A stretch of DNA of 64,000 nucleotides, taken from Lawsonibacter sp. GTDB taxonomy: Bacteria; Bacillota; Clostridia; Oscillospirales; Oscillospiraceae. Location of the stretch: assembly GCA_050943915.1 (NCBI GenBank), contig JBMNQB010000001.1, forward strand, positions 213,712-277,711, read 5' to 3'. Below the pieces are notes generated by a model. That model searched no databases. It saw only the letters and a list, made by a program, of their open reading frames with translations, and was not told where the DNA came from. The translations under genes were made by a program, and so were the position numbers. This document shows positions 1-64,000 of this stretch, piece by piece (positions within the stretch are counted from its first letter, which is position 1; each line of letters opens with the position of its first letter).

Positions 1-697
1 CCACACTGGGCTTCCGAAGCTGGTCCCGCTCCTCCATGGGGACGCTCTCCCATCTGCCCCCCAGGTAGTGCCCCCGGGAGACCAGCTCACACTCCAGGGT
101 CATATTGTTCTGGATGATGTCCGGCCAGCCCAGCAGCTTGCTCAGATTCGCCGGATAGTCCAGCCCAAGCTCCCGCCGGGCAGTGTCAAAGTAGCGGTAG
201 TCGTTGGCCGTCCAGTCGTACCCCAGGGCGGGACAGGCGTCCTGAAAATCCGGGGCGTCCACACCGGCAGCCAGTTCCGCCGCCAGCTCCGGAAGCCGGA
301 AGTCCTCCGGCAGGTCTGCCGGGAAATCCGCAGGGGCCAGCGGCTCCCCGTCGAACCAGTACACCCGGGCACAGCCCGCGTCTTTGGGGTCATAGCCCCA
401 CCGCTGGGAGCCCAGCTCGTAGAAGAAGGACAGCAGCCCCGTTTTGGGCAATAAGCTCTCCCGGTCCAGCGGAGCCAGGCTGGCACAGTCAAACTGGGCC
501 AGAAAAGCCAGAGGCCGGGGCCGGACAGCCTCATCCTCCGGGACCGCAGTCTCAAAGACGGGCCAGGTGAAGCCGGCGGGCACGTCAGGACGGCCGCCGA
601 AGCGGCTGACTCCTACGGGAAGTTCGCACTTAGCGGGCACAAAGCGGCTCTCAATTCGGCCGCGGCACAAATTCGGCAAAATATGTTTCCAATCCAT
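1..697 (-). CDS. YwqG/DUF1963-family protein (3' end beyond left edge of window)
   Basis: Hand translation from ATG at 697 (RBS AAAGGA upstream): MDWKHILPNL...SRFGGRPDVPAGFTWP...LAFLAQFDC...LLPKTGLLSFFY. These are typical YwqG motifs; absent from the ORF track because no stop lies in the window. Confidence 0.75.
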   Translation of the reverse strand, partial: MDWKHILPNLCRGRIESRFVPAKCELPVGVSRFGGRPDVPAGFTWPVFETAVPEDEAVRPRPLAFLAQFDCASLAPLDRESLLPKTGLLSFFYELGSQRWGYDPKDAGCARVYWFDGEPLAPADFPADLPEDFRLPELAAELAAGVDAPDFQDACPALGYDWTANDYRYFDTARRELGLDYPANLSKLLGWPDIIQNNMTLECELVSRGHYLGGRWESVPMEERDQLRKPSV

Positions 698-1047
698 AGC
701 TGGTTCCTTTCCAGGGGCCCTCGCCCCCCTTGTCAAAGTGTTCCTTTTTATCCTACCACAAATCTTTCTCTTTGGTCAAACCTTCTAAAATTTCATAACA
801 GGAACGGGGCAAATGCGACAAATCGATTTTGCACATTCTCTGGCGTCCCGAACCCCTTCCCTGCCCCAGCTTCCCCCCGAATTTTGCAATTTTTCCTTCA
901 TTTATCTGTTTTTTCTCCCGCGGCATGATTCTTATTTTTCAGTATAATGCCCAATAGATTTCCGTTTCCTCATCCCTTATGATGTATACTATGTGGAGAA
1001 GTGTACCCGGATCTCATCCGGAATTCAGAACGCGGAGGTGTTTCCCC

Positions 1048-1533
1048 ATGTCCACTGGCATTTCTATGGACCGTGTGGATCAAATCATTGACTCCTACGG
1101 CTGCCAGCGCCACCACCTGATCGCCATTATGCAGGACATCCAGGCGGAGTACAAGTATCTCAGCCCGGAGGTCCTGGAGCGGATCGCCGAAAAGCTGGAT
1201 GTCGGCGTGGCCAAGGTATACAGCGTGGCCACCTTCTATGAGAACTTTTCTCTGGAAGCCAAGGGCAAATACATCATCAAGGTGTGTGACGGCACCGCCT
1301 GTCATGTGCGGAAGTCCCAGCCGATCTACAACGCCATTCGGGAGTACCTGGAGCTGGAGGACAAGCAAAAGACCTCCGCCGATGGTCTGTTCACTCTGGA
1401 GACGGTGGCCTGCCTGGGCGCCTGCGGGCTGGCCCCGGTGGTCACCGTCAACGACAAGGTCCATTCCAAAATGACCCCTGAGCTGGCCATCGAGCTGCTG
1501 GAGGAGCTGAAAAAGGAGGAAGCCGCCCTATGA
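1048..1533 (+). CDS. hydC: Electron-bifurcating [FeFe]-hydrogenase NuoE-like 2Fe-2S subunit
   Basis: VCDGTACH and CLGACGLAP motifs; GGAGG RBS at 1034-1038 before ATG 1048. Confidence 0.9.
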   Translation: MSTGISMDRVDQIIDSYGCQRHHLIAIMQDIQAEYKYLSPEVLERIAEKLDVGVAKVYSVATFYENFSLEAKGKYIIKVCDGTACHVRKSQPIYNAIREYLELEDKQKTSADGLFTLETVACLGACGLAPVVTVNDKVHSKMTPELAIELLEELKKEEAAL

Positions 1534-3431
1534 TGACCGCTGCAAAACTGACCCGTGAGCAGTTTAAGGTCCGCCAGCTGCGGGACAAGCGGGCCCTTGA
1601 GGCCCAGAAGAAGCAGGTGCTGATCTGCGCCGGCACCGGCTGCATCGCCGGCGGCTCCCTGGAGATCTATGACTACATCCAGTCGGAGTGCCAGCGCCGC
1701 GGGATGGATGTCCACATCAGCCTGATCCATGAGGGAGAGCCCGAGGCCCCCGATGAGGCCCACGACCTCCATCTGAAAAAAAGCGGCTGCCACGGCTTCT
1801 GCGAAATGGGCCCCCTGCTCCAGATCGAGCCGGACGGCATCCTCTATACCCACGTTCACCTGGAGGACTGCGATGAGATCATCGAAAAGACGCTCCTTCA
1901 GGGTGAGCTGATCCCCCGCCTGCTCTACCAGCTGGACGGGGTCACCTATGCCAAGCACGAGGAGATCCCTTTCTATCACAAGCAGCAGCGGGTGGTCCTG
2001 GAGAACTGCGGCACCACCGATGCGGAGGATATCGACGAGTACATCGCCCGGGACGGCTACTCCGCCTTTGAACGGGCGCTGTTTGAGATGACCGACGAGG
2101 CCATCTGCAAGGAGATCTCCGATTCCGGCCTCCGGGGCCGGGGGGGCGGCGGCTTCCCAGCCGGCCGCAAGTGGGAGAGCGTCCGCCTCCAGCCCAAGGG
2201 CAAGAAGTATGTGGTGTGCAACGGCGACGAGGGCGACCCCGGCGCCTTCATGGACCGCTCCATCATGGAGGGCAACCCCCACTCCATCATCGAGGGAATG
2301 CTCATCGCCGCTGTGGCCGCCGGCAGCGACGAGGGCTATATCTACGTCCGCGCGGAGTACCCGCTGGCAGTCTCCCGCCTCAAGACGGCCATCGCCAAGG
2401 CGGAGGAGATGGGCCTGCTGGGCGACAACATCCTGGGCACCGATTTCTGCTTCCACCTCCATGTAAACCGCGGCGCCGGCGCCTTTGTCTGCGGCGAGGG
2501 CTCCGCCCTCACCGCCTCCATCGAGGGCAACCGCGGTATGCCCCGGGTCAAGCCCCCCCGCACCGTGGAGCAGGGCCTGTGGGCCCGGCCCACCGTGCTC
2601 AACAATGTGGAGACCTTCTCCAATGTTCCCCTCATCATCCGCCGGGGCTCCGCCTGGTACCGCTCCATCGGCACCGAGCGCAGCCACGGAACAAAGGCCT
2701 TCGCCCTCACGGGCAACGTAGTCAACACCGGCCTGATCGAGGTCCCCATGGGCACCACTCTGCGCCAGATCATCTTTGAGATCGGCGGCGGCATCAAGGA
2801 CGGCAAGAAGTTCAAGGCGGTGCAGATCGGCGGTCCCTCCGGCGGCTGCCTCACCGAGGAGCATCTGGATATGCCCCTGGACTTTGACTCCCTGAAGCAG
2901 GTGGGGGCTATGATCGGCTCCGGCGGCCTGGTGGTCATGGACGAGGACACCTGCATGGTGGAAGTGGCCCGGTTCTTTATGAACTTCACCCAGAATGAGT
3001 CCTGCGGCAAGTGCGTTCCCTGCCGGGAGGGCACCCGCCGGATGCTGGAGATCCTCACCCGCATCGTGAACAACGAGGGCAGCCTGGAGGACCTGGACCT
3101 GCTGGAGGACCTGTCCAGCACCATCACGGAGACCGCCCTGTGCGGCCTGGGCCAGTCTGCCTGCAAGCCGGTGCAGAGCACCCTGAAATATTTCCGGGAC
3201 GAGTATCTGGCCCACGTGGTGGATAAGCACTGCCCCCACTGCAACGGCCGGAAGAAGGAGCTCCACATCGATCCTGAGCTGTGCAAGGGCTGCGGCAAGT
3301 GTATGCGGCAGTGTCCCATGGAGGCCATTTCCGGCCAGATCCGGATGCCCCATGTCATCGATACAGAAAAATGCATCAAGTGCGGCGCGTGCTGGGGCTG
3401 CTGTCCCTTCGGCGCCATTCGGGAGGAGTGA
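1530..3431 (+). CDS. hydB: Electron-bifurcating [FeFe]-hydrogenase NuoF-like FMN/NADH subunit
   Basis: GLRGRGGGGFP, CNGDEGDPGAFMDR, ESCGKCVPCREG and a C-terminal 2x[4Fe-4S] domain. Confidence 0.92.
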   Translation: MMTAAKLTREQFKVRQLRDKRALEAQKKQVLICAGTGCIAGGSLEIYDYIQSECQRRGMDVHISLIHEGEPEAPDEAHDLHLKKSGCHGFCEMGPLLQIEPDGILYTHVHLEDCDEIIEKTLLQGELIPRLLYQLDGVTYAKHEEIPFYHKQQRVVLENCGTTDAEDIDEYIARDGYSAFERALFEMTDEAICKEISDSGLRGRGGGGFPAGRKWESVRLQPKGKKYVVCNGDEGDPGAFMDRSIMEGNPHSIIEGMLIAAVAAGSDEGYIYVRAEYPLAVSRLKTAIAKAEEMGLLGDNILGTDFCFHLHVNRGAGAFVCGEGSALTASIEGNRGMPRVKPPRTVEQGLWARPTVLNNVETFSNVPLIIRRGSAWYRSIGTERSHGTKAFALTGNVVNTGLIEVPMGTTLRQIIFEIGGGIKDGKKFKAVQIGGPSGGCLTEEHLDMPLDFDSLKQVGAMIGSGGLVVMDEDTCMVEVARFFMNFTQNESCGKCVPCREGTRRMLEILTRIVNNEGSLEDLDLLEDLSSTITETALCGLGQSACKPVQSTLKYFRDEYLAHVVDKHCPHCNGRKKELHIDPELCKGCGKCMRQCPMEAISGQIRMPHVIDTEKCIKCGACWGCCPFGAIREE

Positions 3432-3436
3432 GCACT

Positions 3437-5131
3437 ATGGCAAAGGGAATCATGTACATCGACGGCCAGCGGGTCCCCTTCGACGGGGAGACCAATGTGC
3501 TGTCCGTCATCCGCAAGGCCGGCATCGAGATGCCCACCTTCTGCTATTACTCCGACCTGTCCGTCTACGGTGCCTGCCGGATGTGTGTGGTGGAGGATGA
3601 GCGGGGCAAGATCGAGACCTCCTGCTCCATGAAGCCCCGGGACGGGCTGTCCATCCGCACCAACACCGCCCGGCTGCTGAAGCACCGCCGGATGATCCTG
3701 GAGCTGCTGCTGGCCTCTCACAACTGCTCCTGCACCACCTGTGAGAAGAGCGGCGACTGCCGCCTTCAGGAGCTGGCCATGCGCTTCGGCGTACGCCGTG
3801 TGCGCTTTGGGGACAGCCGGGAGGAGTCCCAGCTGGACGACAGCAGCCCCGCCGTGGTCCGGGACCCCAGCAAGTGCATCCTGTGCGGCGACTGTGTCCG
3901 GGTGTGCGGCGAGACCATCGGCATGGGCATCATCGACTTTGCCCAGCGGGGCTATAATATGCGTGTCTCCCCCGCCTTCAACCGCACCCTGTCTGAGACC
4001 CACTGCATCAGCTGCGGACAGTGCTCTGCTGTCTGCCCCACCGGCGCCATCACGGTCTACAACCAGATCGGCAAGGCCTGGCGGGCCATCCACGACCCCA
4101 AGATCCGCACCGTGGTCCAGATCGCCCCCGCAGTCCGGGTGGCTGTGGGCGAGGCCTTCGGCCTGCCCGCCGGTGCCAACGCCCTGGACCAGCTGGTCAC
4201 CGCCCTGAAATTCATGGGGGTGGACGAGATCTATGACACCACCTTCGCTGCCGACTTCACCACCATTGAGGAGTCCCAGGAGTTCCTGGCCCGGCTGGAG
4301 AGCGGCGGCCCCTTCCCCATGTTCACCTCCTGCTGTCCTGCCTGGGTGAAGTACCTGGAGCTGGAAAACCCCAAATACCTCAAGCACATCTCCACTTGCA
4401 AGTCCCCCATGGAGATGTTTGCCTCCATCATCCGCAAGCACTATCAGGAGAAGGACGCGGAGGATGGCCGTACCACCTTCCACATCGCCATCATGCCCTG
4501 CACCGCCAAAAAGATGGAAGCCGCCCGCCCCCAGTTCCGCCACGACGGAAAACCCGATGTGGATCTGGTTCTCACCACTCAGGAGATCATCAACATGATT
4601 AAGGAGTCGGGCATCCAGCTGCCCCAGATGGAACTGGAGTCCCCCGACCTTCCCTTCGGACTGGGGTCCGGCTCCGCCACCATCTACGGCACCACCGGCG
4701 GTGTGGCCGAGGCCGTTGTGCGCCACTGTATGCCGGACAAATCCCGGAATACCCTGCGCGCCCTGGAGTACTCTCCCCTCCGCGGAAACGAGTCGGTCCG
4801 GGAGGCCACCGTCCAGGTAGGCGACCGTGAGATCCATCTGGCTGTGGTCCACGGCCTGATCCACGCCCAGGAGCTGCTGAAGGAGATCGACGCAGGCAAC
4901 GCCTACTACGATCTGATCGAGGTCATGACCTGCCCCGGCGGCTGTGTGGGCGGCGCAGGCCAGCCCTATGGTCTGAAGCAGAAGAAACAGGATCGCACCG
5001 CCGGTCTGTATGCTGCCGACCGCTCCGCCCCCTTTAAGCGGGCGGAATACAACCCGGTGGTCACCTCCATGCTGGACTCCTATACCCCGGAGCAGCGCCA
5101 CGATCTTCTTCATGTGGACTATACCAAATAA
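3437..5131 (+). CDS. hydA: [FeFe]-hydrogenase catalytic subunit (group A3 arrangement)
   Basis: H-cluster motifs FTSCCPAW, MPCTAKKME, EVMTCPGGCVGGAGQP; N-terminal Fe-S domains; start MAKG at 3437. Confidence 0.95.
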   Translation: MAKGIMYIDGQRVPFDGETNVLSVIRKAGIEMPTFCYYSDLSVYGACRMCVVEDERGKIETSCSMKPRDGLSIRTNTARLLKHRRMILELLLASHNCSCTTCEKSGDCRLQELAMRFGVRRVRFGDSREESQLDDSSPAVVRDPSKCILCGDCVRVCGETIGMGIIDFAQRGYNMRVSPAFNRTLSETHCISCGQCSAVCPTGAITVYNQIGKAWRAIHDPKIRTVVQIAPAVRVAVGEAFGLPAGANALDQLVTALKFMGVDEIYDTTFAADFTTIEESQEFLARLESGGPFPMFTSCCPAWVKYLELENPKYLKHISTCKSPMEMFASIIRKHYQEKDAEDGRTTFHIAIMPCTAKKMEAARPQFRHDGKPDVDLVLTTQEIINMIKESGIQLPQMELESPDLPFGLGSGSATIYGTTGGVAEAVVRHCMPDKSRNTLRALEYSPLRGNESVREATVQVGDREIHLAVVHGLIHAQELLKEIDAGNAYYDLIEVMTCPGGCVGGAGQPYGLKQKKQDRTAGLYAADRSAPFKRAEYNPVVTSMLDSYTPEQRHDLLHVDYTK

Positions 5132-5147
5132 ATCCCATCTCCCTGTT

Positions 5148-5187
5148 CAGCGGCCGTCCGGATCACCGGGCGGCCGCTGCGTTTTTT
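5148..5187 (+). terminator. Intrinsic terminator after hydA
   Basis: CAGCGGCCGTCCGG/CCGGGCGGCCGCTG hairpin followed by a T run. Confidence 0.75.
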
Positions 5188-5322
5188 GACGGGCTTTCCG
5201 TCTTTCTTTGCGTTTCTTGCGCTTTTTGAGTTTTTCCTTGCATACCAGTATGATTTTCGGTATGATGGGGGAAGAATATCTGCCCGTCATCTGGCGGGCT
5301 TTCTTTTTTAGGAGGTACTATA

Positions 5323-6597
5323 ATGGGCACAGGCAGTATTCTTGTCTCCGGCTTTGCACTGTTCGCCATGTTCTTTGGGGCAGGGAATTTGATCTTCCCC
5401 CCCTACCTGGGCATGACCGGCGGGAGCCAGTGGATCGCCGGCTTTCTCAGCTTCTTTTTCGTGGAGATCCTCTCCTGCGTGGGGATCCACGCCATGCTCC
5501 ACGGCGGAGGCAGCATCCAGGCCATGCAGAAGTCTGTGGGTGCGGCTCCGGGTGCGGTGCTGAACACGGCGGCCATTCTGTGCACCGGCGTATTCATCGC
5601 ACCGCCCCGCACTGCTGCCACCACCTATGAAATGGCCATCCAGCCGCTGACGGATCAGCTGGATCTGCTCCCCTTCTCCATTCTGTTTTTTACCGTGGTC
5701 TTTCTTATGACCATCCGCCCCACCCGTGTGGTGGACATCGTGGGCCGATGCCTGACTCCGGTACTGATCCTGGGCATCCTGGTGCTGATCCTGGCCGGCA
5801 TCCTGCATCCCATCGGCCCCATTGAGGCCCCAGTCTCCCCCAATATCGTTCAGGACGGCCTGCTGGCCGGGTATCAGGCCATGGACATCATCTCGGTAGC
5901 CGGCTTTGCCGTCATCATCCAGGACACCCTGGCCCAGGCCGGGCTGAGGACCTGGCCCCAGCAGCGCCGCCATGTGGCCGGGACGGCCTGTGTCGCCGGA
6001 CTCCTGCTGGCCCTGGTGTACAGCGGCCTGACCTATCTGGGGGCCACTGCCGGCGTATTCCTGGAGCAGGGCCTGGATCAGGCCGAACTGATCGTCGCCA
6101 TCACCTATCAGCTGCTGGGCCGCTTCGGCGTGATCGTCCTGGCCATCGTGGTGGGCTTTGCCTGCCTGACCACTTCCATCGGCCTGTTTGGCGCCACCGC
6201 CTCTTACTTCCAGCGGATCACCCACGGCCGCCTCTCCTACCGCGCCGGCATTTTGATCCTCAGTGTGATCGGCTGCGCCATCTGCAACCTGGGGCTGTCC
6301 ACCATCATCGCGGCAGCCTCCCCCGTCCTGTCGGTCATCTGCCCCCCCTTTATGACCACGGTGATCCTGCTGTTCTTCCAGGACCGCATCCACCGCGCGG
6401 GCCTCTACAAGGGTGCGGCTCTGGGCGCTACCGCCGCCAGCCTGCTGCTGGCCCTCCACTCCTACTGTAAGCTTTTCCCTCTGGCCGAGCATCTCCCCTT
6501 CTACAACTACGGCTTCGGCTGGCTCATCCCCGCCATCATTGGCGGCATCCTGGGCTGGCTGTTCTCCAGGCCGGGCTCCGCCGGAGCGGAGCAGTAA
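5323..6597 (+). CDS. brnQ: Branched-chain amino acid:cation symporter (LIVCS)
   Basis: GFALFAMFFGAGNLIFPPYLG signature, PRTAATTYEM; multiple TM segments. Confidence 0.9.
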   Translation: MGTGSILVSGFALFAMFFGAGNLIFPPYLGMTGGSQWIAGFLSFFFVEILSCVGIHAMLHGGGSIQAMQKSVGAAPGAVLNTAAILCTGVFIAPPRTAATTYEMAIQPLTDQLDLLPFSILFFTVVFLMTIRPTRVVDIVGRCLTPVLILGILVLILAGILHPIGPIEAPVSPNIVQDGLLAGYQAMDIISVAGFAVIIQDTLAQAGLRTWPQQRRHVAGTACVAGLLLALVYSGLTYLGATAGVFLEQGLDQAELIVAITYQLLGRFGVIVLAIVVGFACLTTSIGLFGATASYFQRITHGRLSYRAGILILSVIGCAICNLGLSTIIAAASPVLSVICPPFMTTVILLFFQDRIHRAGLYKGAALGATAASLLLALHSYCKLFPLAEHLPFYNYGFGWLIPAIIGGILGWLFSRPGSAGAEQ

Positions 6598-6625
6598 GCT
6601 CCAACCTTCCCTCTCCCAAAAAGCC

Positions 6626-6670
6626 AAAAAGGACCGGGCCCACGGTTTTGCCGTAGGCCCGGTCCTTTTT
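6626..6670. terminator. Bidirectional terminator between brnQ and the chromate transporter
   Basis: AAAAAGGACCGGGCC...GGCCCGGTCCTTTTT between convergent genes. Confidence 0.8.
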
Positions 6671-6683
6671 CAGCCTTATGCAT

Positions 6684-7247
6684 TTACAGGATGCTGTACA
6701 GCAGGACGCCCGCCGCGCCAGCGCCCGCCATCACCCAAATCGGGTTCACCTTCCAGCGGCGGAGGATCAGGATGGCCACTGTAAAAATGCCCACGGAGAT
6801 CCAGTTGACGCCGCTCAGATCAGCGGGAAGCTCCCGCGCACCGTAGAGGGATAAAATCAACAGGGAGAGCCCGGCAGAGGCGATCATAGCCACCACCGCG
6901 GGCCGCAGCCCGGACAGGATCCCCTGCACCATGGACAGACCCTTATACCGGTAATAGAGGTAGGCCAGCGCCATCACGATGACACAGGAGGGCAGGATAC
7001 ACCCCAGCGTGGCCACCAGCGCCCCGGGCAGTCCAGCCACCTGGATCCCCACAAAGGTGGCGGAGTTGATTGCAATGGGGCCAGGTGTCATCTCCGCGAT
7101 GGTCATAATATCGGCAAACTGCGTCATGGTCAGCCACGGATGGAGGTCCACCACCTGATGCTGGATCAGCGGCATGGCCGCATAGCCGCCGCCGATGCTG
7201 AACAACCCGATCTGAAAGAAGCTCCACAACAGCTCCAGATAGATCAT
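6684..7247 (-). CDS. Short-chain chromate transporter (CHR) subunit
   Basis: FFQIGLFSIGGGYAAMPLI and AEMTPGPIAINSATFVG motifs. Confidence 0.88.
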   Translation of the reverse strand: MIYLELLWSFFQIGLFSIGGGYAAMPLIQHQVVDLHPWLTMTQFADIMTIAEMTPGPIAINSATFVGIQVAGLPGALVATLGCILPSCVIVMALAYLYYRYKGLSMVQGILSGLRPAVVAMIASAGLSLLILSLYGARELPADLSGVNWISVGIFTVAILILRRWKVNPIWVMAGAGAAGVLLYSIL

Positions 7248-7819
7248 GTCCCGCTCCCCTCCTTCTTTTTCTTCTCCTGACAGTAGGTGTCCACCGCGCC
7301 AATGAGGCCGCAGACCAGAATGATCACCATGATGTTCACGCCCCAGAAGCGGGCCGCGGCAAAGGAGCCCACCAGGACCAGCACAGGAAGCACTCGCTTC
7401 TGCCGGACTACGGAGCCGCCCATCGTAAGCACTACATCACAGATCACCGCCGCCACACCGGCCAGCATCCCATCCATCGCCATGTTGACGATGGCGTTAT
7501 CCCGGAAGGCTGCGTAAAACATGGAGATCACCGAAATAATGATCAGCGGCGGCAGGATGGTGCCCAACACCGTCAGCAGTGCTCCCGGGACCCCTGCCAC
7601 CCGGTAACCCACCAAAATGGACGCATTTACCGCAATCGCCCCCGGTGAGGACTGGGCGATGGCGGTGAGATCCAGCATCTCCTGCTCCTCGATCCATTGC
7701 AGCTTCTCCACAAACTTTTTGCGCATCAGGGGGATGATCACAAATCCGCCCCCAAAGGTGAACGCGCTGAGCTGGAATGTGGACAGAAACAGGGTCCAGT
7801 ATTTCTTCTTTTGACTCAA
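7244..7819 (-). CDS. Short-chain chromate transporter (CHR) subunit
   Basis: TTG start at 7819 after GGAGG; SAFTFGGGFVIIPL and AQSSPGAIAVN motifs; overlaps the partner by 4 nt. Confidence 0.88.
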   Translation of the reverse strand: MSQKKKYWTLFLSTFQLSAFTFGGGFVIIPLMRKKFVEKLQWIEEQEMLDLTAIAQSSPGAIAVNASILVGYRVAGVPGALLTVLGTILPPLIIISVISMFYAAFRDNAIVNMAMDGMLAGVAAVICDVVLTMGGSVVRQKRVLPVLVLVGSFAAARFWGVNIMVIILVCGLIGAVDTYCQEKKKKEGSGT

Positions 7820-7927
7820 TTCCGCTCCCTCCTTTTCTTCCTGACCATTATAAGCCTTGCAAAATAATAAGAGAAATAATATTATTATATTGATTCCATT
7901 AGAAAAACAATATAAGGGGTGTGTACC

Positions 7928-8842
7928 ATGACCCTGCGACACATCAAGATCTTTCTCGCCCTCTGTGAGCAAGACTGCAACACCACCCGGGCGGCGGAGG
8001 CCCTGCACATGACTCAGCCTGCGGTGAGCCTTGCCCTCCGGGAGCTGGAGGAACATTACGGCGTGGTCCTTTTTGACCGGATCGGCCGGCGGCTGCGAAT
8101 CACCGCGGCTGGGGAGCGCTTCGCCTCCTACGCCTCCCGGATCGCGGCCTTGTTCGACGACATGGAGCGGCAGCTGCGCGGCTGGGACCGATGCGGACTG
8201 CTCCGGGTGGGGGCCAGTATTACGATCGGCTCTCAGTTCCTCCCCGGCTATGTCAAGCGCTTCTGCGCCCTCCACCCCGGCGCTGAGATCCAGGCCATGG
8301 TGGCCCCCTCTGAGCTGCTGGAGCAGCAGCTCATGGACAACCTGCTGGACCTGGCCCTGATGGAAGGGGTACCCCATGTCCCCGCCCTGCGGTCCGAGGA
8401 GTATATGGAGGACCGCCTGGTGGTCATCGTCCCTGGGGACGGGCCCTTCCGCCCCGGTCAGCACCTGTCCCAGGAGGAATTCCGCCGACAGAAATTTTTG
8501 CTGCGGGAGCGGGGCAGCGGCACACGGGAAGAATTTGAACGGGTGACAGAGCGGGCCGGCTTCACAGTCTCCCCCACCTGGGAGGCCACCAGCACCACCG
8601 CGCTGGTCAATGCGGTCATCAGCGGCCTTGGGATCGCTGTGCTGCCCTACCGTATGGTGTCCGCCCCTCTGGAGCGGGGACTGGTGTCCGCCGTCACCGT
8701 GGAGGGTCTGGATTTCCGCCGGAAATTCCGGATCGTCTATCACCGGGACAAATTTCTGACCACTCAGGCCCGGGACTTTATTGCCCTGTGCCGCAATTTT
8801 GAGGAAACGGCCTCTCCCCACCAGTACCCCGGGCTCTGCTGA
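7928..8842 (+). CDS. LysR-family regulator, divergent from the CHR pair
   Basis: MTLRHIKIF...TTRAAEALHMTQPAVSLALRELE HTH plus substrate-binding domain. Confidence 0.92.
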   Translation: MTLRHIKIFLALCEQDCNTTRAAEALHMTQPAVSLALRELEEHYGVVLFDRIGRRLRITAAGERFASYASRIAALFDDMERQLRGWDRCGLLRVGASITIGSQFLPGYVKRFCALHPGAEIQAMVAPSELLEQQLMDNLLDLALMEGVPHVPALRSEEYMEDRLVVIVPGDGPFRPGQHLSQEEFRRQKFLLRERGSGTREEFERVTERAGFTVSPTWEATSTTALVNAVISGLGIAVLPYRMVSAPLERGLVSAVTVEGLDFRRKFRIVYHRDKFLTTQARDFIALCRNFEETASPHQYPGLC

Positions 8843-8952
8843 TCCCACCGCTGGCAGGCAAAATCTTTTTAAAGTTCTCGACCGCCGCCGGCTCCTGTGA
8901 TATAATCCAGGCAGGACCACCCGGCTCCGCTCCGGCAGCCGCAGAAGAAAGG

Positions 8953-9732
8953 ATGAACGCCATGTATCAGATCAACAATTTTACCAACAATGACGACGTC
9001 AAGATCCTCGACTCCCTGGGCCCATTTACCGTGATAGAATACCAGAAGGACCTGAGTGTCATGCCTGGCAGCGCCCAGCTGGCCTATTACTGCAACGCCA
9101 TGAACGTGCGCAAGCGCCAGGTCATCTGCGACCTGAGCAAGGCAAATATCACCCTCCAGGCCGGAGCCATGCAGTGGACGGTGGGCAACGTCAACGCCAC
9201 CACTGGCGTCAAGGGGGTGGGCGACCTGTTCGGCAAGGCTCTCCGGGGCAGTGTCACCGGCGAGAGCGCCATCAAGCCGGAATATACCGGGGACGGCACC
9301 CTGGTCCTGGAGCCTACCTATCAGCATATTCTCCTGCTGGATCTGGCCGACTGGAACGGCTCCATCGTTCTGGACGACGGTCTGTTCCTGGCCTGTGACT
9401 CCAGACTGAAGCACAAAGCGGTCATGCGGTCCAACTTCTCCTCGGCGGTGGCCGGCAATGAGGGCCTGTTCAACCTGGGCATCGCGGGCAGCGGCGTAGT
9501 CTGCCTGGAGTCCTTCTGCCCCAAGGAGGAGCTGGTGGAGATCACCCTTCAGGACGACGTGCTGAAGGTGGATGGCAACATGGCCATCGCCTGGAGCGGC
9601 AGCCTGAATTTCACTGTGGAGCGCTCCGGCAAGTCCCTGGTCGGCTCCGCCGCCTCCGGCGAGGGCCTGGTCAACGTCTACCGCGGCACGGGCCGGGTGC
9701 TGCTGGCCCCCGTCCTGAACGGCGCGGTCTGA
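8953..9732 (+). CDS. AIM24-family protein
   Basis: QAGAMQW, AIKPEYTGDGTLVLEP, GEGLFNL, VDGNMAIAWS, GEGLVNVYRGTG segments. Confidence 0.8.
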   Translation: MNAMYQINNFTNNDDVKILDSLGPFTVIEYQKDLSVMPGSAQLAYYCNAMNVRKRQVICDLSKANITLQAGAMQWTVGNVNATTGVKGVGDLFGKALRGSVTGESAIKPEYTGDGTLVLEPTYQHILLLDLADWNGSIVLDDGLFLACDSRLKHKAVMRSNFSSAVAGNEGLFNLGIAGSGVVCLESFCPKEELVEITLQDDVLKVDGNMAIAWSGSLNFTVERSGKSLVGSAASGEGLVNVYRGTGRVLLAPVLNGAV

Positions 9733-9889
9733 TCTGAAACAGAACTTTTACAGCCCTCCGAATGGCTCGGAGGGCTGTTTTGCATCCCGGGCCCTTTCTT
9801 CGCACCAGGCCCCTGAACCGGGAATAGGATGGAGCATCGAATAGAAAGGAGGCCGGACCCGCCGCCTCTCGGCGGGCCCGATCCATACC

Positions 9890-10792
9890 ATGTGTAATTT
9901 CTCTCGACCAAACTCCGGCAGATCTTCCGGCGGCGGCGTCCCTGTGATCCCCCTTCCCAACCCAGGTGAGGGAGGCCCGGTGGACTCCGGCGGCGGCGTT
10001 CCAGTGATCCCCCTCCCCAACCCAGGTGAGGGAGGTCCGGTGGACTCCGGCGGCGGCGTCCCTGTGGTCCCCCTTCCCAACCCAGGCGAGGGAGGCCCGG
10101 TCTACCCAGGCGGCCAGGGGAGCGGGATCCCCGGCATCCCGGTGTGGCCCGCCGCGGCTCAGGTCCGCTTTCTCAATGCTGCCTACGGATACCCCGCCTT
10201 TCAACTTCTCATTGACGGCGTCCGGGCCGTCCGCTTTCTGGGGGGCGGAAGCCTCTCCCCCTACCGCCGTCTGCGGGCCGGGTATCATACCGTGTCAGTG
10301 GCCGGTCTGGACGGCTATATGTATCTGCAAAAGAGCATTCCCTTCGACGCTGGGAGCATCTCCACCCTGGCCGTCATCCTCCGGGCCGGCGGTCTGGATC
10401 TGCTCCAGATCTCAGACCGGTGCTGCCCGCCCACCGGCCGCTACTCCAATCTCCGGGTCAGCAATCTGGCCTATCACAGCAGACCCTTGGATGTGCTTCT
10501 GGCGGATGGCCGGGTGATCTACGCAGACGTCCGGTTCAAAGAGACCACCAGCTATAAGCGCATCCACCCCGGCACATACGAATTCTTCTTTGCTGAGACC
10601 AACCTCGCTCCCATCCCCTCCTATGCGGACATCGAGACGCTGGACTCTGCCTTCCTGGGCTCCACTCCCCCTGCCAATGTGGTGGCCTCCGACTATGTTT
10701 CCGTCTCCGGCCGCACCAATTATACCATCTTCCTCCTCAGCACCGGGAGCGCCCCGGACGCGGTCCAGGCGCTGACTGCGGCGGACCGGTGA
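9890..10792 (+). CDS. DUF4397-like protein with N-terminal Pro/Gly repeats
   Basis: Two AQVRFLNAA / NLRVSNLA beta-domain halves resembling DUF4397; RBS AAGGAGG upstream. Confidence 0.65.
   Translation: MCNFSRPNSGRSSGGGVPVIPLPNPGEGGPVDSGGGVPVIPLPNPGEGGPVDSGGGVPVVPLPNPGEGGPVYPGGQGSGIPGIPVWPAAAQVRFLNAAYGYPAFQLLIDGVRAVRFLGGGSLSPYRRLRAGYHTVSVAGLDGYMYLQKSIPFDAGSISTLAVILRAGGLDLLQISDRCCPPTGRYSNLRVSNLAYHSRPLDVLLADGRVIYADVRFKETTSYKRIHPGTYEFFFAETNLAPIPSYADIETLDSAFLGSTPPANVVASDYVSVSGRTNYTIFLLSTGSAPDAVQALTAADR
9926..10105 (+). repeat. 3 x 60 bp in-frame tandem repeat encoding SGGGVPVIPLPNPGEGGPVD
   Basis: Units start at 9926, 9986 and 10046; differences are mostly synonymous. Confidence 0.95.
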
Positions 10793-10811
10793 CCGGAACG
10801 GGATAAAACAC

Positions 10812-10879
10812 TTGACATCCCGGCCCCTTCGTGCCATAATATGCGTGTAATTATCGTGATTATAACGATAATATCGTTA
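10812..10879 (+). promoter_or_regulatory. Sigma-A promoter plus palindromic operator upstream of the ureohydrolase
   Basis: TTGACA (10812)-N17-CATAAT (10835); AACGATAATATCGTT at 10864-10878. Confidence 0.75.
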
Positions 10880-10897
10880 ACTTTGAGATAAAGGGGT

Positions 10898-11887
10898 GTG
10901 TTCAATTTGAAAACGGTACCTACCATCTACCAGCCCGGTGTCGTCCCAAATGAAATTTACAGTGGTGTTCCCTCCTTTATGGGGATGCCCACCGCCAAAA
11001 CAGCGGAGGAACTGAAGCAGTATGACTTTGCTGTCATGGGCGTACCCTTCGAGGGCGGCTGTACCTATGGCGGCTTTTCCTCCTGTGTGGTGGCCCCCAA
11101 GACCATCCGCTCCGTCTCCACCCGCTATGTAGGCTATCTTCCCGACTACGACTTCGATACCTTCGACTATATGAGCTGCTGCGACTACGGCGACATCCCC
11201 ATCCAGAACGGCAGCTATGAGTACAGCTTCGCCTCCATGCGGAAGGGGATCGGTGAGATCCTGGACGCCGGCTGTGTGCCCATCACCTTCGGCGGCGATC
11301 ACTCCATCTCCTACCCGCTGATCAGCGAGCTGTGCGCCCGCCACAAGAAGCGTGTGGGCGTGCTGCACTTTGACGCCCACCTTGACACCATGCCCGCCTT
11401 CGGCGACGACCTGTATTCCCGCTGCTCTCCCTTCAACCGCCTGTACGGGGACGAAAATTTCGACTCCACTAAGATCGTCCACATCGGCATCCGCGGCCCC
11501 CGCAACCACCATCAGGAGCGCATCGAGGCCCAGAAGGCCGGCGCCACTGTGATCACCGCCCGGGAGATCAAGCTCAACGGCTGGCAGGCCTCCATTCAGA
11601 AGGCCATCGACATCGTCAGCAAGGACACCGACGTGATCTACGTCACCGTCTGCTCCGACGTGCTGGATGCCGCCGCCAACCCCCAGGGTCCCTTCGATCC
11701 CTGCGGCCCCACCTCCTTCGAGGTCGCTATGATGCTCCATGAGGCTGGCAAGGCCGGCGCGAGCGCCTTCGACTTTGTAGAGATCTATCCGGAGACCTGC
11801 GGCGCCCACCAGTCCGCCCACACGGCCTGCTGGATGGCCCTCTACTTTATGAACGGTGTGGCACAGCACCGCTTTGCCAACAAGTAA
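10898..11887 (+). CDS. Arginase/agmatinase (ureohydrolase) family enzyme
   Basis: GGDHSISYP, DAHLD and VTVCSDVLD motifs. Confidence 0.88.
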   Translation: MFNLKTVPTIYQPGVVPNEIYSGVPSFMGMPTAKTAEELKQYDFAVMGVPFEGGCTYGGFSSCVVAPKTIRSVSTRYVGYLPDYDFDTFDYMSCCDYGDIPIQNGSYEYSFASMRKGIGEILDAGCVPITFGGDHSISYPLISELCARHKKRVGVLHFDAHLDTMPAFGDDLYSRCSPFNRLYGDENFDSTKIVHIGIRGPRNHHQERIEAQKAGATVITAREIKLNGWQASIQKAIDIVSKDTDVIYVTVCSDVLDAAANPQGPFDPCGPTSFEVAMMLHEAGKAGASAFDFVEIYPETCGAHQSAHTACWMALYFMNGVAQHRFANK

Positions 11888-11921
11888 GGCTCATACCGAT
11901 TTTCTTCCCGCTCACCCGATC

Positions 11922-11960
11922 AAAAAATGGGACCGCCCAGCTGGGCGGTCCCATTTTTTT
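11922..11960. terminator. Bidirectional terminator
   Basis: AAAAAATGGGACCGCCCAG/CTGGGCGGTCCCATTTTTT perfect inverted repeat between convergent genes. Confidence 0.85.
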
Positions 11961-11990
11961 GAATGTGCTTCCACTGTCCGGAGCGTCCGG

Positions 11991-12761
11991 TCACAGCAGC
12001 TCCTCCCGGACGAATGCGGCAAAATCCTGCATGGGCGGAAGGGCCTGCTGTGCCACCTCCTGCACCACCGAGGAGGATGCCACGATGCTCACTGTCCCGT
12101 ACAGGCTGCCGTTTCCCCGCAGGATGGGCACCGCAATACAGCTGATCCCCACTCCGAACTCGTCAAACTCTGTGGAGTAGCCACGCAGGCGGATCTGCTC
12201 CAGGTCCGCCTCCAGCTCCTCCCGGGTGGTCATGGTGTGACGGGTATATTTGTTGGGGGTAAAGGTGCGGTAAAACGCCTCCCGCCTGGGCTGGTCCATA
12301 TAATAGAGCACCAGCTTGCCGGAGGCCGTGGCATTCAGGGTGAACACCGCGTTGAGACGGGTCAGGAAAATATAGTGGGAGTCGATGGGGTTGACCACTT
12401 CCACCGCAAAAATATTGTCATTGCTGATGATCTGCATCCGGGCAGACACCTGGAAGCGGTCGGCGATCAGCTCCAGCCTGGGACGCACCCGGCTGCGCAG
12501 GCGGTCAATATCGTTGGCCCCGGCCAGATCCGCCTTCGGCAGGAAGGCCAGTCCCAGCATATAGCAGTTCCCATCCGCCACGTGCTCCAGGTAGCCGTTG
12601 GCCACCAGGGTATTCACCAGCCCCCGGACCGTGTTGATATTCAGCTTCAGCTTGGCGCTGATCTGCGGCAGCGTCAGCTTTAACTCGTGCTCGTCGAAGC
12701 AGTTGATGATGTCGATCGCCCTCTGGACGGACTGAATCACTCTTACCTCTTTCTCAGGCAT
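11991..12761 (-). CDS. IclR-family transcriptional regulator
   Basis: IQSVQRAIDIINCF HTH, ATASGKLVL, GYSTEFDEFGVGISCIAVPI; start MPEK at 12761. Confidence 0.92.
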   Translation of the reverse strand: MPEKEVRVIQSVQRAIDIINCFDEHELKLTLPQISAKLKLNINTVRGLVNTLVANGYLEHVADGNCYMLGLAFLPKADLAGANDIDRLRSRVRPRLELIADRFQVSARMQIISNDNIFAVEVVNPIDSHYIFLTRLNAVFTLNATASGKLVLYYMDQPRREAFYRTFTPNKYTRHTMTTREELEADLEQIRLRGYSTEFDEFGVGISCIAVPILRGNGSLYGTVSIVASSSVVQEVAQQALPPMQDFAAFVREELL

Positions 12762-12914
12762 TTTGGATCCCTCGCAATCTCCATAAGACCCGCGGCACTC
12801 CAGCCAGATACCGGGTCCTCTGTATGATATTTTACAATAATTTCTCTGCCGCGGCAATAGTTTTTCCTCGCTCTCGTGGAAGTCCACAAAATTTCCCACA
12901 CACGTTCTTTTTTC

Positions 12915-12977
12915 TTGACAATCTCATCGTGTCCCTTTATAATGACAATATAGTTTTTGAAACGATAATATCGTTTC
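12915..12977 (+). promoter_or_regulatory. Consensus sigma-A promoter plus palindromic operator upstream of the Nramp-like transporter
   Basis: TTGACA (12915)-N17-TATAAT (12938); GAAACGATAATATCGTTTC at 12959-12977. Confidence 0.8.
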
Positions 12978-13052
12978 ATGTGAGTGGAAAGAAGCGTGAA
13001 CAGAGCAGGGCCGGGGCCGCCCGGTCAATCAAAATTTAAGGTGGGGATCTCT

Positions 13053-14273
13053 ATGGAAATCAAAGACCGCTACACACTGAAGGACAAGCTGAAGGCAATG
13101 GGCCCCGGTATTCTGGTGGTCGGCTCCTTCATCGGTCCTGGCACTGTCACCAGCGCCACTAAGGCGGGCGCCGGCTATGGCTACGCGCTGCTGTGGACAG
13201 TCGTATTCTCCGTCATTGCTGTTATCGTCATGCAGGAGATGGCCGCCCGGCTGGGCATCGTGACCCAGAACGGTCTGGCCGAGGAATTGGTCAAAGACCT
13301 GTCCGACCGTCCCTCTCTGAAATGGCTGATGGTGGCTCTGGTCGCGGCCGCAATCACGCTGGGCGGGTTTGCGTACATGGGCGGCGACCTCACCGGCACC
13401 GCCATCGGCCTCTCCGCCATCACCGGGATCCCCTCCAATATCATCGCCCCCATCTGGGGCTGCTGCATCCTGGTGATCATCAACATCGGCGATGCGGTCA
13501 AGTCCCTGGAAAAGCTGCTGTCCGTCTGTGTCTCCGTAATGGCCATCGTTTTTGTGGTGACCATGATCGTGGTCAAGCCTGACCTGGGCGCGGTCTTTGC
13601 CGGCGCGTTTCCCTCCGTCCCCGAGGGCTCCATTATGACCTGCGTCTCCCTCATCGGCACCACCGTCGTCCCCTATAATATGTTCATCCATGCCACCTCC
13701 TCCCGCAAGACCTGGCACGACCCCAGGCAGATCCCTCTGGCCCGGTTCGACACCACTGTCTCCATGATCATCGGCGGCCTGATCACCGGCTCTGTGATGA
13801 TCACCGCGGGCACCGTGATGCGCGGTATGGACGTCAACTCCGCCATTGATATGGCCGTCCAGCTGGAGCCCACCCTGGGAAGCTTCTCCGTCCCCTTCCT
13901 GGCCATGGGCCTGATCGCCGCCGGGATCTCCTCCGCGGTCATCACCCCTCTGGGCGTGTCCTATGTTCTGGCCGGTCTGTTTGGCTGGGAGATGAACAAA
14001 AAGGACAAGCGCTTCTTCTGGACGAACATCTCTGTGGTCGTGGCCGGCATCGTTGTGGCCGCCACCGGCTTCAACCCCATTTTGATCATTATGACCGCCC
14101 AGGCCGTCAACGGCATTTTCCTCCCCATTATCGTGTTCACCCTGGTCTATGTGACCAGCCGCAGCCGCGTCATGGGGCAGTACAAAAACAACATGATCCA
14201 GAATGTTCTGGGCGCCGCGGTGTTCCTGATCTCTCTGGTCATCGGCATCAACAGCCTGACTTCCCTCTTCTGA
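13053..14273 (+). CDS. Nramp-superfamily (YcsG-like) transporter
   Basis: MGPGILVVGSFIGPGT, QEMAARLGIVT, GTTVVPYNMF; lacks the DPGN metal motif. Confidence 0.85.
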   Translation: MEIKDRYTLKDKLKAMGPGILVVGSFIGPGTVTSATKAGAGYGYALLWTVVFSVIAVIVMQEMAARLGIVTQNGLAEELVKDLSDRPSLKWLMVALVAAAITLGGFAYMGGDLTGTAIGLSAITGIPSNIIAPIWGCCILVIINIGDAVKSLEKLLSVCVSVMAIVFVVTMIVVKPDLGAVFAGAFPSVPEGSIMTCVSLIGTTVVPYNMFIHATSSRKTWHDPRQIPLARFDTTVSMIIGGLITGSVMITAGTVMRGMDVNSAIDMAVQLEPTLGSFSVPFLAMGLIAAGISSAVITPLGVSYVLAGLFGWEMNKKDKRFFWTNISVVVAGIVVAATGFNPILIIMTAQAVNGIFLPIIVFTLVYVTSRSRVMGQYKNNMIQNVLGAAVFLISLVIGINSLTSLF

Positions 14274-14451
14274 TCCAAGGGACTGGCTTCAAAAACGCCC
14301 GCCGCTCCCAAAAAACGGGACCGGCGGGCGTTTTGATTCCTTCAGACACTGTGGACAAGCACCCCGACATCGCATATAATAGAAGCATGAGATGCGCCTG
14401 AGGCTCCGGCGGGACGCCGCCGGTATCCTGCGCAGAAAGGAATGGAATGTC

Positions 14452-15369
14452 ATGGAAGAACTGTTGGAGGCCCTGCTCAAGGAATGTCAGCCCTACACAG
14501 CCCAGGGCAAAGTTGCCACCTACATCCCGGAACTGGCCAAGGGCGACCCCAGCGACCTGGGGATCTACGTCCTGCGCAGCGATGGACGGCACTACCAGGC
14601 CGGCGCCTATCGCAAGCACTTCACCATTCAGAGCGTCGTCAAACCGATCCTCCTGCTTCTCGCCCTGCTGGACAACGGCGAGGAGGTGGTCCGCGCCAAG
14701 GTGGGCGTAGAGGCCACTGGAAAGCCCTTTGACGCCATCAATGTGACCGACTCTCCCCTGCTCAGCGCCCACCTGAACCCGATGGTCAACATGGGCGCCA
14801 TCGCCATCTGCACCCTGATCCACGGCTCCAGCTATGAGGAGCGCTTCCAGCGGCTGCTCAATTTCACCCGGCAGCTGGCTGGTAATCCGGAGATCGGCCT
14901 GGATGAGGCAGTCTACCTCTCTGAAAAGCGCACCGGCAGCAAAAACCGCGCCCTGGCCTTCCTTCTGAAGTCCTACGGGATGCTGGAGGACGGTGTCGAG
15001 GAGGTGCTGGACTGCTACTTCAAGGCCTGCTCCATCCAGGTCAACAGCAAGGACCTGGCGAATATCGCCTTTGTTCTCGCCAACCACGGCAAGGCTCCTC
15101 AGTCAGACGAGCAGCTCTTCCCCCCGGAGTACGCCCGTTACGTCAACGCCATTATGATGACCTGCGGTATGTATGACGGCTCCGGCGATTTCGCCATCCG
15201 GGTCGGCATCCCGGCCAAGAGCGGCGTGGGCGGCGGTATCATGGGCGTCGTCCCCACCCGGATGGGCGTGGGCATCTTTGCCCCAGCTCTGGATGAAAAG
15301 GGCAACAGCGTGGCCGGCATCCAGGTCCTGGAGCGTCTGTCCCGAAGGATGTACCTGAGCATCTTCTGA
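14452..15369 (+). CDS. glsA: Glutaminase A
   Basis: GKVATYIPELAK, FTIQSVVK, NPMVNMGAI, GMYDGSG, PAKSGVGGG. Confidence 0.93.
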   Translation: MEELLEALLKECQPYTAQGKVATYIPELAKGDPSDLGIYVLRSDGRHYQAGAYRKHFTIQSVVKPILLLLALLDNGEEVVRAKVGVEATGKPFDAINVTDSPLLSAHLNPMVNMGAIAICTLIHGSSYEERFQRLLNFTRQLAGNPEIGLDEAVYLSEKRTGSKNRALAFLLKSYGMLEDGVEEVLDCYFKACSIQVNSKDLANIAFVLANHGKAPQSDEQLFPPEYARYVNAIMMTCGMYDGSGDFAIRVGIPAKSGVGGGIMGVVPTRMGVGIFAPALDEKGNSVAGIQVLERLSRRMYLSIF

Positions 15370-15377
15370 TTTCTACC

Positions 15378-15461
15378 GAAAAAGGCCGGTCCACACGGAC
15401 CGGCCTTTTCACAATGGATCTAAAAAATATCGGACAGAGCGTACGCTCTGTCCGATATTTT
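15378..15461. terminator. Two adjacent terminator hairpins between glsA and gcdB
   Basis: AAAGGCCGGTCC/GGACCGGCCTTT and the perfect palindrome AAAATATCGGACAGAGCGTACGCTCTGTCCGATATTTT. Confidence 0.8.
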
Positions 15462-15477
15462 GATTTGAACAGCAGGA

Positions 15478-16659
15478 TCAGCCGCCGAACACCTTGATCA
15501 TGAAACCGGCCGCACAGGCGGAGCCGATCACGCCGGCCACGTTGGGACCCATGGCGTGCATGAGCAGGAAGTTGGAGGGGTTCTCCTTCTGGCCCACGGT
15601 CTGGGACACACGGGCGGCCATAGGCACGGCGGACACGCCGGCAGAGCCGATCAGAGGATTGACCTTGCCGCCGGTCAGGACGTACATCAGATCGCCCAGC
15701 AGCAGGCCACCGGCGGTGGACAGCAGGAAGGCGGTCAGGCCCAGCGCCACGATGCCCAGGGTCTCAGCCGTCAGGAACTGATCCGCAGTGGCCTTGAAGC
15801 CCACGGACAGACCCAGGGGGATGGTGACAATGTTGATCAGAGCGTTCTGGGCGGTGTCGGACAGACGCTCGGTGACGCCGCACTCACGGAACAGGTTGCC
15901 CAGCATGAGCATACCGATCAGGGGGGCGGTATCGGGGATCAGCAGCACCACAAAGAGGGTCACGGCGATGGGGAAGATGATCTTCTCGGTCTTGGAGACC
16001 ACGCGCAGCTGGCTCATCTTGACCTGGCGCATCTTCTTGGTGGTCATCAGCTTCATCAGAGGAGGCTGAATCATAGGAATCAGGGCCATGTAGGAGTAGG
16101 CCGCAATGGCGATAGCCGGCAGCAGCTCCACAGACAGCTTGGATGCCGTCAGAATGGCGGTGGGGCCGTCAGCGCCGCCGATGACGCCGATGGCGGCGGC
16201 GTCAGCGGGGGTAAAGCTGATCGCTCCGCCGGTGATGGGACCCAGGACCAGAGCCATCAGGAACGCGGCGAAGATGCCCAGCTGAGCGGCAGCGCCCAGC
16301 ATCAGAGACACGGGGTTGGCCAGCAGGGGACCGAAGTCGGTCATGGCGCCAATTCCCATAAAGATGATGGACGGATAGATGGCATACTGTACGCCCTGAT
16401 AGAGCACCCACATAAAGCCCACCGTACCGCTGTGCGTCGCCGCGTCATAGACGGGCTCGGCAAACAGGCCGGTGACAGGCAGGTTGGCCAGCAGCATACC
16501 GAAGGCGATGGGGACCAGCAGCAGAGGCTCAAAGCCCTTGCCGATGCCCATATACAGCAGGACGCAGGCAATGCCCAACATGATAACGGTCTTGATGTCC
16601 AGAGCGGCAAAGCCGGAACCCTGTGCAATCTTGGTGACAACTTCAACTAAGAAATCCAT
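15478..16659 (-). CDS. gcdB: Na+-translocating glutaconyl-CoA decarboxylase beta subunit
   Basis: FEPLLLVPIAFG, IGGADGPT, AYSYMALIP, AGVSAVPMAAR, AMGPNVAGVIGS; located in the gcd/hgd cluster. Confidence 0.9.
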   Translation of the reverse strand: MDFLVEVVTKIAQGSGFAALDIKTVIMLGIACVLLYMGIGKGFEPLLLVPIAFGMLLANLPVTGLFAEPVYDAATHSGTVGFMWVLYQGVQYAIYPSIIFMGIGAMTDFGPLLANPVSLMLGAAAQLGIFAAFLMALVLGPITGGAISFTPADAAAIGVIGGADGPTAILTASKLSVELLPAIAIAAYSYMALIPMIQPPLMKLMTTKKMRQVKMSQLRVVSKTEKIIFPIAVTLFVVLLIPDTAPLIGMLMLGNLFRECGVTERLSDTAQNALINIVTIPLGLSVGFKATADQFLTAETLGIVALGLTAFLLSTAGGLLLGDLMYVLTGGKVNPLIGSAGVSAVPMAARVSQTVGQKENPSNFLLMHAMGPNVAGVIGSACAAGFMIKVFGG

Positions 16660-16674
16660 ACTTTACCCCTCCTT

Positions 16675-17349
16675 TCAACCGATGGTGACCAGTAGGTCGT
16701 CGGTGTTCACAGTGGCGCCCACATTGACGGCCACAGACTTGACGGTGCCATCCACAGGAGCGGAGACCTCGATCTCCATCTTCATGGCCTCCAGCACGAT
16801 CAGCACGTCGCCGGCCTTCACAGCCTGGCCGGGCTTGCACTCCACCTTAAAGATGTTGCCAGGCATGGGGCTGTTCACCGCGGTCTCACCGGCGGCCACA
16901 GCGGCAGGAGCCGCAGCGGGGGCCGGAGCAGGCGCAGGGGCAGCAGCGGGAGCGGGGGCAGCGGCGGGAGCCGGAGCCGCCGCGGGAGCGGCAGCCACAG
17001 GAGCGGCGGCGGGAGCCGCGCTCACGCTGGTGATGCGGAAGGAGTTGGGGGACATTCCGGAGTCCTCCGCAATGGCGGCCATCATCACGGCCACCAGCTC
17101 GCCCTCATCCACTGCGGGAGCGGCCGGCTTGGCGGCCGGCGCGGGGGCGGCAGCCTTCTTGGCGGCGGGAGCCGCGGCGGGCTTCTTCCCCTCAAGGGCG
17201 GCTACGATCTTGGAAATGACCCAAATAACCGCCATCAGCATGGCCAGCATCACAAAGACCACCAGCAGGCCGGAGGCGGCCACCAGCAGAGCCTCGCCGA
17301 CGCTCAGCGGCTCAAAGGGGTTAATAATCGCTTTCTCAACACTTGGCAT
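16675..17349 (-). CDS. OadG/GcdD-like membrane anchor fused to an Ala/Pro linker and biotinyl domain
   Basis: N-terminal single TM helix, ELVAVMMAAI motif, (AP)n linker, LEAMKME biotin site. Confidence 0.8.
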   Translation of the reverse strand: MPSVEKAIINPFEPLSVGEALLVAASGLLVVFVMLAMLMAVIWVISKIVAALEGKKPAAAPAAKKAAAPAPAAKPAAPAVDEGELVAVMMAAIAEDSGMSPNSFRITSVSAAPAAAPVAAAPAAAPAPAAAPAPAAAPAPAPAPAAAPAAVAAGETAVNSPMPGNIFKVECKPGQAVKAGDVLIVLEAMKMEIEVSAPVDGTVKSVAVNVGATVNTDDLLVTIG

Positions 17350-17366
17350 GGATCATGTCCCCCCTA

Positions 17367-17807
17367 TCAGCCCAGGGTGACCAGCAGATCGTCCGTATTC
17401 ACAGTGCCGCCCACATTGACGGCCACAGACTTGACGGTGCCGTCCACAGGAGCGGAGACCTCGATCTCCATCTTCATGGCCTCCAGCACGATCAGCACGT
17501 CGCCGGCCTTCACGCTCTGACCCACAGAGCACTCCACCTTGAAGATGTTGCCGGGCATGGGGCTGTTCACCGCAGTCTCACCGGCGGCGACCGCAGCGGG
17601 AGCGGCGGCGGGGGCGGGAGCAGCAGCAGGTGCAGGAGCGGCGGCAGGGGCGGGAGCGGGGGCAGCGGCGGGAGCGGGAGCTGCCACGGGCGCGGCGGCC
17701 ACAGGCGCGGCAGCTACGGGGGCGGCAACAGCAGCAGGAGCAGCAGCGCCGGTTTTCTCCACGGTCACGCTGTACACCTTACCGTTGACGGTCACATTGT
17801 AGTTCAT
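17367..17807 (-). CDS. gcdC: Biotin carboxyl carrier subunit of glutaconyl-CoA decarboxylase
   Basis: MNYNVTVNGKVYSVTVE, (AP)n linker, LEAMKME. Confidence 0.85.
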   Translation of the reverse strand: MNYNVTVNGKVYSVTVEKTGAAAPAAVAAPVAAAPVAAAPVAAPAPAAAPAPAPAAAPAPAAAPAPAAAPAAVAAGETAVNSPMPGNIFKVECSVGQSVKAGDVLIVLEAMKMEIEVSAPVDGTVKSVAVNVGGTVNTDDLLVTLG

Positions 17808-17930
17808 AGTTGTTTTCCCCTTTTCTGAAAAATATGGCTTGATGTCCTTCCGGCCTGATCGGCCGCCGGACGCTTGCCACGATTCCCCACCTGGCATTTT
17901 CTGTTCAGGTGGGGAACCGAAATTGGGTTT

Positions 17931-17960
17931 ATTGTATCATTTTTGCAGGATAACTGTCAA
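17931..17960 (-). promoter_or_regulatory. Internal sigma-A promoter for gcdC-gcdD/C-gcdB
   Basis: TTGACA-N18-TACAAT with extended TG on the minus strand. Confidence 0.6.
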
Positions 17961-17997
17961 GAATCTCCGCAGATTTTTTATCCTGCCGGCCTGCCTC

Positions 17998-19134
17998 TTA
18001 CAGGACGTCCGCAAACGCCTGGATGGCGGTGCTGGCCTGGCCGAAGTCCCGCATCTGCTGGTCCACACCCAGCTTGATGTGGGGGATCCCGGCGGCGTCC
18101 AGCGCCTTCTTCAGGTAGGGATACTCCATCTCCTCGGGGTCGCAGAACTGCTGCATGAACAGCACCAGACCCTGAGCGCCGGACTTCTTGATCTTATCCA
18201 CCACAAAGTCGGCACGGCGGTTCTGCTCAGAGTGCTCATCATAGAGCAGGATGTCGTAATCCTGGTCGGCAAACTGCTGAGCCAGAGCCATCATGGGATC
18301 GCCCTCCTCGCTGGCGTCCACACGGAACGCGCGGCTCTCCTGAGCCACGTCGTCGGCGGCGATGGCGATCTTGTTGTCGTCAAAGATCTGCAGCAGCTTG
18401 GGGTTGTCGCAGATGATGCCGGAGGTGACGATCTTCTTGCCCTTCCAGTCAGCGGCGGGCAGCTTGGCCAGCTCGGCGTTCAGGGCCTCCAGCTTCTCTG
18501 CATAGGCGGCGGGCTCCATGAACCAGGCGGCGCGCAGCACGGCGGAGCGCTTCACAGCGGAGATCACGTCGCAGTGCTCGTTGGCCAGCTGCACGAAGGC
18601 GCGGCGGGCGGCGCGGTTCTTGTTCATCACCTTGATGGCGGCGCGCAGGTCGTCATCGGTGATGGTCTTGCCGGCGATTTTCTCCAGCTCAGTCTTGATG
18701 TGCTGATACTGGTCCATGGTGAACTGCAGGCCGAAGGCGGGCTTGCGCTGCTGGGGATGGGCCAGGAAGATGCAGGGCAGCTTGCCCTCCATGGCCACAC
18801 GGAAGTTCTGGCTCATGGGGCGCAGGGTGTCACAGATGGTGGGGGTAATGAGGCCGTCCAGCTGATCCAGAGTGCCGTCCAGCAGCATCTCCAGGGCCAG
18901 CTGAGCGATGGTGCAGTAGAAGGTAGCGCAGTACTCCTTGGCCTGGGCAATGGTCTTTTTGTTGCTGCCCCAGATGCCCATGGGCACCATGCCGGCAGCG
19001 ACCACCAGCTCCACAGGAGCGTAGTAGGGCAGCACGCCGATGACCTTCTTACCTTCCTTCTTGTACTGGGAGAGGATCCGGTAAGGATGCTCGGAAATCT
19101 CCGCAAACTCGTTCAGAAAAACTTCGGTGCTCAT
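17998..19134 (-). CDS. hgdB: (R)-2-hydroxyglutaryl-CoA dehydratase beta subunit
   Basis: PYYAPVELV, CDTLRPMSQNF, FCDPEEMEYP. Confidence 0.9.
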   Translation of the reverse strand: MSTEVFLNEFAEISEHPYRILSQYKKEGKKVIGVLPYYAPVELVVAAGMVPMGIWGSNKKTIAQAKEYCATFYCTIAQLALEMLLDGTLDQLDGLITPTICDTLRPMSQNFRVAMEGKLPCIFLAHPQQRKPAFGLQFTMDQYQHIKTELEKIAGKTITDDDLRAAIKVMNKNRAARRAFVQLANEHCDVISAVKRSAVLRAAWFMEPAAYAEKLEALNAELAKLPAADWKGKKIVTSGIICDNPKLLQIFDDNKIAIAADDVAQESRAFRVDASEEGDPMMALAQQFADQDYDILLYDEHSEQNRRADFVVDKIKKSGAQGLVLFMQQFCDPEEMEYPYLKKALDAAGIPHIKLGVDQQMRDFGQASTAIQAFADVL

Positions 19135-20594
19135 TTCTCAGCGCCCTCCTTCGCAGCTTGATTGGCCTCCATGGCCTCGACCAGACCCTGGACGCGGGTC
19201 TCATACTGGGCCTCGTTGAAGTTCCGGGGATCGGCCTGGTCGCCGTCGAAGCCGGCGCAGGGCACGCCCAGATCCTTGGTGAAGCGGCGCTGCATCTCGG
19301 CCATATAGCCGGACCAGGGCTTACAGGAGCGGTTGTAGTGGACCAGCACGCCGTCCACCTTGTTGTCCCGGCAGATGCCCTCACGCCAATCCACGCCCTG
19401 CTCGATACACACGGAGTTGGGGGCCTTGTAATAGGCGCGGGCCATCTCGTCCAGTCCGTTGTACACAAAACCGAAGGCGGGAGCGTACACCACGGCGGTG
19501 ACGTTGACGCCGTTGGCCTTCAGAGGCTTGAACAGGTTGGGCAGCTTGGGCCAGCAGGGGATGCCCTCGAACATGACGCGGTACTTCTCGGGGAAGGGGG
19601 TGGTGGTGGTGCCTTCCTTGATGGCCTTCTCCAGATCCTGCTCCAGCAGCTCAAAGGCCTCGGCGGCCTGGGGCTTGGCGCGGGCGGTCACGATGTCGGC
19701 CATGTGGTTGAACAGGTCGAAGCCGGAGTAGGGAGCGGGCTTGTACTGCAGATAGTCGCAGACGCGCAGCCAGGCGCTGGCGGTGCGGTTGGCGTTGGCA
19801 CAGGCCTGGTCGAACTTCTCCTGGTCGAACTTCTTGCCGGTCAGCTTCTCCAGCTCCTTGATGGCCTGGTCAAACTGGGCGCGGACATAGGCCACGTTGG
19901 TGTCGTGGACCTCCACGGTGTTGTTGTAGGGGATGTCGATCATGATCAGGGGGATGTTGCACATACGGGCGATGTTCTCATACCACTTGGTCATGCAGTT
20001 GCAGATGTTGTTGCAGCACAGCACGAAGTCGGGCTGGGGGATCCGCATCTGGCGGTAGGGCTTGATGGCCTCCCGGCGGAAGTTCTTATAGGCGATCTCC
20101 TTCTCGGTGGTCTCGGGCAGAGCCTCGATCTCGAAGATGTCGTCCAGAACAGTGTAGGGCACCTGGGTCTTGGGGTCCTTCTTGGGCTTGCCGGTCTCAG
20201 GGTCGATGACCACGTTGCCGTTCTCGTCCTTCAGCGGCTTGCCGCTGTTGGGATTGATGATATACTCCAGGGTCTCGGGGTCGAACTTGCGGGAAGCGCG
20301 CTTGCCGGCGGCATAGGCCAGGCTGATGCGGGCGTAGCCGCAGATGTCGTTGTCAAAGCCCAGGTCCTCGGCGGCCTGACACATGATCTCACCGTCGCGG
20401 TTGGCGGCGATGCCGGCGGCCTGGTTCTCAGGGTACATCACGTCCAGATCAAAGGCGGCGGCCAGCTCGCAGGGGAACTTGGAGCTGGACCAGCCCACCA
20501 GCTTGCCCTCAGCATGGGCACGGCGGGCGTCGGCATGAACGTCGTCCACGACCTTGCGCAGAGCCTTTACGCCAGGACTTACTTCTTTAGCCAT
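19131..20594 (-). CDS. hgdA: (R)-2-hydroxyglutaryl-CoA dehydratase alpha subunit
   Basis: YPENQAA, DICGYAR, CCNNICNCMTKWYE, NRSCKPWS, FDGDQADPRNF. Confidence 0.9.
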   Translation of the reverse strand: MAKEVSPGVKALRKVVDDVHADARRAHAEGKLVGWSSSKFPCELAAAFDLDVMYPENQAAGIAANRDGEIMCQAAEDLGFDNDICGYARISLAYAAGKRASRKFDPETLEYIINPNSGKPLKDENGNVVIDPETGKPKKDPKTQVPYTVLDDIFEIEALPETTEKEIAYKNFRREAIKPYRQMRIPQPDFVLCCNNICNCMTKWYENIARMCNIPLIMIDIPYNNTVEVHDTNVAYVRAQFDQAIKELEKLTGKKFDQEKFDQACANANRTASAWLRVCDYLQYKPAPYSGFDLFNHMADIVTARAKPQAAEAFELLEQDLEKAIKEGTTTTPFPEKYRVMFEGIPCWPKLPNLFKPLKANGVNVTAVVYAPAFGFVYNGLDEMARAYYKAPNSVCIEQGVDWREGICRDNKVDGVLVHYNRSCKPWSGYMAEMQRRFTKDLGVPCAGFDGDQADPRNFNEAQYETRVQGLVEAMEANQAAKEGAEK

Positions 20595-20702
20595 TGTAAA
20601 TTCCTCCTAACCGAATTTTGTTGTGAGGTTGATTGGATCGTTTTCCACGCGGCCCCTCCCTGCGGAGGGACTGCACTGTGGATCGCCGTGAAACGGGATC
20701 TG

Positions 20703-21497
20703 TTACCCCTTCTGCTCCTTCAGATACTTCTGATAGGCAAACAGGGCGGCGCCCAGAGCGCCGTTATACTGGGTGAGGGGCGAGGTGTGGATGGTGTGGC
20801 CCAGCTGCTCCTGAAGGGCGTTGACGATGCCGATGTTCTGGGCAACGCCGCCGGTCATGACCACCTGGTCCCGCACGCCCACCCGGTGAGCCAGACCGGC
20901 TACCCGGTTGGCCACAGAGTGGTGGATGCCGTTGATGATGTCGCACTTGTTGGTCTCCATGGAAAGCTGGCTGATGACCTCGCTTTCCGCGAACACGGTG
21001 CAGGTGGAGCTGATACCCACATACTTGGTGGACTGGGAGCCCAGGGTCCCCAGGTCCTCCACCTTCACCTCCAGCACCCGGGCCATCACGTCCAGGAACC
21101 GGCCGGTGCCGGCGGCACACTTGTCGTTCATCACGAAGTTGGTCATCACGCCGTTGTCGATCTGGAGCACCTTCACGTCCTGGCCGCCGATGTCGATCAC
21201 AGTGTGAACGTCGGGGAACAGGAAGGTGGCGCCCCGGGCGTGACAGCTCAGCTCGCTCATCTGGTGGTCGGCGATCTCCTCCAGGGAGTTCCGGCCATAG
21301 CCGGTGGCCAGGGTATAGGCCATATCTGCCTCGGTCTTACCGGCCTTCTCCAGCACCTCAGCGATGGCCCGCTGGGGACCGCTGGTGCCGGCGCCCACCG
21401 CGATCAGGGACTTGGCCACGATCTCCTTGCCGTCTTTCAGCATCACACACTTGGAGGCGGTAGACCCGATATCAATTCCTAAGGTATAAATACTCAT
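20703..21497 (-). CDS. hgdC: ATP-dependent dehydratase activator
   Basis: GIDIGSTASK, ATGYGR, DIGGQD, NDKCAAGTGRFL, STCTVFAESEVIS. Confidence 0.92.
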   Translation of the reverse strand: MSIYTLGIDIGSTASKCVMLKDGKEIVAKSLIAVGAGTSGPQRAIAEVLEKAGKTEADMAYTLATGYGRNSLEEIADHQMSELSCHARGATFLFPDVHTVIDIGGQDVKVLQIDNGVMTNFVMNDKCAAGTGRFLDVMARVLEVKVEDLGTLGSQSTKYVGISSTCTVFAESEVISQLSMETNKCDIINGIHHSVANRVAGLAHRVGVRDQVVMTGGVAQNIGIVNALQEQLGHTIHTSPLTQYNGALGAALFAYQKYLKEQKG

Positions 21498-21603
21498 ATC
21501 TGATGATTCTCCATGCTTTGAAATTTTGTTCGGGGAACCCTCCGCCCCAAAAACGCTGTTCTCCGGGCGCGGGAGCACCGCTCCCGCGCCCGTGTTGAAT
21601 TTC

Positions 21604-23367
21604 TTACTTCTTCAGGCTGTCGTAGTCCTTGATGGTGCGGGGCAGCAGCATCTGATGGAAGGGGCAGATGCTCTCGGGGTTCTGGTAGCAGGAATCGGTG
21701 AAGGCCACGATGTAGTTGCGCATCATGGGCATATCCACGATCTCGTCCACCAGACCGGCCTGGGCACAGAACAGAGGCTTGGACTTCACGTCGTAGTCAT
21801 CGATCAGAGCGTTCATCTTGTCGATGGTGGGCTGCAGATCCTTGCCCGCCTTCTGGTCCTTGGCCAGACGGCCGGTGTACATGGCGTTGGCGGCGGTCTT
21901 GCCGTTCATGACGTTGATCTCAGTGGCGGCGGTGCCCAGAGAGAAGGCGTTGTTGTCGTTGCCCTGGGGGCCGCCCAGGACGTAGTGAGCGGCGGCGGTG
22001 CCGCGGCGCAGGGTGATCTCCATCATGGGCAGCTTGCTGTTCTGGATGGAATAGATCAGGGACTGGCCCAGACCCAGCAGCTCGGCGACCTCGGCGTCAT
22101 CGCCCACGTCGATGCCGGTGGTATCCTGGATCCAGATCATGGGCAGGCGGTCACGGGCACACAGGGTGACAAACTCGTTCATCTTGATCAGGCCCTGGCG
22201 GTACAGCTTGCCGCCGGCGCCCATGGACTGGCCGTACTTCTCCATCTTGTACTCGGGGTAGTTGGGGAACACGCCCTGCTGGTTGGCCACCACGCCCACC
22301 AGAAGGCCGTCCACCTTGGCGATGCCGGTGATCATCTCAGGACCATAGCCCTTCTTGTACTCCATGAACTGGCTGCCGTCAAACAGGCGGGCGATAACAG
22401 AGTACATATCATAGGGGCGGTTCTTGTTGTTCAGCACCAGGTCATACAGCTCCACGTCGGAGGCGGCGGGAGACTGGGGCTCATCCACGCGGAAGAACTC
22501 CAGGTCGTAGGTGGGCAGCATATCCACATACTTCTTGATGCCGGCGATAACGCCCTCCTGCTCGGTGTACACCTCGCGGAAGAAGCCGGTGACGCCGTAG
22601 TGGATGGAGACAGATCCGGGAGGATCGGCACGCAGGCCCTTGGTGGCCTCGATCTGGGCCAGGGCAGCCTCCATGTCCACATGGGGCTTGGGGTTCATGC
22701 CGCCCACGATGCCGGCGCCGCCCACGGCCATGTTGGCCTTCTCATGGGCGATCAGCACGGTGGGAGAGATGGAATGGTAGCCGCCGCCGGCGGGGTTGGT
22801 GCCGTGGATGCCCACGATGACGGGGATGCCCATCTGGTTCAGCTCGGAGTTGCGGTAGAAGGGAGTGCCGCCGCCCCGGCGGTTGGGGTACACCTTCTCC
22901 TGCTTGTCCAGCTCCACGCCGGCGCACTCCAGCAGGTAGATCAGGGGGATGCGCAGACGCTTGGCCGTGTCAGAGCCGCGGAGCAGGTTGTCCGCCTGGC
23001 CGGGCACCCAGGTGCCGGCGTGCTTCTTGTTGTCGGAAGCGATGATGCAGCACCACTTGCCGTTGACGCGGCCCAGGCCCTTGACGATGGAGGTGGTGCC
23101 GGTCTTGTTGTGCTCGGGGTTATACAGGCTGTTCAGGGGGCACCAGGTGCCGGGATCCACCAGCAGGGCGACGCGCTGCATGGCAGTGAGCTGGCCCTTG
23201 GCGTTCATGGCCTCGTCGGCCTTGCCGTTGTTCAGGCCCTCCACAACGTGGGCGTGGATGTCGTCCTCGATGGCCCGCAGCTCGGCCACGTTCTCCGCGT
23301 TGGCGCGGACGGGCTTGCCGACGGTGGGCATATTCTGGAAATAGCGGGGCATGGAATAATTACCCAT
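21604..23367 (-). CDS. gcdA: Glutaconyl-CoA decarboxylase alpha (carboxyltransferase) subunit
   Basis: MGNYSMPRYFQNMP N-terminus, two carboxyltransferase domains, GTAAAHYVLGGP. Confidence 0.92.
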   Translation of the reverse strand: MGNYSMPRYFQNMPTVGKPVRANAENVAELRAIEDDIHAHVVEGLNNGKADEAMNAKGQLTAMQRVALLVDPGTWCPLNSLYNPEHNKTGTTSIVKGLGRVNGKWCCIIASDNKKHAGTWVPGQADNLLRGSDTAKRLRIPLIYLLECAGVELDKQEKVYPNRRGGGTPFYRNSELNQMGIPVIVGIHGTNPAGGGYHSISPTVLIAHEKANMAVGGAGIVGGMNPKPHVDMEAALAQIEATKGLRADPPGSVSIHYGVTGFFREVYTEQEGVIAGIKKYVDMLPTYDLEFFRVDEPQSPAASDVELYDLVLNNKNRPYDMYSVIARLFDGSQFMEYKKGYGPEMITGIAKVDGLLVGVVANQQGVFPNYPEYKMEKYGQSMGAGGKLYRQGLIKMNEFVTLCARDRLPMIWIQDTTGIDVGDDAEVAELLGLGQSLIYSIQNSKLPMMEITLRRGTAAAHYVLGGPQGNDNNAFSLGTAATEINVMNGKTAANAMYTGRLAKDQKAGKDLQPTIDKMNALIDDYDVKSKPLFCAQAGLVDEIVDMPMMRNYIVAFTDSCYQNPESICPFHQMLLPRTIKDYDSLKK

Positions 23368-23448
23368 GTTAACTCCTCCTATATAATGTTTGATTTCAGC
23401 AGGTGCGGCGGCTTCAGCCGCCGCACCTGGGGATCATAAAAGCTTGGA

Positions 23449-24258
23449 TCAGTCCTTGGGGACCTTGATGAAGGCCTGGCCAGGATCGATCTCCTCGCGG
23501 ATGAGCTTGATGATCTCGGGGCCGGGGCCCTCCATCAGCTCAGCGCGGGACACGTCCACCTCGAAGCCGGTGTTCTCCTGGACCATCTCGGGGGAGGAGA
23601 ACGGATAGTAATAGGCCAGATACATCCGCTTGGTCTCCTCGTCGAACTTCATGATGCCCAGGTCGGTGACCACCATCTGGGGACCGCGGTTGCCGGGCAG
23701 GCCGACCTTCTCACGGCCGCCGGGGCCGTCCATCCAGCCGCAGGAGGTGATGTAGTCGATCTTCTCCATGAAGCGGCGCTTCTGGTGCTGCATCATGATG
23801 ATGGTGTTGCAGTAAGTGGCGATGCCGTTGGCGCCGCCGGAGCCGGTGAAGCGGGTCTGGGGCTTGACATAGTCGCCCTTGCCGTAGATGCAGGTGGAGT
23901 TCACGTTGCCGTAGGGATCGATCTGGGCGCCGCCGATGAAGGCGACCAGGCGGTCCTCGTCGTGCAGCCACTCATTGGCCTCGAAGCCGATGAAGCGGAT
24001 GTTGGGCCACTGCACAGCGCAGTGAGCCATGAAGCGGTTGTCACCCACGGAGCGGGGGACCTCCACGGGGGAGCAGTCCATCAGGCCGCTCTCCACGATG
24101 GGGTGGCAGGAGGGGCAGACCGCCCGCTTGGCCAGGGAGGCGCCGATCAGGGGAAGGCCGGTGCCCACGATGACGATCTGGTTCTCTTTGATGTTCTTAG
24201 CAATGGCGTAAGCCTGCATTTCCTGCTTGGTATACTTTGTATAATCAGACATTGTCAT
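23449..24258 (-). CDS. gctB: Glutaconate CoA-transferase beta subunit
   Basis: YTKQEMQA, IVGTGLP, catalytic IVESG, GGAQIDPYGNVN, GSGGAN. Confidence 0.9.
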   Translation of the reverse strand: MTMSDYTKYTKQEMQAYAIAKNIKENQIVIVGTGLPLIGASLAKRAVCPSCHPIVESGLMDCSPVEVPRSVGDNRFMAHCAVQWPNIRFIGFEANEWLHDEDRLVAFIGGAQIDPYGNVNSTCIYGKGDYVKPQTRFTGSGGANGIATYCNTIIMMQHQKRRFMEKIDYITSCGWMDGPGGREKVGLPGNRGPQMVVTDLGIMKFDEETKRMYLAYYYPFSSPEMVQENTGFEVDVSRAELMEGPGPEIIKLIREEIDPGQAFIKVPKD

Positions 24259-24275
24259 AACCTCCCAACTTCAAC

Positions 24276-25373
24276 TTAGTGTCTGGTGGAATAACCCAGG
24301 TGGGGCTCATTCTTCAGGCGCATCAGACGGGAACCGCCCACCTTGTCCAGCAGATCCTCATTGTCCTTCACGCTGTAAACCCACTTCTCCAGATAATCCT
24401 TGAAGGTCTCGGGGATGGCCACGCCGGCGGCGGCATCCTCAGCGGCCTTCTTGGCCTTGGCAGCAGCCTCAGCCAGCTTGGCGTCGTCAGGCTTGGCGGC
24501 GGCGGCCTTCTCAGCCTTGGCAGCGGCCTTGGCCAGCTGAGCCTTGGCGTCCTCGGCATCCTGATACTTGGAGGCCTTGTCGTACTCCTTCAGAGCGTGG
24601 GAGTCGTTGTCGTAGTAGTTATAGCACTGGGAGGGCCAGGCGCCGTAGGGGCAGTGGACGACTGCGCTGACGCACTCGCCGAAAATGCGGGTCAGGGTGG
24701 GATCGCGGCGGATGTACTCGTCGCTCACCAGCTCCTCACAGGTCACGATGACCTTGCGGGCGGCCACGGCCACGTCAACGTCGTGGAACTCGTCGCCCTC
24801 GATGATGCAGGTTCCGTCGGGGCTGGCCTTCTGCACATGGATGATGGCGGTGTCCAGCTTGGGCACGGGGACCGCGACCACCTTCTCGCCGGGCTTGAAG
24901 GGGTTGTCGATCTCGACGCACTTCAGGTCGTCCACCTTCTCCAGGGTCTTGCGCTGCTCCTCGCTGATGCCCCAGTACTTCATCAGGCCAGAGCCCTGCA
25001 TCAGACGGACGGGCAGGAAGGGCAGGCCCAGGGAGGCGGCGTGGAGCTGGAGCATCAGGACATCCTGAGAGTAGTCCTCATAGGTCAGCTCGCCCTTCTC
25101 AATGGCAGCGCGGAAGCGGCGGGAGACGTTGGTGTAGCCGGAGTTGGCGGTGTAGCAGTTGATGTACGCCTTGACGCGGCCTTCACCGATCATCATATCC
25201 CAGTCGCCGCCGGCAGGACCAGCCCAGACGGTGAAGTCCGTCTGACCCTGGCGCAGGATCTCGCCCACAGCGGCGTAGGGCTTCCGGTTCGTCGTAAAGC
25301 CGCCGAAGCAGATGCAGTCTCCGCTCTCGACGAATTTCGCGACCGCGTCGTGCAAGGTGTATACTTTGTTCAT
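24276..25373 (-). CDS. gctA: Glutaconate CoA-transferase alpha subunit
   Basis: GGFTTNRKPYA, CYTANSG, EDYSQ, HVQKASPDG. Confidence 0.9.
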   Translation of the reverse strand: MNKVYTLHDAVAKFVESGDCICFGGFTTNRKPYAAVGEILRQGQTDFTVWAGPAGGDWDMMIGEGRVKAYINCYTANSGYTNVSRRFRAAIEKGELTYEDYSQDVLMLQLHAASLGLPFLPVRLMQGSGLMKYWGISEEQRKTLEKVDDLKCVEIDNPFKPGEKVVAVPVPKLDTAIIHVQKASPDGTCIIEGDEFHDVDVAVAARKVIVTCEELVSDEYIRRDPTLTRIFGECVSAVVHCPYGAWPSQCYNYYDNDSHALKEYDKASKYQDAEDAKAQLAKAAAKAEKAAAAKPDDAKLAEAAAKAKKAAEDAAAGVAIPETFKDYLEKWVYSVKDNEDLLDKVGGSRLMRLKNEPHLGYSTRH

Positions 25374-25468
25374 AAATAAAACCCCCATTACACTAATTGT
25401 TTTGATGTACTCCCCGCGGCCCTTGAGGCCGCGGCTCTAAACGAGGTATGCGCGGTTCATCAAGTGCC

Positions 25469-25546
25469 AGTGTAGCACAAGATATGCAAAAGGTCTTTGG
25501 GGAATTTGGCAAAAAGTTTGCATATCTTCGCTTCCTATGCTATAAT
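25469..25546. promoter_or_regulatory. Divergent gct/araC promoter region with a 12 bp inverted repeat
   Basis: Plus strand TTGCAT (25518)-N17-TATAAT (25541); minus strand TG-N-TACACT (25469-25474); AAGATATGCAAA (25479-25490) / TTTGCATATCTT (25517-25528). Confidence 0.65.
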
Positions 25547-25626
25547 ATCACAGAAAGCAAAAACAGGCAAGTATTTTCGGATTTTTTTGCCCATTTTGTA
25601 CAGTACATCCATAGGAGGCCCCCAGA

Positions 25627-26469
25627 ATGACCAATGTGGATTTCCACCTTCAGCTCAACCATAACGACACCTGGAGCATGAGTCGCCTGCACTTTCACGA
25701 CTACTGCGAGCTGCTGCTCCCCCTGACCAGTCCGGGCAACATTTTTGTCAATGACCAGGTCTATCCCCTGCGCCGGGGGACCCTCTATCTCATTGGGGAA
25801 AATACCCTGCACCGCACCATCGCCACCGGTTTTCACGCCCGCTATGTGCTGCATATCGGCCTGAAGGCCCTCACCGCCCTTTCCACCCCCCAGACCGACT
25901 TCACTCAGATCGGAAACGCCTCATTCCTCCGGGCCGGGATGACCAATGAACAGATGATCGGCATCATTGAACGCTTTCAGGCCCTGGAGCGCAACAAAAA
26001 TGACGGCAGCTTCGGCAGCGACATCCACCAGACTGTTGCCCTTCTGGACCTTTTGATCCAGGTAGCCCCCCTGCTCAACGCCGCGACCGCCGGAGAGGCC
26101 ATCCGCAACAAGGATTTTCTCCGGGTCGCCCCCATTTTGGACTATATCCGTGACAACCTGGCCGAGCCCCTCACGCTGGACCAGATCGCCGGCAAATTTT
26201 TCATCAGCAAGCACTACCTCTGCCGGGTCTTTAAGTCCGCCACCGGCTTTTCCGTGATGGAGTACATTATTTACAGCCGGGTGCTCCGGGCCCGCCAGCT
26301 GCTCAAAGAAGGGGTCAGCGTCCAGCAGGCCGGAGAGCTTTCCGGATTTTCCGACAACTCCCACTTCATCCGCACCTTCGGCCACCTCACCGGGACCTCC
26401 CCCGGCCGGTATGCCCGTGAGTACCTCAGCAGCAGCGCTTTGGTCCTTCCCGACGGCTCCAAGCGATGA
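25627..26469 (+). CDS. AraC-family regulator (cupin plus double HTH)
   Basis: LHFHDYCE cupin; ISKHYLCRVFKSATG and GFSDNSHFIRTF HTHs. Confidence 0.92.
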   Translation: MTNVDFHLQLNHNDTWSMSRLHFHDYCELLLPLTSPGNIFVNDQVYPLRRGTLYLIGENTLHRTIATGFHARYVLHIGLKALTALSTPQTDFTQIGNASFLRAGMTNEQMIGIIERFQALERNKNDGSFGSDIHQTVALLDLLIQVAPLLNAATAGEAIRNKDFLRVAPILDYIRDNLAEPLTLDQIAGKFFISKHYLCRVFKSATGFSVMEYIIYSRVLRARQLLKEGVSVQQAGELSGFSDNSHFIRTFGHLTGTSPGRYAREYLSSSALVLPDGSKR

Positions 26470-26602
26470 ACTCCGCTGTGTCAACATCTGCAAATTTTTA
26501 TCTAAAGCCGGATTTTGTGCAGTTCTCCAGATTTTATTCCCGCTCCCGTCACAAGAGCCCGGGCGGCAGGCACTGTGCCTGCCGCCCGGGCTCTCTGCTC
26601 CT

Positions 26603-27067
26603 TTATGGGCGGGACCTTTCGATCTGATCCAGCAGCCCCCGACAGCCCGCCAGGACATCCCGGTAGGTCTCCTCAAAATCCCCGGTATACCAGGGGTCGG
26701 CGATCTCCTCCCCAGGACGTCCGGCGTGGTCCAGCAGCAGGGACAGCTTTCCATCCGGATCCCCGCCCAGCATCCGCCCCATATTGCGCAGATTGGCATG
26801 GTCCATCCCAACCAGGAAATCATACTCCTGATAGTCCTCCCGCCGGAGCTGGCGGGCCGTCTTTCCTGCACAGCTGATCTGGTGCTCTGCCAGCTTGCGC
26901 CGGGCCGGCGGATAGACCGGGTTTCCGATCTCCTCTGTGCTGGTGGCAGCGGACGCGACCTGCACCGCCCCCTCCAGCCCGGCCTGGCGGACCAGGTCCT
27001 TCATCACAAACTCTGCCATAGGGCTTCTGCAAATATTGCCGTGGCACACGAAAAGTATCTTTTTCAT
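26603..27067 (-). CDS. Low-molecular-weight protein tyrosine phosphatase
   Basis: FVCHGNICRSPMAE P-loop, IADPWYTGDF. Confidence 0.93.
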   Translation of the reverse strand: MKKILFVCHGNICRSPMAEFVMKDLVRQAGLEGAVQVASAATSTEEIGNPVYPPARRKLAEHQISCAGKTARQLRREDYQEYDFLVGMDHANLRNMGRMLGGDPDGKLSLLLDHAGRPGEEIADPWYTGDFEETYRDVLAGCRGLLDQIERSRP

Positions 27068-27317
27068 CTGATCACACATCCTTATCCATCCTGCTCCGAG
27101 CCGAGCTCCTCCCGTCCCCGCCGGGCCCTCTGACCCCCTATTTTCCAGCCCTTCTATCATACCACGCCGCCCGCCGGGGCTCAAACCCTTTTTATGCGGG
27201 TCCTGCTGTAATCCAGCCCTGTTTCCCGCCTTAAAATCGTGGAGATTAGGGATTGCATCAGTGGGAAAAAGCGAGTACAATAAGGAAGATTTGTTGTAAA
27301 AATGAGGTGTAGAATCC

Positions 27318-28034
27318 ATGAAGCGAAAAGCCTTGGCCGCCGCCTTTCCGGCGACGGTTCCGGTTTTGATGGGATACCTGGCCATCGGCATGGCCTTTGG
27401 CCTGATGCTGGAGACAGCAGGCTACGGCGTGGGCTGGGCTCTGCTGATGAGCGTGACCATCTATGCAGGCTCGGGACAGTACCTGGGCGTCTCTCTGCTG
27501 GCCACCGGGGCTTCTCTGAGCCAGGTGGCGTTTTTAACGCTGATGATCAATTTCCGCCACCTGGTGTACGGCCTTTCCATGCTGGAAAAGTTCCGGGGAA
27601 TGGGCGCCCGGAAGTTTTACATGATCTTCTCCCTGACCGACGAGACCTATGCCCTGCTCAGCTCCGCCCGGGCCCCGGCAGGGGTGGAGGAGCACGACTA
27701 CTACTTTGCCGTAGCCATGCTGGACCACAGCTACTGGATCCTGGGGTCGGTCCTGGGGTCTGTGCTGGGCGCCGCCCTGGGGCTGGACACCACCGGAGTG
27801 GACTTCGCCATGACGGCTCTGTTCCTGGTCATCGCCGTGGGCCAGTGGAAAAAGGCCGGGAGCCATCTCCCCGCCCTGCTGGGGGGTGCGGCCACCCTGC
27901 TCAGTCTGATGCTGGTGGGGGCAGAGGAGATGCTCCTCCCCGCTCTGGGCATGATCGTTCTGGCACTGACCGCCCTGCGTCCCAAGCTGGACGACTGCTG
28001 TGAGGAGAAAAAGGAGGAAGTACCATGCAGCTGA
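27318..28034 (+). CDS. azlC: AzlC-family branched-chain amino acid exporter, large subunit
   Basis: PVLMGY, IYAGSGQY, INFRHLVYGLS, LTDETYAL. Confidence 0.9.
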   Translation: MKRKALAAAFPATVPVLMGYLAIGMAFGLMLETAGYGVGWALLMSVTIYAGSGQYLGVSLLATGASLSQVAFLTLMINFRHLVYGLSMLEKFRGMGARKFYMIFSLTDETYALLSSARAPAGVEEHDYYFAVAMLDHSYWILGSVLGSVLGAALGLDTTGVDFAMTALFLVIAVGQWKKAGSHLPALLGGAATLLSLMLVGAEEMLLPALGMIVLALTALRPKLDDCCEEKKEEVPCS

Positions 28035-28360
28035 CCGCCGCGGAGGCGCTGGCCTCTATCGCCGTCATGTCCGCCGTGACCTTTTTGACCCGGGCCCTGC
28101 CCTTTCTGCTGTTTGACCGCGGGGAGCATCCCCCTAAAATCGTGCTGTACCTGGGCAAGGTCCTGCCCCCCGCCATCATCGCCATGCTGATCGTCTACTG
28201 CATGAAGGGGGTCTCCTTCTCCGCCCCGGCGGGGTGGGTCCCCACTCTGCTGGCCGGCGCGGCGGCGGTGCTCCTCCACCTCTGGAAGGGCAACGACCTG
28301 ATCTCTATATTTGGGGCCACCGGACTCTATATGGTCCTGGTCCAAGGCGTATTCGCGTGA
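28025..28360 (+). CDS. azlD: AzlD-family exporter, small subunit
   Basis: TFLTRALPFLLF, LPPAIIAMLIVYC, LHLWK. Confidence 0.9.
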   Translation: MQLTAAEALASIAVMSAVTFLTRALPFLLFDRGEHPPKIVLYLGKVLPPAIIAMLIVYCMKGVSFSAPAGWVPTLLAGAAAVLLHLWKGNDLISIFGATGLYMVLVQGVFA

Positions 28361-28545
28361 TCCAAACGCCATACATTGAAAGGGCGCGTCCCGGCCACAG
28401 CCGGAGCGCGCCTGAGACTGTCAAAAAAGCGGCACAGCCGCTTTTTCGCGAAGGATCACACGAAGGCGGCAGAACTCCTTGCAGGAGGGCTTTTTCGATC
28501 AGCAGAGGCGCACGGCAAAAGCCGTGCGCCTCTGCTTCTGCAAAC

Positions 28546-29994
28546 TTAAATTTTCTTCCACACCGCGCCGCCGGGCACGTCGGTGACCTCGATCCCCTTC
28601 TCCTTCAGCTCATCCCGGATCCGGTCCGCCTCAGCAAAGTTTTTTGCCTTCTTGGCCTCGCCGCGGGCCAGGACCAGGGCGTCGATCTCAGGATCGCCCT
28701 CCCCGGTGACGGTGTAGCCGCCGGCAGTCCGGGCAGCCTTTGCCTTGGCCTGCTCCTCCCGCACCTTGGCCGCCTTAGCCAGCAGATCCAGGGACAGCAC
28801 CTGGTCAAAGCTGTCCAGGACGGCCAGCTTGGTAGCCCCGTTGGTCTTGGCCTTCAGCGCATCATACAGGGCCGTCACGCCCATAGACGTGTTCAGGTCA
28901 TTGCCCACCTGATTGGCGAATTTCTCCTTGTATTCCGCCAGAACAGCCTCATCCACATCCCCGTCCTTGGGATCCACTGCGGCGATCTTCGCCACCAGCT
29001 TCTGATAGGCCCCGGCCGCGTTGTCCAGATTCTCCCAGGAGAACACCAGTCCCTTGCGGTAGTGGCTCTGGAGGCAGAAGAAGCGGTAGGCCAGCGGGTC
29101 ATATCCCTTCTCCTCCAGAAGGGATACCGTCAGGAACTCCCCCTTTGATTTGGACATCTTCCCGGAGTTGGTGTTCAGGTGGTGGACATGGAACCACTGC
29201 TTGCACCAGGGATGGCCCAGATAGCTCTCCGACTGGGCGATCTCATTGGTGTGGTGGGGGAAGGCATTGTCGATGCCGCCGCAGTGGAGGTCCAGGTACT
29301 CCCCGTTGTACTTCAGGGAGATGCCGGAGCACTCGATGTGCCAGCCGGGGTAGCCCACGCCCCAGGGTGAATCCCACTTCAGCGCCTGGTCCTCAAACTT
29401 GGACTTGGTGAACCAGAGGACAAAGTCGTTCTTATTGCGCTTATTGGTGTCCTCCTCCACGCCCTCCCGGACGCCCACGGCCAGATCGTCCTCGTCGTGG
29501 TCGTTGAACACATAGTACCGCTCCAGCTTGGAGGTATCAAAGTACACGTTGCCCCCGGCCAGATAGGCGTAGCCCTTGTCCAGCAGTCCGGAGACGATTT
29601 TGATAAAGTCGTCGATCAGTCCGGTGGCGGGCTGGACCACGTCGGGTGTCTTGATGTTCAGCTTGGCGCAGTCGGAGAAAAAGGCGTCCGTGTAGAACTG
29701 AGCGATCTCCATGACAGTCTTGTGCTCCCGGCGGGCGCCCTTGAGCATCTTATCCTCTCCGGTGTCCGCATCAGAGCTCAGATGGCCCACGTCGGTGATG
29801 TTCATCACCCGGTTCACATCATAGCCCGACCAACGCAGGAACTTCTCCAGCACATCCTCCATGATATAGGAGCGAAGATTTCCGATGTGGGCAAAATGGT
29901 ACACCGTGGGCCCGCAGGTATACATCTCCACATGGCCCGGGGTATGGGTGGTAAAGGTCTCTTTTTTGTGGGTGGCAGAATTATATAACAGCAT
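28546..29994 (-). CDS. cysS: Cysteine--tRNA ligase
   Basis: YTCGPTVY, HIGN, PGWHIECS, KMSKS, ADRIRDEL. Confidence 0.97.
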   Translation of the reverse strand: MLLYNSATHKKETFTTHTPGHVEMYTCGPTVYHFAHIGNLRSYIMEDVLEKFLRWSGYDVNRVMNITDVGHLSSDADTGEDKMLKGARREHKTVMEIAQFYTDAFFSDCAKLNIKTPDVVQPATGLIDDFIKIVSGLLDKGYAYLAGGNVYFDTSKLERYYVFNDHDEDDLAVGVREGVEEDTNKRNKNDFVLWFTKSKFEDQALKWDSPWGVGYPGWHIECSGISLKYNGEYLDLHCGGIDNAFPHHTNEIAQSESYLGHPWCKQWFHVHHLNTNSGKMSKSKGEFLTVSLLEEKGYDPLAYRFFCLQSHYRKGLVFSWENLDNAAGAYQKLVAKIAAVDPKDGDVDEAVLAEYKEKFANQVGNDLNTSMGVTALYDALKAKTNGATKLAVLDSFDQVLSLDLLAKAAKVREEQAKAKAARTAGGYTVTGEGDPEIDALVLARGEAKKAKNFAEADRIRDELKEKGIEVTDVPGGAVWKKI

Positions 29995-30023
29995 AACAGA
30001 AAACCTCCATTGTTTTTTCTTTC

Positions 30024-30089
30024 GTATGGGCGGCCTTTGGCCGCCCGCTGTCGTGTTCCCTTTTGTAGGGGCGCACAGTGTGCGCCCCT
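30024..30089 (+). repeat. Pair of REP-like GTA(G/T)-flanked hairpins
   Basis: GTAT-GGGCGGCC TTT GGCCGCCC (30024-30046) and GTAG-GGGCGCAC AGT GTGCGCCCC (30065-30088), intergenic. Confidence 0.6.
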
Positions 30090-30116
30090 GCAACATCGCT
30101 GACCGCAGGGGCAGTC

Positions 30117-30770
30117 TCACGATTTCTGTTCCAAAAATTTCTCATCCAGCAGCCGCTCCAGCAGCTCCAGCCGCTGGGAGAGGGCGGCCACACGCTCCAG
30201 CATGGGATCCTCCACGCTGGTCTGGTCCACCTCGTCGGCATAGTGGGTGGCGCGGCCCGCGATACGGACGATCTGGGCCGGGATGCCTACGGCTGTGGCG
30301 TCCGGCGGGACCTCGCTGAGCACCACCGCGTTGGAGGCGATCCGGGCGTTGTCCCCGATCCGAAAGGGGCCCAGCACCTTGGCGCCGCAGCTCAGGAGCA
30401 CATTGTTCCCCACGGTGGGATGGCGCTTTCCCTGGTCCTTTCCCGTTCCCCCCAGGGTGACGCCATGGTAGATCAGGCAGTCGTCCCCCACCTCAGCGGT
30501 CTCTCCGATGACAATTCCCATTCCATGGTCGATGACCAGACGGCGGCCGATCTTCGCCCCGGGATGGATCTCGATCCCCGTCCAGAAGCGGCTCCACTGC
30601 GAGACACACCGGGCCAGGAACTTCCGGTCATGGCAGTACAGCCAGTGGGCCAGGCGGTGGTACAGGGTGGCGTGGACGCCCTGGTACAGCAGGAAGATCT
30701 CCAGCTTGGAGCGGGCGGCCGGGTCCCGGCGCTGGTAGGCCTCCAGCGTCTCATTCAGTGCTTGAAACAT
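30117..30770 (-). CDS. cysE: Serine O-acetyltransferase
   Basis: RDPAARS, TGIEIHPGAKIG, IDHGMG, GVTLGGTGKDQGKRHPT. Confidence 0.95.
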   Translation of the reverse strand: MFQALNETLEAYQRRDPAARSKLEIFLLYQGVHATLYHRLAHWLYCHDRKFLARCVSQWSRFWTGIEIHPGAKIGRRLVIDHGMGIVIGETAEVGDDCLIYHGVTLGGTGKDQGKRHPTVGNNVLLSCGAKVLGPFRIGDNARIASNAVVLSEVPPDATAVGIPAQIVRIAGRATHYADEVDQTSVEDPMLERVAALSQRLELLERLLDEKFLEQKS

Positions 30771-30814
30771 GACAGGCAACCTCCCATAATGTGGGTGCTG
30801 TGGGCAGCCAGGGC

Positions 30815-31037
30815 AAAAGAAAAACCCCCTACGCCGTCCACGCGGCATAAGAGGCGATCTCTCGCGGTTCCACTCTCATTTCTCACTTGTCTGACCGGTA
30901 ACGGGGTCAAGTCGGACGGCATTACCCGCCGCGCTCCCGGACGCACTTCACACCCTCCGCCGCAGGCCCCCTTTCAGCCGGTGAGGGGCCCTCTCTGTTC
31001 TTTGGAGCAGGCGCTACTTTTCCGTTCTCCGCGCGTT
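30815..31037 (-). ncRNA. T-box riboswitch (Cys) controlling cysE-cysS
   Basis: AATGAGAGTGGAACCGCG T-box (30863-30880), specifier GAAG-UGC (UGC at 30943-30945), terminator with U run. Confidence 0.9.
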
Positions 31038-31163
31038 TTATTCTACAAGACAGTATATTATCATTCCCGCCGCGCCGTGTCAACAAGCGCGGCGGGATTT
31101 TTTCCACCGGCCGGCGGACGCAAACACGTCCGCCGGCGGCTAAAGTGCGCACTTCTCCGAAGT

Positions 31164-32792
31164 TCAGAGTCTGGAGGCCAGCTCCAGCGCAGCGTCGATG
31201 TTGGGGCAGAACCACTCCTCCCCCACCGCCTCATAGAAGCCGGACTTGCGCATCACGGACATGGGCTGATCATTCACATGGGAGAGGATCAACTGCACCT
31301 TGTGCCGCTGACACTCCTTCCACAGCCGCGCCAAACCGTTGAGGGCGGTGATGTCCAGGGCGGGGACACTGCGCATCCGCAGGATCATCACCCGGCGGGT
31401 CTCTCTGGGGTCGATGTGGGGGATCTGATCCGCCGCGCCGAAGAACATGGGTCCGTCGATCTCATAGACCATCACGTGCTCCGGCACATGACGGAAGCGT
31501 CCCTGCGCATCCTCCGGGTCCTCCACATACTCCCACTCCTTGATCACCGCCACGTTGGCCATCCGCGTCATAAACAGCAGGCAGGCCAGGGACAGGCCCA
31601 CACCGATGGCAACCACCAAATCGAAGATCACCGTGAGGAAAAAGGTGATCAGCAGCACTGCTGCGTCGCTCTTGGGGGAGCGGCGGACCACCTGGAGGAA
31701 GGTCCGCCAGCCGCTCATATTATATGCCACCATCAGCAGGATGGCAGCGATGCAGGGCATGGGGATCAGGGCCGCCAGGGGCATGAGGAACACCAGGGTC
31801 ACCAGGACCACCACCGCGTGTACCATGCCGGCCACCGGGGAGTTTCCGCCATTTTTGATGTTGGCCGCCGTCCGGGCAATGGCGCCGGTGGCGGGGATCC
31901 CGCCAAACAGAGCCGAGGCGGTATTGCCGATGCCCTGGGCCACCAGCTCCATGTTGGAGTTGTGCCGCCCGCCGATCATCTCATCGGCCACCACGCAGGA
32001 CAGCAGGGACTCGATGGCCGCCAGGATGGCGATGGTGAACGCGTCCGGCAGGACCGCAGCCACCGTCTCATAGGACAGGGCCGGCAGCGTGAACTGAGGC
32101 AGGCCGCCGGAGATGGTATACAGGTCCCCGATGGTGTTCACCGGCAGCTTCAGCAGGCGCACCATGGCCGCCGTAGCCACCACCGCTACCAGAGATGCAG
32201 GCACGCGCTGAAAGAAGCGGGGCCAGATGATCTGGATGGCCAGGGCGATACAGCCTACCGCCAGGGCCCACAGGTTGACGGTATCGAAGCAGGAAATAAA
32301 CTCCTCCATCTTCTCCACCGTCTCGATGGGGGCGTTCTGGAAGGTCACCCCAAAGAAATCCTTCAGCTGTCCCACCACGATGGTCACCGCGATGCCGGAG
32401 GTAAAACCGGTGGTGATGGTATAAGGGATAAACTTGATCATGCTGCCCATGCGGAGCAGCCCCATGATCACCAGCAGGATCCCCGCCAGAATGGTAGCCA
32501 CCGCCAGGCCGTCCATCCCGTTCCGGGCCACGATCCCCGCCACAATGGCGGCGAAGGCCGCTGTGGGTCCGGCGATCTGTACCTTACTTCCGCCCAGAGC
32601 AGACACCAGAAAGCCCGCCACGATGGCGGTGTACAGCCCCTGCTCCGGGGACACCCCCGAGGCCAGGGCCAGCGCGATAGACAGGGGAAGTGCGATGATC
32701 GCCACAATGACGCCGGCGATCAGGTCCTTGATCAGCTTTTCCCTGGAATAGTCCGCCAGGGAGCGCAGCAGCTGCGGACGCAGTTTTTCCAC
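31164..32792 (-). CDS. SulP/SLC26 anion permease with STAS domain
   Basis: DLIAGVIVAIIALPLSIA, GPTAAF, PATGAIARTAAN, GPMFFGAA STAS. Confidence 0.92.
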   Translation of the reverse strand: MEKLRPQLLRSLADYSREKLIKDLIAGVIVAIIALPLSIALALASGVSPEQGLYTAIVAGFLVSALGGSKVQIAGPTAAFAAIVAGIVARNGMDGLAVATILAGILLVIMGLLRMGSMIKFIPYTITTGFTSGIAVTIVVGQLKDFFGVTFQNAPIETVEKMEEFISCFDTVNLWALAVGCIALAIQIIWPRFFQRVPASLVAVVATAAMVRLLKLPVNTIGDLYTISGGLPQFTLPALSYETVAAVLPDAFTIAILAAIESLLSCVVADEMIGGRHNSNMELVAQGIGNTASALFGGIPATGAIARTAANIKNGGNSPVAGMVHAVVVLVTLVFLMPLAALIPMPCIAAILLMVAYNMSGWRTFLQVVRRSPKSDAAVLLITFFLTVIFDLVVAIGVGLSLACLLFMTRMANVAVIKEWEYVEDPEDAQGRFRHVPEHVMVYEIDGPMFFGAADQIPHIDPRETRRVMILRMRSVPALDITALNGLARLWKECQRHKVQLILSHVNDQPMSVMRKSGFYEAVGEEWFCPNIDAALELASRL

Positions 32793-32956
32793 GTTCTCTC
32801 TCTCCTTTTTCTTTTCCGGGCAGGCCGCAGCAGGTGCGTTCTGCCCGCAGACCGGATATTCTTAACGGTCTCTTTACACACATCTCTTATCATACGGGAT
32901 ACGGAGGAGAAAAGCAAGTAAAACTGCAAAATAACCGTTCTTTTCTGCCAGATATG

Positions 32957-32986
32957 CAGGATGGCCGCCAAATGGCGGCCATCCTG
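32957..32986. terminator. Hairpin terminator after the MATE gene
   Basis: CAGGATGGCCGCC AAAT GGCGGCCATCCTG perfect 13 bp stem. Confidence 0.65.
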
Positions 32987-33022
32987 ATCAAATCAAAAGC
33001 AGACCGCAGCGTCTCTACGGTC

Positions 33023-34381
33023 TCATCGGACCGTGGGACCCGCCATCGGCGCCTCCCGCCTCCACCGCTGGAGCTGCCGGAGGTAGAAGGCCACCCCCAG
33101 GCTGCCTGTGATGACCTCTGAGAGAGGATAGGCAAACCAGGTCGCCTCCAGGCTGATCTTGGAAAAGATCCAGAACAGGGGGATCAGACAAAAGATCTGC
33201 CGCACCACCGACAGCAGCAGACTGGGCCCCGCTGCTCCGATGGCCTGGAAAAATACCGGCGGCATCAGGGAGAGCACAGCGGGGATGAAGCTCAGCCCGA
33301 TGATACGGAAGGCGTGCACTCCAATGGCCAGCACCTCCGGGTCCTGGGAAAACAGGCCGATCAGGCGGCCCGGGATGCACTCAAAGCTGACCACGCCCAC
33401 CAGCATAAAGACCAGTGAGATCCCACAGGAGTCGTACAGGATCCGTTTGCACCGATCATAGGCCAGACAGGCGAAGTTATAGCTGAGGATGGGCACGATA
33501 CAGGTCTGAAGTCCGTTGAGCGGGATGAAGAAAAAGGACTGGAGCTTATAATACAGACCCAGCACGGTCACCGCGTCGTCCGAAAACCCGGCCAGGATCA
33601 TATTCAGAGCCATGATATACACGGTGTACAGCATCTGCATGAAAATGGAGGGGTAGCCCAGGCGGTAGATCTGCCGAACATACTTCCGCATCACCACCGG
33701 CTTGGGCGGGCGGCGGAAGCCGGAAAGCCCCGTAATGACCGCCGCCACACACTGGCCCACCACCGTGGCGATGGCCGCTCCCGCGATCCCCATGCGCGGA
33801 ACAGGACCCAGCCCAAAAATCAGGATGGGGTCCAGCACGATGTTGGTCAGCGCTCCGGCGATCTGGGCCAGCATGGGCAGACGCATATTGCCGCCCGCCT
33901 GGTGTACCTTGGTCCAGATGCTCTCCAGAAAGATCCCCAGGCTGCCCACACACACGATGTTTCCATAGAGCACCGCATCGGCTACCGCACCCGAAGAGGT
34001 CGCGGAGGTGCGCACATAGGGCTCCATCAGCAGAAGCGCCGCCGCTGCAAACACCGCCCAGCTGATGACTGCCAGCACCATCCCCGTCCCGGCCGTGCAG
34101 TCGGCCGCCCGCTTCTTTCCAAAGGCATACATCCGGGCCATATAGGTATTCACGCCCACGCCGGTCCCCACCGCGATGGCGGTAATGATCAGCTGGACCG
34201 GAAAAATCACGGACAGTGCTGTCAGGCCGCTGTTGGAATACTGTCCCACAAAGTAGCTGTCCACAATATTGTAAAGGGCCTGGATCAGCTGGGCCAGCAT
34301 CACCGGAGGCGCGATGCGCAGCAGGATCTTCCAGACACGCTCTGTCTGAAAATAGCGGTCATCCACAGCTGTCTGACTCAT
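33023..34381 (-). CDS. MATE-family efflux transporter
   Basis: PPVMLAQLIQALYNIVDSYFVG, NIVLDPILIFG, GIAGAAIAT. Confidence 0.9.
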   Translation of the reverse strand: MSQTAVDDRYFQTERVWKILLRIAPPVMLAQLIQALYNIVDSYFVGQYSNSGLTALSVIFPVQLIITAIAVGTGVGVNTYMARMYAFGKKRAADCTAGTGMVLAVISWAVFAAAALLLMEPYVRTSATSSGAVADAVLYGNIVCVGSLGIFLESIWTKVHQAGGNMRLPMLAQIAGALTNIVLDPILIFGLGPVPRMGIAGAAIATVVGQCVAAVITGLSGFRRPPKPVVMRKYVRQIYRLGYPSIFMQMLYTVYIMALNMILAGFSDDAVTVLGLYYKLQSFFFIPLNGLQTCIVPILSYNFACLAYDRCKRILYDSCGISLVFMLVGVVSFECIPGRLIGLFSQDPEVLAIGVHAFRIIGLSFIPAVLSLMPPVFFQAIGAAGPSLLLSVVRQIFCLIPLFWIFSKISLEATWFAYPLSEVITGSLGVAFYLRQLQRWRREAPMAGPTVR

Positions 34382-34593
34382 ATCCGTTCTCCCTTCCTGT
34401 CTCATGCAAACTCCCGGCTCCCGCCTGGCGATACGCCGCGGGAGCCGACAAATTATGATACCATTTCAAGGAAGAACTTCAAGAGGTAAAATGGGTAAAT
34501 CCCGCTGCATTTCCGCCGGTTTTATTGGCTTTCTGACAGTAAAACCAGTCCATGTCAGTTCACTTCGGGCGCAAGGCCCTCTGTCGCGCTCCT

Positions 34594-34876
34594 CCGTCTT
34601 ATCCGTTCAGCTTGGCGATCGCAGCCCTGGCAGCCATCTGCTCGGCCCTCCCCAAAAAGCTGCGCTTTCCGGGGACCCCTTTTTCTTTCATTCCTCGGGC
34701 GGAGTCAATCCGCCCTCCGGCAAAAAAATTCCCGGCCGCAGCCGGGAATTTTGTTTGGACGCGCCTTCCGGCGCGGCTCGCTTGCGCTCGCAAAAGAGGC
34801 CCGGGACAGACAGAGCTCTCCCCCGTCTTATCCGTTCAGCTTGGCGATCGCAGCCTTGGCAGCCATCTGCTCGGCC
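34594..34876. repeat. 54 bp duplication of the rnc 3' end (34594-34647 / 34823-34876) flanking a structured element
   Basis: 53/54 identical; 229 bp apart. Confidence 0.95.
34648..34822. mobile_element. Small structured non-coding element, copy 1 (MITE-like; mobility inferred)
   Basis: Shares TTCCGGGGACCC, a 32 bp core (31/32 identical) and TTGGACGC with 37893-38047. Confidence 0.6.
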
Positions 34877-35499
34877 TCTTTTTTACTATGGCCCTTGCCG
34901 CGGCCGGCCACCTCTCCGTTCAGGTCCACCTCTACAAAGAAGCGCTTGTCGTGGTCGGGGCCCTCCTCGCCGGTCAGGCGGTACTTCAAAACCTGGCCGC
35001 TCTCCCTCTGGACCAGTTCCTGAAGGGCGGTCTTATAGTCCCGGGGGCTGGTCAGTCCCTCCACCTCCCGGCAGAGGATATACTGCTGTATGATCTTCCG
35101 GGCCGATCCGATCCCGCCGTCCAGATAAACCGCGGCCAGCACTGCCTCCACGGCGTCCGCCTGGATGGAGGGGCGCTTTCGGCCGCCGCCGGACTCCTCG
35201 CCCTTGCCCAGGTGCAGATACTCGCCCAGATGCAGCGCCTCCGCCACCTCTACCAGGCTGTCCTCACACACCAGGGCCGCCCGGGTCCGGGTCAATTCCC
35301 CCTCCGGCAGATCCGGGTGATTGCGGTACAGGTGGTCGGCCACCACCATGCCCAGGATCGAGTCACCCAGGAACTCCAGCCGCTCGTTGCTCTGGAGGCG
35401 TCCCCGGCTCTCATTGGCACAGGAACTGTGGGTCAGCGCATTTTCCAGCAGCGCCGGATCCCGAAATTCATAGCCCAGCTTTTCTTCCAACGTGGTCAT
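34828..35499 (-). CDS. rnc: Ribonuclease III
   Basis: SNERLEFLGDSILG signature; C-terminal dsRBD (DYKTALQE...SKKEAEQMAA). Confidence 0.97.
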   Translation of the reverse strand: MTTLEEKLGYEFRDPALLENALTHSSCANESRGRLQSNERLEFLGDSILGMVVADHLYRNHPDLPEGELTRTRAALVCEDSLVEVAEALHLGEYLHLGKGEESGGGRKRPSIQADAVEAVLAAVYLDGGIGSARKIIQQYILCREVEGLTSPRDYKTALQELVQRESGQVLKYRLTGEEGPDHDKRFFVEVDLNGEVAGRGKGHSKKEAEQMAAKAAIAKLNG

Positions 35500-35581
35500 C
35501 AGAACCACTCCTCGTTCTTTGGTTCGACAGGCAAGCAAAACTCCGCCGTTGGGCGGAGTTCTGCGATGTATGTCGTTTGGA

Positions 35582-35815
35582 TCAGTCGATCTTGTTCTGG
35601 AGGAACCGGACCAGATCACCCACCGACTTGATGGAGGCAGCTTCCTCCTCGGTCAGTTCATCAATATCAAATTCCTCTTCCAATGCCATGGACAGATCCA
35701 CAATATCCACGGAATCCGCGTTCAGGTCATCTTCAAAGGAGGTATCCATGGTAATGGAATCCGCATCCACATTGAACTGCTCCGCGATCAGTGCGCACAC
35801 CTTTTCAAAAATCAT
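35582..35815 (-). CDS. acpP: Acyl carrier protein
   Basis: [12 protein letters not shown] phosphopantetheine motif. Confidence 0.92.
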
Positions 35816-35928
35816 AGCTGACTGCTCCTTTTGCTGTGCTCCAGCATAGTTTCTTTCCCTACTATATGCAGAAACCACCTGCCTGTCAATAGGGAATCCG
35901 GAATTTCTGTATATTCACCGGAAAATCG

Positions 35929-36960
35929 TTATTCTGCCTCCGGGGCGTCCAGCCGCATCAGGTCGATGTTGTCCGAGATATTCCCAATGATCCCGGAGGA
36001 GGCGAACTGATTGGCCTGGCGGATGGCGTTTTTGATGGCATAGGCATTGGAGGAACCATGAGCCTTGATCACCGGCTTGGAGATGCCCAGCAGGGCGGTG
36101 CCGCCCACCTCACTGGAGCTCATCAGCTTCTTGAATTTCTTCAGTCCGTCAGAGACCAGAGCCGCCGCCAGCTTGGTCATCAGGTTTTTCATAAAAATGC
36201 CTTTGATCTCCCTGGCCAGGAACAGTCCCGTCCCCTCCATGGTTTTCAGGAAAATATTCCCCGAGTAGCCGTCGGCCACGATGACGTCCACCGCGCCCTC
36301 CACCGCCTCCCGGGCCTCGATGTTGCCCACGAAGCAGATGCGGCCCTCCTCCCCCGCCTTTTTCAGCAGAGGATACACCGTGGTCTGGAGCTCCGTGCCC
36401 TTGGAGGGCTCCACCCCGATGTTCAGAAGGCCCACCTTGGGCTGTGGACGGCCCAGGACGTGCTCGGCGTAGTAGGAGCCCATATAGGCGAACTGGATCA
36501 GATACTCCGGCGGGCATTTTACGTTGGCCCCCGCGTCGATCAGCACTGCGCCGCCGTTTCCGGTGGGCACCACCGGGGCCAGGGCGGCCCGGCGGATCCC
36601 CCGGATCCGCTTGATCAGCAGGGTGGCCGCACCCAGCAGGGCGCCGGTGGAGCCGGCAGACACAAAGGCGTCCCCCTCCCCCGCTTTGAGCAGGTTCAGC
36701 CCCACCGTCAGGGAGGAGTCCTTCTTCTCCCGGAAGGCCGTGGCCGGGTTGTCGCAGATCTCCACCACCTCAGAGGCGTGGGCGATCTCCACCCCGGCGG
36801 GCAGCTCCTGGATGCCGTTTTCCTCCAGAACCTTCAGGATGTCCTCACCCCGGCCCACCAGGGTGATGCCCACCCCATACTCCTTGTTTGCCTGGATAGC
36901 GCCCATGACCGGCGCCTGCGGGGCGTTGTCTCCGCCCATGGCGTCCACGATGATCTTCAT
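35929..36960 (-). CDS. plsX: Phosphate acyltransferase
   Basis: IIVDAMGGDNAP, SAGSTGA, IDAGAN, KAHGSS. Confidence 0.96.
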   Translation of the reverse strand: MKIIVDAMGGDNAPQAPVMGAIQANKEYGVGITLVGRGEDILKVLEENGIQELPAGVEIAHASEVVEICDNPATAFREKKDSSLTVGLNLLKAGEGDAFVSAGSTGALLGAATLLIKRIRGIRRAALAPVVPTGNGGAVLIDAGANVKCPPEYLIQFAYMGSYYAEHVLGRPQPKVGLLNIGVEPSKGTELQTTVYPLLKKAGEEGRICFVGNIEAREAVEGAVDVIVADGYSGNIFLKTMEGTGLFLAREIKGIFMKNLMTKLAAALVSDGLKKFKKLMSSSEVGGTALLGISKPVIKAHGSSNAYAIKNAIRQANQFASSGIIGNISDNIDLMRLDAPEAE

Positions 36961-36961
36961 G

Positions 36962-37213
36962 TCAAGTTCCTTCTTTCTTCGGTGGTATCAAGGTCCTGGG
37001 CTCGTCGATCAAACCCAGAAGGTAGTCCGCTGAGACGTTGTAATGGGTACATATTGAAGCCAGGTTCTCAAACGAAGTCGTTCGACGGCCATTTTCAATG
37101 TCGCTGATCGCCGCCTGAGATACTCCGATGGCCTCGGCTAAATCCTTCTGCTGTTCTTTCGCATTTTTTCGCAGCTTTTTGACCCGCATACAAAAAATAT
37201 CCTTGTGATACAT
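36962..37213 (-). CDS. XRE/Cro-CI-type HTH protein
   Basis: QQKDLAEAIGVSQAAISDIENG...NVSADYLLG; GAGGAGG RBS. Confidence 0.88.
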   Translation of the reverse strand: MYHKDIFCMRVKKLRKNAKEQQKDLAEAIGVSQAAISDIENGRRTTSFENLASICTHYNVSADYLLGLIDEPRTLIPPKKEGT

Positions 37214-37224
37214 GGGGCCTCCTC

Positions 37225-37267
37225 TTGACTAACATTTGAATTCGCGATATGATATCGCTAATTCAAA
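37225..37267. promoter_or_regulatory. Divergent promoter with a 33 bp palindromic operator
   Basis: TTGACT (37225)-N17-TATGAT (37248); TTTGAATTCGCGATAT-G-ATATCGCTAATTCAAA (37235-37267, 1 mismatch). Confidence 0.75.
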
Positions 37268-37285
37268 TACATCGGTGGTGTCAAT

Positions 37286-37558
37286 ATGATTCCAGAGCTT
37301 CAAACCCTCTATTACTACGAGATCGACCACGCCCACCTGGACTTCGACTCCGATCCAACCTATCAGGAGAACATGGCCCGGGCGCTGGATGAATTGGGGA
37401 CCCGGGAGCTCTCCCCGGCCCTCTTTTCCCTGCTGAATACTGCGAACCAGATCTCCTTTACCCACGGCTTTCGCCTTGGGACCTCACTGGTTCGATGGGC
37501 CCTGCGGCGGTACACGCACCGGGCGCGTTCCCCCGGCAAAGCCAGGCGCAGAAGATAA
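37286..37558 (+). CDS. Small helical hypothetical protein (DUF6809-like)
   Basis: LQTLYY...ISFTHGFRLG; divergent from XRE; family assignment from recall only. Confidence 0.6.
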   Translation: MIPELQTLYYYEIDHAHLDFDSDPTYQENMARALDELGTRELSPALFSLLNTANQISFTHGFRLGTSLVRWALRRYTHRARSPGKARRRR

Positions 37559-37559
37559 A

Positions 37560-37819
37560 CCGCACCGGCCGCAATTTTGGGAAAACCAGGCCCCAGTGGG
37601 CCGGAAAGAACCGCTGACCGCCACTCAGATCTTGCGCGCCGGAAATGCTCAGATCATGTTCAGGCGTGCGTCCCCCGCAGCGGGGTCCGGGGAAAGCGGT
37701 CCTATGGACCTAGGCGGAGCAGAGCGGAGCCGTAGCCCATCGGCCGCGTCCCCGGCGATCCTTTGGTTTCTTTCCCATCGCTGGGAAAGAAACTCGCCGC
37801 CGGGGCGGCGAAGCTCCCC
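37560..37819. repeat. Hairpin-rich non-coding element (putative dispersed repeat/MITE)
   Basis: Several GC hairpins, e.g. TTTCTTTCCCA TCGC TGGGAAAGAAA and TCGCCGCC GG GGCGGCGA; no credible gene. Confidence 0.4.
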
Positions 37820-38120
37820 CCGCTCACTCCAGATCCAGCTGTCCCAGGGCCTCCAGCGCCCGCTTCGACAGCTCCGCATTTTTGTTCCGCTTTTCTCCCG
37901 GAAGCGTGTCTCTCACGCTTCCGGGGACCCGGTTTTTTGAATCCTCGGGCGGAGTGAATCCGCCCTCCGGCAAGGTCCGGCTCCGCCGGACGCTTGGACG
38001 CCGCACAGCGGCGGGGCGCTCATGCGCCCAAAGGCAAGCGGAGTCGTCCGCTTACTCCAGATCCAGCTGTCCCAGGGCCTCCAGCGCCCGCTTCGACAGC
38101 TCCGCATTTTTGTTCCGCTT
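37820..38120. repeat. 73 bp duplication of the trmFO 3' end (37820-37892 / 38048-38120) flanking a structured element
   Basis: 72/73 identical (TAA in gene, TGA in copy); 228 bp apart. Confidence 0.95.
37893..38047. mobile_element. Small structured non-coding element, copy 2 (MITE-like; mobility inferred)
   Basis: Same conserved blocks and hairpin order as 34648-34822. Confidence 0.6.
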
Positions 38121-39356
38121 GCCTTTGACCCGATAGCCCAATGGGGGGATCAGGCCGAAGTTCACATTCATCGGTTGAAAGTTTACCACACTTGGGTCGC
38201 TGATGTAAAGGGCCAGCGCCCCCATGGCGGTCTCCCGGGGGAAGTCGATGGGGCTCTTTCCCTCCAGCTCCCGGGCCAGCTCCAGGGCTGCCAGGCAGCC
38301 GGAGGCCGTGGACTCCACATAGCCCTCCACCCCGGTGACCTGTCCGGCAAAGCGGATGCGCGGCTCTGCCCGCACCCGGAAATAGCGGTCCAGCAGCCGG
38401 GGGGAGTCCAGGAAGGTGTTCCGGTGCATCACCCCATAGCGCACATACTCCGCATTCCGCAGGGCGGGGATCATGGAAAACACCCGCTTCTGCTCCGGCC
38501 ATTTCAGGTGGGTCTGGAAGCCTACAATGTTGTAGATGCTCCCCTGGGCGTTGTCCTTGCGCAGCTGCACCACGGCAAAGGGCTCCCGCCCGGTCTTGGG
38601 GTCCTTCAGGCCCACCGGCTTCAAAGGCCCGTAGCACAGGGTGTCCCGCCCCCGGCGAGCCATCACCTCCACAGGCATACAGCCCTCAAAGACCCCGGCG
38701 TCCTCAAAGCCGTGGACCTCCGCCTCCTGGGCGGTGACCAGGGCCTCCCAGAAGTGCTGGTACTCCTCCTCTGTCATGGGGCAGTTGATGTAATCCGGCG
38801 TCCCCCGGTCATACCGGGAGGCAAACCAGGCGCTCTCCATATCCACACTGTCAAAGGTGACCAGCGGGGCTGCCGCGTCAAAGAAGTGCAGATAGCCGTT
38901 CTCAGGATAGCGCCGGGCGATGGCCTCCGCCAGGGGGTCGGAGGTCAGCGGCCCGCTGGCCACGATGACCTGTCCCTCCGCCGGAAGGTCTGTGACCTCC
39001 CCCTCCTCCACGGTGATCATGGGGTGGCTCCGAAGCTTCTCCGTGATGGCCTCGGAGAAGGCGTTGCGGTCCACTGCCAGCGCGCCCCCCGCCTCCACCC
39101 GGTGTGCGTCGGCGCAGGCCATGATCAGGGAGCCGCAGCGGCGCAGCTCCTCTTTCAGCAGCCCCACCGCGTTCTCCAGCTGGTCGGAGCGCAGGGAGTT
39201 GGAGCACACCAGCTCGCCGAAGGACGGGCTGTGGTGGGCCGGGGTCATCTTTTGGGGCTTCATCTCCCGGAGCGTCACGGGGATCCCCCGCCGGGCCAGC
39301 TGCCAGGCGGCCTCGCTGCCCGCCAGGCCCGCTCCAATCACAATTACAGGTTCCAT
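38052..39356 (-). CDS. trmFO: Folate/FAD-dependent tRNA (uracil-5-)-methyltransferase
   Basis: VIGAGLAGSEAA, ELVCSNSL, VGFQTHLKW, YGVMHRNTF, GVEGYVES. Confidence 0.96.
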   Translation of the reverse strand: MEPVIVIGAGLAGSEAAWQLARRGIPVTLREMKPQKMTPAHHSPSFGELVCSNSLRSDQLENAVGLLKEELRRCGSLIMACADAHRVEAGGALAVDRNAFSEAITEKLRSHPMITVEEGEVTDLPAEGQVIVASGPLTSDPLAEAIARRYPENGYLHFFDAAAPLVTFDSVDMESAWFASRYDRGTPDYINCPMTEEEYQHFWEALVTAQEAEVHGFEDAGVFEGCMPVEVMARRGRDTLCYGPLKPVGLKDPKTGREPFAVVQLRKDNAQGSIYNIVGFQTHLKWPEQKRVFSMIPALRNAEYVRYGVMHRNTFLDSPRLLDRYFRVRAEPRIRFAGQVTGVEGYVESTASGCLAALELARELEGKSPIDFPRETAMGALALYISDPSVVNFQPMNVNFGLIPPLGYRVKGKRNKNAELSKRALEALGQLDLE

Positions 39357-39400
39357 GGGTCCCTCCTGATTCTGATTTTCCTTGTGTGTTTCGCGGCGCG

Positions 39401-39607
39401 TCACCGCTCGTCTGTCCGTCCCACCAGATAGTCGATGGTGACGCCATAAAAATCGGCCATCTGCCACAAGGCAGACGCGTCTGGCTCACGCTCCCCCGCC
39501 TCATACCGGCGGTAGGAGCGATAGGCGATCCCCATTTTTTCCGCGGCTGTCTGCTGTGTCAGGCGCTGCTCCGTCCGCAGATACAAAAGTCTCTCTGATA
39601 ATTTCAT
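39401..39607 (-). CDS. XRE-type HTH protein
   Basis: LTQQTAAEKMGIAYRSYRRYEAGEREP...ADFYGVTIDYLVGR. Confidence 0.88.
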   Translation of the reverse strand: MKLSERLLYLRTEQRLTQQTAAEKMGIAYRSYRRYEAGEREPDASALWQMADFYGVTIDYLVGRTDER

Positions 39608-39732
39608 CCCATCTCTGGAACAGTCTAATCTATCTTGGCAGAGCCTTCAATATGGAGACCTTCTGTTCCTTTACCTCCGCTCGTCTGTCCGTCCCACCAG
39701 ATAGTCGATGGTGACGCCATAAAAATCGGCCA
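39404..39732. repeat. Identical 56 bp 3' segments of two tandem XRE genes (39404-39459 / 39677-39732)
   Basis: 56/56 identical, 273 bp apart; upstream parts of the genes are divergent. Confidence 0.95.
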
Positions 39733-39889
39733 GAGCGATCAGCATTTTGATGTTAGGCTCGTTATCCTCGCTCTCATAAAATTGATAGCCCCGAATGCTG
39801 ATCCCCAGATACTCAGCTAACTCCTTTTGGCTCACCTTGCGCTCTTTTCTCAGCACTCGCAAACGATCTCCAAACAATTTATGACTCAC
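39671..39889 (-). CDS. XRE-type HTH protein
   Basis: VSQKELAEYLGISIRGYQFYE...ADFYGVTIDYLVGR; GTG start. Confidence 0.88.
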   Translation of the reverse strand: MSHKLFGDRLRVLRKERKVSQKELAEYLGISIRGYQFYESEDNEPNIKMLIALADFYGVTIDYLVGRTDERR

Positions 39890-39892
39890 CTC

Positions 39893-39941
39893 TTGACATG
39901 TATAATTTATTCGTGTTATAACATGTATAAATTATACATGT
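39893..39941. promoter_or_regulatory. Divergent promoter with repeated ACATGTATAA operator half-sites
   Basis: TTGACA (39893); TG-N-TATAAC (39917); ACATGTATAATTTAT (39896-39910) inverts perfectly to 39927-39941; 39921-39941 is itself a palindrome. Confidence 0.75.
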
Positions 39942-39954
39942 TTGGGGTGGTTCT

Positions 39955-40218
39955 ATGACCCGTCTGTCCAGTGTCCTCTATCAGTACGTCCTGGAGCGCT
40001 CAGAAGCCTTTCTGGCCCTCATGCCGGAATATCCGGACTGCCGCCGCTTCTCCGGCGAGCGGGAGGCCGCCCTGCGGGCTGTCCTCTCCCCGGACGCCCG
40101 CATCCTTCTGGACGACCTTCTCCGGGAACGGGCGCTCCAGCACAGGGCGGAGCAGGAGGCCGTCTTTCAGGCCTCCCTCAGCCTGTGCCGGGAGCTGTAC
40201 CGGTCCGCCCTGGGGTAG
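39955..40218 (+). CDS. Small helical hypothetical protein (DUF6809-like)
   Basis: 87 aa, VLYQY...EQEAVFQASLSLCREL; same position relative to an XRE gene as 37286-37558. Confidence 0.6.
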   Translation: MTRLSSVLYQYVLERSEAFLALMPEYPDCRRFSGEREAALRAVLSPDARILLDDLLRERALQHRAEQEAVFQASLSLCRELYRSALG

Positions 40219-40236
40219 GGCAGGGCGGCCCCGCGC

Positions 40237-42672
40237 TCACGCCTCTCCGTCCGTGCTCTCCCCGTCCGCCTTTTTAGCGGCGGTTTTCTTGGCGGCTGTC
40301 TTTTTGGCGGCTGTCTTTTTGGCGGTTGTCTTTTTCGCCGCAGTTTTCTCAGCCGCCGTCTTGGACGCTGTCTTTTTGGCGGTGCTGGTCTTTTTTGCGC
40401 CGGTCTTGGAGTCCGCCGTTTTTTTGGCCGTGGTCTTTTTCCCGGCAGCCTTCTTGGTCTCGGGCTGCTTCTCCTCCGGGGAGGTCCCGGCCTCGCCGTC
40501 CCCCTCCCCGGCGGCGTCTGCCGTCTTTTTCTTCCAGCCGCCCCGCTTCTCCTCCGGGGTGAAGTTGGGGCAGCCCTCATGGATGCAGAAGGGCTTCTTG
40601 AACCCCCGCCCTGACTTCTTGAACATGGTCCAGCCGCACTCCGGGCAGTTGTCCTTCACCGGCACGTCCCAGGTCATAAAGTCGCACCTTCTGGCCTCGT
40701 CCTTGCTGTTGAGATGCTCACAGCAGTAATAGGTGTACTGCTTATTGGTCTTTTTGCTCTTTCCCGTGCGCTTGAGCAGGCGGCCGCCGCACTTGGGGCA
40801 CTTGCCGGGCATCTCCACCACCAGGGGCATGGTGAAGTCGCACTCCGGCCAGCCAGGGCAGGCCAGGAAGCGGCCGAACCGGCCGGACTTAATGACCAGG
40901 TTCCGGCCGCACTGGGGGCAGATCTCCTCTGAGACCTCGTCGGGCACCTTGATGCGCTCTCCGTCCAGCTCCTGCTCCGCCTTGTGGAGCTCCGCCTCGA
41001 AGTCCTCGTAGAACTCGGACAGGACCCGCTTCCAGTCCACGGTGCCCTCCTCTACCTTGTCCAGCTCTTCCTCCATCTGGGCGGTAAAGGTGGGGTCCAC
41101 GATGTCCTGGAACTTGTCCTTCATCAGACCGGTGACCACCTCTCCCAGAGGGGTGGGCCGGAGGGCCCGCCCCTCCTTCACCACATACTCCCGGTTGAGG
41201 ATGGTGGAGATGGTGGGGGCGTAGGTGGAGGGGCGTCCGATTCCCTTCTCCTCCAGGGCGCGGATCAGGGTGGCCTCGGAGTAACGGGCGGGAGGCTGGG
41301 TGAAGTGCTGCTCCTTCCGGGTCTCCTTCAGCTCCAGAGGCTCCCCCTCCCGCAGATCGGGCAGGGGGGACTGGGGGGCCTCCTCCTCGTCGTCCCGGCC
41401 CTCCTCATAGACGGCGGTAAAGCCGGAGAACTTCAGCTCCGAGTGGCTGGCCCGGAAGGTATAGCCGGCGGACTGCGCCTCGATGGAGACGCTGTCATAC
41501 ACCGCGCTGGCCATCTGACAGGCCAGGAAGCGGCTCCAGATCAGCTTATAAAGGCGGAACTGCTCGCTGGTCAGGTCCTTCTTGATGTCCTCCGGCACCA
41601 GGTTCACGTCGGAGGGCCGGATGGCCTCGTGGGCGTCCTGGGCGTTGCCCTTGGACTTGTAGTGCCGGGCCTGGGGGGGATAGTACTCCCGGCCATAGCG
41701 GTGCTCGATAAAGCCCTTGGCCGCGGCGATGGCCTCCTCCGACAGGCGGAGGGAGTCGGTACGCATATAGGTGATCAGACCCACTGTGCCCTCGCCGGTG
41801 ATGTCAACCCCCTCATAGAGCTGCTGGGCGATGGACATGGTTCGGGCGGGGGTCATGTTCAGCTTGCGGGAGGCCTCCTGCTGGAGGGTGGAGGTGGTGA
41901 AGGGGGGCGCGGGATTGCGCAGCTTGTCCTGCCGCTTCACCTTGGAGACGGTAAAGGGCTGGCCCGACACCGCCTGGATCACAGCGTCCGCCTCCGCCTC
42001 GCTGTGCAGCTCCATCTTTTTCTCCCGGCCATGGAACATAGCCTGGAACCCGCCTAAATTGGGACGCACCCGGCCCAGGTCCGCCTGGATGGACCAGTAC
42101 TCCTGGGGCTGGAAGGCACGGATCTCCTCCTCCCGCTCCACCACCAGGCGGGTGGCAACCGACTGCACCCGGCCGGCGGACAGCCCCCGCCGGATCTTCT
42201 TCCACAGCAGGGGAGAGAGCTCATAGCCCACGATCCGGTCCAGGATGCGCCGGGCCTGCTGGGCGTCCACCAGGTTCTGGTCGATGGCCCGGGGGCTGGC
42301 AATGGACTCGTTGACCACCTTTTTGGTGATCTCATTGAAGGTCACCCGATAGGTCTTGTCATCGGGGATGCCCAGCAGCTCCTTCAAATGCCAGGAGATG
42401 GCCTCCCCCTCCCGGTCGGGGTCGGTGGCCAGATAGACCCGGCCGCTCTTTTTGGCCGCCTTTTTCAGGTCGCTGATCACATCCTCCTTTCCCTTGATGG
42501 GCTGATAGTTGGGGATGAACCCGCCCTCGATGTCCACGCTCATCTTGCTCTTGGGCAGATCCCGGACGTGCCCCATGGACGCTTTCACTTCATAGCCCGG
42601 GCCAAGGTACTTTCCAATGGTCTTTGCCTTGGACGGGGACTCTACGATCACCAGATCAGTTTTTGATGCCAT
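40237..42672 (-). CDS. topA: DNA topoisomerase I with Zn ribbons and a Lys/Ala-rich tail
   Basis: VIVESPSKAKTI, ATDPDREGEAI, ITYMRTDS catalytic Tyr, zinc ribbons, C-terminal (KKTAA)n. Confidence 0.97.
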   Translation of the reverse strand: MASKTDLVIVESPSKAKTIGKYLGPGYEVKASMGHVRDLPKSKMSVDIEGGFIPNYQPIKGKEDVISDLKKAAKKSGRVYLATDPDREGEAISWHLKELLGIPDDKTYRVTFNEITKKVVNESIASPRAIDQNLVDAQQARRILDRIVGYELSPLLWKKIRRGLSAGRVQSVATRLVVEREEEIRAFQPQEYWSIQADLGRVRPNLGGFQAMFHGREKKMELHSEAEADAVIQAVSGQPFTVSKVKRQDKLRNPAPPFTTSTLQQEASRKLNMTPARTMSIAQQLYEGVDITGEGTVGLITYMRTDSLRLSEEAIAAAKGFIEHRYGREYYPPQARHYKSKGNAQDAHEAIRPSDVNLVPEDIKKDLTSEQFRLYKLIWSRFLACQMASAVYDSVSIEAQSAGYTFRASHSELKFSGFTAVYEEGRDDEEEAPQSPLPDLREGEPLELKETRKEQHFTQPPARYSEATLIRALEEKGIGRPSTYAPTISTILNREYVVKEGRALRPTPLGEVVTGLMKDKFQDIVDPTFTAQMEEELDKVEEGTVDWKRVLSEFYEDFEAELHKAEQELDGERIKVPDEVSEEICPQCGRNLVIKSGRFGRFLACPGWPECDFTMPLVVEMPGKCPKCGGRLLKRTGKSKKTNKQYTYYCCEHLNSKDEARRCDFMTWDVPVKDNCPECGWTMFKKSGRGFKKPFCIHEGCPNFTPEEKRGGWKKKTADAAGEGDGEAGTSPEEKQPETKKAAGKKTTAKKTADSKTGAKKTSTAKKTASKTAAEKTAAKKTTAKKTAAKKTAAKKTAAKKADGESTDGEA

Positions 42673-42758
42673 TCTGCAATGACCTCCGAATCAGAAATAT
42701 GAACCGCGGCGCTGCCGCGCGAAAAAAACAATACAGGAACGGGCGCTCCGCCCGCATC

Positions 42759-44015
42759 TCACTCCTCCAGCTCCACCAGAGGGGAAAACCGCTTCCCGGG
42801 GTGCTCCCGGGCAGCTCCGTCCACCTGAAGCATGGTCAGGGCGGACAGCACCCGGCGGGCCGGGATCTGGGTCTCCTCCACCAGCTCGTCCGCGGTACAA
42901 GGCATCTTCCGCCCCGCCATAGCCCGGAGCAGGGTCAGCTGGTCGTCGGTGAAACGGGAGCGCTGCTCCCCCCGGGGGACCCGCTCCAGGTCTGGACCCC
43001 CGTCCTCCTGCGGACCGCCGGGGGCGGGAGCCTCCTCCCGCTCCTTCTCCGGTCCGGTCTCCTCCGGGGCCTTCCGGCTCCGGAGCTGCTCCAGCCGCTG
43101 CTGGGCCGCCTCCGGCGGCAGCGGGGCGGACTGGGCCAGCTTCTGGGGAAAGCGGAGCCAATACTCCTCCAGGATGTCCTGGGTGCAAGTCACCGGATGG
43201 GCTCCCTGGCGGAGGAGCCAGTTGGGGCCCTCGCTTCTGGGGGCGTCGATGTTCCCCGGCACCGCGAAAATATCCCGGTCCTGGTCCATGGCGTGCTCCA
43301 CCGTTTTCATGGTCCCGCTGAACCGGGCGCACTCCACCGCCACCACCCCCAGGGACAGCCCGCTGATGAGGCGGTTGCGCACTGGGAAGTGCTCCGCCTT
43401 GTGGCGCGTGCCGGGCGGGTACTCGCTGATGAGGGCTCCGGCCGCCGCCACATCCTCATAGAGAAAGCGGTTCTGGCTGGGATAGGGCACGTCCACCCCG
43501 CCCGCCAGCACAGAGACCACGGGCCCGCCTCCCTTGAGCGCCCCCTTCAGGGCGGTGGAGTCGATCCCCTGGGCGATGCCGGAGACCAGCAGAGCCCCGC
43601 CCCGGGCCAGCTCCAGGCCCAGCTGGGCGGCCACCCGCTCCCCGTAGGGGGAAGGGTCCCGGCTGCCCACTACGCCGATGGCCGCCTCCTCGTCAAAGCG
43701 GAACACCCGGCCCCGAATGTACAGCACCGCCGGCGGCGCGGCGATCTCCCGCAGGCGGCCGGGGTAGTCCCCGTCCTGGAGGGTCATCACCCGCAGGCCC
43801 AGCCGGTCGCACTCCCCCAGGATCCGGTCGGCCTCCTCCATCCCCTTCTCACGGAGGGATGCCCGGGCCGCGGCGGGCAGCTCCGGGATCTGATCGTACT
43901 GCTCCGGATCGGCGTAAAATGCCCGCTCCGGCGTGCCGAAGTACTCCAGCACCCGAAGCACGCCTCTGGGTCCCAGTGCCTTTCTTGTGGTCAGCCAGAT
44001 CCACTCCTGAAGCAT
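42759..44015 (-). CDS. dprA: DNA processing protein A
   Basis: YPGRLREIAAPP, VVGSR, SGIAQGID, HFPVRNRLISGLS, FAVPGNI; C-terminal winged helix. Confidence 0.95.
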   Translation of the reverse strand: MLQEWIWLTTRKALGPRGVLRVLEYFGTPERAFYADPEQYDQIPELPAAARASLREKGMEEADRILGECDRLGLRVMTLQDGDYPGRLREIAAPPAVLYIRGRVFRFDEEAAIGVVGSRDPSPYGERVAAQLGLELARGGALLVSGIAQGIDSTALKGALKGGGPVVSVLAGGVDVPYPSQNRFLYEDVAAAGALISEYPPGTRHKAEHFPVRNRLISGLSLGVVAVECARFSGTMKTVEHAMDQDRDIFAVPGNIDAPRSEGPNWLLRQGAHPVTCTQDILEEYWLRFPQKLAQSAPLPPEAAQQRLEQLRSRKAPEETGPEKEREEAPAPGGPQEDGGPDLERVPRGEQRSRFTDDQLTLLRAMAGRKMPCTADELVEETQIPARRVLSALTMLQVDGAAREHPGKRFSPLVELEE

Positions 44016-44096
44016 GGAGCGCCCTCCTCTCATAGAATATCTTTACAACTGCCGTCGTTCTGTGGTACGCTTAGGGCACGAAACGGGGGGATCTCT

Positions 44097-45332
44097 GTGA
44101 GAATTTCCGGTCATGCGCCGCTCCAAAGCGCCAGTCTCCGTGCCTGGGTGGTCTGCCTGGGCTGTGGGCTGGCCCTGTTCACGGTGATGGGGCTGGGCGT
44201 CAACGCTTTTACAGTCTATCAGCCCCATCTGCTCCGCGTCCACGGCTTCACCAACGCCCAGGGCTCCTGGATCACCACAGTCCGGAGCCTGTTCGCCCTG
44301 CTGTCCATGCTCACGGTGGACCGCCTGTGCCGCCGGCTGGGCCTGCGGAACACCATGGTCCTGGGAATGGCCTGTTTTGTGGGCTCCTATCTCCTTTTCG
44401 GCTTTGCCCACAGCTTCTCCGCCTACTGCAGCGGGGCCGTTCTGGCCGGCCTTGCCTATGGCTATGGGGGTATGATCCCCCTCACGCTGGTCATCTCCCG
44501 CTGGTTCCCCACCGGCCGGGGCTTTGCCCTAGGGATGGCCGCCGCAGGCAGCGGCATCTCCACCATCTTTGCCCCGCCCCTGATCACCAGAGCCATCCAG
44601 GCCCTGGGGCTGTCCGCCGCCTTTCTCTGGGAGGCGGCCGCCGGGGTGCTGCTCACCCTGCTGGTGCTTCTTTTGGTGCGGGACTCCCCTGACTGCCCGG
44701 AGCTTCAGCGGGCCGGGGACTCCGCACCCGGAGGCCGGGGGGAGGGGCTGAGCCGCCCCCTCCTGGGGATGGTGCTCCTGTCCGCCTTTCTCACCGGCGG
44801 TCCCTGCGGACCGGGCTTCTCCCATCTCACAGTGCTGTACACCTCCGCCGGCTTCTCCAGCGGAACGGCGGCCCTGCTCATGTCCTATCTGGGGCTTGTC
44901 CTCATCGCTGCCAAGGTGCTCTATGGATGGCTCAGCGACCGCCTGGGCAGCCGGATGGCCAACAGCCTGATCTTCGGCGTCTTTCTGGCCGGCTTCGCCC
45001 TGTGCTGTCTGGCTCCCACCCGGAGCCTCCCACTGGCCGCCGCCGCCATCACCCTCACCGGTCTGGGGATGCCCCTCTCCTCGGTCACCCTCTCCGTGTG
45101 GGCGGGGGATCTGAGCGCACCGGAGGACTACGACCAGCTGGTCAAGTGGCTGTCCTCCGCCTATATGCTGGGCTCCCTGGTCACGGGGCCGGTCCCCGGC
45201 CTGCTGGCCGACCGCTGCGGCGGCAGCTATGTCCCCGCCTATCTCCTGTTCCTGTTCTTCCTGCTGGTCTCCATGCTGCTCATCCAGACCGTCTACCGGC
45301 GCACTGGGGCGGGCGGCAGGCCCCAGCACTGA
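44097..45332 (+). CDS. MFS transporter (OFA/MCT-like)
   Basis: GTG start after a G-rich RBS; about 12 TM segments, SRWFPTGRGFALG, GWLSDRLG. Confidence 0.85.
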   Translation: MRISGHAPLQSASLRAWVVCLGCGLALFTVMGLGVNAFTVYQPHLLRVHGFTNAQGSWITTVRSLFALLSMLTVDRLCRRLGLRNTMVLGMACFVGSYLLFGFAHSFSAYCSGAVLAGLAYGYGGMIPLTLVISRWFPTGRGFALGMAAAGSGISTIFAPPLITRAIQALGLSAAFLWEAAAGVLLTLLVLLLVRDSPDCPELQRAGDSAPGGRGEGLSRPLLGMVLLSAFLTGGPCGPGFSHLTVLYTSAGFSSGTAALLMSYLGLVLIAAKVLYGWLSDRLGSRMANSLIFGVFLAGFALCCLAPTRSLPLAAAAITLTGLGMPLSSVTLSVWAGDLSAPEDYDQLVKWLSSAYMLGSLVTGPVPGLLADRCGGSYVPAYLLFLFFLLVSMLLIQTVYRRTGAGGRPQH

Positions 45333-45376
45333 ACGCTCGGCGCGTCCGGCTCCCAGAGCCCGGGCGCGCCGTCTGT

Positions 45377-46156
45377 TTACTCCTCCAGCCCGCTCTGGCG
45401 GACCATCTCCCACAGGACGATGGAGGCCGCCGCAGCCGCGTTGAGGGACTCACAGCGGCTGCGCATCGGGATGCGGATGGTCTGGCCGCTGCGGTCCAGC
45501 AGACCTTGGGAGACGCCCCGGCCCTCGCTGCCAATGATCACCGCGCACCGGCCCAGATCGGCCTGCTCCAGTGAGATCGTATCCGCCCGCAGGGCAGTGG
45601 CATACAGCGGCAGGCCGGAGCGCTCCAGCAGGGCGCACAGCTCCTCCGGCCCGGTCTCCCACACCGGGAGCCGGAAGCAGGCCCCCATGGAGGCCCGCAC
45701 CGTCTTGGGCCCAAATGGATCTGCACAGCTGTTCACCAGCAAAAGGCCGTCCGCCCCCAGTGCGTCAGCGGTACGCCAGATGGTCCCCACATTCCCCGGG
45801 TCCTGCACCCCGTCCAGCACCAGATACCGCCGGCCCTCCAGCCGCTCCGGCGGGGCGGTCTCCGGCAGGCGGGCCAGGAACAGGGCGCCCTGAGGCGTAT
45901 TCATGGGGGAGATGGTCTCCATCACATCCCGGGGCACCTGGATGGCCCGGACGCCCTGGGGCAGCTCCGGAACAGCCTCCCCCTCGGTCACCACTGCTGT
46001 GGTAAGGGGAGCTCCCCAGCGCAGCGCCTCCTCCAGCAGCTTGACCCCGTCCCCCAGGTACTCCCCCGCCTCCCGGCGGGCCCTGGCGCTGCCGGAGGAC
46101 AGCTTTTTTATTTTCATTAAAAGTGGGTTCTTCCGGCTGGTGATCCGCTCCATCAT
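45377..46156 (-). CDS. TrmH/SpoU-family RNA methyltransferase
   Basis: DGVQDPGNVGT, IGSEGRG, IPM, ESLNAAAAA. Confidence 0.92.
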   Translation of the reverse strand: MMERITSRKNPLLMKIKKLSSGSARARREAGEYLGDGVKLLEEALRWGAPLTTAVVTEGEAVPELPQGVRAIQVPRDVMETISPMNTPQGALFLARLPETAPPERLEGRRYLVLDGVQDPGNVGTIWRTADALGADGLLLVNSCADPFGPKTVRASMGACFRLPVWETGPEELCALLERSGLPLYATALRADTISLEQADLGRCAVIIGSEGRGVSQGLLDRSGQTIRIPMRSRCESLNAAAAASIVLWEMVRQSGLEE

Positions 46157-46364
46157 AACTGCTCCAGTCGCACCTTTCCTGTGGGAGTCCAACTGACGCG
46201 CCGGCGCGGCTGTCCGCCCGGCTTCAATCCCTGCGCAGAAAAGCATACCAATGGGAACAATTTCCATCGGTATGCCTTTCCAAATCGTCAGTTCAAGGGT
46301 CTCATGTTGGAGATCTCCCGTTTCATTGTGTTCAAATCCATACCGGTTCCGGGCCTGTCCAGTC

Positions 46365-48296
46365 TCAGTACAGCTTGGCGCCGGCGGGGATCCGGTCGTC
46401 CACCATCAGCAGGTTCAGGCCCTCATGACCGTCCTCCTCATGCACGGCGGAGATCAGCATTCCCTCCGAGGCGACGCCCATCATCTTGCGGGGCGGCAGG
46501 TTGACAATGGCGATGGCCGTCTTGCCCACCAGCTCCTCGGGCTCATAATACTCGTGGATCCCGCTGAGGATCACGCGGTCCTTTCCGGAGCCGTCATCCA
46601 GCACGAACTTCAGCAGCTTCTTGCTCTTGGGCACGGCGGAGCACTCCTTGATCTTCACCGCCCGGAAATCGGACTTGGAGAAGGTCTCAAAATCCACCTC
46701 TTCCTCAAACAGAGGCTCGATCTTCACCTTGGAGAAATCGATGGCCGCCTCCTTCTTCTCCTCCTGGGCGGCGGGGGCCTTGGCCTTGGCAGGGACGTCT
46801 GTGGGCTTCATGGTGGGGAAAAGGATGACCTCCCGGATGCTGTCCGAGTTGGTCAGCATCATCACGCACCGGTCGATGCCGATGCCCAGGCCGCCCGTGG
46901 GGGGCAGACCGTACTCCAAAGCGGTGATGAAGTCATCGTCCATCATGCCGGCCTCGTCGTCGCCCTTGTCCCGCAGCTCCACCTGCTTCTGGAAGCGCTC
47001 TCTCTGGTCGATGGGGTCGTTGAGCTCAGAGAAGGCGTTGCCCATCTCGCTGTGGCAGATAAACAGCTCAAACCGCTCGGTGAGGCGGGGATCCTTGGGG
47101 GAGCGCTTGGCCAGGGGGGACACGTCCACCGGGTGCATGGTGATGAAGGTGGGCTGGATCAGCTTCTCCTCCACCTTCTGGTCGAAGCACTCGTACAGGG
47201 CGTTGCCCCAGGTCTTTTCCGCCGTCTCGGGCAGCTCCACGCCGATGGACTTGGCGGCCGCCACGGCCTCCTCGTCGGAGGTGATGGCCATAAAGTCGAT
47301 GCCGCAGTACTGCTTCACCGCCTCATGCATGGGCAGGCGAGGCCAGCCGGGGGTCAGATCCAGCTTCTCGCCCTGCCACTCCAGCTGATAGGTGCCCAGC
47401 AGCTTCTGGGCGGCGGAGGTGAGCAGATCCTCAAACAGGTCCATCATGTCGTTGAAATCGGCGTAGGCCTGATACAGCTCGATGGTGGTGAACTCCGGGT
47501 TGTGCTTGGGGTCCATACCCTCGTTGCGGAAGATGCGGCCGATCTCATACACCCGGTCCATGCCGCCCACAATGAGCCGCTTCAGAGGCAGCTCAGTGGC
47601 GATGCGCATATACATATCGATATCCAGGGTGTTGTGGTGGGTGATGAAGGGGCGGGCGGTGGCGCCGCCGGAGATGGTGTTGAGAACGGGGGTCTCCACC
47701 TCCATAAAGCCCCGGTTGTCCATGAACTCCCGGACGTGCTTGATGAACTGGGAGCGGATGACAAAGTTCCGCTTCACCTCGGGATTGACGATCAGATCCA
47801 CATACCGCTGGCGGTAGCGCAGCTCCGTGTTGGTCAGGCCGTGGAACTTCTCCGGCAGGGGCAGCAGGGACTTGCTCAGCAGGGTCACCCGCTCCACCCG
47901 GACGGACATCTCGCCCCGCTGGGTGCGGAACACCACGCCCTTGACGCCTACGATGTCGCCAATGTCAAACTTCTTGAATCGGGCGTACTCCGCCTCGTCC
48001 ATCTCATCCCGGCGGGCATACAGCTGGATGCGCCCGGACTTGTCCTGCAAATCGCAGAAGGACACCTTACCCATGCCCCGCTTGGACATGAGCCGCCCGG
48101 CCACGGACACAGCCTGCCCCTCCAGGGCGTCAAAATTCGCCTTGATGTTGGCGCTGTCGTTGTCCACCTCATACCGGGTGATCTGGAAGGGGTCGTTCCC
48201 GCTCTCCTGAAGCTCCTTCAGCTTATCCCGACGGATCTGGAGCAGCTGAGACAGATTCTCCTCCTGGGGGACCTCCTGATTCTTCTTATCGGCCAT
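46365..48296 (-). CDS. lysS: Class II lysine--tRNA ligase with an appended C-terminal tRNA-binding (MetRS/Trbp111-like) domain
   Basis: [34 protein letters not shown]; extra DFRAVK...[14 protein letters not shown] domain. Confidence 0.96.
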
Positions 48297-48354
48297 TGCT
48301 TCCACTCCTATCTTTCTTCCGGCGACGGCCGGCCTTGATCGTTGCTGTTATGAT

Positions 48355-48828
48355 TCAGCGCTCCACCTTGAGGATCTTGTACTCCACAGGGCCGGCGGGG
48401 GCGTCCACCGTCACCTCGTCCCCGGCGTTCTTGCCCAGCAGGGCCTTTCCGAAGGGGGAATCCTCCGAGATCACGCCGTTCATGGGATCGGCCTCCTGGG
48501 AGCCCACGATCTTATATACCTCAGTCTCGTCGAACTCCTTATCCAGCACAGTGACTGTGGAGCCGATGCGGACATACTCTCCGCCGTCGTCGCTGTCCTC
48601 AATGACCACACAGTTGCCCAGGATCTCCTCCACCTCGGCAATGCGGGAGTAGAGCTTGCCCTGCTCCGTCTTGGCCTCGTCGTACTCGCTGTTCTCGCTC
48701 AGGTCTCCGAAGGAGCGGGCCTCCTTGATCAGCTCGGCGACCTCCTTCTCCCGGACCGTCTTGAGGTAGGTCAGTTCGTCCTGAAGCTCCTTCAGCCGCT
48801 CCAGGGTCAGTTTATATTCTTTCGCCAT
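48355..48828 (-). CDS. greA: Transcription elongation factor GreA
   Basis: ARSFGDLSENSEYDEAK, ISEDSPFGKALLG. Confidence 0.96.
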   Translation of the reverse strand: MAKEYKLTLERLKELQDELTYLKTVREKEVAELIKEARSFGDLSENSEYDEAKTEQGKLYSRIAEVEEILGNCVVIEDSDDGGEYVRIGSTVTVLDKEFDETEVYKIVGSQEADPMNGVISEDSPFGKALLGKNAGDEVTVDAPAGPVEYKILKVER

Positions 48829-48956
48829 AAAGCCTTGCACACCTTTCCAAAGGGAGGCCGGGAGCCCGCGCTCCCGGTCCCGACGATATACCTTATAATA
48901 TAAAAATGGGCGCTATCACGCAGTATGTGTTATTATAGTGACTTTATTTCCAGCTG

Positions 48957-49637
48957 TCAAGTAAATTCTAGCCCCAGCCGTTCCCCCCGTCCAGCCTCCC
49001 AGAGCGCGGCCATCAGGGGGAGTTTTTCCCTGTCCTCCGGCTCCAGAGCAGCGGCCCTCAGACGGATCCCGGCCAGCTCGGGCTCCGGCCCGAACAGAGA
49101 CAGCACCCGCCGCCCCTCCAGCGCGCCTGTCCCGTCAAAGCGCACCGCAACCGGGATCTCTCCGCTGTCCGGCCGTATGGGCGCGCCAAATTCCCACCGC
49201 AGCCAGGCGGCCAGTTCCCCGCCCCCCACCGGCGCAGCGACAGCCACATCCCGCACCCGGGGACACAGGAACTCTGCCGCCCGGACCATGTCCCGGTCCA
49301 CCCGCCGGCCCCGGAGGGCCACCGTCCCCTGCCGGAGCGGGATCCCCTCCCGGCGGAGCGCCGCCACAGCCAGCCCGCCGGCGCAGGCCCGGAGGAAGGG
49401 GACCGGATCCACCGGTCCCAGCCCCCACCGGTACAGCAGCTGCCAGCGGCAAAACTCCTCCGGGACCAGCACCCGGCGCACCCCCAGGCGGGCCAGCCGC
49501 CGGGCCGCCCGCTTCAGCCGCCCGGACTCCCCCCAGCCGCCGGGTCGCACCTCCGCCCGCAGCACCGTCAGGCCGTACCGCTCCTGCCGCCGGGGCCGAC
49601 CATCCCCGCCGGCACAGTATACCAGCTCTCCCAGCAT
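48957..49637 (-). CDS. Hypothetical protein (possibly sporulation-associated)
   Basis: 226 aa ORF with RBS, co-oriented with neighbours; no confident family. Confidence 0.6.
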   Translation of the reverse strand: MLGELVYCAGGDGRPRRQERYGLTVLRAEVRPGGWGESGRLKRAARRLARLGVRRVLVPEEFCRWQLLYRWGLGPVDPVPFLRACAGGLAVAALRREGIPLRQGTVALRGRRVDRDMVRAAEFLCPRVRDVAVAAPVGGGELAAWLRWEFGAPIRPDSGEIPVAVRFDGTGALEGRRVLSLFGPEPELAGIRLRAAALEPEDREKLPLMAALWEAGRGERLGLEFT

Positions 49638-49749
49638 CCTTCCGCCCCCTCTCCTGGAAGGATATGCCGGAGCCCCCTCCGGTATCCGTTTTTCCCACCT
49701 GAACGCACAGGAGCGGCCGTCCTGCGGGCGGCCGCTCCTGCGATCATAT

Positions 49750-50985
49750 TTACTTGATCCGGACCCCGGAAATGGTGAGAGGCAGGCTTTGGAAGTAATT
49801 GATGGGATCCTGCCGGCTTCCGTTCACCCGGATCTCCAGGTGGAGGTGATTGCCGGTGGAGGAGCCCGTGGTCCCCACATAGCCGATGACCTGTCCCTGG
49901 GAAACCGTCTGCCCCTTGGATGCGTTGCGGCGGCTCATGTGGGCATACAGGGTGGAGGTGCCGTCGCTGTGGCTGACCACCACATAGTTGCCGTACGAGC
50001 TGTTGTAGGTGGAGGTGGTGACCACGCCGCTCTTGCACGCCAGAATGGAGGTGCCGGAGGGGGCGGGGACGTCGATGCCGGTGTGGTTGTTGGCCTTTCC
50101 AGTCACCGGGTGCTTCCGGCTCCCATACAGTGAGGACAGGTTGTACCGGCCGGGCAGCGGCCACAGGAATCCCGATTCGCTGGGCACATTGGCGATCTGG
50201 CTGGCCAGCTCCTTCTCCGCCGCCCGGATCTCCGCATCCGCCGCGTTGGCCGCCGCCTGGAGCTTGGCCTCCGCCGCCTTCACCTGGCTCTCCTGGCCGC
50301 TGATCTCCGTGATCAGGGCGTCCACCTGGGCCTGCTGGGACTTCAGCTCCGCCTTGGCCGCCTCCTGCTCCGCTTTGGCGTCCTTCTGCTCCTGCCGGGC
50401 AGTCTCCAGGGCCGTTTTGTCGGCCTCGATCTGTTCCCGGATGGCGATGAGTTCATTCATCACCTGGTTGTCATAGTCCATGATCTCTTCCACCATCATG
50501 GCATTGTCCAGCAGATCGGAAAAACTGTCGGATCCGAACAGGATGGACCAGTAGGAGACCTCGCCCTTCTCCTCCATCTCCCGCACCCGCTTGCAGAACA
50601 GGTCGTACTGGGCCCGCTCCTTCTCCTCTGTGACCGCCAGTTCTGTCTCCTTCTGGGCGATCAGCTGGTCATACTGGGTGATCTGGGCCGCAATATTGTT
50701 GATCTCTGCCTGGGTCGCATTGATCTGCTGCTCCAGCAGGGCCTTCTGGTCCAAGGCCTTGCTCTTGTCCGCCTGGATGGCCTTCAGCTGCTTTTGCAGC
50801 TCTGCCCGCTGGCTCTTCAGCGCAGCCGCGTCCTTTTTCATCTGGTCGATCTCCGCCTGGGTCACGGCGGAGGACGGAAGGATCACCGCGTCAGGCAGGA
50901 CTGGCAGCACCATCAGCGCCACCAGCGCCGCGGAACACAGGCGGATGAGCCAGCGCCGGCCCCGCCCCTTCTCTCGCTTTTCCAT
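49750..50985 (-). CDS. Coiled-coil plus M23 peptidase (EnvC/CwlO-like FtsEX partner)
   Basis: Signal/TM segment, long coiled coil, HTGID and STGNHLHLE M23 motifs. Confidence 0.9.
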   Translation of the reverse strand: MEKREKGRGRRWLIRLCSAALVALMVLPVLPDAVILPSSAVTQAEIDQMKKDAAALKSQRAELQKQLKAIQADKSKALDQKALLEQQINATQAEINNIAAQITQYDQLIAQKETELAVTEEKERAQYDLFCKRVREMEEKGEVSYWSILFGSDSFSDLLDNAMMVEEIMDYDNQVMNELIAIREQIEADKTALETARQEQKDAKAEQEAAKAELKSQQAQVDALITEISGQESQVKAAEAKLQAAANAADAEIRAAEKELASQIANVPSESGFLWPLPGRYNLSSLYGSRKHPVTGKANNHTGIDVPAPSGTSILACKSGVVTTSTYNSSYGNYVVVSHSDGTSTLYAHMSRRNASKGQTVSQGQVIGYVGTTGSSTGNHLHLEIRVNGSRQDPINYFQSLPLTISGVRIK

Positions 50986-50995
50986 GGACGCCACC

Positions 50996-51094
50996 TCAGC
51001 GCACAAAGATGTTGGCGATCATGGGCAGGATCATCAGCGCCGCCATGATCCCCGCCATCAGGGCCATCAGCTTTTTTCGTTTCTTGGGTCCCAT
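50996..51094 (-). CDS. Small 32-aa basic-then-hydrophobic membrane peptide
   Basis: MGPKKRKKLMALMAGIMAALMILPMIANIFVR*; AAAGGAG RBS; fills the ftsX-M23 gap; below the ORF-track cutoff. Confidence 0.65.
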   Translation of the reverse strand: MGPKKRKKLMALMAGIMAALMILPMIANIFVR

Positions 51095-51112
51095 CACAAG
51101 CTCCTTTCCCGC

Positions 51113-52003
51113 TTAAACCTGCAAAAACTTCCGAATGGCCAGCACCGAGCCCACCACGCCGATAAACAGGCCCGCACCGACGAACACCGGCAGGATGTGG
51201 GCGATCATGCTCTGGAAGGGCAGGATGGTCAGCAGGGACAGTCCGTTGGACTGGATCACAGCCCGTCCAACCAGCTCATACACCGCCCACTGGAGCAGGA
51301 AGGCCACCAGCGCCCCGGTCAGGCCCAGCAGCATCCCCTCCACGATGAAGGGCCAGCGAATGAAGGAGTTGGTCGCCCCGCACATCTTCATAATGGCGAT
51401 CTCCTCCCGGCGGTAGAAGAAAGCCAGCTTGATGGTGTTGGCAATGATGAACAGGGACACCACCGCCAGCATGGCCACCAGCACCGCCGCCACGCCGGTG
51501 GCGATGTTGCGCACCAGCACAAAGCCCTGGGCGATGTCATAGGCGGCGTTCACATCGGCCACGCCGGTGATCGTCTGCACCTGCTCTGAGGTCGCCTTCA
51601 GTTGCTTGATATCCTGCACATGGATGCGGAACCGGTCGCGGAGCACCTCGTCGGGCAGGTCGGCCAGCAGCTCGTTGTTCTCCCGGCCCGTCCGGAAATC
51701 ATTCATAGCCTCCGCCCGGGAGACGAAAGTCACCTGGGACACGTTTGGAATGGCCTCGATCTTGCCCTGGAGCGCCTTGGCCTGTTCTTCGGTGTAGTTC
51801 TCATCCACATAGGCCAGAAATTCGTTCTCTGCCTCCAGGTCCCCCAGCATATTGTCCAGATTCACCGCCACCAGGGTAAAAGAGCCCATGATGAGCAGAC
51901 AGGCTACGATCATGCACACGGCGGCAAAGGACATAAAGCCATGGGTAAAAATCGAGTGAAAGCCTTCGCTGAAATAGTATTGTACGTCAAATTTTTTCGC
52001 CAT
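51113..52003 (-). CDS. ftsX: Cell division permease FtsX
   Basis: EGFHSIFTH, NTIKLAFFYRREEIAIMKMCGATNSFIRWPF. Confidence 0.93.
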   Translation of the reverse strand: MAKKFDVQYYFSEGFHSIFTHGFMSFAAVCMIVACLLIMGSFTLVAVNLDNMLGDLEAENEFLAYVDENYTEEQAKALQGKIEAIPNVSQVTFVSRAEAMNDFRTGRENNELLADLPDEVLRDRFRIHVQDIKQLKATSEQVQTITGVADVNAAYDIAQGFVLVRNIATGVAAVLVAMLAVVSLFIIANTIKLAFFYRREEIAIMKMCGATNSFIRWPFIVEGMLLGLTGALVAFLLQWAVYELVGRAVIQSNGLSLLTILPFQSMIAHILPVFVGAGLFIGVVGSVLAIRKFLQV

Positions 52004-52676
52004 TGTAATACCCGCCTGTCTCGTCGCTGATGATGCGTCCGTCCTCGATGGCCACCACCCGCTTGGCAAAGCGGTTGACCAGATTCTTCTCGTGGGTCAC
52101 CACCAGCACGGTGGTGCCCAGCTCATTGATCCGCTCCAGCAGCATCATGATCTCCAGGGAGCGGCTGGGATCCAGGTTCCCGGTGGGCTCGTCGGCGATG
52201 ATCATATTGGGGTTGTTCACCAGCGCCCGGGCAATGGCCACGCGCTGCTGCTCCCCGCCGGAGAGCTGGCCGGGATAGCGGTCCGCCTTCTGATCCAGCC
52301 CCACCAGCTGGAGGACATAGGGGATGCGCCGCTTCAGATCCCGGCTGGAGGCCCCAATGGCCCGCATGGCAAAGGCCAGATTTTCGTATACGGTTTTCTT
52401 GTCGATCAGGCGGAAATCCTGAAAGATGATCCCCAGAGTCCGGCGCATCAGGGGGACCTGGCGGGGACTGATATTGTTCAGACTGTACCCGTTGACCATC
52501 AGCTTCCCCTGAGTCAGGGCGATCTCACCGGTGATCAGCTTGATGATGGTGGACTTCCCGGAGCCGGAGGGCCCCACCAGAAAGACAAATTCTCCGTCGT
52601 CAATGCGGAGATTGACCCCCTTCAGGGCCTTCGTCCCGTTGTCGTACTCTTTATAGACGTCGATAAATCGTATCAT
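51987..52676 (-). CDS. ftsE: Cell division ATP-binding protein FtsE
   Basis: GPSGSGKST, FQDFRL, LSGGEQQRVAIARA, ADEPTGNLDP. Confidence 0.95.
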   Translation of the reverse strand: MIRFIDVYKEYDNGTKALKGVNLRIDDGEFVFLVGPSGSGKSTIIKLITGEIALTQGKLMVNGYSLNNISPRQVPLMRRTLGIIFQDFRLIDKKTVYENLAFAMRAIGASSRDLKRRIPYVLQLVGLDQKADRYPGQLSGGEQQRVAIARALVNNPNMIIADEPTGNLDPSRSLEIMMLLERINELGTTVLVVTHEKNLVNRFAKRVVAIEDGRIISDETGGYYNGEKI

Positions 52677-52931
52677 GTATGTATATCCTCACCCGTTTTG
52701 TTTTCCTGCGGCGCACAGGGCGTACCGCCGCTCCCGGTCGGATCTCCCCGGAACAAGGTTTACTACTAGGTTACACCCGTAACCTAGCCTTGTCAATGGG
52801 AATTTGCGGTTTTATGTCACCTTTTTTCGCCGCCGGGATAAAGCCCTGCCGGCAGTGAAAAAAGATGGCACAAAACAGAAAAAGGGCCTCCGTCCGCCTT
52901 TCGGCAGACGGAGGCCCCGTATCTCATTCGG

Positions 52932-54023
52932 TCAGGACTCGATCCCCCGGGAGATCAGGTACTTTTTGACCATCAGCGCCACCTTGAAGGTGATGGCGTC
53001 GTCAAACTCCCGCAGATCCAGCCCGGTGAGCTTTTTGATCTTTTCCAGCCGGTAAACCAGGGTATTCCGGTGGACGAACAGCTTGCGTGCCGTCTCAGAC
53101 ACGTTCAGATTGTTCTCAAAGAACTTGTTGATGGTGAGCAGGGTCTCCTGATCCAGGGCGTCGATGGGGTTCTTCTTAAAGACCTCCTGAAGGAACATCT
53201 GGCACAGAATGGTGGGCAGCTGATAGATCAGGCGGCCGATGCCCAGATTCTCATAGTTGATGACCGTCTTTTCCGTGTCGAACACCTTGCCCACGTCGAT
53301 GGCCACCCCGGCCTCCTTATAGGCCCGGGCCAGATCCCGGATATGGTTGACCACGGTGCCGATGCCGATGACCACCTTGATCCCCAGCTCCTGGGTGACG
53401 GCGGTGGCGATCTGCTTGGCGATGCGCTGAAGCTCCTTGGCGTCCGCGCCCTCGGGCAGCTGCTTGATGAGGGCCACGTCGGTCTCATTGATGGAGATGA
53501 CAAAGTCCACCTGCTTGTCCGGGAAGAGGTTTTGGATCACGTCGATGGTGCTCACATCGGCGGGGCCCAGCTGCCGCACCAGGAACGCGGCGCGGGGTGC
53601 CTCAGAGACAAAATGCAGCTCCTTGGCCTGGGTATAGATATCTCCCAGCAGGATATTGTCCGAGATGATATTCTTGACAAAGGTGGCCTTGTCGTGCTTC
53701 TCCTCATAATAGGCCTTGGCCCCGTTGAAGGCCACCACCGCCATGGCGCACAGGGCAGAGGCGGTCTCATCCTCCCCCCGCACAAAGGCGGCATAGTCGA
53801 ACTGGGCGCCCCAGCCCGCCAGCGGCCGGAAGGTCTTATCCTCAAAATGAGCGACGGCATGATCCGCAGAATTGACAGCGGCCACAGCCCCGGACCAGTG
53901 CTCGCCGATGCACGTCAGCTCGCTGCACGCCACCACGACTCCGTCCGCATCGATCACTCCTACTGTACGGTCGATACTGTCCTTCATTTGGAGTACGACT
54001 CCCTGAAACATCCTGCTGGACAC
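52932..54023 (-). CDS. CdaR/PucR-family regulator
   Basis: C-terminal NVSETARKLFVHRNTLVYRLEKI HTH. Confidence 0.9.
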   Translation of the reverse strand: MSSRMFQGVVLQMKDSIDRTVGVIDADGVVVACSELTCIGEHWSGAVAAVNSADHAVAHFEDKTFRPLAGWGAQFDYAAFVRGEDETASALCAMAVVAFNGAKAYYEEKHDKATFVKNIISDNILLGDIYTQAKELHFVSEAPRAAFLVRQLGPADVSTIDVIQNLFPDKQVDFVISINETDVALIKQLPEGADAKELQRIAKQIATAVTQELGIKVVIGIGTVVNHIRDLARAYKEAGVAIDVGKVFDTEKTVINYENLGIGRLIYQLPTILCQMFLQEVFKKNPIDALDQETLLTINKFFENNLNVSETARKLFVHRNTLVYRLEKIKKLTGLDLREFDDAITFKVALMVKKYLISRGIES

Positions 54024-54246
54024 GTTTGATCCCTCCCAAGTTATTTCTCACATCTGAATCCGTGTTTTCTGTTTCTTGCACGGGGCTCCGCCCCGGTCTC
54101 TCACGCTCTATCCCGGACGTGCCGCCTCAGGCGCATCCGTCCGGCGGCACGCGATACGCTATTGACATTATAACGGCTCACCCTCCGGTTTGGCAAGAGG
54201 GTTTTTGAATTTTTTTGTGGAAAACGCCCAAATCCAGAGCCTTTTC

Positions 54247-54963
54247 TTACCCAAACCTGCTCAGAGCCAGCACTTCCTCCCGGGTGAGGGAACGCCACTC
54301 CCCCGGAGCCAACCCCTCATCCAGCCGCAGCGGGCCCATGGAGAGCCGCTTGAGGTAGGTCACCGGCTTACCCCGGGCCGCCATCATCCGCTTCACCTGG
54401 TGATACTTTCCCTCTCTCAGGGTGACCAGGCAGGTCCGGCCGTCTCCCAGCGGCTCCAGTCCGGCGGGCAGGCAGTGCAGTCCGTCTCCCAGCACCATGC
54501 CCCGGGCCAGGGCCTCCACGTCGCTCTGATCCGCCACGCCGTCCAGATGGGCCAGGTATACCTTGTCCACATGGCGCTTTGGGGAAAGCAGGGCGTGCCC
54601 CAGCGGGCCGTCGTCTGTGAGGAGGAGCAGCCCCTCGGTATCCTTGTCCAGCCGCCCCACCGGGAACAGGCCCCGGCGGCGCAGATGCTCCGGCAGCAGA
54701 TCCAGCACCGTCCGCTGATCCCGGTCCTCCGTGGCGGACAGCAGGCCTGCCGGCTTGTGGAGCATCAGATAGACATGGGGGGCGCAGTCCACCCTCTGGC
54801 CGTCCACCGTCAGCTCAGCCTCCGCCGGGTCCCATTTCTCCTCCGGGCGGAGCACCGGCCGGCCATTGGCCAGGACCCTGCCCTGACGGACCAGGTCCTT
54901 GACCTCCTTCCGGGACCAGCGGCCCGTGGAGGCCAGCAGCTTATCCAGTCGCTCCAGGGCCAC
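54247..54963 (-). CDS. RsuA-family pseudouridine synthase
   Basis: S4 domain (RLDKLL), GRLDKDTEGLLLLT, EGKYHQVKRM. Confidence 0.92.
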   Translation of the reverse strand: MALERLDKLLASTGRWSRKEVKDLVRQGRVLANGRPVLRPEEKWDPAEAELTVDGQRVDCAPHVYLMLHKPAGLLSATEDRDQRTVLDLLPEHLRRRGLFPVGRLDKDTEGLLLLTDDGPLGHALLSPKRHVDKVYLAHLDGVADQSDVEALARGMVLGDGLHCLPAGLEPLGDGRTCLVTLREGKYHQVKRMMAARGKPVTYLKRLSMGPLRLDEGLAPGEWRSLTREEVLALSRFG

Positions 54964-55143
54964 ACCGTTCAGCTCCTCTCCTCCGGGCGCTTTGGATCTT
55001 CACCCGGTCTTTTCACACGTTTGCTTATTGTACCAAAAACTTTGGGCAAGTTCAACACTTTTTTGTGCTGTCTCAGATCAGGCATACCCCTGTCCCAGGC
55101 CGCATAGATATGGAACAGCCAGGATGGGAAGGAGAAATGCCCT

Positions 55144-55647
55144 GTGTTGATCGTCACTGCCAAGCTGCCCAGACGGAAGCTGGCCCTCGGCGCGGCCGCC
55201 GCCGCACTGCTGTGCTGCGCCGCTCTGGTGCTGAACCTGGCCCCCGCCGGCTGCCAGACGGCCGCCGCCCCCGCCGGCATCCCCAGCGTCAAGGGGATCC
55301 GGACCAACGCCGACCGGGTGGCATATCTCAATGACTGCGGCTGGCAGGTCACAGAGGAGCCGCTGGCCGTGGAGGAGATCCGCATCCCGGAGGAGATGGA
55401 TGAGAGCTACCGCCGCTATCTGGAGCTTCAGACCGCCCAGGGCTTTGATCTGGAGCGGTATGCCGGCCGGCGGATCAGGCGCTATACCTATGAAGTCACC
55501 AACTATCCCACCGGGGAGTCCGGCGTGCAGGCCAATCTGATGCTCTACCGCACCACTGTGGTGGGGGGTGAGATCCTCTCCCCCCGCATGGACGGCTTCG
55601 TCCACGGCCTGCTTGATCCCTCCTCTGACGGGCAGCGCGCCTCCTAA
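55144..55647 (+). CDS. DUF4830-like exported protein
   Basis: N-terminal TM; RVAYL..GW, YLELQTAQGFDL, YTYEVTNYP, GGEI segments. Confidence 0.7.
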   Translation: MLIVTAKLPRRKLALGAAAAALLCCAALVLNLAPAGCQTAAAPAGIPSVKGIRTNADRVAYLNDCGWQVTEEPLAVEEIRIPEEMDESYRRYLELQTAQGFDLERYAGRRIRRYTYEVTNYPTGESGVQANLMLYRTTVVGGEILSPRMDGFVHGLLDPSSDGQRAS

Positions 55648-55728
55648 GCCGGGGCCCTCAGACGCCCCCTTTTCGACACAGTCTCAGCCGGGGCCGGAAG
55701 CTCAAACGAGCGTCCGGCCCCGGCCTTT

Positions 55729-56391
55729 TTATGCCCTTGGAAACAGGCGCGCCTCCAGCTCTGGGGGAAGCTGCTCCAGACTGTCCACCCAGCTGCCGCA
55801 CAGGCGGCGCAGTTCCTCCTCCCGGCCGGCGTACAAGGGATCCCGCACCCCCGCCACATGAAAGCCCGCCGCCCCCGCTGCGGCGCAGTAGCCGGGCGAG
55901 TCCTCAAACAGGACGCAGCGCTCCGGCGGGACCCCCCACCGTGCCGCCGCCAGGCGGTACAGGGCCGGATCCCGTTTCTCCAGCCCCGTCTCCTGGGTGG
56001 TGACCACTCCCCGGAACCAGTCTGCGATCCCGTGGCGCTCCAGAGCCGCCCGGCACAGCTCCGGCATACAGGAGGTGAGCACCGCCATGTCCCACCCCTG
56101 TCTCCGGCAGCGCTCCAGTAGGGCCCGCGCCCCCGGCTTCAGCTCCAGCTTCCCGGCGTAGGCCGCCCGGGCCATCCGGAGCCACGCCTGCCGGATCTCC
56201 TCCGCTGTCTCCGGCAGGCCAAAGCGTGTCCGGGTGTACCGGGCTGCGTCCAGCGGGCTGTGGTGGGTCACATACTCCGTATAGTCCTCCGGCACTGGGG
56301 CGATCCCATGCTGCCCCAGAAATTCAATGTCAATCTCCAGCCAGATCCCGTTGGAATCCAGCAGAGTTCCGTCCAGATCAAAAAACAGCAT
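55729..56391 (-). CDS. HAD-family phosphatase
   Basis: FDLDGTLLDS, VLTS, LFEDS motifs. Confidence 0.9.
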   Translation of the reverse strand: MLFFDLDGTLLDSNGIWLEIDIEFLGQHGIAPVPEDYTEYVTHHSPLDAARYTRTRFGLPETAEEIRQAWLRMARAAYAGKLELKPGARALLERCRRQGWDMAVLTSCMPELCRAALERHGIADWFRGVVTTQETGLEKRDPALYRLAAARWGVPPERCVLFEDSPGYCAAAGAAGFHVAGVRDPLYAGREEELRRLCGSWVDSLEQLPPELEARLFPRA

Positions 56392-56998
56392 CGTCCTCCC
56401 CCTCCTCCGGCTGGAACCAGAAGCGCCAGGGAAACTCCGCCGCCTCCTGGGCATAGTCGATCCCGATCCTCGGCCCCGTCCGGACCCGCTCCGGAGCCGG
56501 AGCCGGCCCCGGGCAGACATAGAGGGGGGGCTCCAGCAGATCCAGCCCGTTTTCCGCCCGGGTGAGGGCCAGTCCCCGGCACAGCTTGCCCGGCCCGTTG
56601 AGAAAGTTCCGGCGCTGGGCCGCGGTGAGTTCTTTTTCCTTGCGGCCAAAGCGGTTCTCTGCTATAATGTCTCTGTTTTCCACTGGGATGGCCCCCCGGA
56701 TCAGAACCGCGCAGGGCTCCCCCTCCGCCTCGGTGACAAAATTGAGGCAGTGGTACATTCCATAGATCAAATAGAGATACGCGGTCCCGGGACGAGCAAA
56801 CAGGGTCTCCGTCCGGGCAGTCCGCCTGTATTGATAGGCGTGGCACGCCTTGTCCATCCGGCCGATGTACGCCTCCGTCTCCGTGATGCGGCACACCAGC
56901 CTCCCCCGGACTGTCTCCCGGACCAGGTACTGTCCCAACAGGTCCCGGGCCACCGTCAGGGTGTCCCGGTCATAAAAGCTTCTGGGCAGCGGCTGCAA
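56378..56998 (-). CDS. mpg: DNA-3-methyladenine glycosylase (MPG/AAG family)
   Basis: RITETEAY, YLIYGMYHCLN, VLIRG, NGPGKLC, PRIGI, PWRF. Confidence 0.93.
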   Translation of the reverse strand: MQPLPRSFYDRDTLTVARDLLGQYLVRETVRGRLVCRITETEAYIGRMDKACHAYQYRRTARTETLFARPGTAYLYLIYGMYHCLNFVTEAEGEPCAVLIRGAIPVENRDIIAENRFGRKEKELTAAQRRNFLNGPGKLCRGLALTRAENGLDLLEPPLYVCPGPAPAPERVRTGPRIGIDYAQEAAEFPWRFWFQPEEGEDDAVF

Positions 56999-57154
56999 GG
57001 TCCTTCCCCCTCTCCTGACCGTATGCTCCGCCCCCGGGCGCAGCCCGGGCCGGAACCACCGGTATCATATCATACTTTCCCTCCCGGCGCAATCCGAGCG
57101 GCCGGACACACAGCCGCAGAGCGGCCCTTGAACGAACAGAGGAGCTGATCGAAC

Positions 57155-58057
57155 ATGAATCCTGTCCTGATGCGCAGGCTGGCCAAGCCGCTTTTGTTTT
57201 TGGCCGCCTTCATTTGGGGAACCTCCTTCTTTATTATGAAGAACACCCTGGACGCAGTCCCGGTACTGTGGCTGCTCACCTTCCGCTTCACCACCGGCGC
57301 TGTTCTGGTGGGACTGCTCTGCGGCAGAAAGTGGCGCACCCGCTTCACCCCGGACTATGTGTGGAGGGGGGCGGTGCTGGGCTCCCTGCTCTTTGCCGCC
57401 TATGCGGTGCAGACCTTTGGACTGGTGGGGACTACCCCATCCAAAAACGCCTTTCTCACCGCCACCTACTGTGTGCTGGTCCCCTTCCTCCACTGGGCGG
57501 TCTCCCATCAGCGGCCCGACCGCTTCCATCTGCTGGCCGCCTTCCTGTGCATCACCGGTGTGGGCCTTGTCTCTCTCAGCGGCTCCCTCACCATCACCTG
57601 GGGCGATCTGCTCAGCCTGGGCAGCGCCTTGTTCTACGCCCTGCACATCGTGGCGGTCAACAAACTCTCCGACCAGCGTGACATCTATCTGCTGACCTCT
57701 CTCCAGTTCGCCTTTACCGCTCTGCTGGCGGTCATCGGCGGTCTGCTTCTCCAGCCCTTCCCCGCCCAGGCCTTCTCCCAGCCCGGCGTGTTCTGGCCCC
57801 TGGCCTATCTGTGCGTGGTGTCCACCACCGTTGCCCTGCTCTGTCAGAACGTAGGCCAGGTGTGGTCCGACCCCTCCTCCGCCTCCGTGATCCTGTCCCT
57901 GGAGTCGGTGTTCGGCGTTCTGTTCTCCGTGCTGTTTTATGGGGACCCCGTCACACTCCGGCTGATGGCGGGCTTTGGGCTGATCTTCATCGCGGTGCTG
58001 TGCTCTGAGACCAAATTCGCCTTTCTCCGCCGGAAGGCCCCCTCTCCCCGGCATTGA
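57155..58057 (+). CDS. DMT/EamA-family transporter
   Basis: AAFIWGTSF, SKNAFLT, two EamA halves. Confidence 0.9.
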   Translation: MNPVLMRRLAKPLLFLAAFIWGTSFFIMKNTLDAVPVLWLLTFRFTTGAVLVGLLCGRKWRTRFTPDYVWRGAVLGSLLFAAYAVQTFGLVGTTPSKNAFLTATYCVLVPFLHWAVSHQRPDRFHLLAAFLCITGVGLVSLSGSLTITWGDLLSLGSALFYALHIVAVNKLSDQRDIYLLTSLQFAFTALLAVIGGLLLQPFPAQAFSQPGVFWPLAYLCVVSTTVALLCQNVGQVWSDPSSASVILSLESVFGVLFSVLFYGDPVTLRLMAGFGLIFIAVLCSETKFAFLRRKAPSPRH

Positions 58058-58139
58058 GCCCGCTTTCCGGTTGAAAGTCCCTCTCCGGTATGCTACAATG
58101 GGACTATCATCACAAGAATCAGAAAAGGAGCGTGACAGA

Positions 58140-58511
58140 ATGGCCCTCCATGAATCCGGTGAGGACTATCTGGAGGCGATCCTGGTCCTCCGGCAGGAGC
58201 ACGGGATCGTCCGTTCCATCGATGTGGCACAGCATTTGGGCTTCTCCAAGCCGTCGGTCAGCCGCGCGGTCTCCATCCTGAAGGCCAGCGGCTACCTCAC
58301 CATGGAGAAGGACGGGCGGCTGGAGCTGACCCCGGAGGGAGAGCAAAATGCCCAGCGGGTCTATGAGCGCCACCAGCTGCTCACCGACTGGCTGATCCGG
58401 CTGGGCGTCTCCCCTGAGGTCGCCGCCGCGGACGCCTGCCGCATGGAGCACGATATGAGCGCTGAGACCTTCGCCTGCCTCAAGCGCCACGTCAGCCAAC
58501 AGGACACATAA
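58140..58511 (+). CDS. DtxR/MntR-family metal-dependent repressor (short form)
   Basis: ESGEDYLEAI, SKPSVSRA, YERHQLL, DACRMEH. Confidence 0.9.
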   Translation: MALHESGEDYLEAILVLRQEHGIVRSIDVAQHLGFSKPSVSRAVSILKASGYLTMEKDGRLELTPEGEQNAQRVYERHQLLTDWLIRLGVSPEVAAADACRMEHDMSAETFACLKRHVSQQDT

Positions 58512-58630
58512 GCCACGGCGCGGCCGCCCGTCCCGGCGGCCTATCCCACTGTGGGCGGAGCCGATGCAGCGGCTCCGCCTTTCTTCTGCTCTGCCCCCAT
58601 TTCCGCTCGGTCCAAGAAAGGAGACCCATC

Positions 58631-59464
58631 ATGCCCATCGACTCCATTTTATCCCAGATCACCGGCGACCTGAACTGGAACTCCCTATCCTGGGATATCC
58701 TGCTCCGGGCCCTTCTCATCCTGCTGGGCGGGATCATCTTCAACAAGCTGCTGCTGCGGACGGCGGACCGCCTGCTGCTGCGCAGCACCTCTCTGGCCCC
58801 CATCCAGCGCTACCTCCGCTCCGCCCTGTCCGCCCTGCTCTGGCTGGTGCTCATCCTGGTGATCCTGGGGTCTGTGGGCGTGGAAATGACCTCCATCATC
58901 GCCCTGCTCAGTGTGGCCGGCCTGGCCGTCTCCCTGGCCCTTCAAAACACCCTGTCCAATCTGGCGGGCGGGATTACTCTGCTGGCCTCCAAGCCCTTCA
59001 CTGTGGGGGACTATGTGGAGATCGGCTCCGTATCCGGTACAGTATCCCTTGTGGGACTGGCCTATACCACGCTGGTCACCGTGGAAAACAAGGAGATCTA
59101 CATTCCCAACAGTCAGCTCTCCTCCGCCACCATCATCAACTACACCCGGCTGGGCCGCCGGCGGATGGAGATCACGGTCTCCGCCTCCTATGACGCCCCC
59201 ACAGAGGCCGTGAAGGCCGCTCTGCACGAGGCCGTCTCCCAGTTCCCCCAGATCCTCCCCGACCCCGCGCCGGAGATCCATCTCTCCGGCTATGGCGCCA
59301 GCGGCATCGACTACATCCTGCGGGCCTGGACCTCCTCCAGGGACTACTGGGACGTGTACTACCGCCTGCTGGAGGCCATCCGTCCGGCCTTTGCCCGCCA
59401 CGGGGTCGAGATGCCGTACAGTCAGCTGGACGTCCACCTGATCCCCCGCTCCCCCCAGAACTGA
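58631..59464 (+). CDS. Small-conductance mechanosensitive channel (MscS family)
   Basis: LAVSLALQNTLSNLAGG, KPFTVGD, IPNS. Confidence 0.92.
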   Translation: MPIDSILSQITGDLNWNSLSWDILLRALLILLGGIIFNKLLLRTADRLLLRSTSLAPIQRYLRSALSALLWLVLILVILGSVGVEMTSIIALLSVAGLAVSLALQNTLSNLAGGITLLASKPFTVGDYVEIGSVSGTVSLVGLAYTTLVTVENKEIYIPNSQLSSATIINYTRLGRRRMEITVSASYDAPTEAVKAALHEAVSQFPQILPDPAPEIHLSGYGASGIDYILRAWTSSRDYWDVYYRLLEAIRPAFARHGVEMPYSQLDVHLIPRSPQN

Positions 59465-59527
59465 GCCGGGGCCCGGTCAAATTTCTGCTTGACAAACCCG
59501 GCCTTCTCCGCTACAATATCAACCAAT

Positions 59528-59793
59528 AAAAGCGACGACGGGAAAAAAGACAGGCTGAGTCCCTCTCAGAGAGCCGGTGGTTGGTGCGAACCGGTGTGCG
59601 GCCTCCCTGTGGATAACTGGTCCCCGAGCTGCCTGGCCGAAGGTATAAAGTAGGTCAGGACGTCTGGCCCCGTTACCGGCCGCGGCCTTGTTGGAGGCTA
59701 TGAGGGCTGTCCGGGTGACCGGCGGCCGAACCAGGGTGGTACCGCGTGAACGCTTCACGCCCCTGACTTGAGAAAGTCAGGGGCGTTTTTTCA
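59528..59793 (+). ncRNA. T-box riboswitch (Leu) controlling leuA
   Basis: CAGGGTGGTACCGCG (59732-59746), specifier GATAA-CTG (59617-59619), terminator CGCCCCTGACTT/AAGTCAGGGGCG plus T run. Confidence 0.92.
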
Positions 59794-59860
59794 TTCCCCT
59801 GATTCGATCCGGCCCGCCGCCGATCCCGGCGGAGCAAGTCATTTTAGGAGGACGACGACC

Positions 59861-61546
59861 ATGAATCCAGGCTACAAAAAATACATTCCCTTCCAGCCCC
59901 AGAAGATCGTGGGCCGCACCTGGCCCGACAAGGTCATTTCCAAGGCCCCCGTGTGGTGCTCTGTGGATCTGCGGGACGGCAACCAGGCCCTGGTGGACCC
60001 CATGAACCTCCAGGAGAAGCTGGAATACTTCCACACCCTGGTGGACGTGGGCATCAAGGAGATCGAGATCGGCTTCCCCTCTGCCAGCGAGACGGAGTAT
60101 GAGATCTGCCGGGAGCTCATTGAGGGGGGACACATCCCCGACGACGTGACCATCCAGGTGCTGGTCCAGGCCCGGGAGCATCTCATCAAAAAGACCTTCG
60201 AGGCCATCCGGGGCGCCAAGAACGTCATCCTCCACTTCTACAACTCCACCTCCACCCTTCAGCGGAAGGTGGTGTTCCACATGGACACCGACGGCATCAC
60301 CAAGATCGCCACCGACGCCGCCGACCTGATCTATGAGATGTCCCAGCCTCTCATCCAGGAGGGGATGAACCTGCGTTTTGAGTACTCCCCCGAGTCCTTC
60401 ATGGGCACCGAGATGGACTATGCGGTGGAGATCTGCCAGGCGGTGCTGGAGCACCTCCACGCCGACCCGGAGCACAAGGTCATTCTGAACCTGCCCACCA
60501 CAGTGGAAAACTGTATGCCCAACCAGTTCGCCGATATGCTGGAGTATTTCTGCAAAAAGATCCCCGGCCGGGACAGCGCGATCATCTCCCTGCACCCCCA
60601 CAATGACCGGGGCTGCGGCGTGGCCACCGCCGAGATGGGCCTGCTGGCCGGCGCAGACCGGGTGGAGGCCACCCTGTTCGGCAACGGCGAGCGCACTGGA
60701 AACGTGGACATCGTCACCCTGGCCATGAATATGTACACCCAGGGCGTGGACCCCCGGCTGGACTTCTCCAACATCAACAAGATCCGCGAGATGTTCGAGC
60801 GGTGCACCAAGATGCCCGTGGGCGACCGGCAGCCCTACGCCGGAAAGCTGGTATTCACCGCCTTCTCCGGCAGCCATCAGGACGCCATCAACAAGGGCAC
60901 CCAGTACATGAAGGAGTCCAACTCCGATTTCTGGGAGATCCCCTATCTGCCCATCGACCCCGCCGATGTGGGCCGGGAGTACGAGCCCATCATCCGTATC
61001 AACTCCCAGTCTGGCAAGGGCGGCGCGGCCTATATCATGGACCACAACTTTGGCTTCGACCTGCCCAAGGAGATGCACCCGGAATTCGGCGCCATCGTCC
61101 AGCAGGAGACCGACGCCGTGGGCACCGAGATCACCCCGGAGCGGATCAATGAGCTCTTCCACCAGGAGTATGTGGACGTGAAGGAGCCCTATAAGCTGCT
61201 CAAGCACGCCTTCCAGGAGAGCGTGGACGCCGACGGACACTCCCACGTCACCTTCTGGGGCACCCTTCAGCACACCGACACCATTTTCAAAGTCTCCGGC
61301 GACGGAAACGGCCCCATCGACGCCTTCTTCAATGCCATCAAGGGGGAAAAAATGGCCCGGTTCTCCTTCCTGGACTACTCCTCCCACGCCATCACCGATG
61401 GCTCCGACTCCCAGGGCGTGGCCTATATCCTCCTCCGGGACCAGCGGGACGGCAAGGAATACTGGGGCGTCGGCCTGTCCCACAACATCAATCTGGCCCC
61501 CCTGCGCGCCATCCTCTCCGCCATCAACCGCGCCAAGCGCAAGTAA
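59861..61546 (+). CDS. leuA: 2-isopropylmalate synthase
   Basis: DLRDGNQAL, KEIEIGFP, HPHNDRG, GNGERTGN, INSQSGKGG. Confidence 0.95.
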   Translation: MNPGYKKYIPFQPQKIVGRTWPDKVISKAPVWCSVDLRDGNQALVDPMNLQEKLEYFHTLVDVGIKEIEIGFPSASETEYEICRELIEGGHIPDDVTIQVLVQAREHLIKKTFEAIRGAKNVILHFYNSTSTLQRKVVFHMDTDGITKIATDAADLIYEMSQPLIQEGMNLRFEYSPESFMGTEMDYAVEICQAVLEHLHADPEHKVILNLPTTVENCMPNQFADMLEYFCKKIPGRDSAIISLHPHNDRGCGVATAEMGLLAGADRVEATLFGNGERTGNVDIVTLAMNMYTQGVDPRLDFSNINKIREMFERCTKMPVGDRQPYAGKLVFTAFSGSHQDAINKGTQYMKESNSDFWEIPYLPIDPADVGREYEPIIRINSQSGKGGAAYIMDHNFGFDLPKEMHPEFGAIVQQETDAVGTEITPERINELFHQEYVDVKEPYKLLKHAFQESVDADGHSHVTFWGTLQHTDTIFKVSGDGNGPIDAFFNAIKGEKMARFSFLDYSSHAITDGSDSQGVAYILLRDQRDGKEYWGVGLSHNINLAPLRAILSAINRAKRK

Positions 61547-61807
61547 CGGACGCTCCCCCTGTGCCGCGCCGGATCCTCTAGGACCCCGGCGCGGCACTTT
61601 TGCGCTTTCACCCCCATTAGCCCCCCGTTCCAGCCTCTTCCTCCCGCTCTTTTTCTCTCCTTTCTGTCCCTGATCCGTGTTTACCTCCGGCATAGCTGAT
61701 TTTTTTCGCTTTGTTTCGGAAACAGCCCGGAACCGGATTGACTTTTTTCAGCTTTACGCTATACTTAATTCATCACTGAACAATGTCTGCCAAGGAGGTA
61801 TCACCCC

Positions 61808-64000
61808 ATGCCAAAAGCCGCCGAACCCGTCAAGCCCTCCCCTAAGGCGCCGGCTCGAATGTCCAAAAAGGACCCTCTGACCCGGGAACAGGTCAAGACC
61901 ATTGACGCCTATTGGCGTGCCGCCAACTATCTGTCCGCCTGCCAGCTCTATCTGCTGGACAATCCCCTGCTGCGGGAGCCGCTGAAGGAGGAACATCTGA
62001 AGCGCACCATCGTGGGGCATTGGGGCACCTGCCCGGGCCAAAACTTCATCTATACCCATCTCAACCGGGCCATCGTCAAATATGACCTGGATATGATCTA
62101 TCTCTCCGGCCCCGGACACGGTGGAAACGCCGTGGTGGCCCAGGACTACCTGGACGGCTCGTACAGCGAGGTCTACCCCAATATCAGTCAGGATGCCGCC
62201 GGCATGAAGCGTCTGTTCCGGCAGTTCTCCTTCCCCGGCGGGATCCCCAGCCAGACCGCCCCCAACACCCCCGGGTCCATCAACGAGGGGGGAGAGCTTG
62301 GCTATTCCCTGGCCCACGCCTTCGGGGCGGTCATGGACAGCCCCGGCCTCATCGCCGCCTGCGTGGTGGGAGACGGCGAGGCGGAGACCGCCCCTCTGGC
62401 CGCCGCCTGGCACTCCAACAAGTTCCTCAACCCCATCACGGACGGCGCGGTGCTGCCCATCCTCCACCTCAACGGCTTCAAGCTCTCCAACCCCACCCTG
62501 TTTTCCCGCATCTCCCACGAGGAGACCGAGATGTTCTTCAAAGGCTGCGGTTGGGAGCCCCGCTTTGTAGAGGGGGACGAGCCCCAGCAGATGCATCAGA
62601 AGATGGCCGCCGCCCTGGACTGGGCGGTGCGGGAGATCCAGCGGATCCAGGAGTACGCCCGCACCTCCGGCGACGCCGCCCGGCCCCGCTGGCCCATGAT
62701 CGTGTTCCGCTCCCCCAAAGGCTGGACCGGCCCCAAGGAGGTGGACGGGAAGCCGGTGGAGGGCAGCTGGCGCTCTCACCAGATCCCCATTCCCGTCCAC
62801 GACGGCAAGCCCGGCCGCATCCAGGAGCTGGAGCGCTGGCTGCGCAGCTACCGTCCGGAGGAGCTGTTTGACGAAAACGGGACCCTGATCCCCGCTCTGC
62901 GTGAGTTGGCTCCCAAGGGGGAACGGCGCATGGGGGCCAATCCCCACGCCAACGGCGGGCTGCTGCTCCGGGATCTGCGCACCCCTGACTTCCGGGAGTA
63001 CCAGGTGGAGGTGCCTCAGCCCGGCGCGGTGGAGGCCCAGGACACCGGCGTGCTGGGGAACTATGTGCGGGACCTGATCACCCTCAACCAGGAATCCCGG
63101 AATTTCCGGGTCTTTGGCCCGGACGAGACTGCCTCCAACGCCCTCTCCGCCGTGTTTGAGGCCAGCGGCCGGCGCTGGATGGACCCCATTGATCCCGTCC
63201 GGGACGCGGATCTGGAGCCAGACGGCCGGGTGATGGACGCTATGCTGTCTGAGCACCTGTGCCAGGGCTGGCTGGAGGGCTACCTCCTCACCGGGCGGCA
63301 CGGCCTATTCAACAGCTATGAGGCCTTTATCCGCATCGTGGACTCTATGGTCTCCCAGCACGCCAAGTGGCTGAAGGTCTGCCGGCAGCTGCCCTGGCGG
63401 CAGAAGATCGCCTCCCTCAACTACATCCTCTCCTCCAACGTCTGGCAGCAGGACCACAACGGCTTCACCCATCAGGACCCCGGCTTCCTGGACCATGTGG
63501 CCAACAAAAAGGCGGATGTGGTGCGGCTCTACCTGCCCCCGGACGCCAACTGCCTGCTCAGCTGCTTTGACCACTGCGTCAAGAGCCGGGACTATATCAA
63601 TGTGCTGGTGACCTCCAAGCACGCCCGCCCCCAGTGGCTCACCATGGACCAGGCAGTAAAGCACTGCACCCAGGGCATCGGCATCTGGCAGTGGGCCTCC
63701 AACGACCGGGGCGTGGAGCCCGATGTGGTCATGGCCTGCTGCGGCGACACCCCCACCCTGGAGACCCTGGCCGCCGTCACCATCCTCCACCACCACCTGC
63801 CGGAGCTGAAGATCCGTGTGGTCAACGTGGTGGACCTGATGAAGCTCCAGCCCCACGGGGAGCATCCCCACGGCCTGACCGACGAGGACTACGACTCCCT
63901 GTTCACCAAGGACAAGCCCATTATCTTCGCCTTCCACGGCTACCCCACCCTGGTCCATGAGTTGACCTACCGCCGGCACAACAAAAATCTCCACGTCCGG
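61808..64000 (+). CDS. xfp: Phosphoketolase (truncated by window end)
   Basis: ATG 61808 after AAGGAGG; [50 protein letters not shown]. Confidence 0.95.

Follow-up and report, generated by a model that had tools for sequence, protein, structure and literature searches.

The window analysed here, a 64,000-nt stretch of a 2.16-Mb metagenome-assembled Lawsonibacter draft genome in 44 contigs, contains two intact genes, rnc and a trmFO-type gene, whose 3' ends are each present twice. A repeat search of the window revealed a direct repeat of 62 nt at rnc (34586-34647 and 34815-34876), spaced by 229 nt and composed of the last 46 coding nucleotides, the stop codon and 5-13 nt beyond it. An earlier sequence-only reading of this DNA had described the rnc tail as duplicated around an insert, and this was confirmed, with one mismatch between 34594-34647 and its partner 34823-34876. 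The trmFO-tail repeat (37820-37892 and 38048-38120) is 73 nt long with 72/73 positions identical and a spacing of 228 nt, and its sole mismatch changes the stop codon TAA to TGA. The inserts enclosed by the two repeats are of the same kind, as had also been proposed: they lie in the same orientation, they share a 32-nt core (31/32 identical), and TTCCGGGGACCC has just two exact occurrences in the window, one at 34667 and the other at 37919. Both fold far better than shuffled sequences (z of -3.8 to -5.8).

In the rnc copy the core of the element, E, consists in order of hairpin hp1 (CCCC..GGGGACCCC), a T-rich linker, CTCGG-hp2 (GGGCGGA/TCCGCCC) and the long helix hp3, followed by TTGGACG, hp4 (CGCGCC/GGCGCG) and a GCTCGCTTGCGCTCGC tail. 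Model R1 matched this core at C1:248357-248487. The sequence-only reading had assigned all 175 bp between the rnc repeats to the element. The core in fact occupies 34648-34791 on the plus strand; 34792-34801 is an inverted copy (IC) of the target junction and 34802-34827, on the minus strand, is rnc flank, homologous to the sequence downstream of rnc in the closest relative, G014. The features of both loci are collected in Table 1, in which a vertical bar marks the junction.

Table 1. Features of the rnc and trmFO loci, in window coordinates
Feature	Position	Strand	Remarks
Outer (displaced) rnc 3' end copy	34586..34647	-	34594-34647 near-identical to the functional end; over 34586-34593 the repeat goes on with mismatches
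Element core E, rnc copy	34648..34791	+	antisense to rnc
IC, rnc copy	34792..34801	+	AAAAGAGGCC, reverse complement of GGCC|TCTTTT, spanning junction 34876|34877
rnc native 3' flank	34802..34827	-	beside the functional stop codon
Inner (functional) rnc end	34828..34876	-	stop codon 34828-34830 and last 46 coding nt
Point corresponding to hp1-side junction of rnc element	34876|34877
rnc (RNase III), host gene, intact	34828..35619	-	Pfam RNase III and dsRBD
Outer (displaced) trmFO 3' end copy	37820..37892	-	stop codon TGA
Element core E, trmFO copy	37893..38028	+	orientation and hairpin order as in the rnc copy
IC, trmFO copy	38029..38042	+	CAAAGGCAAGCGGA, reverse complement of TCCGCTT|GCCTTTG, spanning junction 38120|38121
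Inner (functional) trmFO end	38048..38120	-	TAA 38052-38054, 4 nt past it, 66 coding nt
trmFO-type host gene, intact	38052..39467	-	GidA family, TrmFO size

Junction, inverted copy and scaffold

The anatomy of the unit was worked out on a set of 55 independent targets. At the hp1 end the joint with the target is sharp and falls at an N|NCC site; in 74 single-unit copies the end of the duplicate is no more than 3 nt away from model position 1. This junction is located in the coding sequence, 27-108 nt before the gene end, and not just past the stop codon, where the sequence-only reading had placed the insertion. Target position +1 is C in 43/55 genes, which matches the element's own NYCCCC start, and the 2-3 nt of NCC microhomology at the hp1 junction are significant, whereas microhomology at the joint between the IC and the gene end is not above chance. 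The different targets, at least 55 in number, share only the NCC motif, which speaks against a fixed att core; nor was a fixed integron core of the GTTRRRY / RYYYAAC type visible in the junction logos. No terminal inverted repeats were detected in alignments or by repeat search, the two ends being NYCCCC-hp1 on one side and hp4/hp5 plus the IC on the other.

The IC, a key feature that had been overlooked in the sequence-only reading, is an inverted copy of 10-18 nt that reproduces the uninterrupted target on both sides of the junction, is located at the end opposite hp1 and was found in both window copies. An IC score of at least 10 was obtained at 53/72 loci and at none of ~290 control junctions, for which the maximum was 9. 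It reaches ~6 nt into the gene-body side and 7-10 nt into the duplicate side. Among orthologous insertions it follows synonymous changes of the target in 3-4 cases, alongside ~4 mismatches that it does not track. The element does, as suggested earlier, bear a gene-specific segment. Inverted copies of the junction are marginal in family 2 and family 3 elements. From the junction, the duplicated segment extends as far as the stop codon (the mode of its end is 0, with 45/65 within -10..+11), while in cases at gene 5' ends the duplicate terminates at the ATG start codon.

The proposal of a structure-conserved non-coding element was upheld by covariation. Cells in the stems are paired in 95.1% of cases versus 81.6% in shuffles, compensatory changes occur in 19/25 stem pairs, and double-change cells number 150 against 49.5 in shuffles (0/500), so the stems are under strong purifying and compensatory selection. 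Counts of G-U versus A-C, which bear on the strand that folds, were mixed. Contigs in Flavonifractor plautii metatranscriptomes span the gene, its stop codon and then the element, placing the element within the host-gene transcript; in the 5'-end cases it has the opposite transcript polarity.

We examined the side of the unit on which the gene lies by GC3 periodicity, an ORF-based version of this test being useless in such GC-rich DNA. In 40/48 targets the coding periodicity of the inner copy carries on into the flank on the IC side, and in 2/48 it is the hp1-side flank that shows such continuity. A symmetrical staggered cut predicts a 1:1 distribution of the gene side, which the observed 40:2 polarity contradicts. 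Mismatches between inner and outer copies fall at codon position 3 in 59% of cases, many loci being purely synonymous (52:4); they pile up near the stop codon, with almost none beside the junction, and their spectrum comprises T>C 29, A>G 28, C>T 21 and G>A 19. At lepA, G000 and G014 have a filled site and four relatives an empty one; the inner and outer lepA tail alleles of G000 and G014, which are close relatives, are swapped. Synonymous differences, a fixed gene side and the lepA swap fit a cassette equipped with a gene end of its own, and they make it unlikely that the repeat is a target duplication generated in situ. The earlier picture, a long duplication of the target placed immediately after the stop codon, was only partly right. 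The C2g and ackA sites, both filled in this genome, are element-free in G014 at 97-99% flank identity, and the regions downstream of ackA are non-homologous between G000 and G014. We rejected the G014 rnc locus as an empty site; it resembles a decayed element without the outer repeat. Metagenome contigs placed on the rnc locus were broken at the repeats and gave no information on empty alleles.

Distribution of the family and search for a partner enzyme

This genome contains ~34 element copies at ~24 loci, often in tandem arrays of 2-3 units, and flanking duplications of the same kind were identified at 96/178 copies (120 loci) in other genomes. This recurrence excludes chance, and it bears out the claim of a non-autonomous element family tied to gene ends. 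Carriers make up 25/301 genomes of the order and include the gut genera Flavonifractor, Lawsonibacter, Oscillibacter and Intestinimonas, from human and animal sources. The distribution is patchy, relatives ranging from 0 to 93 copies, with G024 (93 copies) and G013 (46 copies) the richest genomes and many congeners having none. Unit periods vary from 163 to 302 nt and gene-end duplicates from 36 to 113 nt, and we rejected on these grounds a fixed unit of ~229 nt, such as a ruler or a circle would produce. Elements that share a target but come from different genomes are closer to one another (median 66%) than are those at different targets within this genome (54%), and the copies inside this genome resemble each other no more than random pairs. 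In a phage collection only three unannotated faecal contigs of 4-5 kb gave matches, all partial.

Searches against Rfam (4227 families, with cut-offs of E<=10 and E<=1 in the element searches) returned no credible match in the window region or at eight further loci with ten copies, and ARAGORN identified no tRNA or tmRNA within the window. Full-text literature searches returned no description of the family. We conclude that it is a widespread, protein-less and apparently undescribed family of folded elements of ~140 nt in gut Oscillospiraceae. An assembly or binning artefact might be suspected in a 44-contig draft, all the more as metagenome contigs break at short repeats. This explanation is already refuted, since the same architecture occurs in isolates and complete genomes (G014, the closest relative, is a single contig of 3,558,314 bp), among them F. 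plautii ATCC 29863, in metagenome contigs assembled independently, and in hundreds of independent assemblies. With gene-end duplicates also flanking other copies and with significant covariation, none of the outcomes that the sequence-only reading had named as refuting it was observed.

The sequence-only reading had pointed to a reverse transcriptase (RT) or HUH enzyme as a partner, which was not supported: RVT_1 and Y1_Tnp (PF01797) were both absent from the two richest genomes, G024 and G013. RVT_1 was also absent from G010 and G017, the absence of RT in element-rich strains being that seen in draft genomes, and no RT was found near the window copies. DEDD_Tnp_IS110 (PF01548) was absent from G013, G024 and G010. 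The IS4-type DDE_Tnp_1 domain (PF01609) had no hits in G000, G010 and G024, and 37 in G009, which has no element. TnpB (PF07282) was absent from G024 and G010 and gave only a sub-threshold hit in G000. These five families fail the phyletic pattern and do not track the element, and we rejected them as partners. Recurrent open reading frames within 3.5 kb of copies at the 120 loci yielded no candidate for an autonomous parent, only housekeeping targets such as lepA, infB-like, truB and aspS-like genes. Multi-copy genes of this genome were likewise rejected as transposases; they encode SLH-domain surface proteins.

Comparison with known systems

Several known systems share individual features with the element. 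IS200/IS605 ends, PATEs and REP/RAYT sequences are likewise protein-less and hairpin-rich and act in trans. In IS608 short internal guides pair with the cleavage and target sites, so that specificity is encoded in nucleic acid and read on single strands. The element has the covarying hairpins and the junction-complementary segment of IS200/IS605, but the IC is far longer and copy-specific, at 10-18 nt in each copy as against guides of 4 nt that are identical in all copies. Moreover, IS200/IS605 insertion creates no duplication and carries no gene end, unlike the 36-113 nt duplicated here, and requires a Y1 transposase, which the richest element genomes lack. Prophages, ICEs and CIMEs at gene or tRNA 3' ends also supply a replacement end, leave the host gene intact and leave the displaced end as a direct repeat, and they can accrete into tandem arrays. 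These elements, however, measure kilobases, use one conserved att site per integrase, of the ubiquitous tyrosine or serine families, and contain no internal inverted copy of the junction, in contrast to ~140 nt and at least 55 targets, each matched by its own IC. In integron attC sites, as here, an internal inverse core complements a core that spans the junction and arrays are formed; a folded single strand is the substrate, as it may be for the present element. The attC core, however, has a fixed 7-nt consensus and is used by IntI at one attI platform, whereas the complementary pair of the present element differs from target to target and is found within housekeeping genes.

The bridge (seek) RNAs of IS110/IS1111 and the EBS-IBS pairings of group II introns set the exact point of insertion by 10-14 nt of pairing between a structured non-coding part and the target, as is proposed here for the IC. 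Their guides, by contrast, are constant across element copies and they insert without duplication; the IS110 DEDD transposase and RT do not co-occur with the element, and no intron RNA was found with Rfam. Elements with TnpB/IscB omega-RNA differ in that a TnpB-type nuclease is absent from G024 and G010, and a DGR was rejected, as neither its RT beside the repeat nor its adenine-specific differences were found. IS1634 and IS1549 are likewise flanked by direct repeats, whose length runs from tens to hundreds of bp, but the element differs from them in having no terminal inverted repeats and no DDE partner, and in its strict polarity, synonymous differences and IC. REP, ERIC and BOX sequences are also small hairpin repeats just 3' of genes, in 3' UTRs and sometimes in tandem, without the gene-end duplication and the target-complementary segment that accompany the transcribed element here.

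Proposed mechanism and alternatives

The reading that we favour, with a probability of roughly one half, is that the unit is a non-autonomous cassette addressed by base pairing. It would consist of the scaffold E (~125-145 nt, with four to five hairpins), a guide-like IC (10-18 nt) complementary to the uninterrupted target over the exact joining point, and a replacement gene end that extends from the joining point to the stop or start codon. Such a cassette would join a conserved housekeeping gene at N|NCC, at a distance of 27-108 nt from the end of that gene. The gene would stay intact thanks to the carried end, and the resident end would be displaced to the far (hp1) side and survive as the duplicate. 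The IC may pair with the target, probably in the form of single-stranded DNA given that both transcript polarities of the element occur, and so set the phosphodiester that a putative trans-acting enzyme cuts and joins, by analogy with the guide-set cutting of IS200/IS605 ends or folded attC sites. We infer that cassettes would spread chiefly by homing, each entering the same conserved gene in a naive genome and co-converting sequence close to the junction, and that tandem arrays may arise from repeated insertion or from unequal crossing-over between repeats. Several points weigh on this model. The five enzyme families examined do not follow its distribution, the recurrent open reading frames around the copies are all housekeeping, and the IC follows target changes only in part. 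The IC, unlike a homing nuclease, cannot tell an empty from a filled site, because the target junction is intact in the filled allele; and the IC could be a scar left by a strand-switching founder event, because the cassette model gives at least 55 targets no source for their ICs and ends. Presence/absence polymorphism, too, could reflect loss through recombination between the repeats instead of gain. More tentatively, the scaffold and IC might be the nucleic-acid partner in a programmable system for inserting DNA. Here ~13 nt of pairing would fix the phosphodiester at which a unit of 200-250 nt enters the chromosome, the joining protein would act in trans and might be a host housekeeping enzyme, being none of Y1-HUH, RT, IS110-DEDD, IS4-DDE or TnpB, and the unit would be redirected to a new target if its IC and carried gene end were both rewritten.

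A dedicated enzyme would be dispensable if each target had been founded once by a template switch during replication or repair, the duplicate end and 13-nt IC being its scars, and if later spread had occurred by vertical descent and RecA-mediated recombination with the conserved coding segments as homology arms. We regard such passive hitch-hiking as possible but doubtful. The partner protein searches were all negative, there is 2-3-nt NCC microhomology at the hp1 junction, the lineages are target-specific and old, the G000 and G014 sequences downstream of ackA are non-homologous, unequal crossing-over accounts for arrays, and the gradient of mismatches, from identity by the element to divergence toward the stop codon, resembles crossovers in the outer copy. 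However, the same outcome of multiple switches would have had to arise in at least 55 independent targets, each time with an IC of constant size centred on the junction and a duplicate that stops at the stop codon. Polarity is a strict 40:2, the IC tracks some synonymous changes, the stems are under strong purifying and compensatory selection, one genome has 93 copies while many congeners have zero, and homologous crossovers alone hardly yield the lepA allele swap. It is unlikely, too, that the element is a non-mobile 3'-UTR RNA, a stabiliser or regulator of the REP, ERIC or BOX kind whose IC pairs with the last mRNA codons and whose duplications are local slippage. It is transcribed with the host gene, covaries strongly and forms target-specific lineages, and a helix between IC and target would enclose the stop codon; against this, filled and empty sites differ among close relatives, the distribution is patchy (0 to 93 copies), one scaffold occurs in at least 55 unrelated genes, each with a matching IC, polarity is reversed at gene 5' ends, and slippage makes no inverted patches.

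Transposition of the familiar kinds appears less probable still. IS1634/IS1549-type elements make long, variable duplications, and a MITE-type transposon mobilised in trans by a DDE transposase, with staggered cuts of 40-110 bp and gap filling that duplicates the gene tail, would explain flanking repeats of 36-113 nt. This very improbable alternative is largely refuted already: terminal inverted repeats are missing, the IC is left unaccounted for, a polarity of 40:2 is not what selection after a symmetrical cut would leave, differences between copies are synonymous and not neutral decay, similarity among the copies of this genome does not exceed that of random pairs, and PF01609 is missing from G000, G010 and G024 but has its 37 hits in element-free G009. 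No more probable is a retro-element or DGR-like route, in which co-transcribed element RNA is reverse-transcribed and a cDNA of gene tail plus element is integrated. The shared host transcript in F. plautii metatranscriptomes, the one precise end, the tandem arrays and a DGR-like repeat of the gene 3' end downstream are consistent with it. RVT_1 is nevertheless absent from G013, G024, G010 and G017 (46 and 93 copies in the first two), the differences are ordinary transitions in both directions and not adenine-specific, Rfam detected no group II intron or retron RNA, and transcript polarity is opposite in the 5'-end cases.

If the cassette reading is true, the element would represent bacterial mobile DNA without a described counterpart, a scaffold of ~140 nt with no gene of its own, which enters conserved essential genes without breaking them thanks to a replacement end and carries a copy-specific complement of its junction. 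Guided insertion by a minimal element, the cellular enzyme that it exploits and the reprogramming of its guide would then all be open to experiment. With dozens of copies per genome, the duplicated gene ends and arrays break assemblies and mislead gene callers, and housekeeping mRNAs acquire long, structured 3' UTRs from the copies. Passive spread would also amount to a new strategy, that of a repeat using duplicated conserved coding sequence as a homology arm.

Gene-end duplications at rnc and trmFO

The sequence-only reading had described a structured element between two copies of the rnc 3' end and likened it to an insert at trmFO. We recovered a core of 54 nt (34594-34647) that recurs at 229-nt spacing with a single differing position, and a similar repeat at the GidA-family gene, where the sole mismatch between the tail copies changes the stop codon TAA to TGA. 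The two inserts have in common TTCCGGGGACCC, which has exactly two matches in the window, and a 32-nt core identical at 31/32 positions; their hairpins lie in the same order, three of them differing in sequence, and both inserts fold far better than dinucleotide shuffles on either strand (z -3.8 to -5.8). From these repeats, shared sequences, hairpin order and fold scores we therefore take the earlier description to be correct. Coordinates are collected in the table.

In the orientation that puts the window copies on the plus strand, a unit begins with the outer gene-end copy (the displaced duplicate) and continues with hp1 (CCC-variable stem-GGGGNCCC), a T-rich linker, CTCGG, hp2, GCGCC, the long helix hp3 (CAAGGTTTTGCC...GGCAAAACGCTTG), TACG, hp4 (and hp5), a short inverted copy of the target (IC), and the inner, functional gene-end copy that joins the gene body. 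RNAalifold predicted 25 pairs from 52 copies at distinct targets, and compensatory double changes were seen in 19 of them. Pairing held in 95.1% of cells (81.6% in shuffles), and covariation, which had been proposed as a check, was clear, with 150 double-change cells against 49.5 in shuffles and 0/500 shuffles as high. Pairing collapsed in all controls in which the structure was slid, and counts of G-U and A-C gave no decision on the folding strand.

The window contains other repeats. The common 3' end of two tandem XRE-family genes, which differ outside it, has no element between its copies and hence looks like gene conversion or duplication, not a member of the element family. Two GC-rich repeats are probably repetitive Ala/Gly/Pro-rich coding sequence, and a 15-nt periodic repeat probably belongs to a minus-strand gene for a Lys/Ala-rich repeat protein.

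Coordinates of genes, repeats and element loci (C, contigs of the source genome; L, loci from other genomes; a slash within a sequence marks the joining point)
Feature	Position	Strand	Remarks
rnc	window 35619..34828	minus	RNase III and dsRBD domains
rnc-end direct repeat	window 34586-34647 / 34815-34876		229-nt spacing; repeat search
rnc IC	window 34792-34801		AAAAGAGGCC, against GGCC/TCTTTT at 34873-34882
GidA-family gene of TrmFO size	window 39467..38052		host of second insert
trmFO-end direct repeat	window 37820-37892 / 38048-38120		73 nt, 72/73 identical, 228-nt spacing
trmFO IC	window 38029-38042		CAAAGGCAAGCGGA, against TCCGCTT/GCCTTTG at 38114-38127
Tandem XRE-family HTH genes	window 39401-39889	minus	two genes
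C-terminus of both XRE genes	window 39404-39459 / 39677-39732	minus	56 nt identical, 273-nt spacing
GC-rich repeat	window 16667-17748		9-18-nt periodicity inside 692-nt duplicated block
GC-rich tandem repeat	window 9926-10114		long; three 60-nt units
Periodic repeat	window 40251-40460		15-nt period, CTGTCTTTTTGGCGG-like, 11 copies
groES unit	C20:11263-11518		element copy and duplicated groES end between groES and groEL, inside operon
tRNA-Gly(GCC) genes	C32:6500-7280; C1:72450-72850		near-identical promoters; each followed by element without hp1
Gene at C2:94128	C2:94128-94439		compared with L147: outer copy, then IC remnant and first 6 element nt, then native flank
rnc locus of G014	L013 1050-1200		no intact element; hp3-, linker- and IC-like sequence kept, outer rnc copy absent
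SLH-domain paralogues	C6:98776-100753; C8:60647-62699; C17:2770-4766; C17:35806-37684		four to five, 80-88% identical
Second element family	C2:116540-116808; C6:63886-64163; C13:39042-39306		~200 nt, non-coding, unrelated
Third element	C41:2172-2406		~160 nt

Distribution of the element

The sequence-only reading had advised a search of the genome and its relatives. The source genome comprises 2.16 Mb in 44 contigs, with the window at C1:213712-277711, and the core hairpin was found again throughout it. In the source genome, nhmmer with a six-copy seed gave 37 element copies and a covariance model 34, a k-mer scan found such short-range direct repeats at ∼24 loci, and TRF detected nine tandem arrays (period 190-241 nt). 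The hosts include rnc, trmFO, lepA, uvrB, ackA, pgk, groES, a HIT-family gene, a pta-like and an aspS-like gene, the 5' end of a copA-type gene and the trailers of two tRNA-Gly genes. Four gene tails and three elements form an array at ackA, and arrays of two elements occur at the HIT gene, lepA and other loci. The tRNA terminator hairpin occupies the hp1 position at both tRNA-Gly(GCC) loci; on C32, terminator and element make up a 3-unit, 211-nt array that abuts the stop codon of a convergent gene. Two other kinds of repeat were noted in this genome: a second family whose 30-36-nt flanking direct repeat is exactly one whole terminator hairpin, with a marginal inverted junction copy (score 9 at one locus), and a third element lying between two copies of a 37-nt terminator hairpin.

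A pattern scan of other genomes, one per species, returned at least 120 loci; the matches listed include Flavonifractor (F. plautii ATCC 29863 among them), Pseudoflavonifractor, Lawsonibacter, Intestinimonas, Oscillibacter, Dysosmobacter and many uncultured Oscillospiraceae. Carriers are patchily distributed, amounting to 25/301 genomes and 17/152 genera of the order. Among 31 relatives there were 0 copies in many congeners, a closed 3.7-Mb genome included, and 19-46 in others; a 1.9-Mb genome from another family had 93.

Empty sites, another proposed check, were found in close genomes. The lepA site is empty in four congeners, where the terminator directly follows TAA, and filled in the source genome (two units) and in its closest relative G014 (one unit; a single 3,558,314-bp contig). 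The lepA tail alleles of these two are exchanged, the inner copy of one being the outer copy of the other and vice versa, and two compensatory pairs in hp2 distinguish their elements. Two sites filled in the source genome, ackA and the gene at C2:94128, are element-free in G014, the gene bodies being 97-99% identical and the DNA downstream of ackA unrelated. The remnant at C2:94128 suggests a former second unit, deleted almost wholly, and the rnc locus of G014, judged by its sequence, looks like a decayed element and not a clean empty site. Element identity has a median of 66% for the same target in different genomes versus 54% for different targets within the source genome, so lineages are bound to their targets and this genome has seen no recent burst of copies.

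Gene-end copies and junctions

The element had been held to insert just past stop codons. Where the minus-strand frame is open (65 loci), the outer repeat boundary does coincide with the stop codon (mode exactly 0; 45/65 within -10..+11), so that gene-end duplications flank other copies also, but the repeat holds 27-108 coding nt, which goes against that placement of the insertion. In a minority (L047, L095 and L100) the repeated piece is the gene 5' end, beginning at or beside the ATG. There are at least 55 independent target clusters; conserved housekeeping genes recur most often as neighbours, lepA appearing in 11 records among the matches listed.

In 40/48 targets the inner copy and the flank on the IC side share one continuous GC3 periodicity in the same phase; for the hp1-side flank and the outer copy this holds in just 2/48 (median strength 0.39 vs 0.105). 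After a staggered cut with selection for intact genes both geometries should be equally frequent, whereas a cassette of element, IC and carried gene end predicts exactly this asymmetry. Mismatches between inner and outer copies fall at codon position 3 in 96/162 cases (38 clusters), and many loci differ only synonymously (in the cleanest 14, codon differences were synonymous 52 times and non-synonymous 4 times). They also crowd the stop-codon end, with 2, 7, 11, 8, 12, 9, 11, 21, 35 and 46 per decile outward from the junction. In-place decay of a dead copy should give neither bias, whereas working gene ends of different lineages, with co-conversion beside the joining point, show both. Polarity and mismatch bias thus go against a staggered cut and against a gene-tail duplicate made in situ.

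In 74 single-unit copies the end of the outer repeat and model position 1 lie no more than ∼3 nt apart, which makes the hp1 end sharp; beyond hp4/hp5 a gap of variable size precedes the detectable repeat. Directly after hp4/hp5 lies the IC, whose reverse complement is the uninterrupted target sequence spanning the hp1 joining point. Over 72 loci the best inverted-match score had a median of 11-12 and reached 10 or more in 53, compared with 0 of ∼290 control junctions placed 40-100 nt deeper within the genes concerned (control maximum 9). The match extends over ∼6 nt towards the gene body and 7-10 nt towards the repeat; in the window, an inverted repeat search recovered one such pair as well. 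Past the junction, targets favour C at the second base (43/55) and at the third (31/55), mirroring the element's own NYCCCC start. The IC follows synonymous target changes in 3-4 orthologous insertions (L106 vs source contig C8; L044 vs L113; L110 vs L059), and ∼4 mismatches among orthologous insertions are not tracked; the target junction is intact in filled alleles.

Nature of the element

Given the observed anatomy, polarity, complementarity, allele pattern, patchiness and covariation, the best fit is a non-autonomous cassette of scaffold, IC and replacement gene end, a proposed mechanism to which we assign a probability of about 0.5. Such a cassette would be joined at an IC-matched N/NCC site inside conserved genes, would spread chiefly between genomes at one and the same gene and would amplify locally into arrays; the IC may pair with the target and so define the cut, the substrate would be single-stranded, and a trans-acting enzyme would take part. 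The sequence-only reading stands as an observation and in part as an interpretation, and had missed the IC.

The main rival, which we think rather unlikely, is that the IC is a scar of rare strand-switch founder events, after which the element spread by ordinary homologous recombination; this accounts for the missing enzyme and the mismatch gradient between copies, but leaves the uniformity of at least 55 founder events, the strict polarity and the partial IC tracking unexplained. Regarding the enzyme, neither Y1_Tnp (PF01797), RVT_1 (PF00078) and DEDD_Tnp_IS110 (PF01548) nor DDE_Tnp_1 (PF01609) and the TnpB zinc-ribbon domain (PF07282) bore any relation to element content in the draft genomes. 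All five are absent from the draft of G024 (93 copies), and Y1, RT and IS110 from that of G013 (46 copies); element-free G009 has 37 IS4-type matches. The five-family pattern is consistent, though absence in drafts falls short of proof. The RT or HUH partner previously suggested finds no support, since RVT_1 and Y1_Tnp are unrelated to element content and missing from both drafts. The source draft has no multi-copy transposase; its repeated 2-kb genes encode SLH-domain surface proteins, its only large multi-copy genes.

A MITE with a long target duplication fails the polarity (40 vs 2 of 48) and copy-difference tests, a retro-element or DGR fails specific tests, RVT_1 again being unrelated to element content, and an assembly artefact likewise fails. 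Mouse-gut metatranscriptome contigs matching F. plautii, which are strandless and may include DNA carry-over, run from the host gene through its stop (7235 of L063) into the element and the next unit, so that the host mRNA very likely carries the element in its 3' UTR where the site is a gene 3' end. A purely regulatory 3'-UTR RNA nevertheless fails specific tests: at 5'-end sites the polarity relative to the transcript is reversed, which argues that the conserved fold works at the DNA level or strand-neutrally, not as one specific RNA. Full-text literature searches and Rfam, in which no family matches the element, yielded no description of it, and it fails the defining tests of every known family tested.

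Follow-up and report, generated by a model that had tools for sequence, protein, structure and literature searches.

A structured intergenic repeat of Oscillospiraceae associated with a duplicated gene end and an inverted copy of the target site

A non-coding element of about 150 nt, here called E, lies just past the stop codon of trmFO in this Lawsonibacter genome, between two copies of the end of that gene, and contains no open reading frame. It is a new structured intergenic repeat, and for its insertion signature we found no counterpart among known mobile elements and enzymes: the end of the host gene reappears on the far side of the element, and an inverted copy of the target site, which we call the guide, stands directly 5' of the element core. 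The layout found at trmFO and at a second gene, rnc, recurs far beyond chance in gut Oscillospiraceae, since a flanking direct repeat was present at 111 of 157 usable copies of E. The trmFO repeat may be the target duplication of an old E insertion whose junctions were made by template-switch (snap-back) DNA synthesis. We hold this reading tentatively and consider it possible, if somewhat short of probable; the anatomy was observed directly, and the template-switch mechanism is what we infer from it. In the following, the window is the whole stretch of DNA that was analysed (64,000 nt), and G000 denotes this genome.

The trmFO and rnc loci

The last 73 nt of trmFO are duplicated. Positions 37820-37892 and 38048-38120 form a direct repeat of 73 nt that is identical at 72 of 73 positions, with a spacing of 228 bp, as the first-pass annotation of this DNA had reported. 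The other case that it had cited, with a nearly equal unit at rnc, was borne out as well: there the repeat comprises 34586-34647 and 34815-34876, the spacing is 229 bp, and the stretches between the repeats of the two loci are homologous to each other. The rnc repeat is shorter (54-62 bp) because its distal end has diverged and not because the event itself was shorter. The parts of both loci are listed below, X being the duplicated target and a|b the target site.

38052-39356, minus strand: trmFO-like gene, 434 aa (Pfam GIDA, E = 2e-92; list of open reading frames)
38114-38127, minus strand: target site a|b (CAAAGGC|AAGCGGA), which forms the 5' arm of a long-range stem (inverted repeat, 14/14 complementary)
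38048-38120, minus strand: X, gene-proximal copy of the duplicated target, 73 nt (direct repeat)
38043-38047, minus strand: 5-nt joint from X to guide (comparison with relative G014)
38029-38042, minus strand: guide, 14-nt inverted copy of the target site (TCCGCTTGCCTTTG), abutting the element core on its 5' side, 71 nt from the target arm
37921-38031, minus strand: element core, five covarying hairpins (covariance model R1, 97.8 bits)
37893-37920, minus strand: element 3' tail, a variable hairpin closed by CCCC/GGGG, with the end ...GGGAGAA (sequence)
37820-37892, minus strand: X', downstream copy of the trmFO 3' end, with a TGA stop at 37824-37826 (direct repeat, relatives)
37785-37815, minus strand: GC-rich hairpin and T-run past X', also the start of a second, unrelated repeat family (sequence; repeat matches)
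34828-35520, minus strand: rnc, host gene of the sister copy (confirmed as RNase III)
34586-34876, minus strand: whole rnc sister locus, with X at 34815-34876, X' at 34586-34647 and the core at 34670-34791
34873-34882 and 34792-34801, minus strand: target arm and guide (GGCCTCTTTT) of the rnc locus, exactly 71 nt apart

Orthologues of trmFO were present in 103 of the 112 genomes of the genus. The duplication starts at position 38120, with 7 nt of the target site upstream of this start, and it includes the stop of the gene copy (TAA, 38052-38054). The long-range stem between target site and guide appeared in the minimum-energy fold of the RNA (z = -5.6), and its arms are exactly 71 nt apart, as they are at rnc. 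In G014 the joint is 8 nt long (GCGGGCGG) and resembles GCGGGGGG, which follows the stop in the downstream copy of G000. On the opposite strand, the tail of E is a terminator-like hairpin followed by a T-run. The hairpin and T-run past X' are likely, to judge from their sequence, the native terminator of trmFO.

The two copies differ in their stop codon, TAA in the gene and TGA downstream. Which of the two is ancestral, a question raised at first pass, was settled by comparison: the gene copy carries TGA in G014, G101, G103 and G063, and the locus of this strain reads C at 38053, hence TGA, in three of four metagenomes. TGA is therefore ancestral, and the TAA seen here is a late, strain-specific change of the gene copy.

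Directly downstream of the duplicated trmFO end, at 37560-37819, lies the second, unrelated repeat family. It is about 250 nt long, with several occurrences in the related genomes G013, G065, G117, G129 and G131. Copies of a 58-nt part (37750-37807) with 95% identity were found on three other contigs of this genome, and 37682-37801 were covered by contigs from size-fractionated gut RNA libraries.

Other repeats of the window were noted as well. Two tandem genes of XRE-type HTH proteins (68 and 72 aa) share identical 56-nt 3' ends (39404-39459 and 39677-39732), 273 bp apart. They were rejected as a case of the same phenomenon, as neither an element nor an inverted copy lies between them (the longest complement is 6 nt), and conversion between paralogues is the probable origin of the shared ends. 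A repeat scan also gave two 300-nt copies with a GC-rich 9-nt periodicity, 692 bp apart (16667-17748), and three 60-nt tandem units (9926-10114). Tandem units of 15 nt occupy 40251-40460, within the 3' part of the open reading frame 40237-42672.

Extent, anatomy and age of the element family

E had no match in Rfam 15 at an E-value of 1 or below when 34000-40200 were searched; the best signal was a sub-threshold match to the BSnc120 hairpin, with 28.8 bits against a gathering score of 114. A covariance model built from five distinct copies first found in this genome recovered 33-36 copies in its 2.16 Mb, and matches in 23 of 61 relatives. The family comprises hundreds of copies across Oscillospiraceae, where a pattern search of species-representative genomes placed it in Pseudoflavonifractor, Flavonifractor, Lawsonibacter, Intestinimonas and Flintibacter; 16 IMG/VR contigs matched the pattern too. 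The core of 113 nt folds into five helices, with 94% of cells paired over 64 distinct copies and compensatory changes at 28 of 29 pairs, values that none of 500 shuffles reached. On the gene-sense strand, G-U pairs were only slightly in excess of A-C pairs (34 vs 21). E is rich in G and C at both ends (5' GGGGCC..., 3' ...CCCC-hairpin-GGGG), and alignments showed no consistent terminal inverted repeat. Contigs from RNA libraries matched the conserved loop region of E only, and such contigs carry no strand, so that these libraries provided no coverage of E that could be used.

The anatomy was determined with a single script for 157 usable oriented copies, drawn from this genome and over 100 loci elsewhere. 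Repeats and elements often form arrays X(EX)n, many of them with two or three units, and truncated terminal units were seen in arrays. In a well-preserved copy the order is: the gene up to a|b and X (about 78 nt, including the stop), the inverted a|b of 9-16 nt, the five-hairpin core, the tail GGGRN, b with X again, and the native downstream flank. The span of the target from the start of the duplication to the guide had a median of 78 nt (IQR 75-83), and guide plus element a median of 149 nt.

The first-pass annotation had described a duplication of varying length in a unit of nearly constant length, and had seen in this a fixed-length intermediate or a ruler. The tabulation of units and substitutions that it had called for bears this out in part. 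Unit length over 109 loci had a median of 222 bp with an IQR of 213-235, but its full range was 158-272 bp, and the short repeat at rnc, on which the variation of the duplication had been based, is the diverged one. The unit is nearly constant because the target span and guide plus element are each nearly constant; the one does not compensate for the other. A trade-off between repeat length and element length was discarded, as the lengths of duplication and element were uncorrelated (r = 0.05). What remains of the ruler, besides the 78-nt duplication and the 149-nt insert, is a tighter quantity, the distance between target and guide: its median was 71 nt, it lay between 65 and 75 nt in 49 of 63 loci, and it was independent of the apparent repeat length (25-98 nt).

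These 63 loci, out of 109, are the ones with a guide, that is, a perfect inverted target copy of 9-16 nt adjoining the core on its 5' side; in two controls, with the loci permuted or the search interval shifted, 2-3% had one. Relative to the start of the duplication, the guide begins at -7 to -2 (mode -6) and ends at +4 to +13. Well-preserved repeats extend right up to it. At 11 clean loci the overlap between the guide and the end of X was 0, 0, 0, 0, 0, 0, 1, 2, 2, 3 and 4 nt, with about 0.33 expected by chance. Purines dominate the consensus of the insertion sites, A-A-G-G-A|G-G; position -2 is G in 49 of 63 sites and +1 is never T, with orthologous loci inflating these counts. This consensus resembles a Shine-Dalgarno sequence, so that many guides resemble the anti-Shine-Dalgarno sequence of 16S rRNA (CCTCCTT).

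Two further claims made at first pass did not survive the larger sample. The pattern of A in the gene and G in the copy was not general: over the 109 loci, the 370 differences between X copies were mostly transitions, which ran both ways (A>G 75, G>A 48, C>T 69, T>C 80), and the per-base change rates between copies (4.3% for A, 4.2% for C, 2.5% for G and 5.0% for T) showed no adenine bias. Likewise, the reading frame that the copy shares with codons of the element is due to chance, the unit lengths modulo 3 being uniform (38:36:35 over 109 loci), and a coding potential of the unit was rejected on the same ground. An open reading frame of 60 codons on the minus strand (37824-38006) starts with GTG inside the element and enters the downstream copy of the trmFO end in frame; it is probably not expressed, given the missing frame bias in unit lengths family-wide.

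The joined flanks of 14 loci of this genome were searched for in four close relatives. Uninterrupted sites were found in G014 (pgk, a HIT gene and two more loci), G101 (three loci) and G103 (one), with identities of 87-96%, and these empty sites were colinear with the downstream copy and its flank. At the empty sites of G014 for pgk, HIT and C2a the guide was absent. Since the guide is missing there and the repeat reaches up to it in filled sites, what was inserted is guide plus element, with about 78 nt of target duplicated. One uninterrupted site in G101 retained the guide and six bases of the element, which fits what recombination between two long repeats of a G000-like state would leave. 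Metagenome contigs showed the filled form only, and much of the pattern of presence and absence may be loss by recombination between repeats.

In orthologous loci of different species the guide agreed with the local variant of the target, at trmFO (G115 and G010 vs G128), at a lepA-like cluster and in the pair L176/L120. The same sites are reused in different species, and trmFO is occupied by two different subfamilies of the element. The trmFO repeats of G000 and G014 differ at three positions, and each difference is common to both X copies within a genome. From these sequences, the X copies appear to be kept alike by gene conversion, as concerted evolution over repeats of 73 nt, and their near-identity is therefore uninformative on age. 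Between different X-E-X loci of this genome, the similarity of the cores does not exceed 74% and has a median of 51%, so the insertions are old and their junctions may have been remodelled. The comparison of cores between loci gave no sign of recent transposition in this genome, and no insertion intermediate was seen.

E lies just past stop codons and in the orientation of the gene. A sense-strand open reading frame ends inside the repeat or the joint at 94 of 109 loci, and the stop precedes the guide by 0-10 nt at roughly half of the loci that were scored. The hosts are housekeeping genes, among them rnc, trmFO, pgk and uvrB. A host gene would stay intact only where the 78-nt duplication still holds the stop and the insert fits the short spacer behind it. 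An inverted copy would terminate the operon, as the tail read on the opposite strand is a hairpin with a T-run. In G014, a complete genome with dnaA at position 401, 12 loci were co-oriented with replication and 7 head-on, if symmetric replichores are assumed. This is close to the usual gene bias and gives no support to a strictly lagging-strand-specific mechanism; orientation follows the gene and not the fork. We infer that the biases in position and orientation are survivorship.

Nine copies without a flanking repeat are neighbours of a convergent tRNA gene, 37-62 nt away, and have a terminator in common with it. This tRNA-adjacent subfamily (C1:72564-72679, C2:151338-151454 and C32:6623-7159, outside the window; loci L057, L065 and L069) has a bidirectional terminator and a conserved 5' extension of about 55 nt. 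On C32 it forms a three-unit array with a period of 210-211, and some copies have a promoter-like box, TTGnnn-N17-GATATT, upstream. By these features they may be free-standing small-RNA genes or source copies. In G042, a member of a different family in the order, this core has about 60 occurrences, which lie within mosaic intergenic repeats (loci L247-L265) that include head-to-tail copies and other recurring modules, e.g. ...GCCTCGCAGAGTT...; these core copies have neither a gene-end duplication nor a guide.

A tentative mechanism and its alternatives

A whole-genome Pfam search covered five enzyme families: reverse transcriptase, Y1, IS4-type DDE, TnpB and IS110. None of them co-occurred with E, and none was found in G042 (60 copies), G010 or G031. 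G013, with 44 copies, had no reverse transcriptase, Y1 or IS110. The reverse transcriptase domain PF00078 was absent from 12 element-bearing genomes (G013, G042, G010, G030, G031, G017 and others) and had one match in G000, on another contig. The Y1 domain PF01797 was absent from G000, G013, G042, G010, G030 and G031, and DDE_Tnp_1 from G000, G010, G023, G031, G033, G036 and G042. The zinc-ribbon domain of TnpB and the DEDD domain of IS110 did not co-occur with E. As five families were covered, an unrecognised enzyme specific to the element is possible.

The template-switch reading would account for the junctions with neither a reverse transcriptase nor a recognised transposase. E would enter in single-stranded form, and a DNA polymerase that switches templates would make the junctions. 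The DNA strand growing through the target would first copy about 78 nt. It would then snap back by about 71 nt and copy the start of the target backwards to a 5' end at -6, which would give the guide. Synthesis would continue into single-stranded E and return to the target at position 0, and the duplication would result. Repeated template cycling, or later unequal crossing-over, would produce the arrays X(EX)n and their truncated last units. After insertion, the guide would track its target via palindrome-correcting template switches, and the X copies would follow each other via gene conversion. Only copies that spare the open reading frame and do not terminate the operon would survive, and this would explain the position after the stop and the sense orientation. 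The lack of microhomology at 6 of the 11 clean junctions speaks against template switching. So do the age of all the insertions, with neither an intermediate nor a recent transposition seen, and the core copies of G042 that have no duplication or guide. Furthermore, the snap-back model in itself sets no distance of 71 nt and provides neither a source of single-stranded E nor an initial nick. One SSB tetramer wrapping the displaced strand would be a guess at the source of the 71 nt.

In a wider reading, E would be the footprint of an unrecognised kind of bacterial DNA insertion, in which a structured single strand is written into the sense strand at gene ends, by host replication or repair enzymes or by a guide-using integrase, with a ruler of about 71 nt that yields both the 78-bp duplication and the guide. 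We consider this conceivable, though on the unlikely side. If it were true, the guide could direct homing or excision of the 227-nt unit. The perfect target complement of 10-16 nt at a fixed distance would be either the record of a snap-back or a natural guide. Should the signature reflect a real mechanism, small elements would have, alongside transposases and reverse transcriptases, a third means of colonising bacterial genomes, and such an insertion would spare genes, whose 3' ends are rebuilt. In practical terms, E units put a structured module of 150 nt, putatively RNA, into the 3' UTR of many housekeeping genes, and the decoy gene ends that they create break assemblies and mislead annotation.

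A guide at one fixed end of a conserved scaffold, at a fixed distance from its target, could also be a guide in the functional sense. E, as RNA or single-stranded DNA, would then bring along a programmable guide that existed beforehand and base-pairs at a|b with the sense strand, and an integrase would insert E about 71-78 nt downstream. CRISPR-associated transposons, too, insert at a set distance from the target of their guide. The reuse of sites across species and the occupation of trmFO by two subfamilies would agree with such guide-directed integration. However, the guide differs at every non-orthologous locus, and there is no visible way for the element to gain new ones; it follows single-base variants of the target between species; its outer end varies (+4 to +13) and sometimes overlaps the duplicated target; and neither TnpB nor IS110 is associated with E. 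We therefore think it improbable that the guide directed the integration.

The offset between the end of the guide at -6 and the 3' joint of the element at 0 is consistently 6-7 nt, and tyrosine recombinases exchange strands 6-7 nt apart. E might thus have moved by site-specific recombination of a folded single strand, comparable to integron attC sites or CTX-phage/Xer, where the stem of a.b and guide would mimic the target duplex and replication would resolve the product. The target AAGGA|GG and the element end GGGRN share a weak preference, arrays exist, and precise loss leaves intact sites. But the preference in the targets is weak and inflated by orthologous loci, the targets are not dif-like, and no dedicated recombinase was identified. 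Recombination of this type would cover re-integration and excision of a unit that already has X and guide, not the gain at a new locus, and as the origin of the signature we rate it as a distinctly poor candidate.

The strong covariation of the core, with its slight excess of G-U over A-C, the sense orientation at 94 of 109 loci and the long persistence of copies could be explained if E had no mobility of its own and were a functional RNA module of 3' UTRs, spread by ordinary recombination, with a stem maintained by selection and repeats made by hairpin-promoted slippage. The tRNA-adjacent members, whose promoter-like box and terminator give them the look of independent small-RNA genes, would fit in here. 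What stands against it is that dozens of unrelated genes have perfect complements of 10-16 nt, which cannot arise stepwise, that more than 100 unrelated targets show the same anatomy, and that comparison with empty sites reveals a clean insertion plus duplication. It seems rather remote that a functional module without mobility produced these features.

Retro-insertion, finally, would have E RNA behave as a linear group II intron does and attack a|b on the sense strand; with the other strand nicked downstream, X, E and guide would be copied by target-primed reverse transcription. This accounts for how the parts are ordered, why the target is duplicated and where the filler at the joint comes from, and the complementarity of the guide to the joined flanks follows the logic of intron guide sequences. 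But it requires a pre-existing guide, E has no Rfam intron match, the differences show no adenine or reverse-transcriptase-like error spectrum, and 12 element-bearing genomes, G013 (44 copies) and G042 (60) among them, lack reverse transcriptase, so that we find it hard to credit. The error-prone reverse transcription suggested at first pass falls with the absent adenine bias, the ancestral TGA and the element-rich genomes that have no reverse transcriptase.

Comparison with known systems

A full-text literature search found no description of the element or of its insertion signature. Several known systems share single features with E. Group I and group II introns, the IS605 guides of TnpB and IscB and those of IS110 have, like E, a short fixed segment of a structured scaffold that is complementary to the uninterrupted target. 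In E, unlike in intron, omega-RNA and bridge-RNA guides, the complementary segment is absent from the empty sites and is not simply flanking DNA, and the duplication is long. Group I and group II introns were rejected since 34000-40200 gave no Rfam ribozyme-core match at an E-value of 1 or below; to our knowledge, about 150 nt is also below the size of known introns. Omega-RNA of IS605 and bridge RNA of IS110 were dismissed because the TnpB and IS110 domains do not co-occur with E.

REP/BIME and MITE-like repeats are, like E, short, multi-copy, hairpin-rich and non-coding, and are found after genes. Some of these repeats are mosaic or tandem, as E is in G042. REPs measure about 35 nt and have Y1 (RAYT) transposases as partners; MITEs carry terminal inverted repeats, and their duplications span 2-10 bp. 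E, in contrast, has a five-helix core of 113 nt, a 78-bp duplication, an arm derived from the target and no association with Y1. A MITE or an IS-derived non-autonomous transposon was accordingly rejected, given a duplication of 78 nt instead of 2-10 bp and no co-occurrence with any tested transposase, and so was REP/BIME with RAYT, whose Y1 (HUH) partner PF01797 is absent from the six genomes listed above.

In diversity-generating retroelements, as here, the 3' end of a gene occurs twice at a short distance, with a structured non-coding stretch between. E loci, however, have no adjacent reverse transcriptase, their hosts are housekeeping genes, and their copies are homogenised and not diversified. 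A diversity-generating retroelement was excluded, as the differences are not confined to adenines and no reverse transcriptase is associated.

Among the bacterial elements that we could document, only IS1549/IS1634 share long target duplications with E; theirs measure 8-514 bp, and no proposal exists on how they arise (PMC2266710). These insertion sequences are 1.5-2 kb in size and encode a DDE transposase of about 500 aa, their duplications vary widely, and they have no inverted copy of the target, whereas E has 150 nt, is non-coding and keeps a tight duplication span of about 78 nt. Membership in the IS1634 family was rejected, as E has no open reading frame and DDE_Tnp_1 is absent from the seven genomes named above.

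The template-switch reading has its closest counterpart in errors of DNA synthesis. Snap-back insertions and quasi-palindrome template switches leave an inverted copy of nearby sequence at the junction, with occasional microhomology, and their arms later co-vary. Such errors are sporadic and come without a fixed distance or an element, whereas the geometry of E recurs at dozens of loci.
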